Source of the DNA: Vulcanisaeta sp. AZ3
GTDB lineage: Archaea > Thermoproteota > Thermoprotei > Thermoproteales > Thermocladiaceae
DNA length: 64,000 nucleotides
NCBI GenBank assembly: GCA_000960865.2
Contig: JZWU02000003.1
Span: 11,250-75,249, forward strand
Reading direction: 5' to 3'
The translations under genes and the position numbers were made by a program. The notes below the pieces were generated by a model. The model did no database searches. It worked only from the letters and a program-made list of their open reading frames with translations, and was not told the origin of the DNA. Shown piece by piece: positions 1 through 64,000 of the stretch (the first letter of the stretch is position 1; each line of letters begins with the position of its first letter).

Positions 1-410
1 TCTTGGAGCGCAGTATTATCTATCTTAGCCGATAGTCTCGATACCATCTTCAGTAATTCAACATCAACATCCCACTGCTTACTAAGTTCCTCAATCTCTA
101 TTGGCGTATTCAATGCGTAGACCCCCTTACCACCAACAACCTTTATACCCACATCCTCCTTAGCCAGCGACTCCTTAAGCGCAGCAGTAGTTATTGTAGT
201 ACTTCCTGAGGAATCCCAATCCATCCCGATTATGTTATTAAAGGCTTGGAAGAATATTGGGTTCGAAAACAACCTTATTGTTTCCCTAATACCATGTTCA
301 TTAATGAGCAGTTCAACAATTAATCCACTTAACTTAACCATCCTGCTATATAACCATGGTGGTACGTGCCCCGTGTGTAACGGTAAATCGGCAAAACCCG
401 ATATACCCAC
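1..410 (-). CDS. DUF763-family protein, partial (runs off window start)
   Basis: Manual translation from GTG at 410: MGISGFADLPLHTGHVPPWLYSRMVKLS...FFQAFNNIIGMDWDSSGSTT...VVGGKG...SRLSAKIDNTALQ. The ADLPLH, MDWxSSG and GGKG motifs are typical of DUF763. Not in the ORF track. Confidence 0.85.
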   Translation of the reverse strand, partial: MGISGFADLPLHTGHVPPWLYSRMVKLSGLIVELLINEHGIRETIRLFSNPIFFQAFNNIIGMDWDSSGSTTITTAALKESLAKEDVGIKVVGGKGVYALNTPIEIEELSKQWDVDVELLKMVSRLSAKIDNTALQ

Positions 411-518
411 GATTAATTAAGTCAGGACCCTTTATAAAGTCCTTTTGTTTAAATACCCTCGGTAAGGTCTCATTATGAGGTTATATTTTTATGCTAGATT
501 CCGTTCACTAAAGAATTA

Positions 519-1733
519 ATGGACTTCGGTCTGAGCAGGGAGGAGAGTCTATTTAGAGATTCTGTTAGGGAGTTGGGTGAACGTTACATAAAACCATATT
601 GGGTAGATCTCGATGAAGGTAAATACTCACTACTGAACATAATACCGAGACTTGCAGAGCATGGGTTAGTCGGCCTAACCCTAAGTTCTAAGTATGGTGG
701 TTCTGAGGGTTCATTCCTAATGGCTGCTATAGCGGCTGAGGAACTTGCCTATGCAGACCCAAGTCTAGCTGTTCCTGTTTACTTCCTACTAGAGACTGCA
801 TGGCCCTTCATAGTACAGCGATACGCTAGGGATAGTGTTAAGGAGGAGGTTCTACCGAGGCTTACCAAGGGCGAGGCTTGGATTGGTATTGCATCCACAG
901 AGCCTCAGGGCGGTAGTGATGTTGCTAGTGAGAGGACTGAGGCTAGGCTTGTCAATGGTAAGTTTGTGGTTTCTGGTGAAAAGAATATGGTTACTGGCGT
1001 ATCGATAGCTCTTAATTTACCCTATGGTGGTGGTTTTGTAACGATAACCAGAACAGGCTCCCTAGAGGCTAAACACAGGGCGATAACAACAATGTTACTT
1101 ATGATCAAGAGGAATGGCGTGATCAATCAGGGCTTTGAGAATAAAGACTATGAGGAATGGGGTAGAAGAGGCATACCTACAGGTTATTTAAGACTTAATG
1201 GAATAACCGTCGACCCAGATTTCGTGCTTGGAGAGGTCAATGGGGGCTTTAAGATAGCCATGGAGGGCTTCGACGTAGCTAGGACGCTAATTGGTGCGGC
1301 TGCCCTTGGCACAACGCGTTGGATGCTTGAACAGGGTAAGGAATGGGCTAAGAATAGAGTGATCTTTGGTAAGCCCATATCCTCATACCAAGCAATTAGT
1401 TTTAAGTACGCCGAACTAAGTACTAGACTTGAGGCCGCCAGGCTCATGGTTTATAAGGCAGCTTGGTTGGCTGATGAATTCTATAGAGGCGGCTCGATCT
1501 CCATACTGGATGTTGCCAATGCTGGTGCAATGGCAAAAATGCTTGCCGTGGAATTAGCGATCGATGCTGGGCTAGAGGTTATGAAGTGGTTTGGCGGTGT
1601 TAGTTACTTCAAGGAGACGCCCATAGCTAGGGCATTGTTGGGAGCACTGAGTTATTACGTAGGTGCTGAGGGTACACAGAATATTATGAGGCTTATAATT
1701 GCTAGGAACCTAATAGGTAAGGAGGTAGAGTAG
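519..1733 (+). CDS. acyl-CoA dehydrogenase
   Basis: MDFGLS start, STEPQGGSD, GEKNMVT, RVIFGKPISSYQAISFK, catalytic Glu region GAEGTQNIMR. Confidence 0.93.
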   Translation: MDFGLSREESLFRDSVRELGERYIKPYWVDLDEGKYSLLNIIPRLAEHGLVGLTLSSKYGGSEGSFLMAAIAAEELAYADPSLAVPVYFLLETAWPFIVQRYARDSVKEEVLPRLTKGEAWIGIASTEPQGGSDVASERTEARLVNGKFVVSGEKNMVTGVSIALNLPYGGGFVTITRTGSLEAKHRAITTMLLMIKRNGVINQGFENKDYEEWGRRGIPTGYLRLNGITVDPDFVLGEVNGGFKIAMEGFDVARTLIGAAALGTTRWMLEQGKEWAKNRVIFGKPISSYQAISFKYAELSTRLEAARLMVYKAAWLADEFYRGGSISILDVANAGAMAKMLAVELAIDAGLEVMKWFGGVSYFKETPIARALLGALSYYVGAEGTQNIMRLIIARNLIGKEVE

Positions 1734-1798
1734 TAAGCTCGTTAGTAAAGAGTAAAGGCAAAAATATTTTTAAAATCCAAATCACGCATTCGAATGCT

Positions 1799-2206
1799 AT
1801 GTCTCAACAAGGAGCAGTACAATCAAAGCCAGGAACGGCATATGTATTATCGCTTATAGGGAGTATACTCATGTTAATATCCGCAATTGTAATAATAATT
1901 GGAGGCGTAATATTGAGTTCTATGCAAGTTTTCTTTGGTTATCATAGATTTTACCCTATTATGCCTGGCTTTATTTTTGCGCCTGCTTTCGTAATTGTGT
2001 TTGGTATTATTGGTTTAATTGTGAGTGCGTTGGCTTTATACTTCTCTATTAGATTGAGTAGGTTAAGTGATGTTGATGCTGTGCACAATACTGGTATTGT
2101 GCTTCTCATCTTATCAATAGTAGGTCTATTCACAGCCAACGGCTTCATCATAGGCTTCATACTACTCCTCGTAGGTTCAATACTAGCTCTAACGTGGAAA
2201 CCATAA
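1799..2206 (+). CDS. small multi-pass membrane protein
   Basis: About four hydrophobic segments, ending GFIIGFILLLVGSILALTWKP; TATA-like tttttaaa upstream. Confidence 0.8.
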   Translation: MSQQGAVQSKPGTAYVLSLIGSILMLISAIVIIIGGVILSSMQVFFGYHRFYPIMPGFIFAPAFVIVFGIIGLIVSALALYFSIRLSRLSDVDAVHNTGIVLLILSIVGLFTANGFIIGFILLLVGSILALTWKP

Positions 2207-2233
2207 AAACTAGGCCTAGAATCTCCTTTAAAA

Positions 2234-2473
2234 ATGATTAGCAAGGCTGTTATTAAGTACATGAGGGATTTATTAAATCCCTACTCTGAATATTACTCAG
2301 ACGGTATGTTAAACAGTGAGGGCATGACACTGCTAAGGATAATAGCTAGGGAAGTACTTAAGGAAAACCCAAACCTAAGGCCTAGATTTGTAAAGGCAAG
2401 GCGTAGGCGGGATTATGAGTATATTGCTGAGCTTATTAATGATGTATTTTCCTCTCTTTCGCAGCCTTCTTAA
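2234..2473 (+). CDS. hypothetical protein
   Basis: 79-aa ORF with protein-like composition directly downstream of the previous gene. Confidence 0.65.
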   Translation: MISKAVIKYMRDLLNPYSEYYSDGMLNSEGMTLLRIIAREVLKENPNLRPRFVKARRRRDYEYIAELINDVFSSLSQPS

Positions 2474-2681
2474 TGAATTTAGTCGACTTATTGTAAATTT
2501 TATTGATGTTGAAGCCTCTACCCTTCACTATGATCATTATCAGCAGTATAATTAGCAATACCGAGGAAGCCACACGCTTAAGAAACATAATTAGCGCGCC
2601 CACTATCTTATTCACAATCAATGCACCCATGATAACTAAACGCAATAACTACTTATATCTATCTCCATAATTAAATAATAC

Positions 2682-4193
2682 GTGGCGGAATTAACAACAG
2701 CACTTAGCATTGCCAGAATGTGTTCCTCTCTAATCGATTTAATGGGTGGTTCAACGGCTGAGTATGAATTCATACAATGGCTTCTTAATCAGATGGATAA
2801 TCCAATGCTAACTTACGAGTTACATCCAATCAGCACCTTGGTTTGGAGGGATAGGTTCTCAAGGATTATTTATGGTAATAAGGAGTTTAAAGCCTTAAGC
2901 ATGCCCTTGACTCTTGGGGGTTCAGGTAGGGGTAAACTCACCATGGACACTAATGATGCGGAAGGTAAGGTTTTGCTTACGGATTTTCCTGAGGATATGG
3001 ATGATGCGAAGTACATGTACATAAAAGCCATGGAAAAGGGAGCCCTTGCTGTAATCTTTAGAGATAGGTATTCAGGTGTTAATAGGAGAATTGTAGTTAC
3101 AGCAACTCCTGATTACTCATGGAATAGGGCACCACCACCAGTAACTCCAGCTCTCATGGTATCTAGGGAAATTGGTGATGAGTTAAGTAAGTATGTTGGT
3201 GAGGATGTAGAGTTTATTAGTGATGTAGAGACTGGTCTAGGTACTGGTTATAATCTGATAGTGAATCTTGAGGGTGATAAGGAGGAGAGTGTGGTATTGG
3301 CTGTTCATCATGATCACTGGTTAACGGGTTTTTCTGATGATTGCCTAGGGGTTGGTCTTGGCGTTCAATTACTTCTTGATAAGATTAGAAGCAGAGGTGA
3401 GTTGAAGAGGGGTTTAAGTCTAATTTCTTTCACGGCGGAGGAGGCTGGTAATCCAGGCTTTGCGGGTCTCTATTGGGCTTATGGATCCACTAGATACGTA
3501 GAATACTTAAGTAGGAGGAATTTACTCGGTAGTGTTTATGCTGTGTTTGATTTAGATGTAATTGGTAGGCAATACGTAATACACACGAGTGAAGATCTCT
3601 CACCTCAACTCAGTCAGTTAATCAATGCCCAGTGGGAGTTGCCGAAGCCCTATTTCGATGCGTTGAATTTTGAGATGAATGGTGTACCTGCAATGACAAT
3701 TTCAAGTCTTGATCATTACTGGGATGTCTACCATACTGATAAAGATAATGAGAATAACATAAACATTAAGGATTTGGAATCTGCATATGACGCAGCACAG
3801 CAATTATTAAATTATTTATTGACGAATGACCTAACGCCATCACCATACATATCAGTCTTGAATAGGGACTTGGTAAGTGTTGGGTTGGGCATTGAACTTA
3901 AGGAGGATTGGTTAACGTATAGACTCGTTAAGTATTTATTATCTAAGTACCTAGTTGAGTATAGGCGTGATGGTTCTATAAAAACCATATACACGAACTC
4001 CATACTATCCTACGTGAGGAGGTTCATAAATATAAATGACATAAACCAGGTACCACTTAAGGTCGAGGAAATGGGTACCGGCAAGGTTATCATGGATACA
4101 AGTACGGTAAAGAACCTCAAACAACTAAGTAATTACATATCGCAAGTAATAGAGTCGTTAACAGAGGACATGAGTATAAACATCACAACCTAA
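2682..4193 (+). CDS. M28-family metallopeptidase (aminopeptidase-like, PA domain)
   Basis: Metal-ligand motifs HHDHW..GFSDD, FTAEE, DLDVIG, YHTDKD. Confidence 0.8.
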   Translation: MAELTTALSIARMCSSLIDLMGGSTAEYEFIQWLLNQMDNPMLTYELHPISTLVWRDRFSRIIYGNKEFKALSMPLTLGGSGRGKLTMDTNDAEGKVLLTDFPEDMDDAKYMYIKAMEKGALAVIFRDRYSGVNRRIVVTATPDYSWNRAPPPVTPALMVSREIGDELSKYVGEDVEFISDVETGLGTGYNLIVNLEGDKEESVVLAVHHDHWLTGFSDDCLGVGLGVQLLLDKIRSRGELKRGLSLISFTAEEAGNPGFAGLYWAYGSTRYVEYLSRRNLLGSVYAVFDLDVIGRQYVIHTSEDLSPQLSQLINAQWELPKPYFDALNFEMNGVPAMTISSLDHYWDVYHTDKDNENNINIKDLESAYDAAQQLLNYLLTNDLTPSPYISVLNRDLVSVGLGIELKEDWLTYRLVKYLLSKYLVEYRRDGSIKTIYTNSILSYVRRFININDINQVPLKVEEMGTGKVIMDTSTVKNLKQLSNYISQVIESLTEDMSINITT

Positions 4194-4654
4194 ACCTCCT
4201 TAGTTCCAGTTTTCTCTCTAATCAATGTACTAGAGACCTTATTGCCAAATCCGTCCTTAATTATCGGTACAGCAATGATATAGAGAGGCCTTAATCCTCT
4301 CTCTCTCCTCAGATTATTTATCTCAATAGCTCTCGGTAGTGTCTCTAGACTTACGACTATTGCATCAATCGTTGGATCAACAATTGTTGGGCCATATGGG
4401 TCGTTAATGAAGTCAACGATTACATCATCCTCATTACCCCCTAACTCTTTAATGAGACTCTTGAGGTTTAAGACTCTTATCTTCATGGGCTTTACCTTAT
4501 ATGTTTTATAGGATTGCGCAAACTCATCGCTAGTAACTCCAACTAGAACCTTACGCCCATGTTTAAGTGCCGTGAATAACAATGCAACGTGGCCTGTGTG
4601 TAGTGTGTCGAATGTACCGCCTAGGGCAACTTTCCTAAACTTATACTCTCTCAT
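4190..4654 (-). CDS. coaD: archaeal phosphopantetheine adenylyltransferase
   Basis: GGTFDTLHTGH (HxGH), VGVTSDEF, DPYGP, IVVSLET, VSSTLIR. Confidence 0.9.
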   Translation of the reverse strand: MREYKFRKVALGGTFDTLHTGHVALLFTALKHGRKVLVGVTSDEFAQSYKTYKVKPMKIRVLNLKSLIKELGGNEDDVIVDFINDPYGPTIVDPTIDAIVVSLETLPRAIEINNLRRERGLRPLYIIAVPIIKDGFGNKVSSTLIREKTGTKEV

Positions 4655-4815
4655 GCTATTAATTACCAGGCTAAACCTAGTTCTCGGTCCTTAATAAGTA
4701 TTATATGGTTTCCTCTTTTCGTGACAAACTATATATGTAATAGTTAATTATATATAATGGGTAGAAAAGTATCACTTAAGAGTAGGTTTTTTATACTCAA
4801 TTATACCCTATATGT

Positions 4816-5805
4816 GTGTCATCGATATATAGGAGGGTTATTAGGATTGGTGAGAAGAGTATAGGGATAACACTGCCGAGACGATGGCTTGATACAATCA
4901 ACGTAGGCATTGGCGATGTTGTTGAGATTAACCTTGTGGGTAAGGTAATAGTCATTAAACCAATAACACAGGCTGGTGGTGAGACCAACGAGGTCAGCAT
5001 ATCGCTTAGCGGTACTGCTGATGAAACAACTAGGGTAATAATTGCGAGTTATATTGAGGGTTATGATAATATCGAGCTCATAGGCCAAAAGGATACCATT
5101 CGTAGGGCATTTTCCAGTGTTGAGAATAAGTTACCTGGTTCTCTCATGCTCGAGAGTGACGGCAGTGTATTAATTAAGGTGGCTACGAGTGAGTCAAATG
5201 TTGATCTTAATGAGGTGATTAATAGTATGGCCAATATTCTAAATTCAATGTTCGATAAATTCATTGATTATCTAAATACGAACATAATTAATCAGTTAAA
5301 TGAGGTTCTCGAATTAGACAATCAAATGGATAAGCTTTACTTTTTAGCCCTGAGGACTATTAAGAAATTATCTTTTAGAGATCCGAAGAGGGCAATTGAT
5401 GATACAATAGTGGTTAAAAATCTAGAGCACGCAGCGGATGCACTAGATAGGCTATCCAATGCCTTCATGAGGGTTCAACCAACGCAATGTAGGCGTGAGA
5501 TTAGTGAGAAGCTTAGGGATGTTTGGACGTACATAATGAAGGCTGTGTATGCATACCTAGACAATAACATAGGTAATGCCCTGAGGGTACTTCTTGATAG
5601 AGAGCGCATGTTAAATAATATGCTTGAGCTTGCAAACATGGGTTGCGTAAACTTAAGCGATTTATTAACAGCCGTGATACATGAAGGACAATTAATTGTC
5701 GCACTGGCAGCCGACATAGCTGAAGCGTCCTTCAGTAGGCATGTTAGGAGCATTGCAAAGCCAATAAAAGTACCAACCGGAGAGGAGTTGAGCAGCGAGG
5801 AGTGA
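4816..5805 (+). CDS. AbrB-domain / PhoU-family phosphate uptake regulator
   Basis: N-terminal RRVIRIGEKSIGITLPRRW (AbrB-like), IIASYIEGYD, PhoU-like repeats (DNQMDKLYFL, KNLEHAAD). Confidence 0.85.
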   Translation: MSSIYRRVIRIGEKSIGITLPRRWLDTINVGIGDVVEINLVGKVIVIKPITQAGGETNEVSISLSGTADETTRVIIASYIEGYDNIELIGQKDTIRRAFSSVENKLPGSLMLESDGSVLIKVATSESNVDLNEVINSMANILNSMFDKFIDYLNTNIINQLNEVLELDNQMDKLYFLALRTIKKLSFRDPKRAIDDTIVVKNLEHAADALDRLSNAFMRVQPTQCRREISEKLRDVWTYIMKAVYAYLDNNIGNALRVLLDRERMLNNMLELANMGCVNLSDLLTAVIHEGQLIVALAADIAEASFSRHVRSIAKPIKVPTGEELSSEE

Positions 5806-5817
5806 TTAGGAAACGTT

Positions 5818-5866
5818 ATGATGAGCACGTCGGTAGCTGATGGATGAGGATGGTCAGAGATGCTGA
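5818..5866 (+). ncRNA. box C/D methylation guide sRNA
   Basis: C ATGATGA (5818-24), 12-nt guide GCACGTCGGTAG, D' CTGA (5837-40), C' ATGAGGA (5844-50), 12-nt guide TGGTCAGAGATG, D CTGA (5863-66); canonical spacing. Confidence 0.8.
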
Positions 5867-6506
5867 AATACGTAGATTAAGGGATCTAGAACTACTCGTA
5901 CAAAACATACCTAGTTATACCCACCCTAAGTTAGTTCTTGAGCAGTACGTGACAGATGCTAACATAGTAGCTGTTGCGGTTTGGGATGCTTACATTAGGG
6001 GTTATTTAATGGGTGCTAAGGTCCTCGATCTAGGGTGTGGGACGGGTAGGTTCTCAATTGCAGCTGCACTAATGGGTGCTAGGCACGTTGCGTGTGTGGA
6101 TGTGGATTTGAGTGCTGTAAATGTTGCTAAGAAATACGTGGATAAGCACGGACTTAATAATGTGGATTTCATAGTAATGGATGCGAGGCAAGATGCATTA
6201 AGGGGAGAATACAATGTTGTGTTTCAAAATCCACCCTTTGGGATATGGACAGAGAGAGGTATTGATGTGAAGTTCCTAAAGACTGCTATGAGACATAGTA
6301 ATGTAATTTACACAATACATAAATTAACCACGTTAAAATTCATAAGCGAGAAATTAAAAGGATGGGGCTGCACAATGAGTATTTTGGATACGATCACAAT
6401 AACAATACCACCAATGTACTTGCATCACAGGAAAAGAAAGTATAGAGTCAAGGTATTTCTGGCAAGAGCTGAGTGCGGAAATAAGGGAGGAATTAATGTG
6501 AAATAA
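5844..6506 (+). CDS. METTL5-like N6-adenine RNA methyltransferase
   Basis: LEQYVT, VLDLGCGTG (SAM binding), QNPPFG catalytic motif, HHRKRK near the C-terminus. Exact start uncertain. Confidence 0.88.
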   Translation: MRMVRDAEIRRLRDLELLVQNIPSYTHPKLVLEQYVTDANIVAVAVWDAYIRGYLMGAKVLDLGCGTGRFSIAAALMGARHVACVDVDLSAVNVAKKYVDKHGLNNVDFIVMDARQDALRGEYNVVFQNPPFGIWTERGIDVKFLKTAMRHSNVIYTIHKLTTLKFISEKLKGWGCTMSILDTITITIPPMYLHHRKRKYRVKVFLARAECGNKGGINVK

Positions 6507-6544
6507 AAGTAAAGTTAAAAATACCAATAGTGATTAAGGAAATT

Positions 6545-6632
6545 GCGGGGGTGCCCGAGCCAGGTCAAAGGGGACGGGTTCAGGTCCCGTTGGCGAAGGC
6601 CTGCGTGGGTTCGAATCCCACCCCCCGCACCA
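6545..6632 (+). tRNA. tRNA-Leu(CAG)
   Basis: GCGGGGG/CCCCCGC acceptor with A73 and encoded CCA; ACGGG-TT-CAG-GT-CCCGT anticodon arm; long variable arm; GTTCGAATC T-loop. Confidence 0.97.
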
Positions 6633-6708
6633 AATGCAGCGAGCCAACCATGGCAGGCCTACCTCAGGAGAGTTAATTTTTTAAGTTGTTGTGGTGCATT
6701 GTGATGTG

Positions 6709-6981
6709 ATGAAGGTTCAGGTTAAGTTTCTTGCTTCGATGTATGCCGTTACTAAGGTGCTTAAGACTGAGATTAATGTACCTGAAAATACCACCGTTAA
6801 GGATTTAATTCAAATAATCGATAAGACAATAAATCCCAATTTCTCAAAGGCAATCCTCGACGACAACGGTAAGTTAAAGGTTCGTCATGTGATATTAATT
6901 AATAGTAGATCAATAGACTTCCTTAAAGGTCTAGACACAAAACTATCAAACAATGATGAAGTTATATTTTTAGGATGCTAG
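6709..6981 (+). CDS. MoaD/ThiS/SAMP-type ubiquitin-like protein lacking the C-terminal GG
   Basis: MKVQVKFLA...TVKDLI...ILINSRSIDFLKGLDTKLSNNDEVIFL beta-grasp pattern; ends FLGC instead of PPxxGG. Confidence 0.8.
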   Translation: MKVQVKFLASMYAVTKVLKTEINVPENTTVKDLIQIIDKTINPNFSKAILDDNGKLKVRHVILINSRSIDFLKGLDTKLSNNDEVIFLGC

Positions 6982-7031
6982 TTACAGCAATATCCGCCAA
7001 TACAAACCTTCTATTGACAAATACTGCCATA

Positions 7032-7646
7032 TTACTCTTCGATTTTTGGTAAGTATTTAATTCTATTTTGAAGCTTAACGTATATCTTAACCCAATCAAT
7101 CTTAAACAAAGCCACTGCTAACGCCGTAAATGCCACAGCCATAATAACCTGAAACGTTGATAAGCTCACACTAAATCTTAACACTTCATATAATGATGAA
7201 AAGAGCATAAGCTCTATCGGTATCTCCACAGAGCTCTTTATTAACTTACCTACAAATATGTACGCATTTAACAATAACGGCCTTACAACAGCAGCCCCAG
7301 CACCTATGTATAAGTAATCATCAAGTGGCAGACCTGGTATTGCAGCAAGTATTATTACCAACACCCAAAACGGTGCCTTATTTGACAGAGCCATTATTAA
7401 TTTAACTGCACTTGTTCTCCTAAGCGGTCTCTTTAACGCATAACCTAGAGCGTAGGATACGTTTTTAGATACTGCAGCGCCAATTGCGGTTATTACAATT
7501 ACCGTCGCAATGCTATAAACAGATCCACCATTACTGAGAAGAACTAATGATGCATATACAGTGTACGCCTCACCGAAGAATGGGAGAGCATTACTTATGA
7601 AACTTATGAAAAATATTGATAGTAATGTTATTATATCCATACTCAT
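7032..7646 (-). CDS. membrane protein, DedA/VTT-like
   Basis: Multiple TM segments, SFISNALPFFG, AIPGLPLDD. Confidence 0.7.
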   Translation of the reverse strand: MSMDIITLLSIFFISFISNALPFFGEAYTVYASLVLLSNGGSVYSIATVIVITAIGAAVSKNVSYALGYALKRPLRRTSAVKLIMALSNKAPFWVLVIILAAIPGLPLDDYLYIGAGAAVVRPLLLNAYIFVGKLIKSSVEIPIELMLFSSLYEVLRFSVSLSTFQVIMAVAFTALAVALFKIDWVKIYVKLQNRIKYLPKIEE

Positions 7647-7654
7647 CCTTAAAC

Positions 7655-9583
7655 TTACTCGCCAACTTTTAGGCTTTTCAATGAGAATATAGCAATACCA
7701 ACTGCTAGTGCTATTAATACTAAGCCCACGGCTAAGAACGCCACATTATAATTTATTACGGAGGTACTTACAGCATTTAACGATGCTTGGCTAACGTTTA
7801 TTGGCTGTATGCTTGTTACTATGTATGCTGCATTGCATGAATTTGTTGAGGATGCAAGTTCATAAAGTGCTTGGGAGTATGATGCTGCAAGTTCATAAAG
7901 TTGGAGAGCGGCTGCTAAGTTATTCATATTGCCTGTGGAGTTATACGTGGTTAAGTAGTAGTTACCGAAGTCTATGTAGGATATTGCCAGCATTGGGAAT
8001 AACCCGCATCTATTCTCTGCCTCATATGTATTGTATATGGCTAGTTTCTTCACGTATTTTGTTATGTTAATTAAGTAACCCATACTTACCTGGCCATTCA
8101 TGGTGGGTAAGAATAATAAATGTAGCATTGCATCATTACTAGATATGGCATCGAGGCTTTGCGCTAAGGCTAATGGATAAAGACCGTTTTGATAATTATT
8201 CTGTGCATTCTGGACCTCCTGCACCACAGAGTTCATTTCCTGCGCCGCATTAGTAATACCAACTGCGCTAGATAGTGATAATGTGTACTCTGTTATTGAT
8301 TGTGCATATACTAAATACATACTTGTTAATTCCTCAAGATAACTACTTGATATTGGTGCACCACCCTTTATAGCATTAAGTACGGCCAACCAATCTCTAA
8401 GAGTCTCAATCCTTGCCTTTGCATAGGCGAGATTACTTATAGCGTCAGGAATATTGCCACTGGATAGGTCCTGATTAGCCGTACTCAATGATTGTTGTGC
8501 GTCCTGTATTCTATCATATATTCCAATCACAATGTCTATGTTTGCTGTGGTTACGTTATAATGAGATACCATATTCTCATAGGTAGTTAGTTCATTGTTT
8601 AATTGGTTTAATAGTTCATAGAGCTGCGTTGATGTATAGTTCTGCATTTCATCTTGATAATAATTAATTAATCCTTGGAATCCAAGGCTGGCGGCTGTGT
8701 AGTACATGCCTTGGTTAGCATACTTTAGAGCTTGATTAACGTAGTTAGACACATTAGGATCTGAGGAATTCATAGCCCCACTCCTCATTAACCTATCGTA
8801 TATTCTCATCCATAGGAACTTCGTTATATTGATATAGGCTCCATTCTTCAACACTTGGCTTGGTAATGAGGGTATTGTTAGGTTAGCACCAGTGAAGTAG
8901 TAAATTGCCTGTCTCACGCTCATTATTGGTATGACATCTACACCAAGTTTCTTTCCATAATCAATTAAATTAATTACCTGACCACTACTTGTTTGATATA
9001 TTTGCTGGCCATACGGTATTAGCACTATTTCATAGCCCTCCTGAGCTGCTGCCTTTATTTTAGCCGGCAAACCACCCACTGGTCCTATTGATCCGTCAGG
9101 TAATATCATGCCCGTCATGGCTACGTCAGGGTTTAACGTGTGATTTGTTATCAATGCCCACATGCCCACAGTCACGTAACCACTCGCTGAAGGGCCCCCA
9201 ATCTCCAACGTTGTGGGTTCCACGTTTATGAGGAAATTATACTTATCGAAGGGTTGATTAGCTAAGTAAGTGGCTACCAGCGCTGCTATTTGGGATGATG
9301 ATAGGAATGTCCCACTTTCAGCCGTTGGTAATGGGCTTGAAGCCACGTACACATAGCCTGAGCCGGGTGTTATTGCTGTTATTGTTATGTTTATTACTGT
9401 GCCAGTATTATTCGAGGAAACAGCCAGAGCATGTATTGTCACTGACCTCGTGTAAACTACTAATTGTTGCCACTCACTCGCCAATACCGTTATTAACGAA
9501 GCCATTACCAATAATAATATTACAACAGCTACAATGCTAAGCCTCGATGTCTCGCTCTTCATACAGCATAACGTTGGCCTCAT
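7655..9583 (-). CDS. secreted, membrane-anchored S16 (Lon-protease-domain) serine protease
   Basis: N-terminal signal segment, GGPSASG (catalytic Ser), MTGMILPDGSIGPVGGLPAKIKAA (catalytic Lys), helical C-terminal region, C-terminal TM helix; no AAA+ module. Confidence 0.88.
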   Translation of the reverse strand: MRPTLCCMKSETSRLSIVAVVILLLVMASLITVLASEWQQLVVYTRSVTIHALAVSSNNTGTVINITITAITPGSGYVYVASSPLPTAESGTFLSSSQIAALVATYLANQPFDKYNFLINVEPTTLEIGGPSASGYVTVGMWALITNHTLNPDVAMTGMILPDGSIGPVGGLPAKIKAAAQEGYEIVLIPYGQQIYQTSSGQVINLIDYGKKLGVDVIPIMSVRQAIYYFTGANLTIPSLPSQVLKNGAYINITKFLWMRIYDRLMRSGAMNSSDPNVSNYVNQALKYANQGMYYTAASLGFQGLINYYQDEMQNYTSTQLYELLNQLNNELTTYENMVSHYNVTTANIDIVIGIYDRIQDAQQSLSTANQDLSSGNIPDAISNLAYAKARIETLRDWLAVLNAIKGGAPISSSYLEELTSMYLVYAQSITEYTLSLSSAVGITNAAQEMNSVVQEVQNAQNNYQNGLYPLALAQSLDAISSNDAMLHLLFLPTMNGQVSMGYLINITKYVKKLAIYNTYEAENRCGLFPMLAISYIDFGNYYLTTYNSTGNMNNLAAALQLYELAASYSQALYELASSTNSCNAAYIVTSIQPINVSQASLNAVSTSVINYNVAFLAVGLVLIALAVGIAIFSLKSLKVGE

Positions 9584-9654
9584 TATTAATAAAACTTACA
9601 CACTCCGCACACAGATTAAGTAGATTGAGGAACTCAATTATAGGGACTTTAAGG

Positions 9655-10596
9655 TCATGATAATAGGGATATTAGGACAGCCTTAGCGGTGTGAAATCTA
9701 TTCTCTGCCTGATCCCAAACGACACTCTGAGGTCCATCAATTACTTCATCAGTAACCTCTAAGCCTCGGTGAGCAGGGAGACAATGCATGAAGACTGCTT
9801 GCGGCCCTGCCTTCTTCATAATCTCAGTATTAACTTGATAAGGCTTGAATACGTTCATTCTCTCCTCAGCCTCGACCTCCATACCCATGCTAACCCAAAC
9901 ATCGGTGTATATGGCATCAACACCCCTAACATCATCAGTATTGTCACTAATTACTATATTTGCACCGGTCTTCCTTAATTCCTCAGTTAGAGTTTCCATG
10001 AATTTCGTAGGCCAGTACTTCCTGGGCGAGATTACCCTAACTTCCCAACCAAGCTTAGCACCTATTATCATGAGTGAATGAGCCATGTTATTATCACCAT
10101 CACCCATGAAAGCCAACTTCAAACCGTCAAGCTTACCCTTAACTTCCCATAGGGTTAATGCATCAGCTAACACTTGTAATGGGTGCTCCTGATCACTTAA
10201 TGCATTTATTACCGGTGCAACTGCGTACTTCGCCATCTCTATTAGAGATTCATGCTTATAGACTCTGGCGGCTATGGCATCCACGAACCTATCCACGACC
10301 CTAGCAGTATCTGCTATTGCCTCACCACGACCTAACTGAAGCTCTTGGGGATTGGAGTAAATAACGTGCATACCCAATTGCGTAGCTGCCACATCCAGAC
10401 TAACCCTTGTTCTTGTGCTTGGCTTCTCAAATATCATAAGTAGAGTCTTACCCCTCAATACCTCACTGTATCTATCTCCTTGGTAATACCGAGATTTTAG
10501 ATCCCGGGATAAGGTCAATAGGTATTTTATTTCGTCCGCTGTGTAGTCCATCAGTGTTATGAAATCCCTACCCTTAAGTGCTTTCGTGTTTGTCAT
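9655..10596 (-). CDS. argF: ornithine carbamoyltransferase
   Basis: FEKPSTRTR, HPLQVLAD, YTDVWVSMG, FMHCLPAHRG, DQAENR. Confidence 0.96.
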   Translation of the reverse strand: MTNTKALKGRDFITLMDYTADEIKYLLTLSRDLKSRYYQGDRYSEVLRGKTLLMIFEKPSTRTRVSLDVAATQLGMHVIYSNPQELQLGRGEAIADTARVVDRFVDAIAARVYKHESLIEMAKYAVAPVINALSDQEHPLQVLADALTLWEVKGKLDGLKLAFMGDGDNNMAHSLMIIGAKLGWEVRVISPRKYWPTKFMETLTEELRKTGANIVISDNTDDVRGVDAIYTDVWVSMGMEVEAEERMNVFKPYQVNTEIMKKAGPQAVFMHCLPAHRGLEVTDEVIDGPQSVVWDQAENRFHTAKAVLISLLS

Positions 10597-10748
10597 GGCT
10601 ATGGAATTAACACCGGGGCTTTAAAGCATGACCTTAAGCTTATTGTTAATCCATTTACGAAGTCAATCCCATAGCCTCACTAATTTTCCCTATGAATACG
10701 CGTCTAATAGGCTTAAGGTTTTTAATAAATTAATGATGAGACAATACC

Positions 10749-11858
10749 GTGGCCAGAAATAGGAATGAAGTATTGAAGGCCCTTGAGGATTGGGGATATT
10801 CCGTAACTAATATGGTGTTAAACAATGAGGAGCCTATGCTAGACATACCAGCAAGGACTCTTAGTAATACTATTTGGGATGAGAAGAGGAGAATGTTAAT
10901 TCTAGGTCCTGAGAGAATGAAGAGGAGGTTTCTAGATCTCAAGGAGTCCAAGAGGTTTATGCAAACAATGTTAATGCTTAAATTAATAGTGCAGTCAATT
11001 AGGGAGGGAGTCTACCCAACAATAAGAGATCTTTATTACAATGGTAAGCACACTATAGAGTTTAAGGCTGATGCAATAAATAAGGTGATTAGAGAGAATA
11101 CTTGGGATGAGCAATCAGAGTCTAATGCAGTGATTGAGGATATCGAGGTAGCTACAGGCATGCTTAGGGAGGAGACGGGGCTTTCGGCTGATGTTAAGGG
11201 TAAGGTAGTTGGGCCTATAATTGTTAGGTCGAAGGGTTTCGAGATAGATGCCACAAAGCTTGGGGACACAGCATTAAGCCTGCCACCAAATCCTGATGAT
11301 TTAGACATTGTTAAGGTTGAGGCTAATTATGTATTGGTTGTTGAAAAGGACGCAATATTCCAAAGGCTCAATAGGGAGGGATTTTGGAATAAGGAGGGTT
11401 GTTTATTGATAACTGCGAAGGGAATGCCTGACAGAGCCACTAGGAGGTTTGTGAGAAGGCTTAATGAGGAGTATGGATTACCGATTTACGTATTGACCGA
11501 TGGTGATCCATATGGTTGGTATATCTATAGTGTGTATAAGAGTGGTTCTATAAAACTGAGTTACGAAAGCGATAGATTGGCGACCCCCAATGCTAAATTC
11601 ATAGGTGTTACGGCAACTGATATACGAAGTTATAAAATTAGTGATGAATATGTGATTAAGGCAACGGATAGAGACTTAAAGAGGGCTCAGGAACTTCTTA
11701 AGTACCCATGGTTCCAAAGCGATCGCTGGAAGAAGGAGCTTGAGCTTTTTCTGAGAAGTAAGAAGAAGGTTGAGATTGAGGCTTTATCAACTCATGGGCT
11801 CAAGTTCTTACATGATTATCTAATTGATAAGATTCACGGAAATAAGATCATTGATTAG
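10749..11858 (+). CDS. top6A: DNA topoisomerase VI subunit A
   Basis: TIRDLYY (catalytic Tyr), VLVVEKDAIF, TAKGMPD, TDGDPYG toprim motif, KVEIEAL. Confidence 0.95.
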   Translation: MARNRNEVLKALEDWGYSVTNMVLNNEEPMLDIPARTLSNTIWDEKRRMLILGPERMKRRFLDLKESKRFMQTMLMLKLIVQSIREGVYPTIRDLYYNGKHTIEFKADAINKVIRENTWDEQSESNAVIEDIEVATGMLREETGLSADVKGKVVGPIIVRSKGFEIDATKLGDTALSLPPNPDDLDIVKVEANYVLVVEKDAIFQRLNREGFWNKEGCLLITAKGMPDRATRRFVRRLNEEYGLPIYVLTDGDPYGWYIYSVYKSGSIKLSYESDRLATPNAKFIGVTATDIRSYKISDEYVIKATDRDLKRAQELLKYPWFQSDRWKKELELFLRSKKKVEIEALSTHGLKFLHDYLIDKIHGNKIID

Positions 11859-11924
11859 AACGATTAACATAACTACACTTGATTGTTGTCTTTTTAAAGG
11901 CGTGTCAAGCTTGTAATTACTGTA

Positions 11925-12896
11925 ATGCTTGTTGATAATTATGGAAGGCCATGGCTTAAGCTTAGGATTGTCGTTAATAGCATATGTAATTATAGATGCT
12001 TATTTTGCCATTTTGAAGGGCAGAGTAAGTTTCTGAATAGGGAGTTAAGTGCTGAGGATATCGGTTTTGTAGCTTCTGTAGCCAAGGAGCTCGGGGTTGA
12101 GGATTTCAAGATCACTGGTGGTGAACCCTTACTACGTAGGGATATTGTTAAGGTTGTTGATGAATTAAATAGTATTCATCCTAAGGATATATCAATGACC
12201 ACCAACGGCTACCTCCTAGATATATATGCAAAGGATCTGCATAATCACGGACTACAGAGACTCAACATATCGCTGCACTCCCTTGATAGGAGAAAGTATA
12301 AGTTCATAACTGGGATTGATGCATTAGACAAAGTACTCGATAATATTGATTACATAAGTAACCTAGGCTTTAAGCAAGTGAAACTAAATGTTGTTGTCCT
12401 TAAGGGATTAAACACCTATGAATTACCCATGATGATTAGATTCGCCGCAAAATACGGCTTCATACTGCAACTCATAGAGTTAATGCCTATGGGTGATGGC
12501 TTTCCCGTGTTTGCTAAGTATTATGATGATTTAAGTGAGATAATTAATTGGCTTAATAGGCATGGTAAGTTGATAGGCACAAGGAAGGACCTACATAATA
12601 GACCTATCTTTGAGGTTGATGGTGTTAGAGTGGAGATAGTGAAAAACTATAATAACCCAACCTTTTGCGCAGGCTGTACCACAATGAGATTAACGAGTGA
12701 TGGAAAACTAAAGACTTGTCTCTACAAGGAGCCTGTGATCGATTTATGGCCATACATAAGGGCGAGAGATAGAGAAGGCTTGAGGAAGGCTATCATTTAT
12801 GCGAATTACTTAAGGAGACCTAACTTTATTGAGAATTCATTAAGCGATCTTGGAGGAATTAGAATTAGGATTCGTATTGATAATTCTCCTCAATGA
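11925..12896 (+). CDS. moaA: GTP 3',8-cyclase (molybdopterin biosynthesis)
   Basis: DNYGRP, CNYRCLFC radical-SAM motif, TGGEPLLR, FCAGCTTMRLTSDGKLKTCL. Confidence 0.93.
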   Translation: MLVDNYGRPWLKLRIVVNSICNYRCLFCHFEGQSKFLNRELSAEDIGFVASVAKELGVEDFKITGGEPLLRRDIVKVVDELNSIHPKDISMTTNGYLLDIYAKDLHNHGLQRLNISLHSLDRRKYKFITGIDALDKVLDNIDYISNLGFKQVKLNVVVLKGLNTYELPMMIRFAAKYGFILQLIELMPMGDGFPVFAKYYDDLSEIINWLNRHGKLIGTRKDLHNRPIFEVDGVRVEIVKNYNNPTFCAGCTTMRLTSDGKLKTCLYKEPVIDLWPYIRARDREGLRKAIIYANYLRRPNFIENSLSDLGGIRIRIRIDNSPQ

Positions 12897-13218
12897 CTCT
12901 CTTCTCAAGTATATACTTAATACCCCTATAACTACTGATCAATTCTATCATAATCTCGATGGGCCTAATGGACTTTATGACTTCATTCATTATCTCGTTT
13001 ATCAAATCCTCATGATAAATAACTCTACCCTTAAATCCATCCAAGTAGTCCTTCAGACTACCTAGTTCTAAGTATACACAATTCTTATCATTACACCTAG
13101 GCCTATACGTAATTCTAATGGTATAATCATCAATGCTATTATCAACAGGGCACACAGCTGTGAATCTAGATTCAATCTCAACATTATTAACGGGCTTGGC
13201 AATTACGACCGTAATCAT
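12865..13218 (-). CDS. QueF-like (QueF-L) archaeosine synthesis amidinotransferase
   Basis: Short T-fold protein with AVCPV..IDDY (catalytic Cys/Asp) and IYHEDL; lacks the full NADPH-binding QueF motif, as in crenarchaeal QueF-L. Confidence 0.75.
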   Translation of the reverse strand: MITVVIAKPVNNVEIESRFTAVCPVDNSIDDYTIRITYRPRCNDKNCVYLELGSLKDYLDGFKGRVIYHEDLINEIMNEVIKSIRPIEIMIELISSYRGIKYILEKRVIEENYQYES

Positions 13219-13745
13219 CTACTGAGCAGTATACCCTCAATATTTATACATAATCCTCTCTCAATGCATAACTTCCTAATCATTCCTCTCAACTTCTCGA
13301 GCTCTGTCTCATTTATCCACACATTAACCAACTCCTCATCACCTGAGAGAAAGGTTACTGACCAAGTATTAAACCTAGGTATGTTGAGTCTAGGTATGTT
13401 GGGTATGATTTTCACGCCTCTTAATTTGACAGTATTTATAACGGGCCTAGTTCTAATCCTAGTTAATCTATGTATTGGTAGTTCCACTCTTTCGGAACCT
13501 CTAATCACCATTACACGGTCTACATATATCGCAACTTCATTTCTCTTAATGGTTCTCTTAGCTAGAATCATAATTAAGGCTATGAATATTGGTGGTACGG
13601 AGGCTATCACTGAGTCGATTATTGAGCGCGTAATTACGTATATGGCGATTAAACCCACCAGCATTAGAGTAATAATTATATATGCCGATAACGTGACAGC
13701 AAAAGCCGGATCCTCAACCACATGCCATAGAGGCCTATCGCTCAT
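13215..13745 (-). CDS. hypothetical membrane protein (two TM helices plus soluble domain)
   Basis: Two hydrophobic helices then a beta-rich region; 4-bp overlap with the QueF-like gene. Confidence 0.7.
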   Translation of the reverse strand: MSDRPLWHVVEDPAFAVTLSAYIIITLMLVGLIAIYVITRSIIDSVIASVPPIFIALIMILAKRTIKRNEVAIYVDRVMVIRGSERVELPIHRLTRIRTRPVINTVKLRGVKIIPNIPRLNIPRFNTWSVTFLSGDEELVNVWINETELEKLRGMIRKLCIERGLCINIEGILLSR

Positions 13746-13778
13746 TACTAATTAAATTATTAACGCTGCATTAATAAT

Positions 13779-14648
13779 TTATTCCACGAATTCATTTAAC
13801 CCAGTCCTGTTTACAGGCATTCTCCAATCGATACCGAGAGTCCTCATACTAACCCTAGTAATTATTGGAGTCCTCCTCTTATGTTCACTATTCAGAACTC
13901 TACGCCAAACAGCTTGAACAAATTCGAGAGGCTTACCAGTAGCCACCGCAGCTTGCTCCTCATTCATCCTATAATCAACCAATGCATGCAGTATAACATC
14001 AACATCCTCATATTTAACACCCAACTCACCCTCGGCTGTCTGTCCCTCCCAAAGCCTTGGACTTGATGGCTTGAAGGTAATACGGTCAGGTAAACCTAGG
14101 TATCTTCCCAAGTACCTCACCTGGGTTTTGTATAAGTCACCAATGGGTAGTATGTCGACACCTCCATCACCATATTTCGTATAGTAACCAATGAGTAACT
14201 CGCTCTTATCACCAGTACCGGCAACAACCTTATTGAACTTATTAGCAAAGTAGTAAAGTATGGTCATCCTAATCCTAGGCAATAAATTACCCGCAGAAAT
14301 CCTATCACTCTCATCAAACACTGGTATTGACCTCACAAAGGCACTCCTAATGTCATTAATGTCTATGTGATAATACTTAATGCCCAAGGTCTCAGCTATG
14401 AACTTAGCATCCTCAATATCCTCAGGGGGCGTTGTCTTGTACGGCATAATTAAGCCTATAACATCCTCATTACCCAAGGCCTTAACTAGTAGACATGTTG
14501 TGACACTTGAATCAACACCGCCGCTAAGTCCAATCACAGCACCTGTAGCTCCTGAATCTCTTATGTAGGACCTAATGAAATCGGAAATTCTTCTAACAAC
14601 ATATTCATAGTCAATTCTTATTAAATCCTCAAGCGTTATTCTAGGCAT
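13779..14648 (-). CDS. nadE: NAD+ synthetase, single-domain
   Basis: GLSGGVDS, GNLLPRIRM, GTGDKSE..GYYTKYGDG, PIGDLYKTQV, KPSSPRLW, SEHKR. Confidence 0.96.
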   Translation of the reverse strand: MPRITLEDLIRIDYEYVVRRISDFIRSYIRDSGATGAVIGLSGGVDSSVTTCLLVKALGNEDVIGLIMPYKTTPPEDIEDAKFIAETLGIKYYHIDINDIRSAFVRSIPVFDESDRISAGNLLPRIRMTILYYFANKFNKVVAGTGDKSELLIGYYTKYGDGGVDILPIGDLYKTQVRYLGRYLGLPDRITFKPSSPRLWEGQTAEGELGVKYEDVDVILHALVDYRMNEEQAAVATGKPLEFVQAVWRRVLNSEHKRRTPIITRVSMRTLGIDWRMPVNRTGLNEFVE

Positions 14649-14836
14649 TAATTAAAACACAATCCGGGTATTTAAAAACCAATCATAAATAATCAGTTAG
14701 GTCTCCATAATAATCAGTGCCAGATATGTCATGAATATCCTTCCCATACGCTCAATCTGTATCCTAATGGAGGTATGAGGTATACAATTATTTTGGCGAA
14801 TCAACTTTATAATTTAGTTCTTAATCAATTCTTTTT

Positions 14837-15730
14837 GTGCTTAGGTTTCATCTGCTTCAGTTCAGTAGTAAGTTAGGGGACGTGGGGTTTAACCTTAATA
14901 GATTAATTAAGTATATGGAGGTTAATTGTAAGGGTGATGGTGCTGATGTCCTAATTACACCGGAACTTTATCTCCCAGGTTATATGTCTAAAGACATATT
15001 CTTCCAAATTGCTGAACCAATAAATGGAAAGACAATTACAAAGCTCGTACTAGAGGCTAAGAGGAGGAATTGCCATTTAATAACCGGCTTTGCCGAGAGA
15101 GATGAGAGGACTCACGTACTTTACAACACCGCAGTTGCTATAGGCCCGGATGGCGTGCTTGCTGTTTATAGGAAGAGGCATTTACCGACATATGGCGTTT
15201 TCGATGAGTATAGGTATTTCGGTATTGGTAAAGGTGATGTGCCAGTTATAGACATTAATGGACATAGGGTAGGTTTGGCAATATGTTATGATGCATTTTA
15301 TCCAGAGGTCTCGAGGGTGATGATGCTAAAGGGCGCTGAGGCTCATGTTTACATAAGTGCAGCTCCTGATATGTCTAGGGTTCATTTTGAAACATTTATG
15401 GTAGCCAGGGCTCTAGAGAACGTGGCCTATACTGTTTATGTGAATACTGTTGGGCAGTATGATGGACTTGGCTTCTTTGGCGGTAGTCACGTAGTTAATC
15501 CCTTGGGCGTGGTACTTACCAAGGCTAAGTATTATGAGGAGGATATTAAGATTATAGAGATCGACCCAAGTGATATCGTTAATTACAGGAGCCATAGACC
15601 AATACTCAAGGACTTAGATCCAACAGACATAGATCTAACCGTCAAGGCCTTAAATGAGTATCTAACGCCTAAATCACCAATAATTAAGGTTAAGGAAGAA
15701 GAAATACTAACTCCCTCTAGTCCCAAATAA
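14837..15730 (+). CDS. carbon-nitrogen hydrolase (nitrilase superfamily); candidate glutaminase partner of NadE
   Basis: E-K-C triad: TPELYLPGY, YRKRHLPTYGVFDEYRYF, AICYDAFYPE. Confidence 0.9.
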   Translation: MLRFHLLQFSSKLGDVGFNLNRLIKYMEVNCKGDGADVLITPELYLPGYMSKDIFFQIAEPINGKTITKLVLEAKRRNCHLITGFAERDERTHVLYNTAVAIGPDGVLAVYRKRHLPTYGVFDEYRYFGIGKGDVPVIDINGHRVGLAICYDAFYPEVSRVMMLKGAEAHVYISAAPDMSRVHFETFMVARALENVAYTVYVNTVGQYDGLGFFGGSHVVNPLGVVLTKAKYYEEDIKIIEIDPSDIVNYRSHRPILKDLDPTDIDLTVKALNEYLTPKSPIIKVKEEEILTPSSPK

Positions 15731-15784
15731 CGAGTCTTCTTGAGAATCGAATGTTTTTGATATTCCGTTTAACCTTTTAACCTT

Positions 15785-17032
15785 CTACTTTAATTGGTCA
15801 ATTATTTCTATTAGTGCATCACCAAACTCCTTCGTACCTAATGGCTGAACACCCATAAACCTGGCTAAGTCCTGAGTTACTCTCTTCTGATTCACAGCCT
15901 CATTTATTGCCTTGTCAATAAGATCCGCAGCCTCCCTCCATCCCATAAACCTCAGCATTAACTCACCACCCCTAATAATACCTGTTGGATTAGCCACATT
16001 CTTACCCGCATACTTGGGTGCAGTCCCGTGGACTGCCTCAAACATACCACCAGTATCACCAACATTAGCACCACCCAACACGCCTATATCACCTATGAGA
16101 GCTCCCGCCGCATCACTTATGTAATCACCATTTAGGTTTGGTGCAAGTATTACGTCATAATTCTCAGGTCTTGTTATTATTTGCTGGAACATATTATCTG
16201 CGATTCTATCATTAACTAAGATCTTGCCAGGTGGCACCTTACCACCATAGACCTTATTAACCTCATCTTCAGTGACCACGTAATCTCTAAACTCCTTAAG
16301 AACAATCTCATAAGCCCACTCCCTAAAGGCACCCTCAGTATACTTCATTATGTTTCCTTTATGCATGATAGTCACGGACCTCCTTTTATTATCAATGGCA
16401 AACTTAAAAGCAAACCTGGCAACTCTCTGAGTCTTATACTTACTAATTGGTTTAATGCCTATTCCAGTGTCATCCTCAATCTCAACCTTAAGTTCCTCTC
16501 TAAGGATCTTCCTCAACTTAGCCGCTTCAGGGCTGTCCCAACTCCACTCAATGCCGCGGTATAGGTCGTCTGTATTCTCCCTAATTATCACTAAATCAAT
16601 TCTCTCTGGATGCTTAAGTGGTGACTCCAGACCTGGCATATACTTAACGGGTCTTACATTAGCATAAGCATCCAGGAGCATCCTAATGGCTACGTTTATT
16701 GACCTCCAACCACCACCGATAGGAGTCTCTAGAGGACCCTTAAGGACAACCCTATACTTATTTATTAGATTTACTGTTTCCTCGGGAAATCTATTGCCAT
16801 AAATTCTCTCAGCCTCCTCACCAGCATATACCTTAGCCCACTTAATCTCCCTGGAACTTCCGTAAGCTCTCTCCACAGCCTTATTAATCACTTTAATAGC
16901 TACATTGGTAATCTCAGGGCCTATACCATCACCCTCTATGTAGAGTATTATCGGTTTATTGGGAACTCTCCAAACGCCACCCTGCGCGATGATGGGCTCG
17001 CCATCATCAGGTATTTTCACCCTAGATGCCAT
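15785..17032 (-). CDS. icd: isocitrate dehydrogenase (NADP)
   Basis: IEGDGIGPEI, KGPLETPIGGG, RENTDDLY, HKGNIMKYTEG, NLNGDYISD, EAVHGTAPKYAG. Confidence 0.96.
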   Translation of the reverse strand: MASRVKIPDDGEPIIAQGGVWRVPNKPIILYIEGDGIGPEITNVAIKVINKAVERAYGSSREIKWAKVYAGEEAERIYGNRFPEETVNLINKYRVVLKGPLETPIGGGWRSINVAIRMLLDAYANVRPVKYMPGLESPLKHPERIDLVIIRENTDDLYRGIEWSWDSPEAAKLRKILREELKVEIEDDTGIGIKPISKYKTQRVARFAFKFAIDNKRRSVTIMHKGNIMKYTEGAFREWAYEIVLKEFRDYVVTEDEVNKVYGGKVPPGKILVNDRIADNMFQQIITRPENYDVILAPNLNGDYISDAAGALIGDIGVLGGANVGDTGGMFEAVHGTAPKYAGKNVANPTGIIRGGELMLRFMGWREAADLIDKAINEAVNQKRVTQDLARFMGVQPLGTKEFGDALIEIIDQLK

Positions 17033-17085
17033 CTGGTTTGTTTATCTCTTTACGCTTTTAAGTTTTTAATAATCCAATAAACACT

Positions 17086-17919
17086 GTGATCTCACGAAAA
17101 GCAACATTATACCTAGTTGGACTAGGCTTAAGCGCTGGGAACATTACAGTGGAGGCTCTCGACTTAATAAAGAAAGTCGATTCTATATTCCTAGAGACCT
17201 ATACCTCAAAAGCACCAGGCGACTTAATCAATCGCATTATGGAGATAAGGAGTGATACTAGGTCTGTGACTAGAAGAGATCTTGAAGATAGGGAGGGAGA
17301 GGCTCTTATTAATGAGTTGAGTAAGGGGCATGATGTAGCTCTACTAGTCATTGGGGATCCTATGATTGCAACAACTCACGCAGCATTAGCCGTAACAGTC
17401 AAGAGAAGGGGATTCAATGTTAGGGTTGTTAATTCCGTAAGTATAATATGTGCATTATTAAACCAACTAGGGCTCTCACCATATAAGCTGGGCCTGATGG
17501 CAACAATTACATACCCAAGGATGGGAGTACTGAGTATGAGGGCTTATGATGTACTCCTTGATAACCTAAGACGCGGGCTGCATACAATTTTATTGCTCGA
17601 TATTAGGGATGATGGGGGGTTTATGGATGTGAAAGATGCTGCAAATATACTCATTAGGATGGAGAATAATAGGGGGCTTGGTGTGATCAATGAGAAATTG
17701 TTGGTTATTTACGCAGCGAGGATTGGGTGGGAGGACCAGGAAATAGTAGGATCAACAATAAAAGCAGTGCCTAACCTAGGGGATCCACCGCATACCATAG
17801 TGATACCCGGTATACTCAATCCTGTGGAGATTGATTACCTAGTCCATGTAATTGGTATTAATAATGATTTAGTACTTAATCACATGAAGTTTGTTGAAGA
17901 GTTCACGAGGAGGACATGA
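17086..17919 (+). CDS. dph5: diphthine synthase
   Basis: LYLVGLGL, LETYTS, GDPMIATTH, GLHTILLLDI, PPHTIVIPG. Confidence 0.93.
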   Translation: MISRKATLYLVGLGLSAGNITVEALDLIKKVDSIFLETYTSKAPGDLINRIMEIRSDTRSVTRRDLEDREGEALINELSKGHDVALLVIGDPMIATTHAALAVTVKRRGFNVRVVNSVSIICALLNQLGLSPYKLGLMATITYPRMGVLSMRAYDVLLDNLRRGLHTILLLDIRDDGGFMDVKDAANILIRMENNRGLGVINEKLLVIYAARIGWEDQEIVGSTIKAVPNLGDPPHTIVIPGILNPVEIDYLVHVIGINNDLVLNHMKFVEEFTRRT

Positions 17920-18174
17920 TTAGTGAGGTACATTCCTACGGAAAATAACCACGCCATCCTTCCTCCTAATTTCTACAACCCTATGGTATGGTATATAGGT
18001 CTCTCTACCATCCTTACCTACGTAGGTAAACCCATCCCTACTTATGGCAGTTAACCTAGATAAATCAATAACTTCCTCATTGTTTGGTGAGCCTCTCGAT
18101 ACATAAATCAACATGTGATTATCTAATTGATTAGTCCATTTCAATTTATTGAGTATATCCCTAATTGTTACCAC
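17920..18174 (-). CDS. UPF0248/DUF504 (MJ1316-like) small protein
   Basis: IRDILNKLKW...YVSRG...YIPYHRVVEI pattern. Confidence 0.8.
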   Translation of the reverse strand: MVTIRDILNKLKWTNQLDNHMLIYVSRGSPNNEEVIDLSRLTAISRDGFTYVGKDGRETYIPYHRVVEIRRKDGVVIFRRNVPH

Positions 18175-18256
18175 ACATTGATTACACTATGCAACTATTT
18201 ATTATTAAACCTATGACTCCCTAATTCTTATTAAGTACTTAATTCGTTAGTACCCA

Positions 18257-19282
18257 ATGACTGAACCGTGCATCTTCATAAGTAGGAGTAATCTACCTAG
18301 CATAATTTACTATGAACTGAATAAACTACCCGTTGAGATTAGGATGTGGAGAGAGACGGGGCCCATGTGGAGTAAGTCTGCATCACCTCCCAGGGAGGTT
18401 TGGATTGATGTCTTTAGAAACTGCGTGGGTGCCATCGTAACCCTTGGTGACATTATTGACAAGTCCCTAATTAATGAGACTGGTAAGTTAATAGCAATAA
18501 GTACATATAGTGTAGGTACAGACCACATAGATCTCAAGGCCGCTACGGAAAAGGGTATCTATGTAACTCACACACCTGAGGTTCTCGTTGACGCAGTTGC
18601 AGATCTAACAATGGGGCTCCTAATATCCCTGGCTAGAAAAATCGTACTGAGCGATGGGTTAGTTAGAGAGGGTAAGGTCTACGATAACTGGGGTTGGGTG
18701 TTGGGTAATGAGGTTCATGGAGCTACCCTAGGCATAATTGGGCTGGGAAACATTGGGACCGCAGTGGCTAGGAGAGCCTTGGCGTTTGATATGAGGGTTA
18801 TTTATTGGTCTAGGACGAGGAAGCCCCAGGTTGAGTTTGCCCTGGGTATTGAGTATAGACCTCTCGAGGCATTATTGACCGAAGCCGATTACGTAGTGAT
18901 TACTGTCGCAGCCACACCGGAGACTAGGCATTTAGTTAATGAGGAGAGACTTAAGTCTATGAAGAGAGGTTCGTACTTAATAAACGTGGCTCGTGGTGAC
19001 GTGGTGGATACTCAGGCACTAATAAAAGCGTTGAAGGAGGGTTGGATAGCAGGTGCGGCCTTAGACGTGTACGAAGAGGAACCCCTACCGAGTACTCATG
19101 AACTTACGAAATTCGAAAACGTAATCTTAACACCACACATAGGCTCCGCCACTGTACAAACTAGGAATGCTATGGCTGAGGTGGCTGTTAGAAACATGAT
19201 AAATATCCTCATGGGCAAAAAACCACTTTACCTAGCCAACCCAGAGGTGCTTTCAATAAGACCTCTGGAACCAATTATTTAA
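18257..19282 (+). CDS. gyaR: glyoxylate reductase-like D-2-hydroxyacid dehydrogenase
   Basis: SVGTDHID, GIIGLGNIG, INVARG, LDVYEEEP, TPHIGSA. Confidence 0.88.
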   Translation: MTEPCIFISRSNLPSIIYYELNKLPVEIRMWRETGPMWSKSASPPREVWIDVFRNCVGAIVTLGDIIDKSLINETGKLIAISTYSVGTDHIDLKAATEKGIYVTHTPEVLVDAVADLTMGLLISLARKIVLSDGLVREGKVYDNWGWVLGNEVHGATLGIIGLGNIGTAVARRALAFDMRVIYWSRTRKPQVEFALGIEYRPLEALLTEADYVVITVAATPETRHLVNEERLKSMKRGSYLINVARGDVVDTQALIKALKEGWIAGAALDVYEEEPLPSTHELTKFENVILTPHIGSATVQTRNAMAEVAVRNMINILMGKKPLYLANPEVLSIRPLEPII

Positions 19283-19333
19283 GTGTCGATGAATAGTATT
19301 TATTAATGTTTTAACTATCATAATTAGAACTTA

Positions 19334-19930
19334 ATGGAGAACCTTAACATTGCGCCAAGATTAAGGAGCATTGTAAAAAATGAAAGGCCAAAACCAAACG
19401 ATAATGAACATTCTTGGGCTGCCGTTGCCATAATCTTTAACCCATGCATAAATGCAGTGCTAATTGGAAAAAGAACAAATAATCCAAACGACCCGTGGAG
19501 CGGTGATGCAGCCTTCCCCGGAGGTAGATATAAACCAAATAAGGACTTGGACCTCGTTGATACAGCAATTAGGGAGGCTAGGGAGGAGGTTGGGCTCGAC
19601 CTAACTAAGGATGCTGATTTATTGGGCGTCCTTGATCCAATATCTCCAAGCAATGCACCTGATATTAAAGTTCTACCCGTAATATTCATATTAAGGAAAT
19701 GCGATCCGCCACTGATCATCAACAAGGCAGAGCTATCTAAAGTATTTTGGTTGTATATAAAGGATGCACCTAATTACGTCAAAACTAACACTAACATAAA
19801 GGGTACATTAAGACCTGCCATAATAATTGGTGATATAACAATATGGGGTATGACGTATAGAATATTACGTAGAATACTCAAAAATGCCCTCAATATCGAT
19901 TTACCAAAAGATCCCCGAGATATTGACTAA
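19334..19930 (+). CDS. Nudix hydrolase, CoA-pyrophosphatase-like
   Basis: DPWSGDAAFPGG plus Nudix box TAIREAREEVG; IWGMT near the C-terminus. Confidence 0.88.
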   Translation: MENLNIAPRLRSIVKNERPKPNDNEHSWAAVAIIFNPCINAVLIGKRTNNPNDPWSGDAAFPGGRYKPNKDLDLVDTAIREAREEVGLDLTKDADLLGVLDPISPSNAPDIKVLPVIFILRKCDPPLIINKAELSKVFWLYIKDAPNYVKTNTNIKGTLRPAIIIGDITIWGMTYRILRRILKNALNIDLPKDPRDID

Positions 19931-20178
19931 TCCTCAGTGATCCTTAAAACACTGAATGCATATAATAATGGGTAGTATTGACTAATCAATCGTGCATAAG
20001 CCCTAGTATTAATGTTCAAAGTATTAGTTACTTGACATAGATTATCGTATCTTATTAATTGATATATAAGCTATATACTGGTTAAAATTAGTTCAACCAT
20101 TATGTTCTATTCAAAATCAGTTATTGATCAAAATTTCTTTACAATGCACATTTATTAAGATAATCAATACTATCCTCA

Positions 20179-21236
20179 TTGATGAAGGCAGTCACAGTAA
20201 TACCACTTGTAAGAGACTCATTAAAGCTTCGAGATATGCCAAAGCCAAAGCCGAGGAATGGACAAGTACTGTTACAGCCCATTGAGGTCGGTGTTTGTGG
20301 TACTGATAAAGACATAATTGAGGGCAAATACGGAGCACCACCACCAGGTGAAGAATATTTGATTCTTGGTCATGAGTCTGTGGCTGTTGTTGGTGAGTTG
20401 GGTGATGGTGTTGATGGTGTTTCGCCTGGGGATATTGTAGTACCAACAGTAAGAAGACCAACTACTTGTACATTACCAATGACGGAACTAGACTATTGCC
20501 CCAAGGGGACTTATGCTGAACACGGCATTTGGTACCTACATGGTTTTGCTGCTGAGTATGCCGTAACAGACGCCAAATACCTAGTCAAAGTACCCAAAGA
20601 AACACAAGACATAGCCGTACTAACAGAACCACTATCAATAGTCGAGAAAGGCGTTAAGTTGGCCTTGGAACTTGGTAAAGCGAGGTTTAGATCTTGGAAT
20701 CCCAAGAAAGTCCTGATAATGGGAGCTGGGCCTATAGGGATGCTATCGCTCATGGTAATGAGGCTTCGCGGATTTACGGATATAACAGTAACAGCCACGA
20801 GGCCCTACGACAGCTACAAGGCTAAGCTTGTTAAGGAAATTGGCGCTACATACGTTAATACTCTCGTAGATCAATTAGGCGGTGATTTCGATATAGTAAT
20901 TGAGGCTACGGGATCCACATCTGCTGCTTATGATGCATTGAGGCAATTGGGCGCCGATGGTGTTGCTGTGCTGCTTGGTATTTACCTTGATAATAAGGTT
21001 GTTAATGTGGCACCACTATTTGATGATTGGAGAAAAATAAATTAATCATTGGAGCAACGAATGCCAGTATAGACGCCTTTGAGGACGGCGTTAATGATCT
21101 AGTTAAGGCTAAGTTAGAGTTTGGTGGCTGGGTTAGGAAGTTAATAACGAGGGAGGTCCCACTTGATGAGTATGAATATGCCTATACCTGGGGGCATGAT
21201 GATATAAAGTCTGTAATCCAAATAAGGAGCCTTTAA
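20179..21236 (+). pseudogene. gdh: glucose 1-dehydrogenase (Zn-dependent MDR) split by a -1 frameshift near 21033-21038
   Basis: ORF 20179-21045 (GVCGTD, LGHES, VVPTVRRP, GAGPIG, IEATG) stops early. The missing C-terminus (NKLIIGATNAS...DDIKSVI) is in the -1 frame (21027-21236). One extra A in the A5 run restores a continuous protein. Confidence 0.85.
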
Positions 21237-21249
21237 ATTAACAAGTTGA

Positions 21250-22536
21250 TTAATGAGATCCTAATATTATGGATCTCACAGAGTCCTCAACTTGCCTAAG
21301 AGTCTCCTCAATTACAGTATCACTATGTGCCGCACTCGTGAATATTGCCTCAAATTGGCTCGGTGCAATAAACACGCCGCGTCTAAGCAATTCCTCATGG
21401 AGGCTTATGTAGAGACTTGCGTTTGATTTGCTTGCGGTTTCGTGATCCACAACCTCATTCTTTGTGAAAAAGACTTGAAGCATTGTTGGTACCCAGTTAA
21501 TTACATGGTCAATGCCATGCCTACTTAATACGTCATCTAAGCCCTTAGCCAATTTACGAGAGGCATTTATGGCTATTTCATACGCATTGGTTGTTTCTAA
21601 AACATCTATTGTTGCTAAACCAGCGATCATTGATATTGGGTGGCCGTTGAAGGTTCCGGCATTAAATACGGGACCCTTCGGTGATAATTTATCCATTATT
21701 TCGTCACGAGCACCCACAGCACCTATGGGGAAACCACCCCCTATTATCTTACCCAACGTAGTTATATCTGCCTTAACACCATAATACCTCTGAGCCCCAC
21801 CAAGCCCAAGCCTATAGCCTGTGACTACTTCATCAAGGATAAGTAATGCACCATACCTATCAGCCACTTCCCTAAGCCCCTTTAAGAAACCCTCCTTTGG
21901 CGGTATTACTCCGTAATTAGCCATGACTGGTTCAACAATTATTGCAGCAACATCATTACCCTCCTCCCTCATTATCCTCTCAACACTATCTAAATCATTA
22001 TACCTAGCCACTAAGGTTAACCTAGCCACCTCCTCAGGAATTCCCGCTGATGATGGAGCACCAAAGTGAGCAGCAGCACTACCCGCCTTAACAAGCACTT
22101 GATCCACAGCACCGTGGTAACAACCCTCAAACTTCACAATCTTCCTACGCCCTGTATACCCACGGGCAAGCCTTATTGCCGTAGCCACAGCCTCACCACC
22201 ACTATTCACAAACCTCACCTTCTTAATGCTTGGAAAGTGACTTACAATCTTCCTTGCAAGCCTCACCTCAAGCTCAGTGGGTGCTCCATATAGCCATCCC
22301 TTACTTACGTACTCCATTACTCCCCTAACCACAGCCTCAGGTGCATGGCCTAGTATTAGTGGCCCATAGCCTAGGACATAATCTATAAGCCTGACACCAT
22401 CAACAGTTATTAGGTAGGGCCCTGTGCCCTCCCTCACGAAGAACGGATATGGCCTAATAGCAGCTCTCACTGGACTATTAACACCACTAACTAAAACATC
22501 CTGAGCCTCCTCGAACAACCTCCGCGATTTCTCCAT
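21250..22536 (-). CDS. hemL: glutamate-1-semialdehyde 2,1-aminomutase
   Basis: GVNSPVRA, YGPLILGHA, FEGCYHG, DEVVTGYR, LGKIIGGGFP, GTFNGHP, PSQFEA. Start placed at MEKSRR; the ORF extends to 22596. Confidence 0.95.
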   Translation of the reverse strand: MEKSRRLFEEAQDVLVSGVNSPVRAAIRPYPFFVREGTGPYLITVDGVRLIDYVLGYGPLILGHAPEAVVRGVMEYVSKGWLYGAPTELEVRLARKIVSHFPSIKKVRFVNSGGEAVATAIRLARGYTGRRKIVKFEGCYHGAVDQVLVKAGSAAAHFGAPSSAGIPEEVARLTLVARYNDLDSVERIMREEGNDVAAIIVEPVMANYGVIPPKEGFLKGLREVADRYGALLILDEVVTGYRLGLGGAQRYYGVKADITTLGKIIGGGFPIGAVGARDEIMDKLSPKGPVFNAGTFNGHPISMIAGLATIDVLETTNAYEIAINASRKLAKGLDDVLSRHGIDHVINWVPTMLQVFFTKNEVVDHETASKSNASLYISLHEELLRRGVFIAPSQFEAIFTSAAHSDTVIEETLRQVEDSVRSIILGSH

Positions 22537-22616
22537 TAAGTTCCAATGCACGGCGTTATTCATTAAGTTTACCCACCATTCCACAGGGATGGTCATACAT
22601 TAAAGCACTAGATTTT

Positions 22617-23183
22617 ATGGTTAATACGATGGTTGAGAGGACGTTGGTAATAATAAAACCTGATGCCGTAAAGAGGGGGTTGATTGGGGAGATAATTAGT
22701 AGGTTTGAAAGAGTTGGACTTAGGATAGTAGCTATGAAAATGATCAGGCTGAGCAAGGAAGAAGCAGCTAAGTTTTACCCAAACGATGAGAGTTGGTTAA
22801 GATCCGTCGGCAGTAAATCCCTAAAATCCTACGCAGAGTTAGGTAAGGATCCTAAGGTTGATTTAGGCACTGATGACCCCGTAGAAATAGGCAAGATAAT
22901 TAGGGGCTGGCTTGCTGATTACCTATCAATGGGGCCTGTAGTGGCCATGGTACTTGAGGGTAATAGGGCTGTGGAGGTTGTTAGGAAAATTGTTGGCGCA
23001 ACAACACCCTACTCAGCAAACCCAGGCACAATCAGAGGCGACTTCTCAACTGACAGCCCGGAACTAGCAAACCTAGAGAAAAGAGCATTATTCAACCTCG
23101 TCCATGCAAGCGATAGCCCCAAGGAAGCAGAAAGAGAAATTAGATTCTTCTTCCGTGAAGACGAGTTCGTTAACTACACCTAG
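22617..23183 (+). CDS. ndk: nucleoside diphosphate kinase
   Basis: ERTLVIIKPDAV, PGTIRGDF, NLVHASDS. Confidence 0.97.
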   Translation: MVNTMVERTLVIIKPDAVKRGLIGEIISRFERVGLRIVAMKMIRLSKEEAAKFYPNDESWLRSVGSKSLKSYAELGKDPKVDLGTDDPVEIGKIIRGWLADYLSMGPVVAMVLEGNRAVEVVRKIVGATTPYSANPGTIRGDFSTDSPELANLEKRALFNLVHASDSPKEAEREIRFFFREDEFVNYT

Positions 23184-23224
23184 AAGAGCGCCTTGAGTTA
23201 AAAAATTAAGCGCTAAAAAGACAT

Positions 23225-24403
23225 TCATACTTTTGTTAGGTAGTCCCTTAATCTCCTCGCTGCCTCCTCATCATCACTTTCAATGAGTCTACGTATGTTC
23301 TCTAAGTAATTATGCATCATCTTCTTAACTAATGACCTACTCATGACCTCCACGACCTCCTCAGGCTTTTGCCCATTCCTGAGGGCGTTGATAGCCTCAT
23401 TAGCCTCCTCTCTCCTAATCTCCTCAACAAATTTCATGACATCCCTTACAATTTCATCCGCATCACTACGTATTATTAACTTCATTATTCTCTCTGCCTC
23501 ACTATCGATTTCACCAAGATTATCTAGTATGCGGCTCTTCCCATTAACGTACTTAAGGTAAGGCTCCCTCAAGTCCTCTAGTCTAAAAACCTTAGTAATC
23601 GTTGGGGGGACCTTTATAGCGCTTGGTGTTGATACATCAATAATTAGGTTAGGAACCCTATACCGCCCATCACTAAACTCCAATATTGGCGCACTCACTG
23701 ATATTGCAGCTACCAACACATCATACTCACTAACCATAACTTCCTGCCTCAAGGAATCAAGACTCAGCATCCTCACGGAACCTCCAAACTCATACCTCAA
23801 CTTATCGAGGGTTCTATTAGCCACTGTAATATCACCATAACCACTCCTTAGCAACTCCCTAACCACACCCCTAGCAACCTCCCCGCCACCAATTACTAAA
23901 ATCCTATCACCTCTATTGGTATTTCTCATTACGAAATCTGAGAGAAACTTTATGAATGATATTTCCGTTAAATTATGCCTATGCCTAAAGCTCTCACCAA
24001 ACCTAATGGCTGATTCAAAGAGTATTTTTAGCCTATTCGAGGGCCTTCCCATGGAGTAGGCCCTCTTGACTTGAGACAATACTTCCCTCTCACCAAGAAA
24101 CATCGAATCAAGACCAGCGGTGACCAATAATAGGTGCCTTACGGCATCCAAATCCCTAAGCACCTTAGGCTCAACACCCGCCTTATCCTTAATGATACCT
24201 ATTAACCTAGCCTCATCCTCATCACCATCTAAGTAAAACTCAATCCTATTGCAAGTCTCCAAGGCTACCATTGATTCATAAATTCCGTACAAATCCTCCA
24301 ATTCATTGTTTGTGAAGTATGCCTTAGTCAATGTATCTAAATCGAAATCTCGATATGTCATCACCAATGCCTTAATCCTAGTCATTCTATAATCATTAGT
24401 CAC
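23225..24403 (-). CDS. hemA: glutamyl-tRNA reductase
   Basis: ETCNRIEFY, GLDSMFLGEREVLSQVK, IGGGEVA, VANRT. Confidence 0.92.
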   Translation of the reverse strand: MTNDYRMTRIKALVMTYRDFDLDTLTKAYFTNNELEDLYGIYESMVALETCNRIEFYLDGDEDEARLIGIIKDKAGVEPKVLRDLDAVRHLLLVTAGLDSMFLGEREVLSQVKRAYSMGRPSNRLKILFESAIRFGESFRHRHNLTEISFIKFLSDFVMRNTNRGDRILVIGGGEVARGVVRELLRSGYGDITVANRTLDKLRYEFGGSVRMLSLDSLRQEVMVSEYDVLVAAISVSAPILEFSDGRYRVPNLIIDVSTPSAIKVPPTITKVFRLEDLREPYLKYVNGKSRILDNLGEIDSEAERIMKLIIRSDADEIVRDVMKFVEEIRREEANEAINALRNGQKPEEVVEVMSRSLVKKMMHNYLENIRRLIESDDEEAARRLRDYLTKV

Positions 24404-24489
24404 GATTTGTAATTTAATTTAAGCATTGTTACCGGTGTTTACGTAAAATAATACATAAACTTAATATGTAAGCTCTGCTCTCAATACCC

Positions 24490-25728
24490 GTGAACCTGAA
24501 AAATAATGTAGAGTCTGTACTTAGGCATATTGATGGTTTAAGAGATTTCGTAGTAAAATTATATAGAGATTTCATACCAATCAAAGCCTTAGCACCCGAG
24601 AATGGGGGTGATGGAGAATGGAATAGAGCTGAGTACTTCCTGAGCCTCGTTAGGCAGTACTTCGATGATGTTAGAATTATTGAGGCACCAGACCCACGGG
24701 TCACCAGAGGTTCTAGACCCAATATTGTTGCCTTAATCAAAGGCATAGATCCAACGAGGACCTACTGGGTCATTGCCCACCTAGACACAGTGCCTGAGGG
24801 AGATAAATCTCTTTGGAAGTATGATCCATACCAAGCAACGGTACTTGGAGATGAGGTGTATGGTAGGGGTGTTGAGGATGATGGTCAAGGTCTGGTCATG
24901 GCCGTTAGTGTGGGTAAAGTACTTAGAGAATTAAGTGTGAAACCTCCCATTAATTATGGCATAATACTTGCGGCTGATGAGGAGGTTGGTAGTAAGTATG
25001 GTATTAGGTATATACTTGATAAAGAACCCTCATTAATCACAAGTAAGGACTTAGTCCTCGTCCCAGACGCTGGGAACTCTGAGGGTACCATGATTGAGAT
25101 TGCTGAAAAAGGAATCCTCTGGATTAGGGTTACACTTTATGGTAGGCAGGCTCACGCGAGCTTGCCTGAGCATGGATTAAATGCCTATAGGCTTGGTGCC
25201 GAGCTAACCTTGGAAATAGATAGGAGGCTTCATGAGTTATTTAATTATGAAGATACTATGTTCGTACCACCCAGATCCACCTTCGAACCAACAAGGGTAG
25301 AAGCTAATGTAGGTAATATAAACACAATACCTGGCAAGCACACTTTCTACATTGACTGCAGAATACTCCCTAAGTATAGCATTGACGATATACTAAAGGC
25401 AATTAAGGACACAGCAAATAACTATTGCGAGGCCCACGGATGTAAGGTTGAGATTGACGTAGTTAGTAGGGAAGACCCAGCACCACCAACAAACCCCGAT
25501 AGTGAAATTGTTAAAAAACTATCCGATGCCATAAGACTTGTCAAGGGCCTTGAAGCAAAACCACTAGGTATTGGAGGCGGAACCTACGCACGTTACTTAA
25601 GACTCAGGAACATACCCGCTGCTGTCTGGATGACATCTCATGAAACCGCACATGCACCTGATGAGCATGTAAACATTAAGGACGTACTTAACGACATTAA
25701 AGTAGTACTCGCATCACTATTACTGTAA
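24490..25728 (+). CDS. M20-family metallohydrolase (ArgE/DapE-like)
   Basis: AHLDTVP, YGRGVEDD, ADEEVGS, GRQAHAS, GGGTYA, AHAPDEH. Confidence 0.9.
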   Translation: MNLKNNVESVLRHIDGLRDFVVKLYRDFIPIKALAPENGGDGEWNRAEYFLSLVRQYFDDVRIIEAPDPRVTRGSRPNIVALIKGIDPTRTYWVIAHLDTVPEGDKSLWKYDPYQATVLGDEVYGRGVEDDGQGLVMAVSVGKVLRELSVKPPINYGIILAADEEVGSKYGIRYILDKEPSLITSKDLVLVPDAGNSEGTMIEIAEKGILWIRVTLYGRQAHASLPEHGLNAYRLGAELTLEIDRRLHELFNYEDTMFVPPRSTFEPTRVEANVGNINTIPGKHTFYIDCRILPKYSIDDILKAIKDTANNYCEAHGCKVEIDVVSREDPAPPTNPDSEIVKKLSDAIRLVKGLEAKPLGIGGGTYARYLRLRNIPAAVWMTSHETAHAPDEHVNIKDVLNDIKVVLASLLL

Positions 25729-25790
25729 TTAATCGTACTGCCAACGGGCAGATTAATTTTTGATTAAGTATTACTTATTCAATAACCTAA

Positions 25791-26759
25791 ATGAAGGTCT
25801 TAATTACACTTGAGCCCTACGCCAGGAAGGCCAACCCCTACAACATACTCTCGAAACTAAACTGCGGTAATGTGGTTGAGTGGGGTCGTAATAAGGCAAT
25901 AATCGACCTAGCAAATTGCCCAGACAATGCCCTAGAGAGACTTAGGGATATTGATTACGTATCCCACATATCAATCATAGACAAAGTAATCAATAGAGAC
26001 CTCAACACATTATTTAACGTAACCAAGGAATTGCTGACAAGCATCATTAATAACGGCACCCTTAAAGTAATCGTTAGGAGAATGGATAAGAAATTCCCAA
26101 TGACAAGCGTAGAATTAAGCAAGAGGCTCGGGCAATACCTCGCTCAATATGCAAAGACTGACTTAGAGGATCCTGATTACTACATATACATTGAGGTTAG
26201 GGATAACTCATTCATAATAGCCCACTCGACAAGAGATTTATACAGGAAGAGAAGAGTCTCAATACCTAATACATGGGCCGAGAGAATAGTAGGTATCGTT
26301 GAGGGGCCCTCGACGGTTTACGAGACCATGGACCTAATACAATTAAGCCATGCATTAGGTATTGAGCTGAGGTTAATAACAAATACAGCATTGATTGAGA
26401 GAGCATATAAGTCATTAAGGTTGGGCTATTTGCCTAACGTTAAGGTGGTAAGTAAAGATGATGCCTTAGAGGGTGTTGATTTATTAATAGTCCTCTCAAT
26501 GCATGCAAAGTATAATGAAGAAAAACTAATTGAGATAAGTAAGGAGACCTTTAGAAAAAACCTAAGGATTGGCTTAATACTTGGTAATGAGTATGACGAC
26601 GTAAGCCTAGACCTAAGGGGCAAAGCTCATTACGAAATCCGCCTTGGACCCTCCACTGGACATCCCATGAGGACAACTATAGCCTTAACCTATGCCTTAA
26701 GCTTAATATTCACAACCTGGCTAATGATGATAAATGAAACTTCCAGAGGTGGAGATTAA
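25791..26759 (+). CDS. THUMP plus SPOUT-like RNA methyltransferase
   Basis: THUMP segment (VRRMDKKFPMTSVELSKRLG...DLEDPDYYIYIEV) followed by SPOUT knot-like ILGNEYDDVS...EIRLGP..MRTTIAL. Confidence 0.72.
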   Translation: MKVLITLEPYARKANPYNILSKLNCGNVVEWGRNKAIIDLANCPDNALERLRDIDYVSHISIIDKVINRDLNTLFNVTKELLTSIINNGTLKVIVRRMDKKFPMTSVELSKRLGQYLAQYAKTDLEDPDYYIYIEVRDNSFIIAHSTRDLYRKRRVSIPNTWAERIVGIVEGPSTVYETMDLIQLSHALGIELRLITNTALIERAYKSLRLGYLPNVKVVSKDDALEGVDLLIVLSMHAKYNEEKLIEISKETFRKNLRIGLILGNEYDDVSLDLRGKAHYEIRLGPSTGHPMRTTIALTYALSLIFTTWLMMINETSRGGD

Positions 26760-27267
26760 CCACGTGAGGTTTAGAGTTTTACCGAATAGGTATGCCATAT
26801 TATTCATGATTTGGTACTCCAGCGGCTCCTCAATGCAGATTCACCGTTTACCTTTAATGACGTATATATCCTCTCACATAATTAGGTATGAATATGAATT
26901 ATCACCAATAATCAGCGAGGCATTAATTAATGATGTATCTAAACTAATTAATGAGGGCTTCTTGGAGTTTTTAAGTGCTAATAATAGATTCATTGTTAAA
27001 GTTACTGAGGAGGGTAGACGAATTATTGGTGAAATGTACAGCATGAGTAATGAGTACGTGGTCTTCGGCGACTACCTAATAATTAGGCTTAAAGACCTAC
27101 TAAACGAGCTAATGCGGATAGTAAATGCATACCAAGACTTAAACACCCCCACATTACTCTCAATAGCACTTAGGGAATTATCAATTAAAGAGAGAGACCT
27201 CATAAGTAAGGTACTTATGGACTTATCATTCAACTTAAGAAATCCATGCGAGAATAGGCTTGGTTAG
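26734..27267 (+). CDS. hypothetical protein, winged-helix-like
   Basis: SEALINDVSKLINEGFL...VKVTEEGR wing pattern; overlaps the upstream gene by 26 bp. Confidence 0.7.
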   Translation: MKLPEVEINHVRFRVLPNRYAILFMIWYSSGSSMQIHRLPLMTYISSHIIRYEYELSPIISEALINDVSKLINEGFLEFLSANNRFIVKVTEEGRRIIGEMYSMSNEYVVFGDYLIIRLKDLLNELMRIVNAYQDLNTPTLLSIALRELSIKERDLISKVLMDLSFNLRNPCENRLG

Positions 27268-27343
27268 CGATTAAATCCCTAGGACTTAAGGTTAGGGGCC
27301 TTTAGCTAGCATAATCTTTTTAATACCTAAGGTATATCAGGTC

Positions 27344-27922
27344 TTGATGGCGAAGGGACTTTATCACTATTTAGCCGAAGCCTGGAGCAGCGCTAAGGAT
27401 AACTGGATTTGGGATACTGTTATGAAGCAGCGGTTAATTAAATGGCGTAGAGAGCCCTCTATCGTTAGGGTTGAGAAGCCTACGAGGATTAATAAGGCAA
27501 GGCAATACGGCTATAAGGCTAAACAAGGCATAATAATTGTTAGAGTCAGGCTCATGAGAGGTCCCTTCAATAGAAGGAGACCAAATAGCGGTAGGAGACC
27601 CAAGAGAATGGGTGTTTACGGAATAACAACACATAAAAGCCTTCAATTAATCGCAGAGGAAAGGGCTGCCAGGAAATACCCAAACATGGAGGTACTCGGC
27701 TCATACTGGGTCAGTGAGGATGGAACATACGTATGGTACGAAGTAATACTTGTCGACCCAAGCCACCCAGCCATAAGGAATGACCCAGACTTCACATGGT
27801 TAGTAGGTAAGGAGGATAAGGAGGGCCGTAAGAGACGTAGACTAAGGGAAAGGCAGAAGAAATTGATAGAGAGACTGAGGAAATCAGTCCAGCAGCAATC
27901 TGAACCTAAAACTCAACAGTAA
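27344..27922 (+). CDS. rpl15e: 50S ribosomal protein L15e
   Basis: [53 protein letters not shown]. Confidence 0.97.
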
Positions 27923-27969
27923 ATAACCACTAACCCATATTTATTAGAGCAGCATGAGATGTTACCTAA

Positions 27970-28566
27970 ATGTTTATAGAATTTCACCTAGGCTCCACGG
28001 ATAAGGCCTTGATCAGGTTATTGAAAAGACTTGGTTATGGATTAGCCCTGCTTACTATAGATGGCGGTAATGACATTGAGGAGATCCCCATCTTTAGGAA
28101 GTTAGTGATAACGCAAGGTAATACATGGAAGATTAAGATGCATGAAGGCTTTGATGTGATCTCCATAATTCCTTGGAATAGGTTTGTATTAAATAAATTC
28201 ATAAGTAACGATAGGATTAACGTAATAACAATAAATGACATTAATAAGAACATATTGCCATCAAAACCCCAGGCCAAGATAATGGCCAGGGAGGGCAAGG
28301 CCCTAGAATTCATCCTCAATCCAATAATTAAACATGGTGAACGCGGACTCGCATTCCTAAGGGATGCAATTAATGAATACTCAACCATTGAGGGACTTAA
28401 GATAGTGATTTCCCAGGGAATAACGAGTGTAACTGACGTAAGAAACCCTAGGGACATTGTTGAGCTAGTAAGTATGTTGACGGGAGTAGACGCGAGACCC
28501 CTCGTCAGCGACAACCCCTATGAAGTACTTACCGATGCCATTTACCAAAGAGGTGTGTGTTTATGA
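27970..28566 (+). CDS. rnp3: RNase P subunit Rpp30
   Basis: Conserved position after rpl15e; KALEFIL, IVISQG...RNPRDI, SDNPY pattern. Confidence 0.8.
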   Translation: MFIEFHLGSTDKALIRLLKRLGYGLALLTIDGGNDIEEIPIFRKLVITQGNTWKIKMHEGFDVISIIPWNRFVLNKFISNDRINVITINDINKNILPSKPQAKIMAREGKALEFILNPIIKHGERGLAFLRDAINEYSTIEGLKIVISQGITSVTDVRNPRDIVELVSMLTGVDARPLVSDNPYEVLTDAIYQRGVCL

Positions 28567-28880
28567 GGTACGTAATAATCGACATTTACCCCAGAAATGG
28601 TATTGATAGTATTACTTCAGAATTAAATAATTGGTTCAGATTATTTGCTGGAAGAGAAGCAATTGGTGCTGAGTTGAGGATTATTAAGGAATATAGAGAT
28701 ACTGGTCGTTTAGTCATTAAAGTTCCTAATAACCTCACTAAATACTTAAGGTCAGCAATCGTAATGGTTGGTAGGGATTCTGGAATATCCGTAATTACCG
28801 TTAAGGTCACTGGAACGATGAGGAAAGCCCTAGCCATATCATCCTCAGTACCCTACCTATTCAATGAGTTTAGTGTTTAG
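28557..28880 (+). CDS. rnp2: RNase P subunit Pop5
   Basis: MRYVII start, TVKVTGTMRKA motif; follows rnp3. Confidence 0.8.
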   Translation: MFMRYVIIDIYPRNGIDSITSELNNWFRLFAGREAIGAELRIIKEYRDTGRLVIKVPNNLTKYLRSAIVMVGRDSGISVITVKVTGTMRKALAISSSVPYLFNEFSV

Positions 28881-28930
28881 TCAGTTCGTCGTGAGATCTT
28901 CACCCCCTCCGTTTTGATACCCATCATCAC
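28881..28930 (-). ncRNA. box C/D methylation guide sRNA, predicted 23S peptidyl-transferase-region targets
   Basis: Minus strand: C GTGATGA, guide TGGGTATCAAAA, D' CGGA, C' GTGAAGA, guide TCTCACGACGAA, D CTGA; TATA-like TTTTTAA about 22 bp upstream. The D guide is complementary to the conserved 23S CGUCGUGAGA. Confidence 0.85.
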
Positions 28931-28976
28931 CGCTTGTATTAAGTTATGGGTCTTAAAAATAATTTTCACTGCCAAA

Positions 28977-29471
28977 CTATGGTAATTGTCTTGCTTGGCC
29001 TATCGTGTAGTACCCCCTGTTGTAGTATATCAATGGTGACTTATTATTCATTACTTGGCCGTCGATAACCTCGCCAACAAAAATTGTATGGTCACCAATT
29101 GGATACTTCGCAACAACCCTACAGTCAAGGTATGCTATTGAACCCTCGATTATTGGTGACCCAGTCTTTGCCGTCCTAGTCTTTAACCCCTTAAACCTCT
29201 CCTCCCTAGGGGCTGTCGCGAATCTTATGGCTAACTCCTTCATGTCATCAGACAATATATTAACTGCATATACATTGGACTTATCAATAGCCTCATGACT
29301 AGTAAGCCTCTTATCTATTGCTATCAATACGAGAGGTGGATCCAGAGATAATGAAGTAAAGGAATTAACAGTCAATCCGTAATACTCATTATTATAGACA
29401 GTGGTAACTATGGTAACACCCGTTGGATAATTCCTCATAATCATCTTCAGGGCATCACCCGTTATTGACAT
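28977..29471 (-). CDS. flavin reductase-like protein
   Basis: YPTGVTIVTT, GLTVNSFTSLSLDPPLV, GDHTIFVGEV, PLIY. Confidence 0.93.
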   Translation of the reverse strand: MSITGDALKMIMRNYPTGVTIVTTVYNNEYYGLTVNSFTSLSLDPPLVLIAIDKRLTSHEAIDKSNVYAVNILSDDMKELAIRFATAPREERFKGLKTRTAKTGSPIIEGSIAYLDCRVVAKYPIGDHTIFVGEVIDGQVMNNKSPLIYYNRGYYTIGQARQLP

Positions 29472-29642
29472 ACCTTCAACCCGAGAGAAAATTGATGCAC
29501 TTTTATATCCTTTATTCCTTTAATATATTAAATTAGGAGCAAGTATTATAGTTAAAGTCTTTTGTCCTTTAGTTGATTCATTACACATAATAATAAACAC
29601 AATGAAGTAAGACAACTGACGAGGAACCAGAGGGACTTCGCT

Positions 29643-30659
29643 CTATCGCTTTACATAGAGCCAACACTTAACATAAACACCCCGTCTAGCCTCCACGATA
29701 GGCGGCTCCTCCTTCTTACAAATATCCATGGCATATGGGCATCTTGGATGGAATCTACACCCTGGTGGTGGGTTTATGAGGTTTGGTGGTTCACCAGGTG
29801 CTACCTTCCTCTCAACCAACCTATTATTTGGGTCAGGATCTGGTATTGCCTCTATTAATGATTGCGCATATGGGTGAAGTGGGTTCTTAATAACGTCCTT
29901 AAATAAGCCGTATTCGGCGAACTGGCCTGCATACATTATCAATATGTAATCACTGAAGTACTTTGCCGTGGATATATCGTGAGTTATGTACATGAATGCC
30001 ATCTTATGCCTCTGCTGTATTTCCTTAAGTATCGTAAGTATCTCAACCCTAATGGAGGCATCAAGCATTGAAACAGGCTCATCAGCAACTATAAAATCTG
30101 GATTCGTAATCACCGCTCTAGCTATCGAAACCCTCTGCCTCTGACCTCCAGAAAGCATATGTGGGTACTTATTAATGAAGTCCTCAGGCGGTGTTAACTT
30201 AACTTCCTCAAGAGCCTTATAAATCCCCTCCTCCCTCTCCTCGGCCGGCACCCCCTGAACAATCAATGGCTCCTCCAATATAAAATGCACACTATGGAAT
30301 GGATTAAGACTTGAGTATGGATCTTGAAAAACCATACCAACTCTCCTCCTAAATCCCATCCTCTTCAGCTCCTCCTCCTTAGCATATGTTATATCATTAC
30401 TATCAAAATAAATCTCACCAGAAATCGGCCTCAAAAGCCTAACCATTGTCCTACCAAGCGTCGTTTTACCACTACCTGACTCACCAACAACAGCCAATGT
30501 CACTCCTCTCTCAATACTAAAGCTAATGTCATCAACAGCCTTAACAAACCTCGGCGCCGCAAATAAGCCAGGCTTTATTGTGTAGTAGGTCCTCAATCTA
30601 TGAGCAATAACCAAACTATCTCTCTTCACCCATGGCGTATCCTCAAACACATTAGACAT
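29643..30659 (-). CDS. oppF: oligo/dipeptide ABC transporter ATPase (OppF/DppF-like)
   Basis: GESGSGKTT, LSGGQRQR, ADEP, C-terminal GCRFHPRCP. Confidence 0.92.
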   Translation of the reverse strand: MSNVFEDTPWVKRDSLVIAHRLRTYYTIKPGLFAAPRFVKAVDDISFSIERGVTLAVVGESGSGKTTLGRTMVRLLRPISGEIYFDSNDITYAKEEELKRMGFRRRVGMVFQDPYSSLNPFHSVHFILEEPLIVQGVPAEEREEGIYKALEEVKLTPPEDFINKYPHMLSGGQRQRVSIARAVITNPDFIVADEPVSMLDASIRVEILTILKEIQQRHKMAFMYITHDISTAKYFSDYILIMYAGQFAEYGLFKDVIKNPLHPYAQSLIEAIPDPDPNNRLVERKVAPGEPPNLINPPPGCRFHPRCPYAMDICKKEEPPIVEARRGVYVKCWLYVKR

Positions 30660-30729
30660 TGAGAAACTCTTGATTCATTATTTAAAAAGTTAACCTACAT
30701 TTACGAATATATGCATATTGAAACTATGA

Positions 30730-31719
30730 TTACCTATATAACCAACAAAGGACTAAATGCCTCCTCGAAGACTTACCCTCAAGCTCTACTAACGGCGGAT
30801 CCTGAACATCACAAAGCCCCTTTAAATAATCCCTATCCCTATAGAACGGGCATCTTGGGTGAAATCTACACCCTGATGGCGGATTTATGAGACTCGGGAC
30901 CTCGCCAGGTATGAAGGACAGTGTCTTATCAACCCTTAATGTTGGTACACTCGATATTAAGCCCTGTGTATACGGGTGACTCGGATTATGATATATATCT
31001 TCGGCACCTCCAATCTCCACCAACTTACCTGCATACATTATTGCAACAGAATCCGCCAACTCACTGGCTAATGCTAAATCGTGCGTTATAAATATGTAGG
31101 ACAACTTAAACTCCCACTTCAGCTTCTTAAGTAGGTTCATTATGTTTGCCTGCGTAATTACATCAAGAGCCGATGTTGGTTCGTCAAGAATTACTATCTT
31201 TGGATGAGCCATTATTGACATAGCTATTATTACCCTTTGCTTCATACCGCCACTTAATTGATGTGGATACCTATTGACTATATCCCTTGGAAGACCCACA
31301 GCCTCCAAGGAATCCATAGCCATCTTAAGAGCCTCCTCCCTACCCACACCTTGTAGCAGGAGAGGTTCTATCATCTGATCTCCAATCTTTATGACCGGGT
31401 TTAGGGCATTCATTGATGCTTGAGGCACCATAGCAATTTTCTTCCACCTAACCTCTCTCCTGAACTCCTCCTCACTTATATGGAGAACCTCCCTACCCTC
31501 TAAGTAAATCTCACCATCAGCTAGAGAGACATTCCTCTCCCAAACCCTAACAAGCAACTTAGCCAATGTAGACTTACCACTACCTGACTCACCAACAACA
31601 GCCAGACTCTCTCCCTCATTCAACTCAAAAGACACACCGTCAACAGCCTTAACAATACCCTTACTCGTTCCATAATAAAGCCTTGCATTCTTAACATCAA
31701 GCAACACCATAACAATCAC
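30730..31719 (-). CDS. oppD: oligo/dipeptide ABC transporter ATPase (OppD/DppD-like)
   Basis: GESGSGKST, YPHQLSGGMKQR, LDEPTSALD, GCRFHPRCP. Confidence 0.92.
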   Translation of the reverse strand: MIVMVLLDVKNARLYYGTSKGIVKAVDGVSFELNEGESLAVVGESGSGKSTLAKLLVRVWERNVSLADGEIYLEGREVLHISEEEFRREVRWKKIAMVPQASMNALNPVIKIGDQMIEPLLLQGVGREEALKMAMDSLEAVGLPRDIVNRYPHQLSGGMKQRVIIAMSIMAHPKIVILDEPTSALDVITQANIMNLLKKLKWEFKLSYIFITHDLALASELADSVAIMYAGKLVEIGGAEDIYHNPSHPYTQGLISSVPTLRVDKTLSFIPGEVPSLINPPSGCRFHPRCPFYRDRDYLKGLCDVQDPPLVELEGKSSRRHLVLCWLYR

Positions 31720-33143
31720 CCATACCTAAGCCTCGGATTAACCACAGGCTCAGAAGCCATAGCAGCCAATATGAATACCACAGCTGTGTAAGCCACGAGA
31801 AGGCCAGGTGGTATAACCCACCACCAATAACCCGAGGTCAACGCACCAAAAACATCCGCATAATAAAGCAGCATACCCCAGGTTGGGTACTCAGACCCAG
31901 CTAGGCCAAGGAAGTTTATTGAAGTTATTGTTAATATTCCACCAGGCACACCAGTCACAAGTAGGTATAGTATGTACGGAATTATTTGCGGTAATATATG
32001 ATTCCTAAGTATCCACATTCTACTCGCACCAGCTATCATTGCAGATTCTATATATTGAGCGCTCCTTATCTGCATTACCATAGCCCTAATAATCCTAGCC
32101 GAACCACCCCAAGACAGAATAGCGAGGAAAATAATTGCATCCCAAATGCTCCAACGAAACAGTACAGAAAATACTATTAATAATGGAAAGGCTGGTAGCA
32201 ATATTGTGAAGTCCGTAAGCCTCATCAACCCCTCATCGGCTAAACCACCATAGAAGCCCGCCACAATACCTATCACTACAGCAATAATAACCGCTATTAA
32301 GGCGGTTAACAAACCTATGGCTAAATCAATTGGAAAACCCGCCAATAAACCAAGCCATAAATCATGACCCTCATTATCAGTACCCATTAACCCATACACC
32401 TGTCCCTGAAGCACAACCTTAAGATCATCCTTATTAATTATTGATGTACCATTTCCTGAAAATACATAAAAAACAAGCCTAAAGTTATACACACCCTTTA
32501 ACGGAGTTAACCTACCATCATCCACAGTATAGAATAAATATGGCGTAGCCGGCTGTCCCGAAGGCACAACACTAATTATATGATACTTCTCAGCATAGAA
32601 TAGGTTCACTTGACTAACAACCTGCGGAGCAGCACCAAGTAGCGTAGTCTCACTGCTAATGGGTAATGGGCCCAGGGTTAACTCACTACCATCCGGCCTA
32701 GTAACTATTATTGAGAGGAGAGGAGGCTGTGACAAGCCATATATTGATGGATTATTTATGACTATGAAGATCTCACTCCACGGATGGTCATACCTATAAT
32801 CAACACTGAAGGACACGGTTATGTAAGTAGTACCATCACTCCGTTGAACCGTGTACTGATAATTATCAACGTAGACCTGCGGTGAATAGACAGGACCTAT
32901 TAACGAATCTACCCAGGCTGGCGGCGCATATTCAGGATTTAATTGCCAATAATTAGGATTATTCCAAACACTCCCAAAATTTGATGGCAACACTATTAAT
33001 GCATAGATTGAAAATACAATAAGTACTATAAACAGTACTAAAGCAACCTTACCAACACTACTTGAGATAAACTCTCTAGCTATCTCACCCGGTGTCATCC
33101 CGAGGATCCTAAATTCACTCTTCCTCCTAGCCATAACCCTCAC
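31716..33143 (-). CDS. oppC: peptide ABC transporter permease (OppC-like) with large extracellular insertion
   Basis: GLMGTDNEGHD, EAA loop YIESAMIAGAS, PTWGMLL, WWWVIPPG, NPRLR. Confidence 0.9.
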   Translation of the reverse strand: MRVMARRKSEFRILGMTPGEIAREFISSSVGKVALVLFIVLIVFSIYALIVLPSNFGSVWNNPNYWQLNPEYAPPAWVDSLIGPVYSPQVYVDNYQYTVQRSDGTTYITVSFSVDYRYDHPWSEIFIVINNPSIYGLSQPPLLSIIVTRPDGSELTLGPLPISSETTLLGAAPQVVSQVNLFYAEKYHIISVVPSGQPATPYLFYTVDDGRLTPLKGVYNFRLVFYVFSGNGTSIINKDDLKVVLQGQVYGLMGTDNEGHDLWLGLLAGFPIDLAIGLLTALIAVIIAVVIGIVAGFYGGLADEGLMRLTDFTILLPAFPLLIVFSVLFRWSIWDAIIFLAILSWGGSARIIRAMVMQIRSAQYIESAMIAGASRMWILRNHILPQIIPYILYLLVTGVPGGILTITSINFLGLAGSEYPTWGMLLYYADVFGALTSGYWWWVIPPGLLVAYTAVVFILAAMASEPVVNPRLRYG

Positions 33144-34249
33144 TCTCTAAGTCTAGGATCTAGGATTATATAGACTATCTCCATTATAAATATTATCACT
33201 ATGTAGAGTAACGTCGATGCATATGTTAATGCAACAACAACGGGTAAGTCAGGTATTGGTGATCCAACAATCGCTATGTTATACACATAACCAAGACCCC
33301 ACCAATGAAACACAGCCTCAGTAATCAGGAACCCGCCAAATATTATAAATGGTATCGTAATAAAGACACTGGTCAATATTGATGGAGCCGCAGGCCTCAG
33401 AATATACCTATTAACAACCTGGCTCTCCGGTAAACCCTTTATCTTAGCAAACGTCACAAAATCCTCCTGAGAAGTACTGAGGACAACAGTCCTTGCGAAG
33501 TAAGCCCAACCACCAATATTAATTATTAAAACTGTAACGAGAGGTAATGTGAAATGCCAAAGCAAGTTAAGGACAGCTGAGGGTATTGCAAACACCTTAA
33601 GCGGATTTGTAAGCCATAAAGTATAATACTCAGGACTTAAAATACCACCCGCAGGGAAGTAAATAGGCGCGTGCATTTGTGTTAGGTAAAATGCAAATAC
33701 CAGTAACAAGACGACACCGAACCACCACTGAGGAATACCATATGACAACGCTGCATAATACATGACTGCCTTATCAGTTTTAGAACCATACTTAAGGGCT
33801 GACCAAAGCCCCACCTCAATACCAATTAAGGCACTAAGAAGTATTCCAAAGGTATCAAGGAGTATCGTACCCGGCAAAGCAGATAAGATTATATCCACAA
33901 CCTTACCACCACCAACATTACCATACTCATTGGGGAAATACGAGTAACCCCAATTAAAAGCTAACATATTGTACATAATATACAATGTCCTAATGACAGG
34001 CGGCTGATTAAGTCCATAGGCATTCCTTAACTGCGTAATTATTTGTTGCTGAATATGCTGTATTTGTGTTGTGTTATAATGCCCATGTATCATTAAGTTC
34101 ATTACTATAGACTTAGCCTCCAACATTATCTCAGACTCAAGAATCTTCGAAGCAGGTCCTGAAAGCGCAAAAGATATTATGAAGAGAACAATAAGTAGCA
34201 AAATAACAAGTGTGGCAGCCCTAACAGCCAACGTCCTAGTGAGTCCCAT
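33140..34249 (-). CDS. oppB: peptide ABC transporter permease (OppB-like)
   Basis: YGLNQP, EDFVTFAKIKGL, EAVFHWWGLG, LDPRLR. Confidence 0.9.
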   Translation of the reverse strand: MGLTRTLAVRAATLVILLLIVLFIISFALSGPASKILESEIMLEAKSIVMNLMIHGHYNTTQIQHIQQQIITQLRNAYGLNQPPVIRTLYIMYNMLAFNWGYSYFPNEYGNVGGGKVVDIILSALPGTILLDTFGILLSALIGIEVGLWSALKYGSKTDKAVMYYAALSYGIPQWWFGVVLLLVFAFYLTQMHAPIYFPAGGILSPEYYTLWLTNPLKVFAIPSAVLNLLWHFTLPLVTVLIINIGGWAYFARTVVLSTSQEDFVTFAKIKGLPESQVVNRYILRPAAPSILTSVFITIPFIIFGGFLITEAVFHWWGLGYVYNIAIVGSPIPDLPVVVALTYASTLLYIVIIFIMEIVYIILDPRLRE

Positions 34250-34378
34250 TGATGATTAAATTACCATAGGCTATTTAAGTCTTACTAACATATGTAGATC
34301 AATTTAGAAAATCATAATTAAAAGAATTATAAATATGAGAATTTTAATTTTAATGCAACTTTAATTAATTAATTAGCC

Positions 34379-37060
34379 TTACCTTTTCCTTCTCCTAATC
34401 GCAAGCCAGGCACCGATTGCAATTACCACCACTACCACAATTATTACTACCGTTATCCATAACCATGCATAACTCACTGTGGGCGGTGGTGTTGGCGGTG
34501 GTGGCGGCGGTGGTGGAGGTGGCGATACTGTTAATGATGTGACATACTGCACAGGCAATGTTACAATATTAGTGAAGGCATATATCAATAAATTGTACGC
34601 CCCCGGCGTTAATGTCGCCGTTACACTACTCGGTATTGTTACTGTCAACACGCCTGGTGTTGTTGAGCTAGCAAAGGTTTCGTAGATAATCTTCCCAGTG
34701 CTTGGATTTATCAAGTAAACATAACCCTCTGGATTACCTACCGCCTTCATGCTAATTGTTAATGTCGCAGTAGTGTTCACGGTTACTGACGTCGGCGATA
34801 CTGATACTATACTTGGTACAAGGCTCGATGGCACTGATGTAACACCTAACTTAACGAACACTTGCTTAAACCAATACGTGTAATTATATGGATAGCCAGT
34901 CCATCTAACAAATACTGCAGACTGCGGAACTACCGTGCTTATACTCTTTAGAATGTATGGTCCATTACTTATCCAGAAGTTACCGTAGGTATTATAGAAG
35001 TTAAGTGCATACTTATAATCCTGAACAGCCGTAGCAGTTGGATTGGGGCCGAGGAAGTTATAACCATTAACAATAGCCCAAGAACCATTATCCCAAATAT
35101 AACCCGTGCTAATCCAATTCTGCAATACACTAGCCAAGTATGCGTTAAAAGCAGGCGATCTAAAGTCCTCCTGCGGAACCTTCAATGACTGAGCCTCACC
35201 ACTTGTGAATGCATACTTACCCTGCTGGTAGGCATACATTTCAAGAGCCTCAACAACCCATGGGTTAGCAAGCGTTGGGAACCCAGGTGCGTAAAAAGAA
35301 GCAACTATATTGGGGTCTGGGAACCAGTAGGTGCCGTAGACAACTACAGTGCCGTTCGGGAAGAATTGCATACCCACTATTGTACTCGTAGTAGTAGATA
35401 TTACACCACCAACATCGCTGGCTGTCGCCTGATTAGGCCCTAGGTCAGGTGCCCCTGTGGTTGTTGTTGCAGCAAGGTCGAACCACGTGTAGTAGTAGAA
35501 TATTATGTCCGCCATGCTTATGGGCTGACCATCCTGCCACTCCTGACCAAGCCACGTACCGTTGAAGTAGTAATAAACAACGTCCTTCGCATACTGGCCA
35601 GGACCAACTGGTTGCCACTTCTCTGTGGTTGCGTTCCAAATTACAGCGTTCGGCGGTACTGGGTATATTGCTGAGCCATTGGGGCTTAGCTTGGCCACAT
35701 ACCAAGAACCCCTTAACGGCATTGGTTCACCTGTGAATGGGTTGTAGTAGGCGAATGGGTCACTGGTGAACTCCTGTATTATGTCGTCTGTATATGTATC
35801 GATGGATACGTACCACCCGAAGGTATTCATTGGGAATTCACTAACGTGGAGCATACCAACATTGAGCGTGTCTGGGTGGGTTGTTGAGTATGCGAATTTA
35901 ATGCCGAGTGGCCATTCTAAGCCGAAGACACTTGGCATCCAATTTGTTAGGTTCTGTATTGGGTATGGGAATGTACCAGCAACAAGCCAGACCCTAACTG
36001 CTTGCTGGAAACAGTCGTATAGGGATGTCTCTGAGTAGTTCTCGAATTGCTGTAGGCTTGTGAAGTTTCCAATGGAGACCCATGTAGTTAATGTATTGAT
36101 TGTAGAGTTCGTGTACTGCCAGTAACCTGTCACGCCCCAGCCTGGCATGTCGCCGGTCCAGGTGGCACAGAAGTAGGCGCCTGCGCTTGTGTCCCATGGT
36201 GTTGGGGTTATTGTCCAAGCCTCGGTGTATATTGACCACTCCATACTGGCTGGGTTTGAGCCGTAGACTATTGTTAATGCGTCGGATAGTGTGCCGTATA
36301 TTGGCTTAACAGTGAAGCCTAGGCTCTCTAGTGCTGACATGAACATCTGGCCCATTGCGTACCTGTATGGGTCGTCCTTTCTAATGAAAAATATTATGGT
36401 GACTGGTTGTGGGGTTGTGCTGTTTGGTGGTATGTAGTACCACTTGTGGTTTATGTAGAGTATTCTACCGACCCATGGGTTTGGCATGCCGTCGAAGGTT
36501 GATGAGGTGTTTATGGCCTTGAATATCTGGAATAATGATTGATTCACGTAGGTTGGGTTGTAATGAATGTTTGCCTGTACGATCTTACCTTGAATTAATA
36601 ATTGACTCTTTAGTGCGAAGGGGCTTGGCCAGTCATACATTGGTGTTGCGTAGCCTGAGAATACCTGTGTTACTATTGCGCTCCTATCGACTAGGTAATT
36701 CATTAGGAATCTAACTTGCCAGTAGGCGAATGGGTTGAAGGTGGTGTTGCTTGGGTATGGGTTGAAGAGTAGGTCGTAGCCTGAGGTTATTGCTGGGCTG
36801 ACCATTTGTATACCTGGTGTGGTGGCTAATTGGGATAATACGTTGGGTGGTAGTGCGAATGGATTTAGGTATATGTCTATTTTGTTTGATGTGAAGTATT
36901 GTACGGCTTCCGTTGGGCTTACTTCGTATACATAAATTGTGGATGGCATTGTGAGGGTCTGTTGTGCATTGATTGTGAGACTTAAGGCTAGGGCTATTAT
37001 CGTTATTGCCATTACTGTTATTATAAGCACGTAACTTATGGTTTCTCCTTTGTTAGGCAT
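34379..37060 (-). CDS. oppA: peptide ABC transporter substrate-binding protein (family 5), C-terminally anchored
   Basis: Signal peptide, FNPFAYWQVRFLMNYLVDR, WQDGQPISMADI, WISNGPY, poly-Pro linker, TM helix and RRRKR tail. Confidence 0.88.
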   Translation of the reverse strand: MPNKGETISYVLIITVMAITIIALALSLTINAQQTLTMPSTIYVYEVSPTEAVQYFTSNKIDIYLNPFALPPNVLSQLATTPGIQMVSPAITSGYDLLFNPYPSNTTFNPFAYWQVRFLMNYLVDRSAIVTQVFSGYATPMYDWPSPFALKSQLLIQGKIVQANIHYNPTYVNQSLFQIFKAINTSSTFDGMPNPWVGRILYINHKWYYIPPNSTTPQPVTIIFFIRKDDPYRYAMGQMFMSALESLGFTVKPIYGTLSDALTIVYGSNPASMEWSIYTEAWTITPTPWDTSAGAYFCATWTGDMPGWGVTGYWQYTNSTINTLTTWVSIGNFTSLQQFENYSETSLYDCFQQAVRVWLVAGTFPYPIQNLTNWMPSVFGLEWPLGIKFAYSTTHPDTLNVGMLHVSEFPMNTFGWYVSIDTYTDDIIQEFTSDPFAYYNPFTGEPMPLRGSWYVAKLSPNGSAIYPVPPNAVIWNATTEKWQPVGPGQYAKDVVYYYFNGTWLGQEWQDGQPISMADIIFYYYTWFDLAATTTTGAPDLGPNQATASDVGGVISTTTSTIVGMQFFPNGTVVVYGTYWFPDPNIVASFYAPGFPTLANPWVVEALEMYAYQQGKYAFTSGEAQSLKVPQEDFRSPAFNAYLASVLQNWISTGYIWDNGSWAIVNGYNFLGPNPTATAVQDYKYALNFYNTYGNFWISNGPYILKSISTVVPQSAVFVRWTGYPYNYTYWFKQVFVKLGVTSVPSSLVPSIVSVSPTSVTVNTTATLTISMKAVGNPEGYVYLINPSTGKIIYETFASSTTPGVLTVTIPSSVTATLTPGAYNLLIYAFTNIVTLPVQYVTSLTVSPPPPPPPPPPTPPPTVSYAWLWITVVIIVVVVVIAIGAWLAIRRRKR
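34479..34523 (-). repeat. poly-proline coding repeat inside the substrate-binding protein
   Basis: Plus-strand (ggt/ggc/gga)n run encoding PPPPPPPPPPPTPPP. Confidence 0.9.
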
Positions 37061-37084
37061 AATGTTATCATCTTATCTAGGTAT

Positions 37085-37573
37085 TTAAGTTTTTCTAGAT
37101 ATATTGGTTATTAATTCTATAAATCCAGTTATTAATAATGATATTGTTAGTATAAATAGTATTGTTAGTATAATAGTCAATGCATTGGCCAGTGCGGATC
37201 TACGGATACCTAGTATTTCTATTTGTCCTTGTCCTGTTAATACTGTATTTAGTGAGGTTAATGTTGTGAAGTTGAGTGTTTTTAGTTGGTTTGGGCCTAG
37301 GTTTTCTGTGTAGTATAGTGTTATTGTGATGTTTGTCTCGGGTATCCATTTATTTATTGTTAAGTTTACGTGTAGACTGCTTTTGCTTGTCTCTAGGGTT
37401 ATTATTATTATGTCTGAGGGGTTTACGATGAATGTTTTATTTATTGCTGGTCCGTTGTAATATTGATTGACTTTGTATGGCATTAGTATTAGGAATATAG
37501 CCAATATTACTGTTATTGTGCCGAGTATGTATGCACTGATTATGAGTTTATTTCTCATTGCCTCACGAAGCAT
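37085..37573 (-). CDS. hypothetical membrane protein (N- and C-terminal TM helices)
   Basis: ORF 37085-37621; start moved to ATG 37573 because a TTTAAA box lies about 22-27 bp upstream. Confidence 0.65.
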   Translation of the reverse strand: MLREAMRNKLIISAYILGTITVILAIFLILMPYKVNQYYNGPAINKTFIVNPSDIIIITLETSKSSLHVNLTINKWIPETNITITLYYTENLGPNQLKTLNFTTLTSLNTVLTGQGQIEILGIRRSALANALTIILTILFILTISLLITGFIELITNISRKT

Positions 37574-37609
37574 TGAAGAATAACTAGTTATGAATTTAAA
37601 GACCTTACT

Positions 37610-37636
37610 AACCCCTTCCAAGGTAAGGAAGGGGTT
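37610..37636. repeat. 10-bp perfect inverted repeat (hairpin)
   Basis: AACCCCTTCC-aaggtaa-GGAAGGGGTT. Confidence 0.8.
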
Positions 37637-37778
37637 GACTTATGGCTTATTCACTGGTTGGGTCTTTGCCTATTCAGGGTTTACAATAGGTCTTTCATAG
37701 GGTTTTCTTAATTCTGTAATTAATTTCTGCGAGGCGGTGTTTATTATTTAAGAGTTAGGAGAAGACTGTACTACTGGT

Positions 37779-37934
37779 TTATGGTTTTAGTTTGGTTCTT
37801 CTCCAGAGTCTTCTGGCTGGGTTTGTTAGGACTTTTCTGTTTGTTCTTGCGGTTACCCATATTGGTGGTGCTCTATTTGATTTGTTTGCTGCTGCAAGTC
37901 TTAGTTTCCTGCCTAGGGGTTTGTTCTTGGCCAT
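37779..37934 (-). CDS. rpl39e: 50S ribosomal protein L39e
   Basis: Manual translation [51 protein letters not shown] (51 aa); conserved order rps19e-PDCD5-rpl39e; absent from the ORF track. Confidence 0.95.
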
Positions 37935-37938
37935 ACTC

Positions 37939-38292
37939 TCACCTGTACCTTATCCTGAATTCCTTGCGGGTTTGTTTATAAATTGTTTCTAGTATTTTCT
38001 TTAGGTCTTCATCAGTTATGGGTACCTTAACCCTTCCTGACTGGGCTAGGGCTATTAACTGTTGCTCCAATGTGTCGACTAGTTCTGGCTTCACTATTCT
38101 GAGGTTGTCAAGTCTTTCCCTGGCCTCTGGTGTCAGTATTACTCTGAGGGCTGCCCTTCTCTGTGCCGCAAGTTCCTGCCTTTTTCTCTCCTCCTCGATC
38201 TGTTTCTCTAGTTCTTGCATTTTCCTTTGTCTAATTTCTTCAAGTTCCTCATCGTTAGTTGATTGCTCATAATAATCTTCGTCTGAAGACAT
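37939..38292 (-). CDS. PDCD5/MTH1615-family DNA-binding protein
   Basis: [53 protein letters not shown]. Confidence 0.93.
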
Positions 38293-38405
38293 CTTAGTGC
38301 AGAGCTACTGGGCTTATTTATTAACCTAAGCCTTAGTTGGGGTGTGAGGCCTTGTCTTTAGTATGGGTTGGGCTTGAGTTGTATTGCTTAGGGCTTGGTT
38401 TTTGT

Positions 38406-38888
38406 TTATTCGCTGGGTGTCTTTGGTGTTAAGTACTTATTTAATTCTGGCCTTTGTTTTGCAAGGTCCTTAAGTATATTTGTGGCTAATTTATCCAGTA
38501 GCGCCCTACCCTGTGGTGTCAAGACCCTACCCTCCTTAGCCTTGGTGACTAGGCCGGCGGTTTCTAGTTGATGTAGTATATTCCTTATTATTGCACCGCC
38601 AGCCTTCCTAGTTCTTTCGCTCCTAGTTCTAGGTCCCACCTTAGCTCTATAACTAAATGCCATTCTGAGGCTGCCAATGCCCACGGGTCCATTTAGGTAT
38701 ATTTTCCTTAGTATGGCGGCGGCTCTTACGTACCACCAATCATCTTGCATTGGGAGTCTGTCTTTATTAGCTCCTGTTTTTACGAATAATGCCCACTCGG
38801 GTGGTTTTACTTGTGGCACATTCTCCCTTAAGTACTTAGCTAGTTCCTTAATCATTAGGTCCGCAGGTACGTCTTTGACACTAACCAA
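38406..38888 (-). CDS. rps19e: 30S ribosomal protein S19e
   Basis: SVKDVPAD, KPPEWALFVKTG, DDWWYVRAAAILRKIY, GRVLTPQG. Start placed at TTG 38888. Confidence 0.96.
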   Translation of the reverse strand: MVSVKDVPADLMIKELAKYLRENVPQVKPPEWALFVKTGANKDRLPMQDDWWYVRAAAILRKIYLNGPVGIGSLRMAFSYRAKVGPRTRSERTRKAGGAIIRNILHQLETAGLVTKAKEGRVLTPQGRALLDKLATNILKDLAKQRPELNKYLTPKTPSE

Positions 38889-38976
38889 GGCTGGTCGCTG
38901 AACGTAGTTACTAGGGTTAATAAACATTAAGCTGCTTGTAAAATGCTTATAAGTGGACGTGGCAAGGGTTAATGTG

Positions 38977-39843
38977 ATGACTTTCTCCATAGTGGCTACG
39001 GATGGCATTGACATTGGTGTGGCTGTTGCTTCAAAATTCATAGCTGTGGGTGCGGTGGTGCCTCATGTTAAGGCACGTGTTGGTGCCGTGGCCACGCAAT
39101 GCTACGCAAATCCAAGGCTTGGGGATGCAATTCTCGACTTACTATCCAAGGGTCTTGCAGTAAATGAGGCGTTGGATAAGGCACTATCCTCTGATCCGGG
39201 TAGGGAGGATAGGCAGTTAGGTGTCGTGTCTATAAAAGGTGGCGCGGCAGCGTTTACAGGGTCTAGGTGTGCGTGGTATGCTGGTCATATAGTTGGTAGT
39301 AATTATGCTGTTCAGGGTAACATATTGACGGGACCGGAGGTACTTGAGAATATGGCTAAGGCCTTTGAGTCCAAGCGTGGAGAGCTTGTTGATAAACTTC
39401 TTGAGGCCTTGATGGCAGGTGATAGGGCTGGTGGCGATAGGAGGGGTAAGCAGTCAGCGGCTATAATAGTGCTTAGGCCTAGTGGTGGTTATTTGGGGCT
39501 CTCGGATGTCTATGTTGATCTTAGGGTTGATGATAATCCCGAGCCTGTGCAGGAGTTGCAGAGATTATTTAGTATTTGGGAGTTAACAATGCTTAATAGG
39601 GATGACCCGAGCGATATTATAGATAAATCTAGTATTGCAATGACGGTACAGAGAGTTCTTAAGGCTCTTGGCTTCTATAACGGTGAATTGACGGGTGTAT
39701 GGGATGAGACCACCGAGTTAGCCTTTGAGAATTGGGCTGGTTATGAGAATCTTGAGAATAAGATTAGGAAGGACGATAAGGTTTGGGGTTCAGTGCTCCG
39801 TTACTTAATTAATGAAGCTAGGCGTAGGGGTTTATCGATTTAG
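38977..39843 (+). CDS. DUF1028-family Ntn-hydrolase-like protein with C-terminal peptidoglycan-binding-like domain
   Basis: MTFSIVA, GVAVASKFIAVG, GAVATQ, QGNIL, GGDRRGKQSAA, DLRVDD; C-terminal VQRVLKALGFYNGELTGVWD. Confidence 0.88.
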   Translation: MTFSIVATDGIDIGVAVASKFIAVGAVVPHVKARVGAVATQCYANPRLGDAILDLLSKGLAVNEALDKALSSDPGREDRQLGVVSIKGGAAAFTGSRCAWYAGHIVGSNYAVQGNILTGPEVLENMAKAFESKRGELVDKLLEALMAGDRAGGDRRGKQSAAIIVLRPSGGYLGLSDVYVDLRVDDNPEPVQELQRLFSIWELTMLNRDDPSDIIDKSSIAMTVQRVLKALGFYNGELTGVWDETTELAFENWAGYENLENKIRKDDKVWGSVLRYLINEARRRGLSI

Positions 39844-39887
39844 TAGTAGAAGGTTTAATAAATGGGTTGCCTTCAGGGTTGTGTGTA

Positions 39888-40226
39888 ATGTCCATAAAGT
39901 TCTGTCCTCGTTGTAAGAGCATGATGGTTTTAGTGAAGGAGGGTGGGAGGTCTTTCTGGAGGTGCCCAAGGTGTGGTTATGTTGAAGAGGTTAGTGGCAA
40001 TAATGCTAAGTTTGTGGAGAGAACTACGGTGAATAGGAGGGATGATAAACCAATAGTGCTAGCTAAATCGAGTGAGGAGGCATTGCCGAAGGTTAGGAAG
40101 GTGTGCCCAAGGTGTGGTAATGAGGAGGCTTATTTCTGGGTTCAGCAGACTAGGGCTGCTGATGAACCGCCAACTAGGTTTTACAGGTGTACTAGATGTG
40201 GTTATACTTGGCGTGAGTATGAATGA
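39888..40226 (+). CDS. tfs: transcription factor S (TFS)
   Basis: Two Zn ribbons; QTRAADEPPTRFYRCTRCGYTWREY with the acidic DE pair. Confidence 0.95.
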   Translation: MSIKFCPRCKSMMVLVKEGGRSFWRCPRCGYVEEVSGNNAKFVERTTVNRRDDKPIVLAKSSEEALPKVRKVCPRCGNEEAYFWVQQTRAADEPPTRFYRCTRCGYTWREYE

Positions 40227-40322
40227 GGATTAATGTTCAGTTCGGTAGTAATGTTAACTCTAGTATTATGGTTTTTGTTGAGGATGTAGAGTTTAAATTT
40301 GGGTAATTGTGGATTTAATGTG

Positions 40323-41078
40323 ATGTCTGAGGTTAGGATAACGTATCCAGATGCTAGGGAGCTCTCTGTAATAATTGATGCTATATCGGCATTAATTGAG
40401 GAGTCAAGCTTTACGCTGGCCAGTGATGGGTTAAAGCTTAGAGCTCTAGATCCATCGAGAACTGCCATGGTGGATTTATTAGTGCCTAGGGAGGCTTTTG
40501 AGGAATTCCCTGAGAACCTCGCTGAGGAGGTTAAAATTGGTGTTAGTTTTGATGACTTTAAGAAGTTACTTAGGAGGATTAGGAAGGGTGATAAGTTGAG
40601 TATGGAGGTTAGTGAGGGTAAGCTTAAGGTTAAGCTTGTTGGTAGGGCGTCTAGGACCATGACCCTGCCACTCATTGATATTGGGGTTGAGGAGCTACCA
40701 ACGCCCAAGGTGGTGTATACCGTACTCGCCAAGGTGTCTAGTGATTCGTTAAATGAGGCTCTTAGGGATGCCGATGTTATTGCTGATTCTGTAAAGTTTG
40801 ATGCTAAGGATGATGGTCTTTACATATCGGCTAGTAGTGATAAGGGTGATGTGGAGGTGAAGTTTGAGAAGGAGGGTGAGGTTATGTTTGAGTATGATCT
40901 TAAGGAGCCGGCTACCGCCAAGTATAGTCTTGATTATTTAATGGATACTGTTTCAAAGGCTTATAAGATTAGTGATATAGTTACTATTGAATTTGCAACT
41001 CAGAAGCCCATAGCCTTAACCTTCGAGATACCCATGGGTGGTAAGTTGACTTATTACATAGCACCCATGATTGAGTGA
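40323..41078 (+). CDS. pcn: PCNA sliding clamp
   Basis: ALDPSRTAMVDL, KYSLDYL, LTYYIAP. Confidence 0.95.
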   Translation: MSEVRITYPDARELSVIIDAISALIEESSFTLASDGLKLRALDPSRTAMVDLLVPREAFEEFPENLAEEVKIGVSFDDFKKLLRRIRKGDKLSMEVSEGKLKVKLVGRASRTMTLPLIDIGVEELPTPKVVYTVLAKVSSDSLNEALRDADVIADSVKFDAKDDGLYISASSDKGDVEVKFEKEGEVMFEYDLKEPATAKYSLDYLMDTVSKAYKISDIVTIEFATQKPIALTFEIPMGGKLTYYIAPMIE

Positions 41079-41146
41079 TTTAATAATACTAGTTTTAATG
41101 GTAAAATGAATTATTTAATGTCTTAAATAATAATTAATGCTTAATA

Positions 41147-42190
41147 ATGAATATGCAAAGCTTCGCAAATCTTGTTAGGGTTTTGTTCAGGAATTATTAT
41201 AGGTCAGTGGATTTATCTGAGGTTGATGATTTGAGGAGTAGGGAGTTTGGCTTTCAGTTCTTCGATAAGGAAGGCATGATTAGGCATATGGGGTTTAGAG
41301 ATGAGAATGAATTGAGACAGTACTTAATTACTTATGCCCCATCTCATGTGTATTACTCAGCAGCGGTTTATAGGGATCCCACGAATCAGGATATGGATGC
41401 TAAGGGTTGGTTGGGTGCTGACTTAATATTTGATATTGATGGTGATCATTTACCTACTCAAGGTTGCCAGGGTGTTGAGTTAATGACGCTTGAGTGTCTT
41501 AATGATGCTACCGAGGAGGTGAATAAGCTCTTGGACTCGCTTATTGAGGATTTTGGTTTTTCTGAATCATCGATTAAGGTTTTCTTTAGTGGTCATAGGG
41601 GTTATCATGTGCATATTGAGACTGAGGAGGTTAGGGGTTTGAGTGATGAGGAGAGGAGGGAGATTATTGATTATTTGCTTCTTAGGGGGTTTAGTATTGA
41701 GCATTTAGTTAGGGGTAATGTTATTCTTATAGATGATGGGTTGAGGGGTATTGGTGGTAGGTTGGCCTCTGTGATCCATGAGGTTGATCCAAGTATTCTC
41801 GATAAGGTTAGGGGTAAGGTGAGTAAGGGTGTGGCTAGGAGGTTGAGTTCATTATCTTCAATTATTAGGGATAGGTTAGCTGTGAATATTGATGAGGTGG
41901 TTACGATGGATATACATAGACTCATTAGGATGCCTAATTCTCTTCATGGAAAGACTGGATTACGTGTTGTTAGGGTTAGCCTTAGTGAGTTAGAAAGAGG
42001 CGCTGAGTACATTATTGATAAGGCAATACAGTTTAGGAGGGGCTCGTTGACTATTAGGTTGAGTAAGAAGTTGCCTGTGAGGAGGGTTTTTGGTGAGGAT
42101 GTGGTTGGTAATGAGGGAAGTATTATTAAGGTTCCCATGTATATAGGTATGTACTTAGTGATGGGTGGTTGGGGTGAGCCTCTCGATTAA
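41147..42190 (+). CDS. priS: DNA primase small (catalytic) subunit
   Basis: REFGF, YYSAAVY, DLIFDID, FSGHRGYH, IDEVVTMDIHRLIRMPNSLHGKTG. Confidence 0.95.
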   Translation: MNMQSFANLVRVLFRNYYRSVDLSEVDDLRSREFGFQFFDKEGMIRHMGFRDENELRQYLITYAPSHVYYSAAVYRDPTNQDMDAKGWLGADLIFDIDGDHLPTQGCQGVELMTLECLNDATEEVNKLLDSLIEDFGFSESSIKVFFSGHRGYHVHIETEEVRGLSDEERREIIDYLLLRGFSIEHLVRGNVILIDDGLRGIGGRLASVIHEVDPSILDKVRGKVSKGVARRLSSLSSIIRDRLAVNIDEVVTMDIHRLIRMPNSLHGKTGLRVVRVSLSELERGAEYIIDKAIQFRRGSLTIRLSKKLPVRRVFGEDVVGNEGSIIKVPMYIGMYLVMGGWGEPLD

Positions 42191-42665
42191 TGAGCTACTT
42201 AGGAAGTTACTTGAATTCACGCAAATGGAGGTGAATAGCGATGAGTTACAGAGGCCTCTCTATGAGTCTTATGCACAGTTAATTCAGGGAATCGTTAATA
42301 ATTTACCGACGGGTAATACTTCTGACAAGGAGTTACTTGAGTCTATGGTTAATATGGTTAAGGAGACTCTCACGGTATTGGTTAGGAGGAGGATCGAGAA
42401 GATAATGGGGTATTACCGAGCGGGTAAGATAATACCTCAAGAGTTATTATTCATGGAGGAGAAGAGGTTCTTGACGCCATTTCTTGACTTAAGGATTCCA
42501 GAGGCGGTGGGTGTTGTGTTGGTATCTTTCAGGGAGAACTTCCCGATGATTAGGTCAGTCACGGGCTCCACATATGGTCCCTTCACTCAATTTGACATTG
42601 CGGTGTTGCCTAGGACTGATGCAGAGGACTTAAGACGTAGAGGTATTGTAGATGTTCTACGTTGA
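42165..42665 (+). CDS. GINS15 (Gins51)-like replication protein
   Basis: RRRIEKI, LFMEEK, C-terminal B-domain YGPFTQFDIAVLP..AEDL..RG; position between priS and rpl44e. Confidence 0.8.
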   Translation: MVGVSLSINELLRKLLEFTQMEVNSDELQRPLYESYAQLIQGIVNNLPTGNTSDKELLESMVNMVKETLTVLVRRRIEKIMGYYRAGKIIPQELLFMEEKRFLTPFLDLRIPEAVGVVLVSFRENFPMIRSVTGSTYGPFTQFDIAVLPRTDAEDLRRRGIVDVLR

Positions 42666-42711
42666 TCTTCCTGAGGTAAAAGTATAAAAGGGGGTTGGAT
42701 TAACGTAGCGC

Positions 42712-42996
42712 GTGAAGTTTCCCAAGGTGATTAAGACCTACTGCCCGAGATGCGATGCATACACGGAGCATTCAGTAACGATATATAGCCATGGGAAGAG
42801 GAGGGACTTATCTGAGGGGCAGAGGAGGTACTTGAGGAAGCTTAAGGGTTATGGTTCGAGTAGAAAGCCGAAGCAGAAGAGGTTCTCGAAGACTACGAAG
42901 AAGGTGATGGTTAAGTTACAATGTAGGCAGTGTGGTTATGTGGTTATGAGGTCTTTAGGTAGGTTGAAGAAGGTTGAGATAGTTGAGGTGAGGTGA
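42712..42996 (+). CDS. rpl44e: 50S ribosomal protein L44e
   Basis: [29 protein letters not shown]. Confidence 0.96.
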
Positions 42997-43000
42997 TTAT

Positions 43001-43207
43001 ATGCCTACGAATTGGCGATTAGTCCTCGTACCTAGGCCCAGATCGAGGTTTTTAAGGGTTAGGTGTAATAATTGTGGTAATGAGCAGGTGGTTTTTGATA
43101 GACCAGCAATGGTTGTTAGGTGCCTTGTCTGTGGTAATGTGCTTATAGAGCCGACTGGCGGTAGGGGAAGGATAGTTGGTGCCACTATAGTGACGACTTA
43201 TGAATAA
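43001..43207 (+). CDS. rps27e: 30S ribosomal protein S27e
   Basis: [25 protein letters not shown]...PTGG. Confidence 0.96.
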
Positions 43208-43267
43208 TACGTATGGACGCACCCTAGTATAAAGGTTTAATAAGGTTCCTTAACCCTCCCGTTAATA

Positions 43268-44119
43268 ATGAGTAAGAGGGAGGAGTCGGCTGATGAGATT
43301 AGGAAGAGCGTATTGCCTGTGAGGATAGCCAGGAGGGAGTTACCTGATATGGGGGAGCTTGTTATTGGCACGGTGTATAGGGTGTTGGAGCATGGGGCGT
43401 ATGTGCTGCTTGATGAGTATGGTGGCTTGGAGGCTTATGCGCCTGTCAATGAGATTGTTCAATCCTGGTTCCATGATATAAAGGATTACCTAAGGCCTGG
43501 GCAGAAGACTGTGTTTAGGGTTGTTAGGGTTGATTATCGTAAGAAATTAGTCGATGTATCTCTTAGGAAGGTTAAGGAGGAGGAGAGGAAGGAGAAGTTA
43601 GCTAGGTGGAAGAGGACGTTAAGGGGTGTTAAGTTACTCGAGTTGGTGGCTAAGAAGTTGGGCATACCCTTAGATAAGGCGTTGCAGGATTTTGGATGGA
43701 AGCTTGAGGATTACTATGGCGACTTCTTGACAGTATTTGAGAATGTGGCTAAGTATGGGCCTGATGAGTTGAGGAAATTGGGACTTAATGATAATGTAAT
43801 AGAGATTATTGCTGAGGTTGCTAAGGAAAGGATTGAGATTGAGCCTGTTGAGATTTCGGGGGTCATTAGGCTAATAAGCATAAGGCCTGATGGTGTTAAG
43901 CATATAAGGGAGGTTTTGATGAAGGCGATAAATCAGGCCCGAAAAGAGAGAGTTGAGAGTATTAAGATATACACAATAGGGCCGCCTAGGTATAGGATAG
44001 ATATTACTGGTAGGGATCCTAAGAAGCTGGAACGTGTGCTTAATGATATTGTTAATTTAGTAACCACGGAGATAAGGAAGAGAGGCGGTGAGGCAAGCTT
44101 CACAAGGATTGGTGAATGA
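43268..44119 (+). CDS. eif2a: translation initiation factor aIF2 alpha
   Basis: LPDMGELVIGTV S1 domain, GAYVLLDEY, VDVSLR, YTIGPPRYRI. Confidence 0.95.
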   Translation: MSKREESADEIRKSVLPVRIARRELPDMGELVIGTVYRVLEHGAYVLLDEYGGLEAYAPVNEIVQSWFHDIKDYLRPGQKTVFRVVRVDYRKKLVDVSLRKVKEEERKEKLARWKRTLRGVKLLELVAKKLGIPLDKALQDFGWKLEDYYGDFLTVFENVAKYGPDELRKLGLNDNVIEIIAEVAKERIEIEPVEISGVIRLISIRPDGVKHIREVLMKAINQARKERVESIKIYTIGPPRYRIDITGRDPKKLERVLNDIVNLVTTEIRKRGGEASFTRIGE

Positions 44120-44120
44120 T

Positions 44121-44360
44121 GTGGACTCCATACTAAGGAGGTGCAAGGTTTGCGGTAGATACACGATGAGGAAGGATAGATGTCCATACTGTGGTGGAGA
44201 GCTTGAGGTACCGCATCCGCCTAAGTATTCGCCTGAAGATAAGTATGGTAGGTATAGGTTATTAATGAGGATAATGAGTGGGGAGGTAAGATTAAGAGAG
44301 GATATTGTGAGGGCAATACTATCGCAGAGTAGGTTAAGTAAGATTAACCTTAACTCCTAG
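44121..44360 (+). CDS. nop10: H/ACA RNP protein Nop10
   Basis: RRCKVCGRYTM..CPYCGG...PHPPKYSPEDKYGRYR. Start uncertain (GTG 44112 or 44121). Confidence 0.93.
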   Translation: MDSILRRCKVCGRYTMRKDRCPYCGGELEVPHPPKYSPEDKYGRYRLLMRIMSGEVRLREDIVRAILSQSRLSKINLNS

Positions 44361-46683
44361 TTAATGTTTGGTTTTTAGCTAGAGCATTAAGTAGGTTGTA
44401 ATTGATCTTGTAAATTATTACCCAGCCGTATGGCCTGGAGACATAGACCAACTGGGCCCATGGTGGTGGGGAGATTAGGTAGTACCAAGGTGTTATAGGC
44501 CCTGAGTACCCGGGTATGCCTACATATGCTAATTGGAATGATGTTCCGCCAGCGCCAGGCATTATTGTTGGTATTCCCTCAAAGATCCAATATGCAGGTA
44601 TGCCATTCCTAAGGCATGTTGCCCAAACAGAATAGGATGAACTTACGACTTCTGAATTAAACATGAGATTGTATAATGTGACGTTATAGGCGGCGTAGAA
44701 TGTATTATTGGCATATGGCACGTATATCGTTGAGGCACCCACCTGTCCAGTTGAAATGAAGGTATTTAGTATATAGTTGTCTGAGTACCCCGCAATCCTG
44801 GCCATCCAATAACTCTTCGCGAAATCACCACCGGCTGGGTATTCGGGTATTAGGATGCACATGGAGCTTGTGAGCCCTGTACCGCTGGCGTTAATGGGGC
44901 CGTAAACATAATACGGCTCGAATATTAATATATATTGAGGATCATGCAGTTCATTAAGCTTGTCTAAAATGCCTGTATAGTTGTAGGGGTTAGACATAAA
45001 GAAATTACCTATTAGGGCTATTTGTGTGGCGTTGACTGTGGAGTTATCCGCAAGGCTTGTTCTATTACCAATTATGGCTGTCCAATAACCGTAGTCCCAC
45101 CAGGATAGTATTGTGGCATTTGGTGGCGTATTATATGATAACCACTGGAGGGCATCTAACCAATCGGGGGTTGGGTATGGTGGTGATACAGTGCTCACTA
45201 TTTGCTGGGGTACCACTGACATTGATAGTGCTGGTTGTACATTAATAATGAGGGATAACGCAAACACAATACCTAATAACACACTAATAGCTATGCCAAT
45301 CAAGGCACGCCTATCCAAGGCCAGTTCTGTGAGTTTTACAAAACCATAAGCAGCAGCAGGGACCCAGAATAACCCTAAGACCATGAATAACCAAACCTCT
45401 GAGGATGCGAAATAAGCTGCCGCTAATGAACCTAGGCTTATTAAGACCGCTGGCAGTGATAATGACATTATTGATAGTAATATTGTGTATATAACGAAGG
45501 GTAATGTTATAGATACATTGTAAAGGCTCTGCTGAAGAGATGAAGGAGAGTGCTCAGCCACACTCTGTACTATGGCGCTCCTAGCTATCGGAGCTAACGC
45601 GCCGAGAAACTTACCGCCAATTCCTGTGAAACTTAATCCTATGATTGTAACAATTGCAATAACGAGGACTGCGAGGAAGTACCTAGTTATTACTGTCATA
45701 ATTCTTGGGCTCTTGGGGTAAAGCTTAATGAGCGCGTAGGCAATTATTGAGAATAATAAGGCCGCATTGGCCACGCCACCCATACCAGAAACCAGAGTAT
45801 GGAAGCCGTATCTGGGTGTTATTGCTACGAAGGTAGAGAATGCGAGGTCTGTTAATACGTAGGTTATGACGACCTTATCGATTAAGAATGGTAGTGTTTG
45901 TCTCCTGGCTATTTTAATTAGTAGGTAGAGAAGTATGATGATTGTGAATAATCCATAGAAGTTCCATAGGAAGACGTAAGAACCCCACACCCACGTAGTT
46001 ATTCCATTAAACAATGCGGAAAGTACAGCAAATAGAAGCCAATAATTATCCTTCCTAATTAAAGACTCCGCGTAGAAGGCTATGCCGAGGGTTGCTATGA
46101 ATTGAAACAATGGCTCTGCCGCGAACCAACCTGCTGTACCCCTCTGGAGAAACATTGTTGTGAATACAGACCACAGTGCTGCTAATAGGCCTACGTACTT
46201 ACCACCAAGTCTGTAACCGAGGTAAAACATGGCTGGTACAACTGCAGCATTAGCTATGGCGGGTAATAGGATTACGGATTGGAGTAAGTCAAAACCTAGG
46301 TGGGATAATACCTTATAAGCCAATACTCCGAGCCAGGAAACGCCTGGTGACAGTATTACGGTCCAATTGGCACCCCAGGGATACCAGAAGTGAGTGAAGA
46401 TGGCTCCGTAACCCTTATGAAGCCACCAGAGGAGTCCCTTGATGGTGCCGTACTTAAGCATTTGTATTGTCATGAAGTACCTTATGTAGGGGTCGAATTC
46501 ATTTATGTACCAACCATAGAGAAGGACTGGGTATAGCCTGAGGTAGTAAGCTATGATTGTGAATGAGAGTATGGCTGAGGTGAATGCAATCCATTGGGAG
46601 GCCTTAATATCGGGTGATATACTTATTGCCTCATGCACAGTAGTCTTGCCCTCAACTCTACTTGCAGCCCTTGCCTTGCTCAT
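44350..46683 (-). CDS. aglB: oligosaccharyltransferase AglB (STT3)
   Basis: EFDPY, many TM helices, SVAEH, SWWDYGYW, ADNST. Confidence 0.95.
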   Translation of the reverse strand: MSKARAASRVEGKTTVHEAISISPDIKASQWIAFTSAILSFTIIAYYLRLYPVLLYGWYINEFDPYIRYFMTIQMLKYGTIKGLLWWLHKGYGAIFTHFWYPWGANWTVILSPGVSWLGVLAYKVLSHLGFDLLQSVILLPAIANAAVVPAMFYLGYRLGGKYVGLLAALWSVFTTMFLQRGTAGWFAAEPLFQFIATLGIAFYAESLIRKDNYWLLFAVLSALFNGITTWVWGSYVFLWNFYGLFTIIILLYLLIKIARRQTLPFLIDKVVITYVLTDLAFSTFVAITPRYGFHTLVSGMGGVANAALLFSIIAYALIKLYPKSPRIMTVITRYFLAVLVIAIVTIIGLSFTGIGGKFLGALAPIARSAIVQSVAEHSPSSLQQSLYNVSITLPFVIYTILLSIMSLSLPAVLISLGSLAAAYFASSEVWLFMVLGLFWVPAAAYGFVKLTELALDRRALIGIAISVLLGIVFALSLIINVQPALSMSVVPQQIVSTVSPPYPTPDWLDALQWLSYNTPPNATILSWWDYGYWTAIIGNRTSLADNSTVNATQIALIGNFFMSNPYNYTGILDKLNELHDPQYILIFEPYYVYGPINASGTGLTSSMCILIPEYPAGGDFAKSYWMARIAGYSDNYILNTFISTGQVGASTIYVPYANNTFYAAYNVTLYNLMFNSEVVSSSYSVWATCLRNGIPAYWIFEGIPTIMPGAGGTSFQLAYVGIPGYSGPITPWYYLISPPPWAQLVYVSRPYGWVIIYKINYNLLNALAKNQTLTRS

Positions 46684-46887
46684 TACGGTTTGGTTGAATG
46701 CTTTATTTAAAAGTATTTTTCACAGTTACGTTAACGAGTATTAAAGCAAATAAGGTATCTAATACTACAAGCATTGTGAGGATTATTAAGAGACATCAGA
46801 ATTCAAGGCAAGTAGTAGGGGGTCTAGTGAGAAAATGGAGATATGAGGGGATAAAAGAATAAAAATGGTTTATTTAATGTAACACAG

Positions 46888-46979
46888 GGCCCCGTAGCTC
46901 AGCATGGATAGAGCGGCGGCCTTCTATCGAGACGGGAGAGAGCCGTAGGTCGTGGGTTCAAATCCCACCGGGGCCGCCA
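46888..46979 (+). tRNA. tRNA-Arg(TCT) with 14-nt intron at 37/38 (46927-46940)
   Basis: GGCCCCG/CGGGGCC acceptor plus G73 and CCA; GCGGC-CT-TCT-A[TCGAGACGGGAGAG]A-GCCGT; the intron forms a BHB (CTTC/GGAG helix, two 3-nt bulges). Confidence 0.95.
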
Positions 46980-47054
46980 ATCACTCACCGCGGTTTCTTC
47001 AAGATTTTAATGAATAGTCACCTTTATGAGTTACCTTTCTAGATTTATTGGCGG

Positions 47055-47103
47055 TTGATGAGACATTGCAGTACTGATTGGTGAGGAGACTGACCTGCTC
47101 TGA
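47055..47103 (+). ncRNA. box C/D guide sRNA, predicted 16S targets
   Basis: C TTGATGA, guide GACATTGCAGTA, D' CTGA, C' GTGAGGA, guide GACTGACCTGCT, D CTGA; canonical 12-nt guides. Confidence 0.85.
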
Positions 47104-47120
47104 GTATATGATTAGAATTA

Positions 47121-47170
47121 TCAGCATATAACCGCGTTCGTCAACGATCAGTCACCTCCTCTCTCGTCAC
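47121..47170 (-). ncRNA. box C/D-like sRNA with guide complementary to the 16S rRNA 3' end
   Basis: Minus strand: C GTGACGA, guide GAGAGGAGGTGA, D' CTGA, C' TTGACGA, guide ACGCGGTTATATG, D CTGA. Confidence 0.75.
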
Positions 47171-47256
47171 TGTAGTATTGTGATTTTAACTCCTCAAGTT
47201 TCTTATGCAGCATAGTGGATAATACTTAATAAATTAGTGTAATATAAGTTAATGTT

Positions 47257-48003
47257 ATGGAATTACTCAAATGTGACGTTTTGAGTGACCTAATTGAGGG
47301 TTTCCCATATGGCTACATGATTTTAATTAGGGGCGACCTAGGCATGGGAAAGACACTTATCGTGAAGATACTTGCACGGAGAATACTTCAAAGCAACCCG
47401 TTGCTTTATGTATCCCTTGATGATGATCCTGAATCAATAATTAATGATCTTAAGGACACGAGTGGTAGGTTGTTCATAATTGATGGATTTACATTGGGTG
47501 ATCAGCGCAGGATTAAGGCCCCTAACATTGTTGATGCAATTACTGAGTTAGATCCAGGACAGTTGATTAGTAAGGTTAGGCAGGTAATATATTCAAAAGG
47601 CATTCGGGGGCTTATCATGGATTCGATAAATGACTTACTCATTAATATCGACCCCAGAGGATTAATTACTGTGCTTAAGCAATTAAAATCCGTATCAAGG
47701 ACTTACAACTTAATAACCTTCATGGTTGCTCACGTAACCACGGATGATGTTGATAATCTACTTAATAACGTTGAGTATGTGTTTGATGGTGTAATCGAGA
47801 TGGAGTTTGATGAGAATATGGCAAGCCTAGGAATACCAGTGAGGAGGCTTAGGATAAAGAGGATGAAGGGAATCTCTCATTCAATGAATTGGTTATACTT
47901 TACAACGGCTAAGGGCACCATAGTCCCCATAGATGTAAATGAGATCAGAAACATGCTAAAGAATACCCTTGAAAGCCTTGGAGTTCAACTACAGAGCAGT
48001 TAA
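47257..48003 (+). CDS. single-domain KaiC/RAD55-like RecA-superfamily ATPase
   Basis: Walker A RGDLGMGKT, Walker B LIMDS, EYVFDGVIEM, RRLRIKRMKG. Confidence 0.88.
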   Translation: MELLKCDVLSDLIEGFPYGYMILIRGDLGMGKTLIVKILARRILQSNPLLYVSLDDDPESIINDLKDTSGRLFIIDGFTLGDQRRIKAPNIVDAITELDPGQLISKVRQVIYSKGIRGLIMDSINDLLINIDPRGLITVLKQLKSVSRTYNLITFMVAHVTTDDVDNLLNNVEYVFDGVIEMEFDENMASLGIPVRRLRIKRMKGISHSMNWLYFTTAKGTIVPIDVNEIRNMLKNTLESLGVQLQSS

Positions 48004-48297
48004 TGAATTTGCTTTCAAGACATTAACATAAAAGCTTTGGTAGGTAATTAAGATCTTAAATCCTGTAAAATGAGGGGCAGCCATGTAGGGGCATATCGTT
48101 TATGTTCGAAGCCTATGATGTAGCAATTAGCAATAGTGACATTAAGTTGGAATTTATAACTAATTTTACTGTCTTAAGAGGGAATGCGTTGGTATATAAA
48201 ACTTAATTTAGCCTACGGAAACTTTTACAATGATGTTATTTTAGGATTGCCTTTTGCTATGGGTTTTTAATTTGATTAGTACCCTTTAGGTGTTTTG

Positions 48298-48600
48298 TTA
48301 GATCATTAAAAAGAACACGACTAAACCGTAAATTGCAATGGCCTCTGCCAATGCTACAAAGATTAAATACATTGCAAATAATTCTCTTCTCTCAACCATA
48401 GCACTAACAGAAGCAGCACCAGCAAGGCCAATACCGATACCAGCACCTAGAGCAGCAAGACCAAAACCAATACCAGCACCCAGGGCTCTAGCCGCCATTA
48501 CCTGTGCTTGATCGGTTGCTTGAGCATGGGCAACTAACGCTGCCATTGCTAAGGCTAGTGCAACCACAACTAAAACCCTTAATATCGTTGACTTAACCAT
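48298..48600 (-). CDS. atpK: A-type ATP synthase proteolipid subunit K (c), stand-alone
   Basis: GAGIGFGLAALGAGIGIG glycine helix and FVALAEAIAIYG with the ion-binding Glu; extra N-terminal hydrophobic segment. Confidence 0.93.
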   Translation of the reverse strand: MVKSTILRVLVVVALALAMAALVAHAQATDQAQVMAARALGAGIGFGLAALGAGIGIGLAGAASVSAMVERRELFAMYLIFVALAEAIAIYGLVVFFLMI

Positions 48601-48922
48601 CACGGAATCAAGCATTAGTACTTTTAAAATTTATTCCAACTGGACTCCCAGCGTTCGTTTAAAGTTACCTGGTTCGTGAACTTACTTTAGGCCTTGAGTC
48701 ATTTTCCTGAGACCTTGTCCCTTCACTATCATATACCTTCTCAATGTTCATAAGAAGCGTGAACTAAAGCGCAACCTTAAGCCCTATGTAATGAGACCAA
48801 GGCCAGAAGCGAACTAAATCCTCAATCACATCCAAATGAACAATCCTTTAAATAACCAATGCATTAGAGTAGGGAATAAGCATAAGTAAAGCTTTATAAC
48901 TATTGGGTCATTAAGCAGAACT

Positions 48923-49011
48923 GCCGGGGTGGCCGAGCCAGGTCCAAGGCGCGGGCCTGCTAAGTCCGTCCCCGCAAGGGGGCCCGGGTTCAAATCCCGG
49001 CCCCGGCACCA
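48923..49011 (+). tRNA. tRNA-Ser(GCT)
   Basis: GCCGGGG/CCCCGGC acceptor plus A and CCA; CGGGC-CT-GCT-AA-GTCCG anticodon arm; CCCC-GCAA-GGGG variable arm; TTTATA box upstream. Confidence 0.93.
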
Positions 49012-49124
49012 AGAAATCCTCCTCATGGAATTATGGCGATTTTAGTTGGAAGGGCTAGATAACTATGATGTGTTCTGGTCTGGCTGGTTAAAATTTTAAT
49101 ATAACGAATAATCTTAGAGTTTCT

Positions 49125-51464
49125 GTGTCGGTGGTTATTGATTCATATGTTGTTGATCTATATGTTAGGTTTCGGGACTTAACCTACGGTGGCTCCGTGG
49201 AAATGAACGTGAGCTCAGATGGTGAACTCCTCATTAATTCCGTAGATTTATCCATAAGATCCGTATCAATTGATGGTAAACCGATTAAGTATAGTTATGA
49301 TGGTAAGGTGATTAAGATTGATGGTCCTGTGAACGGTGTTGTGAGGATTGAGTTTGAGGGTAAAATACCCGATAGATTATTAGGTATTTATAGGGCTCCT
49401 TACGGCGATAGTTACATAATCACCACACAATTTGAGCCTACGGGTGCCAGGTACTTCATACCGTGCATAGACCACCCAGCTGTTAAGGCTAGGTTTAGGT
49501 TTAGGGTTCGTGTTGATGGTGACTACGATGCAATCTTTAACACACCCCCACTTAGAGTTTATTGGGATGGCAGTTGGAAGGTCTTTGAGTTTGCAGATAC
49601 TCCGAGAATGTCCACATACTTAATTTACCTGGGTATTGGTAGATTTTACGAGATTAGGGATAAGGTCGGTAATGTGGATGTAATATTCGCAACACCCCTG
49701 AGTGATAGAGTTGAGGAGGGGGCTTTCGCAATTGATGTTGCTAAGAAGGTTCTTGAATTTTACAGTAATTACTTTGAAATACCTTACCCACTCCCAAAGC
49801 TGCACTTAATACATGTGCCTGAGTTTGCGGCTGGTGCCATGGAGAACTGGGGTGCCATAACCTTCAGGGAGACTGCCCTCTTGATTGGGAGGGGGAGTAC
49901 TGAGGCTTCGAGAAGGCGTGTGGCTGAGGTTGTGGCTCATGAAATTGCTCATCAATGGTTCGGTGATTTAGTGACTATGGCTTGGTGGGATGATCTATGG
50001 CTTAACGAGTCCTTTGCGACGTTCATGAGTTATAAGGCCATGGATGCGTTATTTCCGGAATGGAATGTTTGGTTTAGATTCTTGGCTGACGAGACGATGA
50101 ATTCTATGCTTAGGGATTCATTAATGAGTACGCACCCAGTCCATGTACCTATTGCAAGCGAGGAGGAGGCTTTTGAGATATTTGATGATATTAGTTACGG
50201 TAAGGGTGCCAGCTTACTACGGATGCTGGAGAATTATGTTGGTAAGGAAGACTTTAGGAGGGGCCTAAGTAATTACTTAAAGGGACATGCTTATTCTAAT
50301 GCTACTGAGGATGGCCTTTGGAGGAGTATTGAGGAGGTCAGTGGTAAGCCCATAATGAAAATAATGAAGGCTTGGGTTGATAAACCAGGGCATCCGGTAA
50401 TTACCGTAGAGACAGAGACCCAAGGCGTTACTCTTAGGCAGGCTAGGTTTGTGTTTGGTGGTAATGTAACTGATACTTGGCCGATACCTATTGTATTCAG
50501 GGTTAATGACAGGGTGAACAGAGTATTGATGGAGGGTGATTCATTATCACTCAACATACCCGAAACTACATTTCTGAATGTTGGTGGTAGTGGTTATTAT
50601 AGGGTTAAGTATAATGATTGGTCTAAGGCCCTTAACAATGCCTCTGACGATATTGAGAGGTGGAGCGTGCTTAATGATGCCTACTCACACCTACTTCAGG
50701 GTTCGGTTAGTTTAGATGAGTATTTACGCCTTGTTAAGTCCGTTAATAATGTCGTTAATTACTTACTCACAACATCATTAATAATGCAACTGGGAACCCT
50801 ATACTCAATAAGGCCCTCGGCAATTAAGGAGGCCTTTGTGGATTATCTTAAGGCTCAGAGTAGGGCTTTGGAGGGTATGAGTGGTATTGATGATGTTAGA
50901 GAGATCGTATTGGCAAGGAGGGCATTGATTGATGAGGATTATGCAAAGACCTTGGCGGACATGGTTAAGGATTATGAAAATGCTAACCCTGTGATGAGGC
51001 AGGCAATTGTTAATGCTTATGCCATAGTTGGTGATAATCCATTTGAAACCTTAAAGAATTTATACAGATCATTGAGGACTGATGAGGATAGGGTTAGGGT
51101 GCTCTCAGCAATGCTTAGCATACCGAGGGTTGAGGAATATGCTAAGGCTCTTGATTTCTTGGTCTCTGGCGAGGTTAAGAAGCAGGATGTTAGGATGTTC
51201 ATTGTTGGTGCTAGGAACCCATTCACAAGGGATGTAAGCCTTGATTGGTTGGTGAAGAATTATAAATTATTCATCGAGGCATACGGAGATCCAGGTACTT
51301 TATCGAGGACTTTAATAGCCACGATACCAATAATTGGTATTGGACGTGAGGGAGAGGTCGAGAGGTTCTTGAGGAATCTAAATATTCCTGGTATTGAAAT
51401 GGGCGTTAATGCTAGCCTTGAATTATTGAAGGTTTATTCAGCTTTTTATTCTCGCTATGCATAA
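49125..51464 (+). CDS. M1-family aminopeptidase (tricorn-interacting factor F2/F3-like)
   Basis: TQFEPTGAR, GAMENWG, HEIAHQWFG...WLNE, ISYGKG. Confidence 0.95.
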   Translation: MSVVIDSYVVDLYVRFRDLTYGGSVEMNVSSDGELLINSVDLSIRSVSIDGKPIKYSYDGKVIKIDGPVNGVVRIEFEGKIPDRLLGIYRAPYGDSYIITTQFEPTGARYFIPCIDHPAVKARFRFRVRVDGDYDAIFNTPPLRVYWDGSWKVFEFADTPRMSTYLIYLGIGRFYEIRDKVGNVDVIFATPLSDRVEEGAFAIDVAKKVLEFYSNYFEIPYPLPKLHLIHVPEFAAGAMENWGAITFRETALLIGRGSTEASRRRVAEVVAHEIAHQWFGDLVTMAWWDDLWLNESFATFMSYKAMDALFPEWNVWFRFLADETMNSMLRDSLMSTHPVHVPIASEEEAFEIFDDISYGKGASLLRMLENYVGKEDFRRGLSNYLKGHAYSNATEDGLWRSIEEVSGKPIMKIMKAWVDKPGHPVITVETETQGVTLRQARFVFGGNVTDTWPIPIVFRVNDRVNRVLMEGDSLSLNIPETTFLNVGGSGYYRVKYNDWSKALNNASDDIERWSVLNDAYSHLLQGSVSLDEYLRLVKSVNNVVNYLLTTSLIMQLGTLYSIRPSAIKEAFVDYLKAQSRALEGMSGIDDVREIVLARRALIDEDYAKTLADMVKDYENANPVMRQAIVNAYAIVGDNPFETLKNLYRSLRTDEDRVRVLSAMLSIPRVEEYAKALDFLVSGEVKKQDVRMFIVGARNPFTRDVSLDWLVKNYKLFIEAYGDPGTLSRTLIATIPIIGIGREGEVERFLRNLNIPGIEMGVNASLELLKVYSAFYSRYA

Positions 51465-51603
51465 AACATTTATTAGGATTTTTGGTGATATCATCCGTGT
51501 GTCTTTAGGATTTTTATAGTATGGTTTTGAGATACATGTTGTCATTGATCATGATGAAGGCAAGATAACATTTATTTGCTTGATTAGTAATAACGTGCTT
51601 TGT

Positions 51604-52713
51604 ATGTCTATTCAGGATTTCATAGAGCTCCTCCGGAGGTTATCTGAGGCTTTCGGTCCCTCGGGTTTTGAAGATGAGGTTAGAGAGTTGGTGGTTGAGG
51701 AGTTGAGTCCTTATGTTGATGAGGTGTTTATTGATAAGTGGGGTAATGTGATTGGTGTTCGTTATGGTAGGCGTAGGGATCTTAAGGCCATGGTTGCTGC
51801 GCATATGGATGAGATTGGCTTGCTCATTGATAATATTGATAAGAATGGGGTTCTGTGGTTTAGGGCTATTGGTGGTTGGAATGAAGTAACTCTCGTGGGT
51901 CAGAGAGTTATTATTAAGGCAGGTAACGGGAGAAAGGTGAAAGGTGTGATTGGTGGCAGACCTCCACATATTACACCCCCTGGTAAAGAGAGGGAGGCGC
52001 CTGAGCTTAAGGATCTTTTCATAGACATTGGAGTATCTAGTGATGATGAGGTTAGGAAGTTGGGTATTAATGTTGGTTCTGTGGCTGTACTTGATAGGGG
52101 GTTCGAGGTATTGAATGAGAATGCCGTCACAGGCAAAGCCTTTGATGATAGAGTTGGACTTGCAGTAATGCTTTGGTCAGCTAGACAGTTAAGGGAGAGT
52201 GAGGTCACTACGTACTTTGTAGCCACGGTACAGGAAGAGGTTGGCCTACGTGGTGCCCAGGTTGCTGCTGATAGAATTTACCCGGACTTTGCGATTGCCC
52301 TGGATACTACAATAGCAGCTGATGTTCCTGGTGTAGGTGAGAGGGAGTATGTTACGAGGATTAGTAGAGGGCCCGCTATAAAGGTCATGGATGGTGGTAG
52401 GAGTGGCTTGTTCATAGCGTATCCGAAACTCACGAACTTCCTGGTGAGTGTTGCTGAGGATTTGAAGATACCTTATCAGCTTGAGGTTTTGGTTGGTGGC
52501 ACAACGGATGCTCTTGGTATTGCATTTCGCAGGGATGGTATACCAGCAACTACAATATCCATACCTACTAGGTATGTTCATAGCCCAGTGGAGCTTCTGA
52601 ATGTAAATGATGCTGTAAATGCAGCCAAGCTGCTGGCTGAGGCCCTTTCCAGGGTTAACGAGGAATTCGTAATGGAGCTTAGAGAGAAGGTGATTAAGGG
52701 AAAGACTGGTTAA
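51604..52713 (+). CDS. M42-family (TET-like) aminopeptidase
   Basis: GPSGFE, AAHMDEIG, KAFDDR, VQEEVGLRGA, GGTTDA, RYVHSP. Confidence 0.93.
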   Translation: MSIQDFIELLRRLSEAFGPSGFEDEVRELVVEELSPYVDEVFIDKWGNVIGVRYGRRRDLKAMVAAHMDEIGLLIDNIDKNGVLWFRAIGGWNEVTLVGQRVIIKAGNGRKVKGVIGGRPPHITPPGKEREAPELKDLFIDIGVSSDDEVRKLGINVGSVAVLDRGFEVLNENAVTGKAFDDRVGLAVMLWSARQLRESEVTTYFVATVQEEVGLRGAQVAADRIYPDFAIALDTTIAADVPGVGEREYVTRISRGPAIKVMDGGRSGLFIAYPKLTNFLVSVAEDLKIPYQLEVLVGGTTDALGIAFRRDGIPATTISIPTRYVHSPVELLNVNDAVNAAKLLAEALSRVNEEFVMELREKVIKGKTG

Positions 52714-52753
52714 TTCCTTTAAATTTATAGGAAATACAAGTCTGAAATCACCC

Positions 52754-54178
52754 TTACTGTGAGGTCAATTGATTTATGATGTCTATGGTTTTGCCTATTA
52801 ACTCTTCAACTCTACTCATGCTTAATGCTTCGCTGTATATCCTAAGCTTAGGCTCAGTACCACTACCCCTAATTAGGACCCAGGACCCGTCATTAAATAC
52901 GACCTTGACGCCATCTGTAGTTATTGGCCTTGGGTCAGGGCCTAATGAACTTAATTTAGTGAGTAGCGTATCTTTATTATTATTTACAAACTTCTTGGAG
53001 TCCTTCATATCTAAGTCAATTCTCTTAAAGTATGCTTTGCCGTACATACTTCTTACATGATTTATTAGGTCCGTTAGGTCTCCATACTCTGAGGCCATGG
53101 CCATAATCAATGATGCTGTGTATATGCCATCCTTATCGGGTATGTGCCATGAATAAACAAGACCGCCGCTCTCCTCACCACCCATATCTGCTTGTCCCTC
53201 GAGTATTGCTCTAGCCACGTACTTGACACCTACAGGTACCTCTATTACCTTGAAGCCATACTTAGTGGCTATGTTGTCGAGTATGTGTGTTGTTGATACA
53301 GTCCTAACTACACCTCTCTTAATCATGGACGCGGATGCTAGCCTCTCGACAACTATGGGTATTATGTCATTAGCCCCTAGGTAACCGTGCCTCTGATCAA
53401 CCAGCGCTATTCTATCAGAGTCACCATCATGTGAGATACCAACTTCGTACTTACCACTCGTTACCTCCTGAATAAGCTCTGGTATGTTCTGGGGCTCGGG
53501 GTTTGGGTCTCTACCTCCAAAGCTTGAATCGTAATTATTGTGTATTTCTGTAACGTCCATACCGAATTCTCTAAGTATTTTGCTTGTATAACCAATAGAT
53601 GTTGCATATATCGGGTCTATGAGGACCTTAAACTTTCTCCTTAACTTAAACATGCTTGTTACATTACTAATAACATGCTCAATGTACTCTGGAGCTGGGT
53701 CTATGGTTGATACGGGCCTTAATTCAAGACTTTTCACGCTTCTCGCAATGTTCTGCCACTCCTCTTGATACAACTTCTCTATCTGATCAGTATCCTCCTC
53801 CTGAGCCGGCGCGCCGACCTTACTTATGACCTTAAAGCCGTTGTAAATGGGTGGATTATGGCTGGCTGTTATTTGAACCATTAAGTCAAAGCCAAGGTTA
53901 TGGCCGTACCAAGCCACGACAGGAGTTGGTGTTGGATTATTGACCATAACCACATCAAGCCCATGATTCAACGCTACATTGGCAGTGATCCTAGCGAAGT
54001 CCTGGGATTTTCTTCTCGCGTCGAAACCCACTAGAACCTTACTCAAGCCATACTTCCTGGACCAATACCTAAATGTTGATTCTGCCAGTGTAGCCACTAG
54101 ATATTCTGTGAACTCCTCATCAATAACACCACGCACACCATCCGTGCCAAAGTGGAATGACAACTTATCAGCCATCAC
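52754..54178 (-). CDS. phosphoglucomutase/phosphomannomutase-family protein
   Basis: FGTDGVRG, ITASHNP, DGDSDR, GGEESGG, RGSGTEPKLRIYSE. Confidence 0.95.
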   Translation of the reverse strand: MMADKLSFHFGTDGVRGVIDEEFTEYLVATLAESTFRYWSRKYGLSKVLVGFDARRKSQDFARITANVALNHGLDVVMVNNPTPTPVVAWYGHNLGFDLMVQITASHNPPIYNGFKVISKVGAPAQEEDTDQIEKLYQEEWQNIARSVKSLELRPVSTIDPAPEYIEHVISNVTSMFKLRRKFKVLIDPIYATSIGYTSKILREFGMDVTEIHNNYDSSFGGRDPNPEPQNIPELIQEVTSGKYEVGISHDGDSDRIALVDQRHGYLGANDIIPIVVERLASASMIKRGVVRTVSTTHILDNIATKYGFKVIEVPVGVKYVARAILEGQADMGGEESGGLVYSWHIPDKDGIYTASLIMAMASEYGDLTDLINHVRSMYGKAYFKRIDLDMKDSKKFVNNNKDTLLTKLSSLGPDPRPITTDGVKVVFNDGSWVLIRGSGTEPKLRIYSEALSMSRVEELIGKTIDIINQLTSQ

Positions 54179-54339
54179 GAATTAATTCATTAGCCTTTTT
54201 TACCTTTTATCTATTGTTGAGAATTACAATTTATTGAAAATCTCGCTGTTATGGTTGGAGCGGTAGTTCCAGCTCCTTAGATATTTAAGGAGTCATCTTT
54301 GTTTGGTGAATTGAGTTAAAGATTCAGTTCCTAAGGCCT

Positions 54340-54449
54340 CGAGAATTCCTCCCACTCTTAACAGCTAAATGAGGGGTACAAACTCAAGCCGTTGAGAGAA
54401 CCAATCCTAAAGGAGGAAACCTTACCCTTCAGGGCAAGGAGGGAGTCAA
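54340..54449 (+). mobile_element. degenerate IS200/IS605-family right end (tnpB 3'/omega-RNA-like relic)
   Basis: ...AAACCTTACCCTTCAGGGCAAGGAGGGAGTCAA: subterminal CCCTTCAGGG hairpin then a TCAA end; a similar motif lies on the minus strand at 63643-63676. Family assignment is from recalled similarity. Confidence 0.5.
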
Positions 54450-55520
54450 CTTCGTACTCACTAGGTTTAGCCACCTTCTCATGATTAAATCTTCACTATA
54501 ATTCAAAGCCCTCTCTCTTGCCTTAATCCTCATTATGTTTGGGTAACCATTATTCCAAATCCTCAAGGCTCTATCGACGAGCTCTGAAGGATTATTCACT
54601 AACCAACCAGTTTCATTATTGATTACAGTCTCTGCGGGTCCTTGTTTATTATATGTTAATACAGGCGTACCGCAGGCCATGGATTCCACTGGAACATAAC
54701 CAAAGGGTTCATGGGTAAATGGGAAAACTGTGAACTTAGCATTTGCATAGAGTTTCACGAGCTCATCATCACTAACCCTACCCTTATAATCAATCATGCT
54801 ATGCCTAGTGAACCACTTGGGTAGCCAGGGAACCTTAGACCCAAAAGCAACTATCTTAATGCCATTATCAGCCAGGGCCTTTAAAACCTTAAACTCCGTC
54901 TCCTTACCCACGTAAGTAAGCACATAATCTTCACCGGGATTCTCCACTGGCTTGAAGAAGTTTGTGTTAATTGGTGGATGAATAATGTCACTAACAGTGA
55001 TTCCCCTACTTCTAACCATGTCTGCAGTAAACCTGGAATTTGCAACCACAAACCTAGAATTAACTATACCCTTGTGATAGACCATGTTCGCTGCCTTAAT
55101 TAATGGTGACGCAAGTAAGTAGCCCAACCTGTAATGCATCGGTGCTGTTTCAGTCATATCCTTCAGTAGATCTCCTACGTAGCCCTGGGCGTAGAATATG
55201 GTTGAAGGTATTGGTAATTCGAAGGATAGGTTTATCGTGATGCAGTCACTTCTATACACTACTTCACGAAATGCATTACGTATCCAAAGCCATAGATGCC
55301 CCAGCTGCCCACTGAGTGTGGGTTTTCCTATTAACTCTATGATATTGAGACCTTGAATTTCATGTTTAACTGATGAGTTTACGTATGGTGTTACTAATGT
55401 AACCCTGTAGCTCCTCAAACGTAAGAAGTAACCTAGCGTAACTGCAACTCTTATCGGACCCGTTACGCCATCAATTCCATCCACAATTAAATCAATGCAT
55501 TTATTACCGTCATTAACCAC
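54429..55520 (-). CDS. GT4-family glycosyltransferase
   Basis: VANSRFT, IHPPIN, GRVSDDEL, HEPFGYVPVESMACGTPV, ETGWLV. Confidence 0.93.
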   Translation of the reverse strand: MVNDGNKCIDLIVDGIDGVTGPIRVAVTLGYFLRLRSYRVTLVTPYVNSSVKHEIQGLNIIELIGKPTLSGQLGHLWLWIRNAFREVVYRSDCITINLSFELPIPSTIFYAQGYVGDLLKDMTETAPMHYRLGYLLASPLIKAANMVYHKGIVNSRFVVANSRFTADMVRSRGITVSDIIHPPINTNFFKPVENPGEDYVLTYVGKETEFKVLKALADNGIKIVAFGSKVPWLPKWFTRHSMIDYKGRVSDDELVKLYANAKFTVFPFTHEPFGYVPVESMACGTPVLTYNKQGPAETVINNETGWLVNNPSELVDRALRIWNNGYPNIMRIKARERALNYSEDLIMRRWLNLVSTKLTPSLP

Positions 55521-55532
55521 GGTTGATCACAT

Positions 55533-56060
55533 CTAGAGGTTCACGTTGCCCTCTATGTACATTCTGGCGAGCTCTAAGTAAGCCTTGTAGTTATTCCTTA
55601 TGTACTCTATATCCTCCTTACTAACTTGCCTAACTACCTTAGCTGGAACCCCAACCGCCACACTACCGGGTGGTATCTTAGTGCCTTGGGTAACTACGGC
55701 GCCTGCGCCTACTATACTACCGCTACCTATCACAGCACCATTGAGGATTATAGCGCCCATACCTATTATGACCTCATCCTCCACAGTAGCCCCATGCACT
55801 ATGGCCCTATGCCCTATGGTTACACCACGACCTACTCTGACAGGGTAGCTCTTATCTACGTGTATTACAGCTCCATCTTGTACGTTTGATTCGTCTCCAA
55901 TGACTATGGAATCCTCATCACCCCTAATTACTGCATGTGGCCATATGCTGACGTTATTGCCTATAACTACATCACCAATTACGTATGCCGTACTTGCTAT
56001 GAATACGTTACTTCCAATCCTAGGTGTCTTACCACCAACACTGACTATTGGCACGCACAC
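55533..56060 (-). CDS. gamma-class carbonic anhydrase-like protein
   Basis: Hexapeptide repeats, VIRGD, SNVQDGAVIH, TIGHRAIVHG, GVPAKV. Confidence 0.93.
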   Translation of the reverse strand: MCVPIVSVGGKTPRIGSNVFIASTAYVIGDVVIGNNVSIWPHAVIRGDEDSIVIGDESNVQDGAVIHVDKSYPVRVGRGVTIGHRAIVHGATVEDEVIIGMGAIILNGAVIGSGSIVGAGAVVTQGTKIPPGSVAVGVPAKVVRQVSKEDIEYIRNNYKAYLELARMYIEGNVNL

Positions 56061-56099
56061 TAATAATGTAAGGCTTATTAAAGTATTAGGATTTATTCG

Positions 56100-56918
56100 T
56101 TGATGTCATCACAAGTACTATTTGATGTTAAGATTAAGTCAATACCGCGAGACTCAAGGAACATCCTAATAATGGCATGCCCAGAACCAAGTTTAGCGTC
56201 CGTGGTCACGATTGAGTACTTAGTCGAAACATTGAAGATGGAAGAAATAGGCTCTATAAAGCCTAGAAATGCGATCCCCATAATAACGGTTATGAACGGT
56301 GCCGCTAAACTACCCTACCTACTCTTCTACAGTAAGGAGTATAATCTAATTACCATTAGGCAGCACGTACCAATACCGCCAAATGCCTATAGGCAGTTCA
56401 TGAATAAGATTTTAGATTGGGCTGAGGAGAATGGCATTAACCGCATTGCGTGCCTAACAGCAACCGCAGCACTTAGCGAAAAGGAGTCAGAAACCGTATA
56501 CTTTGTAAGTGAGGAGAACCATGTTGATGAGTATAAGAACTTAGGCCTCGAACCATTAGGAGAGGCCACAATTACGGGTATAGAGGCTATTTACCTCGAT
56601 GCAGTCCTTTCCAGGAACCTAAACGGTGTCTTACTGCTCGCAGAATCTAAGCTCCTCTCAACAATAAGTAAATTAATGCTTGGTGGTAAGATTGCAAACC
56701 ACAGAGACCTATTAGCAATACTTAACCAAACTGTTGGTCAATACGGGCCTGATGTAACTGCAGCACTGAAGTTAGTCAAGGCCGTGGGTAAACTAATAAA
56801 TGCTGAGATTCCTGTCGATAAATTAACCGAACATGCTAATAAATACGCATTCCTAATTGAGAAAAACCTAGAGGAATATATGAAACCTCCCAAGGAAGAA
56901 GTACCCATATATTACTAA
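56100..56918 (+). CDS. PAC2-family proteasome assembly chaperone homolog
   Basis: ACPEPSLASV (cf. GFPGxGLVG), IEYLVETLKMEEIG, GPDVTAA, IPVDKL; C-terminal IYY. Confidence 0.8.
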   Translation: MMSSQVLFDVKIKSIPRDSRNILIMACPEPSLASVVTIEYLVETLKMEEIGSIKPRNAIPIITVMNGAAKLPYLLFYSKEYNLITIRQHVPIPPNAYRQFMNKILDWAEENGINRIACLTATAALSEKESETVYFVSEENHVDEYKNLGLEPLGEATITGIEAIYLDAVLSRNLNGVLLLAESKLLSTISKLMLGGKIANHRDLLAILNQTVGQYGPDVTAALKLVKAVGKLINAEIPVDKLTEHANKYAFLIEKNLEEYMKPPKEEVPIYY

Positions 56919-57011
56919 GTCCATCGTATTATTAAAATTATGCCAAACCTCATAAATCTAGATAGGCCGTGCTAGTAGTGCTTAATTACCTATACATTAC
57001 TGTCTAGTCGT

Positions 57012-57800
57012 ATGGATCTAGGGTTAAGGGGTAAGGTGGCTATTGTAACTGCTTCTTCGAGGGGCATTGGTAAGGGTGTGGCTAAGGTGCTAGCTCAGGA
57101 GGGTGTGAAGGTTATGCTCTTCGCTAGGAAAGAGGAGGAATTAAAGGCCGCGCTGAATGAGATTAAGGCTTTGGGTGGTGATGCCTCTTATGTAGTTGGT
57201 GACATAACTATTAAGGAAGATGTAAATAAGTTAATTGAAGAGACTAGGAGTATAATGGGTCCCGTGGATATCCTAGTATACAATACAGGCCCACCTAAGC
57301 CAGGTTACTTCGGTGAGTTGAGTGATGAGGATTGGGAGTATGCAACAAGATTATTATTGCTCTCGGCTGTTTGGTTGACAAGAGGTGTCATTAATGATAT
57401 GGTGAGCAGAGGTTGGGGTAGGCTAATATACTTAACATCCATGAGCCTTAAGAGCGCAATACCAAACCTGGTCCTCTCAAATACTGTGAGGATATCCTTG
57501 GCGGGTTTGGTCAAGTCCTTAGCCATTGAATATGGGCCTAGGGGAGTTACGGCGAATGGTATAATGCAGGGACACATATTCACTGATAGGACGAGACAGT
57601 TAGCTGAGGATGAGATGAGGAGGAGGGGTGTACCGATGGAACAGGTTTTGAAAGAGATGGCAAAGGACATACCTGTGGGTAGGTACGGAACACCAGAGGA
57701 CATAGGTTACCTAGTAGCCTTTTTAGCTAGTGATAAGGCATCTTACATAAATGGTGCCATGATATTGATAGATGGAGGATTACTCAGATGTACACTTTAG
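57012..57800 (+). CDS. short-chain dehydrogenase/reductase
   Basis: MDLGLRGKVAIVTASSRGIG, NTGPPKPG, LSNTVR, GRYGTPED, IDGG. Confidence 0.93.
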   Translation: MDLGLRGKVAIVTASSRGIGKGVAKVLAQEGVKVMLFARKEEELKAALNEIKALGGDASYVVGDITIKEDVNKLIEETRSIMGPVDILVYNTGPPKPGYFGELSDEDWEYATRLLLLSAVWLTRGVINDMVSRGWGRLIYLTSMSLKSAIPNLVLSNTVRISLAGLVKSLAIEYGPRGVTANGIMQGHIFTDRTRQLAEDEMRRRGVPMEQVLKEMAKDIPVGRYGTPEDIGYLVAFLASDKASYINGAMILIDGGLLRCTL

Positions 57801-57876
57801 GTGGAGAGATTGGCAGTGTTTAAAACACAATGTTTAAACATGATGCCAAGGTTTATAATTTACTGAGTTTATCGTA

Positions 57877-58887
57877 TTGCTGTTGATGGATTATTCACTT
57901 GAAATTAACCTTAAGGATAGGAGTAGGTATGAGAATATTGTAAGGTCAATCGTAGAATATGGGTCATCAGTAAAGGACGCAATATTCGAAAATCTACCCA
58001 ATGAATTAATAACACCCTATCAGAGGATTCGTGAAATCTACAATCAAGAGATCATTAGGGGCAAAGGTAAACTTGATACTAACTCAGTGGTACAGCAATA
58101 TATGAATGTACCAGGGGCCGAGGAGTTAGTGAGGTATTTACTATTAGCCACGGTTTTACTCACGGGCTTTAAAAACCTTAGGAACGAGTTAATATATAGG
58201 GTAATGGCCAGGAATTATGACCACATAATTAACTTAATTAAAAGCCCGAGTTACGGCATTATCAATAATGTGAGTAATGTATTACTGAAGGGGTATGTCA
58301 GTGAGGGTATTAAGGGTGAAGATATTGGGGAAGTTAGTAATGCCATACATAGCTTCACCTACGGGCTTAGGAAATTAGTAAATGCTAGAAAAACAACACT
58401 CCTTAGATGGGTGTCTAAGTTCAGGGATATTGAGAATTTCGAGAGAGAACTAGTGCTTTTCTATCCAACGAGAGCCAACGAAAGAAGAAGAAGAGCGATT
58501 AAGACATTCATTAGGTGGGTCTCTCACGAGACAAACCTACCCATTGCACTAGAAATAATGAGAAGAGGAGCATATAGGCGTTATGCAATGGCAGCAGATA
58601 TCTATAGCACAATGGTAACCATAAGAAGCGGTGCATTCCTTACCTTAAGGGATGACCGAATAATCAAGATAATAAATAAGATCATGATAAATAGAGAAAC
58701 TGGAACCACCGTAAGGATTGATGAAGTTAAGGGTCTCGTTAGAAGCATCGGTAGAATAAGCAACGACCCAATAATATATGAAAGAGGCGCCTTCAAGATA
58801 GGCCATGACTATTGCTCAAAGTTAAAGTGCAACGAATGCCCAATTAATAGGGTCTGTATGAAATTCACATGGGTGAGAATAAAATGA
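57877..58887 (+). CDS. uncharacterised protein with C-terminal EndoIII/HhH-GPD-like region and 4-Cys Fe-S motif
   Basis: AIKTFIRW, ADIYSTMVTIRSG (cf. VDxHVxRV.xRxG), IGHDYCSKLKCNECPINRVC. Confidence 0.7.
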   Translation: MLLMDYSLEINLKDRSRYENIVRSIVEYGSSVKDAIFENLPNELITPYQRIREIYNQEIIRGKGKLDTNSVVQQYMNVPGAEELVRYLLLATVLLTGFKNLRNELIYRVMARNYDHIINLIKSPSYGIINNVSNVLLKGYVSEGIKGEDIGEVSNAIHSFTYGLRKLVNARKTTLLRWVSKFRDIENFERELVLFYPTRANERRRRAIKTFIRWVSHETNLPIALEIMRRGAYRRYAMAADIYSTMVTIRSGAFLTLRDDRIIKIINKIMINRETGTTVRIDEVKGLVRSIGRISNDPIIYERGAFKIGHDYCSKLKCNECPINRVCMKFTWVRIK

Positions 58888-59150
58888 GCATAGACATACC
58901 TGACGAGTTAAGGAACATCATCGAGGAGATAACGAGAAATAAATTAAGGGAGATTAAGGGTAAGGTCGAAACCTTAAGCTTCGTCGATTCAGTAATTGAG
59001 GAGGTAAGAAGGAGGGGAATTACATTGGATGAGGATATGGAGGCTAAGGCAAGACCATACGTAGTAGACATATTATGGTCGCTAAGGAAGAAGGGAATAC
59101 TCACGATGGATGAAGACCTACTCCACTTTACAGTAACGCAACAAACTTAA
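58884..59150 (+). CDS. small hypothetical protein, translationally coupled to the upstream gene
   Basis: ATGA start/stop overlap at 58884-87; C-terminal ILWSLRKKGILTMDED resembles a winged-helix end. Confidence 0.75.
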   Translation: MSIDIPDELRNIIEEITRNKLREIKGKVETLSFVDSVIEEVRRRGITLDEDMEAKARPYVVDILWSLRKKGILTMDEDLLHFTVTQQT

Positions 59151-59214
59151 CCAATACCAATAAATTAATGACTACTAACCAAGTAATAGCCCCCTGTATG
59201 CATCCACACCATAG

Positions 59215-59240
59215 CCTGCCCAGGCTGTGGCCTGGGCAGG
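59215..59240. repeat. 11-bp perfect GC-rich inverted repeat
   Basis: CCTGCCCAGGC-tgtg-GCCTGGGCAGG in an otherwise AT-richer intergenic region. Confidence 0.85.
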
Positions 59241-59379
59241 TCCGTCATAATTCATAAACTATATATCTTATCCAACGCCCTCTGGCTTTATCCCTCTTAC
59301 CATCAACATTAATACTTTTCCGGTTTTCTTAATACAACTTCATTATAGGTAGTGCTTAAAAATATGAGAGAGTCAGATA

Positions 59380-59616
59380 ATGACTATGACATCTGAAATT
59401 AATAAAGGACAAGGTGTGGCTATGTGGAGAAAAGTTGTTGCTGGGGTGCTGTTTGTTATTCCGTGGGTGTATTACTTGTTGTATCCCCTATATAACACTA
59501 GGCAGCCTGAACTTGGTGGTGTGCCATACTTTTACTGGGTACAAACGCTATGGCTTTTTATTACAGCCATCTTATACGTAATAGCAGTGTTCTTACTATA
59601 TCCAGGCAAGAGGTGA
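59380..59616 (+). CDS. DUF3311-like small membrane partner of an SSS transporter
   Basis: PLYNTRQPELGGVPYFYWVQTLW motif, two TM helices, directly upstream of the symporter. Confidence 0.85.
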   Translation: MTMTSEINKGQGVAMWRKVVAGVLFVIPWVYYLLYPLYNTRQPELGGVPYFYWVQTLWLFITAILYVIAVFLLYPGKR

Positions 59617-59622
59617 TGCTGC

Positions 59623-61155
59623 ATGGTGTTGGTTGGTCCATTGAGTTGGGGAGTATTCATAGTATTCTTTGTAATCTTCATTTTCTTAGGATTCTATGGT
59701 GCACGTTGGCGTAGGGGTGATCTGAGTCAGTTGCATGAGTGGGCCTTGGCTGGGCGTAAGTTAGGCACGTTCTTAGCTTGGTTCCTCGTTGGTGCCGATG
59801 TATATACGGCTTACACGTTCATAGCTGTACCTTCAGGTGTATTTGCAAGTGGAGCCCTATACTTCTATGCTGTACCATATGTAGCTGCAACATTTGGGGT
59901 TGCCGCGATAACAATGCCAGTCCTTTGGAGGTGGAGTAGATTGAGGAATTATGTGACTGCTGCTGATTTTGTTCAGGAGAGGTTTAATAGTAAGTTGTTG
60001 GCTGCTTTCGTGGCTATTACGGGTATTATTGCCGAGTTTCCATACATAGCCCTCCAGATAATCGGTCTTCAAGCCGTATTAACAATAATGCTCCTTGGGA
60101 TTGTTAAGAACATTAGGCTCGTGAGCGATTTAGCTCTAACAATAGCATTTATAATACTGGCGGCATTCACATATACAAGCGGCCTTAGGGGTGCGACACT
60201 AACTGCTGTGTTTAAGGATGCCTTGATCTTCTTAGCCGTTATTGCAATACTCGTGGCTGCACCATTCGTAATACCTGGTGCATTTACCGCCGCATTTAGG
60301 GCTGCAGGCTTAGCGGCATCAAGCACAAAGGGCCTCCTTGCGAGCGGCGTTGACTTCCTTAAGGGGCCATTCGTACCCGCCTACACTACGCTTTGGGTTG
60401 GTAGTGCCTTAGCTCTTTACTTATATCCTCATTCCGTTAATGGTTCGTTAAGTGCTGAGAGCGATAAAAAGCTTGCTCTGAGTTTAGCATTACTTCCTGT
60501 TTATGGAATTGGTTTGGCATTATTGGCCATATATGGCATATTGATTTATGGTGATAGTGAAGCAATGCATATACTAAGTCTATTTCCAGCAAGCGCCAGG
60601 GGTAGCCTGGTTATACCTACGTTAGCAGTGACGACTTTGCCTGAGTGGTTGGCTGGCCTAGCTCTATTGGGTGTATTCGCTGGTGGTTTAGTTCCTGCAG
60701 CGATAATGGCAATGGCCCAGGCTAATTTATTAACTAGAAACATAATTAAGCCTCTACGTCCAGGGATAACACCGCAGGGTGAGACTAGGGTTGCGAAGTG
60801 GGCCTCCGTTATCTTTAAGTTCCTTGCCCTGGGTTTCGTATTCGTAGTGCCTGCCACATATGCAATATGGCTGCAATTATTAGGTGGTATAATTATCACA
60901 CAGACATTACCGCCTGTATTCCTGGGGCTTGCCACAGATAAGCTTGATAAGTATTCCTTAATGGCTGGTTGGGCTGTTGGGCTTGGATTAGGTGTCTACT
61001 TAGCCCTGATACCTACCATATATTATCATCAGCCCTTAAGTCCGCTTTATCCAATTGCTGGACACTCGGTGTATATTGCTGTCATAGCCCTTGCCGTTAA
61101 CCTGGCCATAGTGTTTGTGGGTACTGGGATTGCTAGGTTAATTAGGGGTAGGTAA
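59623..61155 (+). CDS. sodium:solute symporter (SSS) family permease
   Basis: EWALAGRKLG, GADVYTAYTF, YVTAADFVQERF, YIALQ, YTSGLRG, AAIMAMAQANL. Confidence 0.92.
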   Translation: MVLVGPLSWGVFIVFFVIFIFLGFYGARWRRGDLSQLHEWALAGRKLGTFLAWFLVGADVYTAYTFIAVPSGVFASGALYFYAVPYVAATFGVAAITMPVLWRWSRLRNYVTAADFVQERFNSKLLAAFVAITGIIAEFPYIALQIIGLQAVLTIMLLGIVKNIRLVSDLALTIAFIILAAFTYTSGLRGATLTAVFKDALIFLAVIAILVAAPFVIPGAFTAAFRAAGLAASSTKGLLASGVDFLKGPFVPAYTTLWVGSALALYLYPHSVNGSLSAESDKKLALSLALLPVYGIGLALLAIYGILIYGDSEAMHILSLFPASARGSLVIPTLAVTTLPEWLAGLALLGVFAGGLVPAAIMAMAQANLLTRNIIKPLRPGITPQGETRVAKWASVIFKFLALGFVFVVPATYAIWLQLLGGIIITQTLPPVFLGLATDKLDKYSLMAGWAVGLGLGVYLALIPTIYYHQPLSPLYPIAGHSVYIAVIALAVNLAIVFVGTGIARLIRGR

Positions 61156-61206
61156 GTCTTCTTAATTTGAGAAATGTTTATTTACTTAAAATGTTTGTTG
61201 AATTGC

Positions 61207-62103
61207 GTGGTTTCCGTAAAGGCTATTGATAGGTCGGACCTTTATTTAAAGGCCATTATTGATGGCGCCACACCACCCTTAGTTAACTCTCTGCGTAGAG
61301 TTCTCATTTCAGATGTCCCCGTATTAGCTATCGATGAAGTCATAATACTGGATAACACCTCAGTGCTTTACGATGAAGTTATTGCACATAGGCTTGCCAT
61401 GATACCGGTAAAGACTGATCTAAGTAAGTTGCCGAAGATTGAGGAGTGCGAACAAGAACTAGTCGACCCAAGCCTATGTCAAGTTAGGTTTGAGTTAAAT
61501 GTCGAGGCCAAGGAACTCACTGTGGTATATAGTAGGGACCTTAAGTCTGATGATCCGGAGGTTAAGCCTGTCTATGAGGATATACCAATAGTTAAACTTA
61601 TACCAGGGCAGAAGGTAGTCCTGGAGGCGTATGCGAAGCTCGGTAGGGCTAGAGACCATGCTAAGTGGCAGGCAGGTTTGGCGTCGTATTACTACTATCC
61701 AAGAGTCACTGTTGTGGGTAAGGCTAATGAGGGGTGTAGGGTCTGTACAGAAATATGCAATGGCGCCCTAGAGATTGGGGATGATGGCTCTGTAATCGTT
61801 AATGATGCGATGAAGTGCACTTTTAATAAGTGGAAGACGTGTGAGCAGGTCTGTCCTGCTATAAGGGTTGATTGGGATGAGAATAAGTATGTCTTTTGGG
61901 TGGAGAGCTTTGGCAACATGCCGGTGGAGGATATGATTAAGGAGGGATTTAGGATACTGAAGGGTGAATTTCAGGAATTCGTTAATGAGTTGGAACTTGA
62001 ACTATCAAGGGAACAGACAAAACTTGGAGTAAGTGAGCAATCAATGACTGAAGGTCAGGCACTTAGTGAGGAGTTTGGTACCGAGGAAGGTATTGAAGAG
62101 TAA
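61207..62103 (+). CDS. rpoD: DNA-directed RNA polymerase subunit D (Rpo3)
   Basis: NSLRRVLISDVPVLAID, NTSVLYDEVIAHRLAMIP, PIVKL, HAKWQ; Cys-rich ferredoxin-like insertion. Confidence 0.96.
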   Translation: MVSVKAIDRSDLYLKAIIDGATPPLVNSLRRVLISDVPVLAIDEVIILDNTSVLYDEVIAHRLAMIPVKTDLSKLPKIEECEQELVDPSLCQVRFELNVEAKELTVVYSRDLKSDDPEVKPVYEDIPIVKLIPGQKVVLEAYAKLGRARDHAKWQAGLASYYYYPRVTVVGKANEGCRVCTEICNGALEIGDDGSVIVNDAMKCTFNKWKTCEQVCPAIRVDWDENKYVFWVESFGNMPVEDMIKEGFRILKGEFQEFVNELELELSREQTKLGVSEQSMTEGQALSEEFGTEEGIEE

Positions 62104-62230
62104 TGTTTTATTCCTAGGTAAGGTTATGCTTAAGTCCTTGTTTAGGCCCGTAACCTTAATCCTGGGTTAGTGTAGGTATTGATATCGTCTGGAAAAATTA
62201 TTAAAGGGGTTTGGTCTACGTCATTTTGCA

Positions 62231-62599
62231 ATGCCTCCGAACCCAACGGGTCCAACGAATGAGGAGCTTAGGATGTTAATTAGATTTCTTAGGCGTGCGG
62301 CCAATGAGTATAAGGCAGGGATTTGGGATTATGTGGCTGATTTACTTGAAAGGCCGACTAGGCGTAGGGTTGAGGTTAATATTGGTAGGATAAATAGGTT
62401 GGTGAGTGATGGTGATGTAGTTGTGGTTCCAGGTAAGGTACTTGGTTATGGGACATTGAGTAAGAGAGTTACGATAGCTGCTTGGTCCTTCTCCAAAGGC
62501 GCTCTCGGAGTCATTAGTAGGGTGGGTGCTGAGGCTATCCCAATACCAGAGCTTGTTAGGAGGAATAATAAGGGTAGTAATGTTAAGGTGATTGTTTAG
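62231..62599 (+). CDS. rpl18e: 50S ribosomal protein L18e
   Basis: TGPTN, RRRVEVNIGRI, VVPGKVLG, AAWSFS. Confidence 0.96.
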   Translation: MPPNPTGPTNEELRMLIRFLRRAANEYKAGIWDYVADLLERPTRRRVEVNIGRINRLVSDGDVVVVPGKVLGYGTLSKRVTIAAWSFSKGALGVISRVGAEAIPIPELVRRNNKGSNVKVIV

Positions 62600-62601
62600 A
62601 G

Positions 62602-63168
62602 GTGGTGAATGTGAGTAATAGGGTCATTGAGGTTAATAGGAATGCGCCTCAACTGAATGAGGTTGTTGTTGATGCTTCAAATCACATTGTTGGTAGGCTA
62701 GCCTCCATAGTTGCCAAGTGGGCTCTTGAGGGTAGGAGAGTGATTATTGTAAATGCAGAGAGGGCAGTAGTCACTGGGGACTTTAACATGGTGCTTGGTT
62801 GGTATAAGACGAGAATTAGCGAGTGGTTAACTCACTATAATCCTGAAAAGGCAGGTCCTAAGATACCTAGGAAGCCCGATAGAATACTCAGGAGAGTTAT
62901 TAGGGGTATGTTGCCTAGGAAGAGTAGCAGGGGTAGGGAGGCCTTTAAGAGGGTTAGGGTTTTCATGGGTGTACCTCCTCAGTATGTTAATGCTGATAAG
63001 GTTATCATTAAGGGTGCTCTTCTTGCTGCAAGGCCTGGCATTAAGTATGTAACTCTTGAGGAACTTTGGAAGCACATAGAACCTAAGAGCTATGAGGAGT
63101 GGATTAGGGGTAAGGTGGCTTGGGAGGCGAGACTTAAAAAGGCTGAGAGTAAGGGTGGTGGTAAATGA
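62602..63168 (+). CDS. rpl13: 50S ribosomal protein L13
   Basis: VDASNHIVGRLASIVAK, VNAERAVVTG, RRVIRGMLP, VFMGVP. Confidence 0.96.
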   Translation: MVNVSNRVIEVNRNAPQLNEVVVDASNHIVGRLASIVAKWALEGRRVIIVNAERAVVTGDFNMVLGWYKTRISEWLTHYNPEKAGPKIPRKPDRILRRVIRGMLPRKSSRGREAFKRVRVFMGVPPQYVNADKVIIKGALLAARPGIKYVTLEELWKHIEPKSYEEWIRGKVAWEARLKKAESKGGGK

Positions 63169-63641
63169 GCGAGAGTGAGACGAGTACATCAACATTGCCT
63201 AGGGAGGTTCCTAATACCACGGTGCAGGAGGTTAGCGGTGTTAGAGTGGTTATTGCTGTTGGTAAGAAGAAGACCGCAGTTGCGAAGGCTGTTATTAAGC
63301 CGGGCATTGGTAGGGTTAGGGTTAATGGTGTGCCAGTTGAGATTTGGCCTATTGAGATGGCTAGGATGAGGATGATGGAACCACTGCTACTAGCTGGTAA
63401 GGAGTTAATAGGTAAGGTTGATGTTGATGTCACTGTTAATGGTGGTGGATTCATGGGACAGGCAACTGCTGTTAGGATGGCAATAGCTAGGGGGTTAATT
63501 GAGTATTTCCAAAGTTCGCAACTACTTGATTTATACATGAAATACGACCCATCAATGATTAAGGGAGACCCAAGGAGGACAGAGCCTAAGAAGCCGGGCC
63601 TTAAACATGCCAGGAGTAAGAGACAGAAGGCCTATAGATGA
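63165..63641 (+). CDS. rps9: 30S ribosomal protein S9
   Basis: GKKKTAVAKA, VNGGGFMGQA, DPRRTEPKK, ARSKRQKAYR. Confidence 0.97.
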   Translation: MSESETSTSTLPREVPNTTVQEVSGVRVVIAVGKKKTAVAKAVIKPGIGRVRVNGVPVEIWPIEMARMRMMEPLLLAGKELIGKVDVDVTVNGGGFMGQATAVRMAIARGLIEYFQSSQLLDLYMKYDPSMIKGDPRRTEPKKPGLKHARSKRQKAYR

Positions 63642-63642
63642 A

Positions 63643-63766
63643 CTGACTTTCTTCCTGCCCTGAAGGGTATGTTTTTATCCCTCTGGAGATTGTGAGAGGA
63701 AGAGACCTCGCTCATTTTGTGGTTAAGATTGAGGAATCATTGAGGCCCCCTAAAGGGTCGGGATTC
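63643..63766 (-). mobile_element. putative short non-autonomous IS200/IS605-derived element (two palindromic ends, no ORF)
   Basis: Minus strand begins GAATCCCGACCCTTTAGGGGGCC and ends CATACCCTTCAGGGCAGGAAGAAAGTCAG; the end matches the 54417-54449 motif. Confidence 0.5.
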
Positions 63767-64000
63767 TAAAAATAATCCTCATAATACTTAAGCAACAAAA
63801 CCACTATCCGCACCGTAAACAACAAAACTTCAATTTTATTATAGACTCTCAATTCTTCTCGAGGCCCTTGTTAATGCATTGAGGCTGGAAAGCAATATAA
63901 AGGGTATTACCTTTATGACCATTAATGATTGTACCCATTAGATGCTGGACTTGTGGGAGGCCCCTTGGTCATTTATGGGAGCCTATCCTTAAACGATTGA

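Follow-up and report, generated by a model that had tools for sequence, protein, structure and literature searches.

The anti-Shine-Dalgarno (anti-SD) tail of 16S rRNA is both the mRNA-selecting part of the small subunit and the site of the final 16S 3' cut. Guide-directed ribose methylation of this tail has been described in two archaea. Neq sR13, a box C/D sRNA of Nanoarchaeum equitans, guides the formation of Am1534 within the anti-SD (MALDI-MS and RiboMeth-seq; Seistrup et al., 2017, PMC5389701), with one guide complementary to 16S positions 1531-1540 and a second that targets A1408 in helix 44. N. equitans is described as devoid of RsmA/Dim1, and the authors propose that the sRNA replaces that checkpoint. 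For Ignicoccus hospitalis, which has RsmA/Dim1, the same paper reports Cm1533 in the 16S rRNA and attributes it to a "presently unknown sRNA". Besides these sites, the paper describes Um1528 and Gm1530, guided by other sRNAs (PMC5389701). The C/D families catalogued in Pyrobaculum (Lui et al., 2018, PMC6009581) belong to the same order (Thermoproteales) as the Vulcanisaeta element presented here and share its architecture and its N+5 logic, the rule being summarized there along with the composition of the C/D RNP; divergent K-turn boxes are reported to be common among these sRNAs. Keyword searches of the literature for C/D sRNAs in connection with the anti-SD produced no match, and the main texts of three archaeal catalogues (PMC6009581, PMC4644070, PMC7994747) do not mention the anti-SD; their supplementary target tables may list such targets.

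The window analysed here is a stretch of 64,000 nucleotides from Vulcanisaeta sp. AZ3, a member of a hot-spring genus, whose assembly comprises 55 contigs with a GC content of 42% and is 89.85% complete. The candidate sRNA gene sits in a 277-nt gap flanked by an intron-bearing tRNA on one side and a KaiC-like ATPase gene on the other, with the following features (positions are those of the window):

46888-46979, plus strand: tRNA with intron, Arg-TCT (Rfam; aragorn with intron search)
47050..47105, plus strand: second box C/D sRNA, convergent with the candidate (Rfam sR1, 26 bits, E 6.4e-5, sub-gathering)
47121..47170, minus strand: whole candidate box C/D sRNA gene, C box to D box, 50 nt (read from sequence)
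47164..47170, minus strand: C box GUGACGA (GTGACGA), non-canonical with C at position 5
47152..47163, minus strand: D' guide GAGAGGAGGUGA (DNA GAGAGGAGGTGA), 12 nt, position 1 adjoining the D' box
47156, minus strand: D' guide position 5, opposite the predicted methylation site (C1536 equivalent)
47148..47151, minus strand: D' box CUGA (CTGA; read from sequence)
47144..47147, minus strand: loop TCGT, 4 nt, the D'/C' spacer (K-loop)
47138..47143, minus strand: C' box UGACGA (TGACGA), C at position 5
47125..47137, minus strand: D guide ACGCGGUUAUAUG (DNA ACGCGGTTATATG), 13 nt, an orphan with no convincing target
47121..47124, minus strand: D box CUGA (CTGA; read from sequence)
47257-48003, plus strand: KaiC-like ATPase gene

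An earlier note on this DNA had claimed a complete C-D'-C'-D architecture on the minus strand at 47170..47121, and direct reading gave the boxes and guides as it described them. With guides of 12 and 13 nt and a total length of 50 nt, the window copy has the size of an archaeal C/D sRNA. Its C and D boxes keep the GA dinucleotides of a K-turn intact and deviate at position 5 alone (C for U), and its D' box, 4-nt loop and C' box form an internal box pair. The convergent neighbour is a typical dual-guide sRNA, and a bona fide one, with both targets in 16S: the D guide matches GCAGGUCAGU at 10 of 10 positions, and the D' guide is complementary to GCUGCAAUG, 39 nt downstream of the D-guide target.

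Genome-wide, a relaxed form of the architecture (TGANGA, 10-13 nt, CYGA, 2-8 nt, TGANGA, 10-13 nt, CTGA) occurs at 15 sites in the 1.51-Mb genome vs. none in the reversed genome, and the strict UGAUGA form at three sites vs. none. Position 5 is a base other than U in 5 of these 15 C boxes and 9 of the 15 C' boxes, hence the UGACGA boxes of the candidate are unusual by textbook standards yet ordinary for this organism. At gathering level, an Rfam scan of the window returned three tRNAs only and no family for the element, the weak C/D matches to which were sR14 (RF01145, 14.7 bits, gathering 38) and sR2 (RF01139, 13.7 bits, gathering 42). The element is outside every curated Rfam C/D family, and its likeness to sR2 and sR14 is one of generic boxes and spacing. 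The protein partners expected of a C/D RNP are encoded in the genome, with fibrillarin (PF01269, 336.6 bits) and Nop5 (PF01798, 236.5 bits) as adjacent genes on its contig C1. Among four runs from two studies, none listed as containing the region is on record as RNA.

Whether boxes and guide are conserved in relatives was a point that the earlier note had left to be checked; they are, within this genus. Of 13 Vulcanisaeta genomes, 7 carry the candidate gene (the window genome and the relatives G007, G003, G002, G009, G005 and G008), and in the six relatives it has the same architecture and is convergent with the same neighbour sRNA, whose gene stays beside it. Across 120 genomes of the class, the exact guide-plus-boxes pattern matched six, all of them Vulcanisaeta, and the reversed control pattern none. 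G007 escapes the exact pattern only through its D' box, which is CCGA; the D' box is CUGA in the other six homologues and the D box is CUGA in all seven. The C box of the relatives is GUGAGGA or GUGAAGA, and their C' box is the canonical UGAUGA in all six, such that the non-canonical UGACGA previously noted in both C boxes holds for the window copy and not for its relatives. Their D' guides measure 12 nt, their D guides 11-13 nt and their loops 4-7 nt. Mean pairwise identity over the seven genomes was 0.90 for the C box, 0.93 for the D' guide, 0.93 for the D' box, 0.95 for the C' box and 1.00 for the D box, vs. 0.50 for the D guide, 0.25 for the loop and 0.35-0.36 for the flanks, a contrast that points to selection on the boxes and the D' guide. 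Judged from these sequence comparisons, we consider it highly probable that this is a real sRNA gene family.

The gene is nevertheless missing from three complete congeners (G004, G011 and G012), and in G011 and G001 the syntenic position retains decayed remnants of it. The 16S tail of the three non-carriers is identical to that of the carriers, and loss of the gene beside an unchanged tail implies that any function is non-essential and the sRNA gene dispensable within the genus.

The species' own 16S rRNA is assembled over model positions 4-857 only and the assembly holds no 23S, so target tests relied on congeners. All seven available Vulcanisaeta 16S 3' ends are identical (GGAUCACCUCCUCUGGG / GGATCACCTCCTCTGGG), and positions 2-11 of the D' guide pair perfectly with 16S CACCUCCUCU in each of them. 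The window guide itself forms 11 contiguous Watson-Crick pairs with UCACCUCCUCU followed by a mismatch at the 12th position (rRNA loci of G008, G004, G011 and G012), which bears out the complementarity to the 16S 3' tail that had been proposed. These scans scored ten guide positions (2-11) and left position 1 outside; guides that end in C instead of A lose position 1 only. When 5000 shuffled guides of matched composition were tried, 24 had a perfect 10-bp site somewhere in a 4.9-kb Vulcanisaeta rRNA operon by chance, as did 21 of 5000 random 10-mers. The G007 guide carries an A-to-G change that keeps a G-U pair with the genus tail (the 16S end of G007 itself falls outside its assembly), and as target and guide are otherwise invariant, the genus offers no compensatory change. 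Taken together with its conservation, the pairing makes the 16S tail the probable target of the D' guide.

Under the N+5 rule, guide position 5 lies opposite the second C after A1534, i.e., the equivalent of C1536 inside CCUCC/anti-SD. The earlier note had pointed to this same base as the second C of ACCUCC, and the numbering agrees with the fragments U1528-G-G-A-U1532 and A1534-C1535 as printed in PMC5389701. The Rfam SSU model ends in ...CACCUCCU, which places 8 of the 10 pairs within the model and two (C and U) beyond it; the suggestion that the guide may extend past the mature 3' end fits a duplex that runs these 2 nt further.

For the D guide, no convincing target was found in the rRNA operons of five relatives, in each species' own 16S locus with 1.5-kb flanks, or among the 43 tRNAs of the window genome. 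Helix 34 of 16S recurs as the best match (UGCAUGGCCGU; eight Watson-Crick pairs, one G-U and one mismatch) and another is 16S AGUACGGCCGC, with a mismatch at N+5, both at chance level, as are the exact 10-mer targets in the window genome. Some 470 nt upstream of 16S there is a further 10-bp match, dismissed as lying within a conserved zinc-ribbon-like coding sequence. All best rRNA and tRNA matches include mismatches or several G-U pairs, in agreement with the initial reading of this guide as one without a recognized rRNA target. A single orphan guide is ordinary, given that 28% of the Pyrobaculum C/D guides (292/1052) are reported as orphans (PMC6009581).

The best explanation, which we favour with moderate confidence, is that of a canonical archaeal box C/D sRNA that guides methylation of the C1536 equivalent through pairing with the tail. 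Under this explanation, the sRNA would assemble with L7Ae, Nop5 and fibrillarin, the D' guide would pair with the last 16S bases CACCUCCUCU (the core of the anti-SD and the two or three bases that follow it), and fibrillarin would 2'-O-methylate the cytidine opposite guide position 5, equivalent to C1536 of E. coli. The most likely substrate of the guide is 16S in its nascent or precursor state, before the final 3' trimming, because the ten-base duplex needs two bases past the point where the Rfam SSU model stops. The D guide would remain an orphan, or provide at best a weak secondary contact. The benefit would probably lie in an unstructured, functionally important 3' tail being stabilized and pre-ordered under hot conditions; for as long as it stays bound, the RNP would also chaperone or mask the tail.

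Compared with the published description of Neq sR13, the Vulcanisaeta sRNA is likewise of the box C/D type and likewise directed (by prediction here) at 2'-O-methylation of the anti-SD. The register of Neq sR13 is however two bases upstream (A1534 vs. the C1536 equivalent), and its second guide has a clear target whereas the Vulcanisaeta D guide is an orphan. N. equitans also differs in having no RsmA/Dim1: the window genome keeps a homologue (161 bits), and the sRNA is for this reason not expected to stand in for a missing Dim1 checkpoint, as proposed for N. equitans. A Nob1-type PIN domain is present at a marginal score (27.2 bits vs. a cut-off of 27). The resemblance to I. hospitalis, a crenarchaeal hyperthermophile, lies in a ribose-methylated cytidine of the anti-SD region (predicted here) alongside RsmA/Dim1, although Cm1533 is reported three bases upstream of the site predicted in Vulcanisaeta. 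A widespread GGAGGUGAUCU-type guide (see below) would predict exactly Cm1533. This tail-guide pattern was not found in Ignicoccus pacificus and four other genomes, the five being drawn from 18 contigs that match the I. hospitalis probe printed in PMC5389701; a single looser match in I. pacificus resembles a ribosome-binding site (RBS) before a GTG start rather than an sRNA. The novelty of guide-directed anti-SD methylation that the earlier note implied does not survive this comparison, since such methylation was already shown in N. equitans and I. hospitalis (PMC5389701). By our analysis, the mechanism is established in other archaea, and the Vulcanisaeta element represents a new example with a new register but no new principle.

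Alternatively, the RNA may bind the tail while its main role is not methylation but the timing of 16S 3' maturation, either by transiently masking both the anti-SD and the site of 3' cleavage, or by blocking mispairing of the tail plus trailer with the 5' strand of helix 34 (GAGAGGAGGUGC). A duplex that passes the end of the SSU model by 2 nt would suit such a role, as would the 12-nt guide of G003, G002 and G009, which is identical to a 16S sense segment (12/12, with the rRNA loci read in antisense), and chaperone or checkpoint roles have been proposed for Neq sR13 (PMC5389701) and for dual-guide sRNAs (PMC4644070). However, ordinary methylation guides are transient binders too and could not be told apart from such an RNA, the register is exactly the one that the N+5 rule needs, and in the three complete congeners that lost the gene, neither the tail nor the helix 34 segment differs. 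The identity between guide and helix 34 may, moreover, just reflect that both complement the anti-SD. We thus regard a primary role in maturation timing as unlikely.

Within the family, the window copy is the most deviant member: it is the only one whose C and C' boxes both carry C at position 5, its D guide is the most divergent, and a promoter-like TTAAAA element stands 13 nt upstream of its C box vs. 22-28 nt in the six relatives. These deviant boxes and the close TTAAAA mean that expression or RNP assembly of this copy could be impaired, and one might suppose that the family functions in other Vulcanisaeta whereas the window copy is weakened or decaying, poorly expressed or poorly assembled, all the more as the same locus has clearly decayed in G011 and G001. 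Against this, the four boxes retain the G-A dinucleotides on which a K-turn and a K-loop depend, the D' guide is intact, a position 5 other than U is frequent among the other sRNA candidates of this genome, and another A/T-rich stretch (ATAAGAAA), some 30-36 nt upstream, offers an alternative. A decaying copy is in our view rather improbable. Still, given these deviations, that this organism methylates its C1536 equivalent is put forward as a fairly likely prediction, held less firmly than the reality of the family or the identity of the target.

The tail itself is in use for initiation, as suggested by the enrichment of SD cores upstream of long ORFs (109/1032 vs. 34 in the control window, in a crude ORF-based count) and of GGTGA in particular (73 vs. 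8 in the control; the SD core GGUGA pairs with UCACC, which includes C1536). An sRNA that competes for the anti-SD on mature 30S subunits and thereby lowers SD-dependent initiation could be imagined, with 8 of the 10 paired bases inside the Rfam-defined 16S. Also in favour of such a competitor, mature subunits leave the 16S tail accessible, as a single strand. Yet the sRNP would have to match ribosomes in abundance, the literature search found no precedent, and the conserved D' register and the co-variation with trailer bases (see below) better fit a modification guide acting on the precursor, which leaves competition on the 30S very unlikely. Scarcely credible, lastly, is the reading without any sRNA, in which GGAGGUGA is the RBS of a 7-codon TTG micro-ORF or of a 42-codon ORF (47127..46999) and the boxes are fortuitous: GGAGGTGA is indeed a perfect SD core of a kind enriched upstream of ORFs in this genome, and the ATG at 47127 does start a 42-aa ORF, but the micro-ORF, named by the earlier note as what could overturn its interpretation, has no TTG in any of the six relatives (where the C' box is TGATGA) and loses its frame with an 11-nt D guide, the ATG-to-TGA reading is likewise out of frame with 11-nt D guides, the relatives have ACA or TTG in place of the ATG at 47127, the 42-aa ORF runs antisense through the neighbour sRNA, the architecture gives no match in the reversed genome, and conservation tracks the boxes and the guide rather than codons, so that both ORFs were rejected as unconserved.

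Returning to a methylation guide that pairs with the tail, comparable guides were found beyond the genus. A phylum-wide pattern scan of 401 genomes gave 31 matches in 27 genomes vs. 6 control matches, and inspection of these matches revealed complete C/D sRNAs outside Vulcanisaeta whose guides pair with GAUCACCUCC(N) in other registers. Twelve of the 17 genomes of one genus (g45) carry UGAGGA-AUGGAGGUGAUCU-CUGA-loop-UGAUGA-guide-CUGA, and two of the six genomes of another (g39) the tail guide AGGAGGUGAUCU. UGAGGA-AUGGAGGUGAUCU-CUGA is also seen outside g45, with Brockarchaeota, Thermofilaceae and Njordarchaeota among the contig titles. Two further genera, g38 (3/4 genomes) and g19 (1/1), differ from Vulcanisaeta in having the tail guide in the D rather than the D' position (GAAGGAGGUGAU/A, the g38 form being GAAGGAGGUGAU-CUGA). 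The 16S tails of these lineages fit wherever they are assembled: the guide of g38 pairs at 12 of 12 positions with its own 16S tail (AUCACCUCCUUC), and the 16S tail of g39 pairs with its guide at positions 2-12. The sites predicted in these other lineages are Cm1535 and Cm1533 vs. Cm1536 in Vulcanisaeta. Matches in L079, L080, L093, L103, L104 and L106 were rejected for want of C'/D boxes, as were looser-pattern matches in G076, G080, G100, G006, G012, G034 and G109. Pyrobaculum (g6) showed no tail-directed guide with a real sRNA architecture in 18 genomes (exact pattern 0/18; the looser-pattern matches in two of them were rejected on inspection).

The bases that follow CCUCC differ along with the 5' part of the guide: the Vulcanisaeta tail has UCU and its guide AGA, whereas the g38 tail has UUC and its guide GAA. 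Counted after CCUCCU, this is a difference at two positions (tail CU and guide AG vs. tail UC and guide GA), and such a two-position compensatory difference between Vulcanisaeta and g38 supports pairing with the distal bases of the tail. A search for GGAGGTGATCTCTGA-loop-TGATGA in a collection of species-representative genomes retrieved 31 stretches, 30 archaeal and one bacterial by title. The archaeal titles comprise Brockarchaeota, Thermofilaceae, Njordarchaeota, MAGs of Desulfurococcales and Sulfolobales, others titled Nitrososphaerota or Thaumarchaeota, MAGs of Thermoproteota, one Crenarchaeota MAG, an uncultured archaeon and Thermoproteus sp. CP80. A TGANGA C box immediately precedes 20 of the 31 stretches, and a strict regex that demands both C and D boxes accepts 14.

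Within the window, the outcome is an ordinary annotation, that of an sRNA gene previously unannotated. The tail-directed guides seen across lineages are the part worth following up, and suggest a broader reading that we advance tentatively, namely that the 16S 3' tail may be a recurrent, uncatalogued hotspot of C/D guides across thermophilic archaea (Vulcanisaeta, Thermofilaceae, and contigs titled Brockarchaeota, Njordarchaeota, Desulfurococcales and Sulfolobales), along which the modified site slides between C1533, C1535 and C1536. If so, it would follow from the co-variation of guides with the downstream bases that these RNPs recognize a precursor still awaiting its 3' trimming and could gate that trimming. 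The Vulcanisaeta guide, as a copy of the helix 34 segment GAGAGGAGGUGC, would place its RNP in competition with a 10-bp mispairing between tail and helix 34. The widespread GGAGGUGAUCU-type guide would be of the kind that the orphan Cm1533 of I. hospitalis lacks.

A guide that modifies or covers the anti-SD tail links ribosome biogenesis to translation initiation, a link demonstrated in only two organisms according to the published descriptions, N. equitans and I. hospitalis. In Vulcanisaeta, carriers and non-carriers that share an identical 16S tail provide a natural test of the effect of a single anti-SD ribose methyl group. Together with its relatives in other lineages, the Vulcanisaeta element suggests that modification of the tail may be broader among thermophiles.

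Downstream of the neighbour sRNA in two other Vulcanisaeta genomes (L011 of G011 and L010 of G001), the syntenic site holds decayed remnants of the candidate sRNA, in which the C and C' boxes can still be recognised, but the tail guide has gone together with the D' and D boxes. The 16S tail of both genomes is unaltered despite this decay. The surroundings of the candidate in the window comprise the following features:

46888-46979, + strand: intron-containing tRNA
47050-47105, + strand: unannotated dual-guide C/D sRNA (the neighbour sRNA), both guides matching 16S
47184-47189: conserved ACTTAAAA(G) element, with homologous upstream regions in the related loci L004-L013

From the ACTTAAAA(G) element down to the C box the distance is 22-28 nt in six relatives vs. 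only 13 nt in the window copy. Read on the opposite strand it is CTTTTAAGT, so that it may serve as a promoter for divergent transcription, instead of or besides serving the candidate sRNA. The tRNA is followed after 71 nt by the neighbour sRNA on the same strand, and it is possible that one transcript carries both. The two guides of the neighbour sRNA have 16S sites 39 nt apart, with the D guide matched at 10/10 positions.

Predicted pairing with the 16S tail extends to other sRNAs, among them a second one in the same genome:

Contig C30, about 9790-9848, + strand: C/D sRNA, also present in L100, L101, L102 and L105

This C30-type sRNA occurs in all five Vulcanisaeta genomes sampled in the phylum-wide scan. 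Tail pairing of its D guide (GGGAGGTGAAGA and variants) is limited to UCACCUCC (positions 4-11), positions 2-3 being mismatched in every case, and no better target than the tail was found among the rRNA loci and in the own genome. A further type, with the D' guide (AU)GGAGGUGAUCU, is widespread (L081-L092, L123-L153), and its predicted product is Cm1533. In the form found in genus g45 and in Brockarchaeota-titled entries, part of the D' guide (AAUGGAG) has its complement in the same sRNA's D guide, GAAACUCCAUU.

In the genome of the window, the 16S match (contig C29, 70-948, - strand) is broken at model positions 828-830, as it is in several relatives (G003, G009, G023, G027, G032 and G040), which suggests that the 16S gene has an intron there or that assemblies repeatedly break at this point. 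About 470 nt upstream of 16S, ahead of the rRNA operon, lies a conserved zinc-ribbon-like coding sequence containing KCPRCGMRQIAVLKYGEDP (L034, L035, L039, L041, L044, L055); its 10-nt match to the G003 D guide was judged to be chance.

The D' guide of the candidate lies at 47152-47163 (- strand) in the window; its counterpart in three Vulcanisaeta genomes (G003, G002 and G009), GAGAGGAGGTGC, is fully identical to a 12-nt 16S sense segment in the 5' strand of helix 34, directly upstream of AUGGCCGUCG (16S loci L061-L065). The same segment is paired 10/10 by the D' guide of a further candidate, from the genome that the window belongs to:

Contig C17, position 23047, + strand: sRNA candidate, D' guide TATGCACCTCCG

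Given the identity of GAGAGGAGGTGC to the helix 34 segment, the Vulcanisaeta 16S tail and trailer could therefore form a 10-bp pairing with this internal part of the same rRNA.
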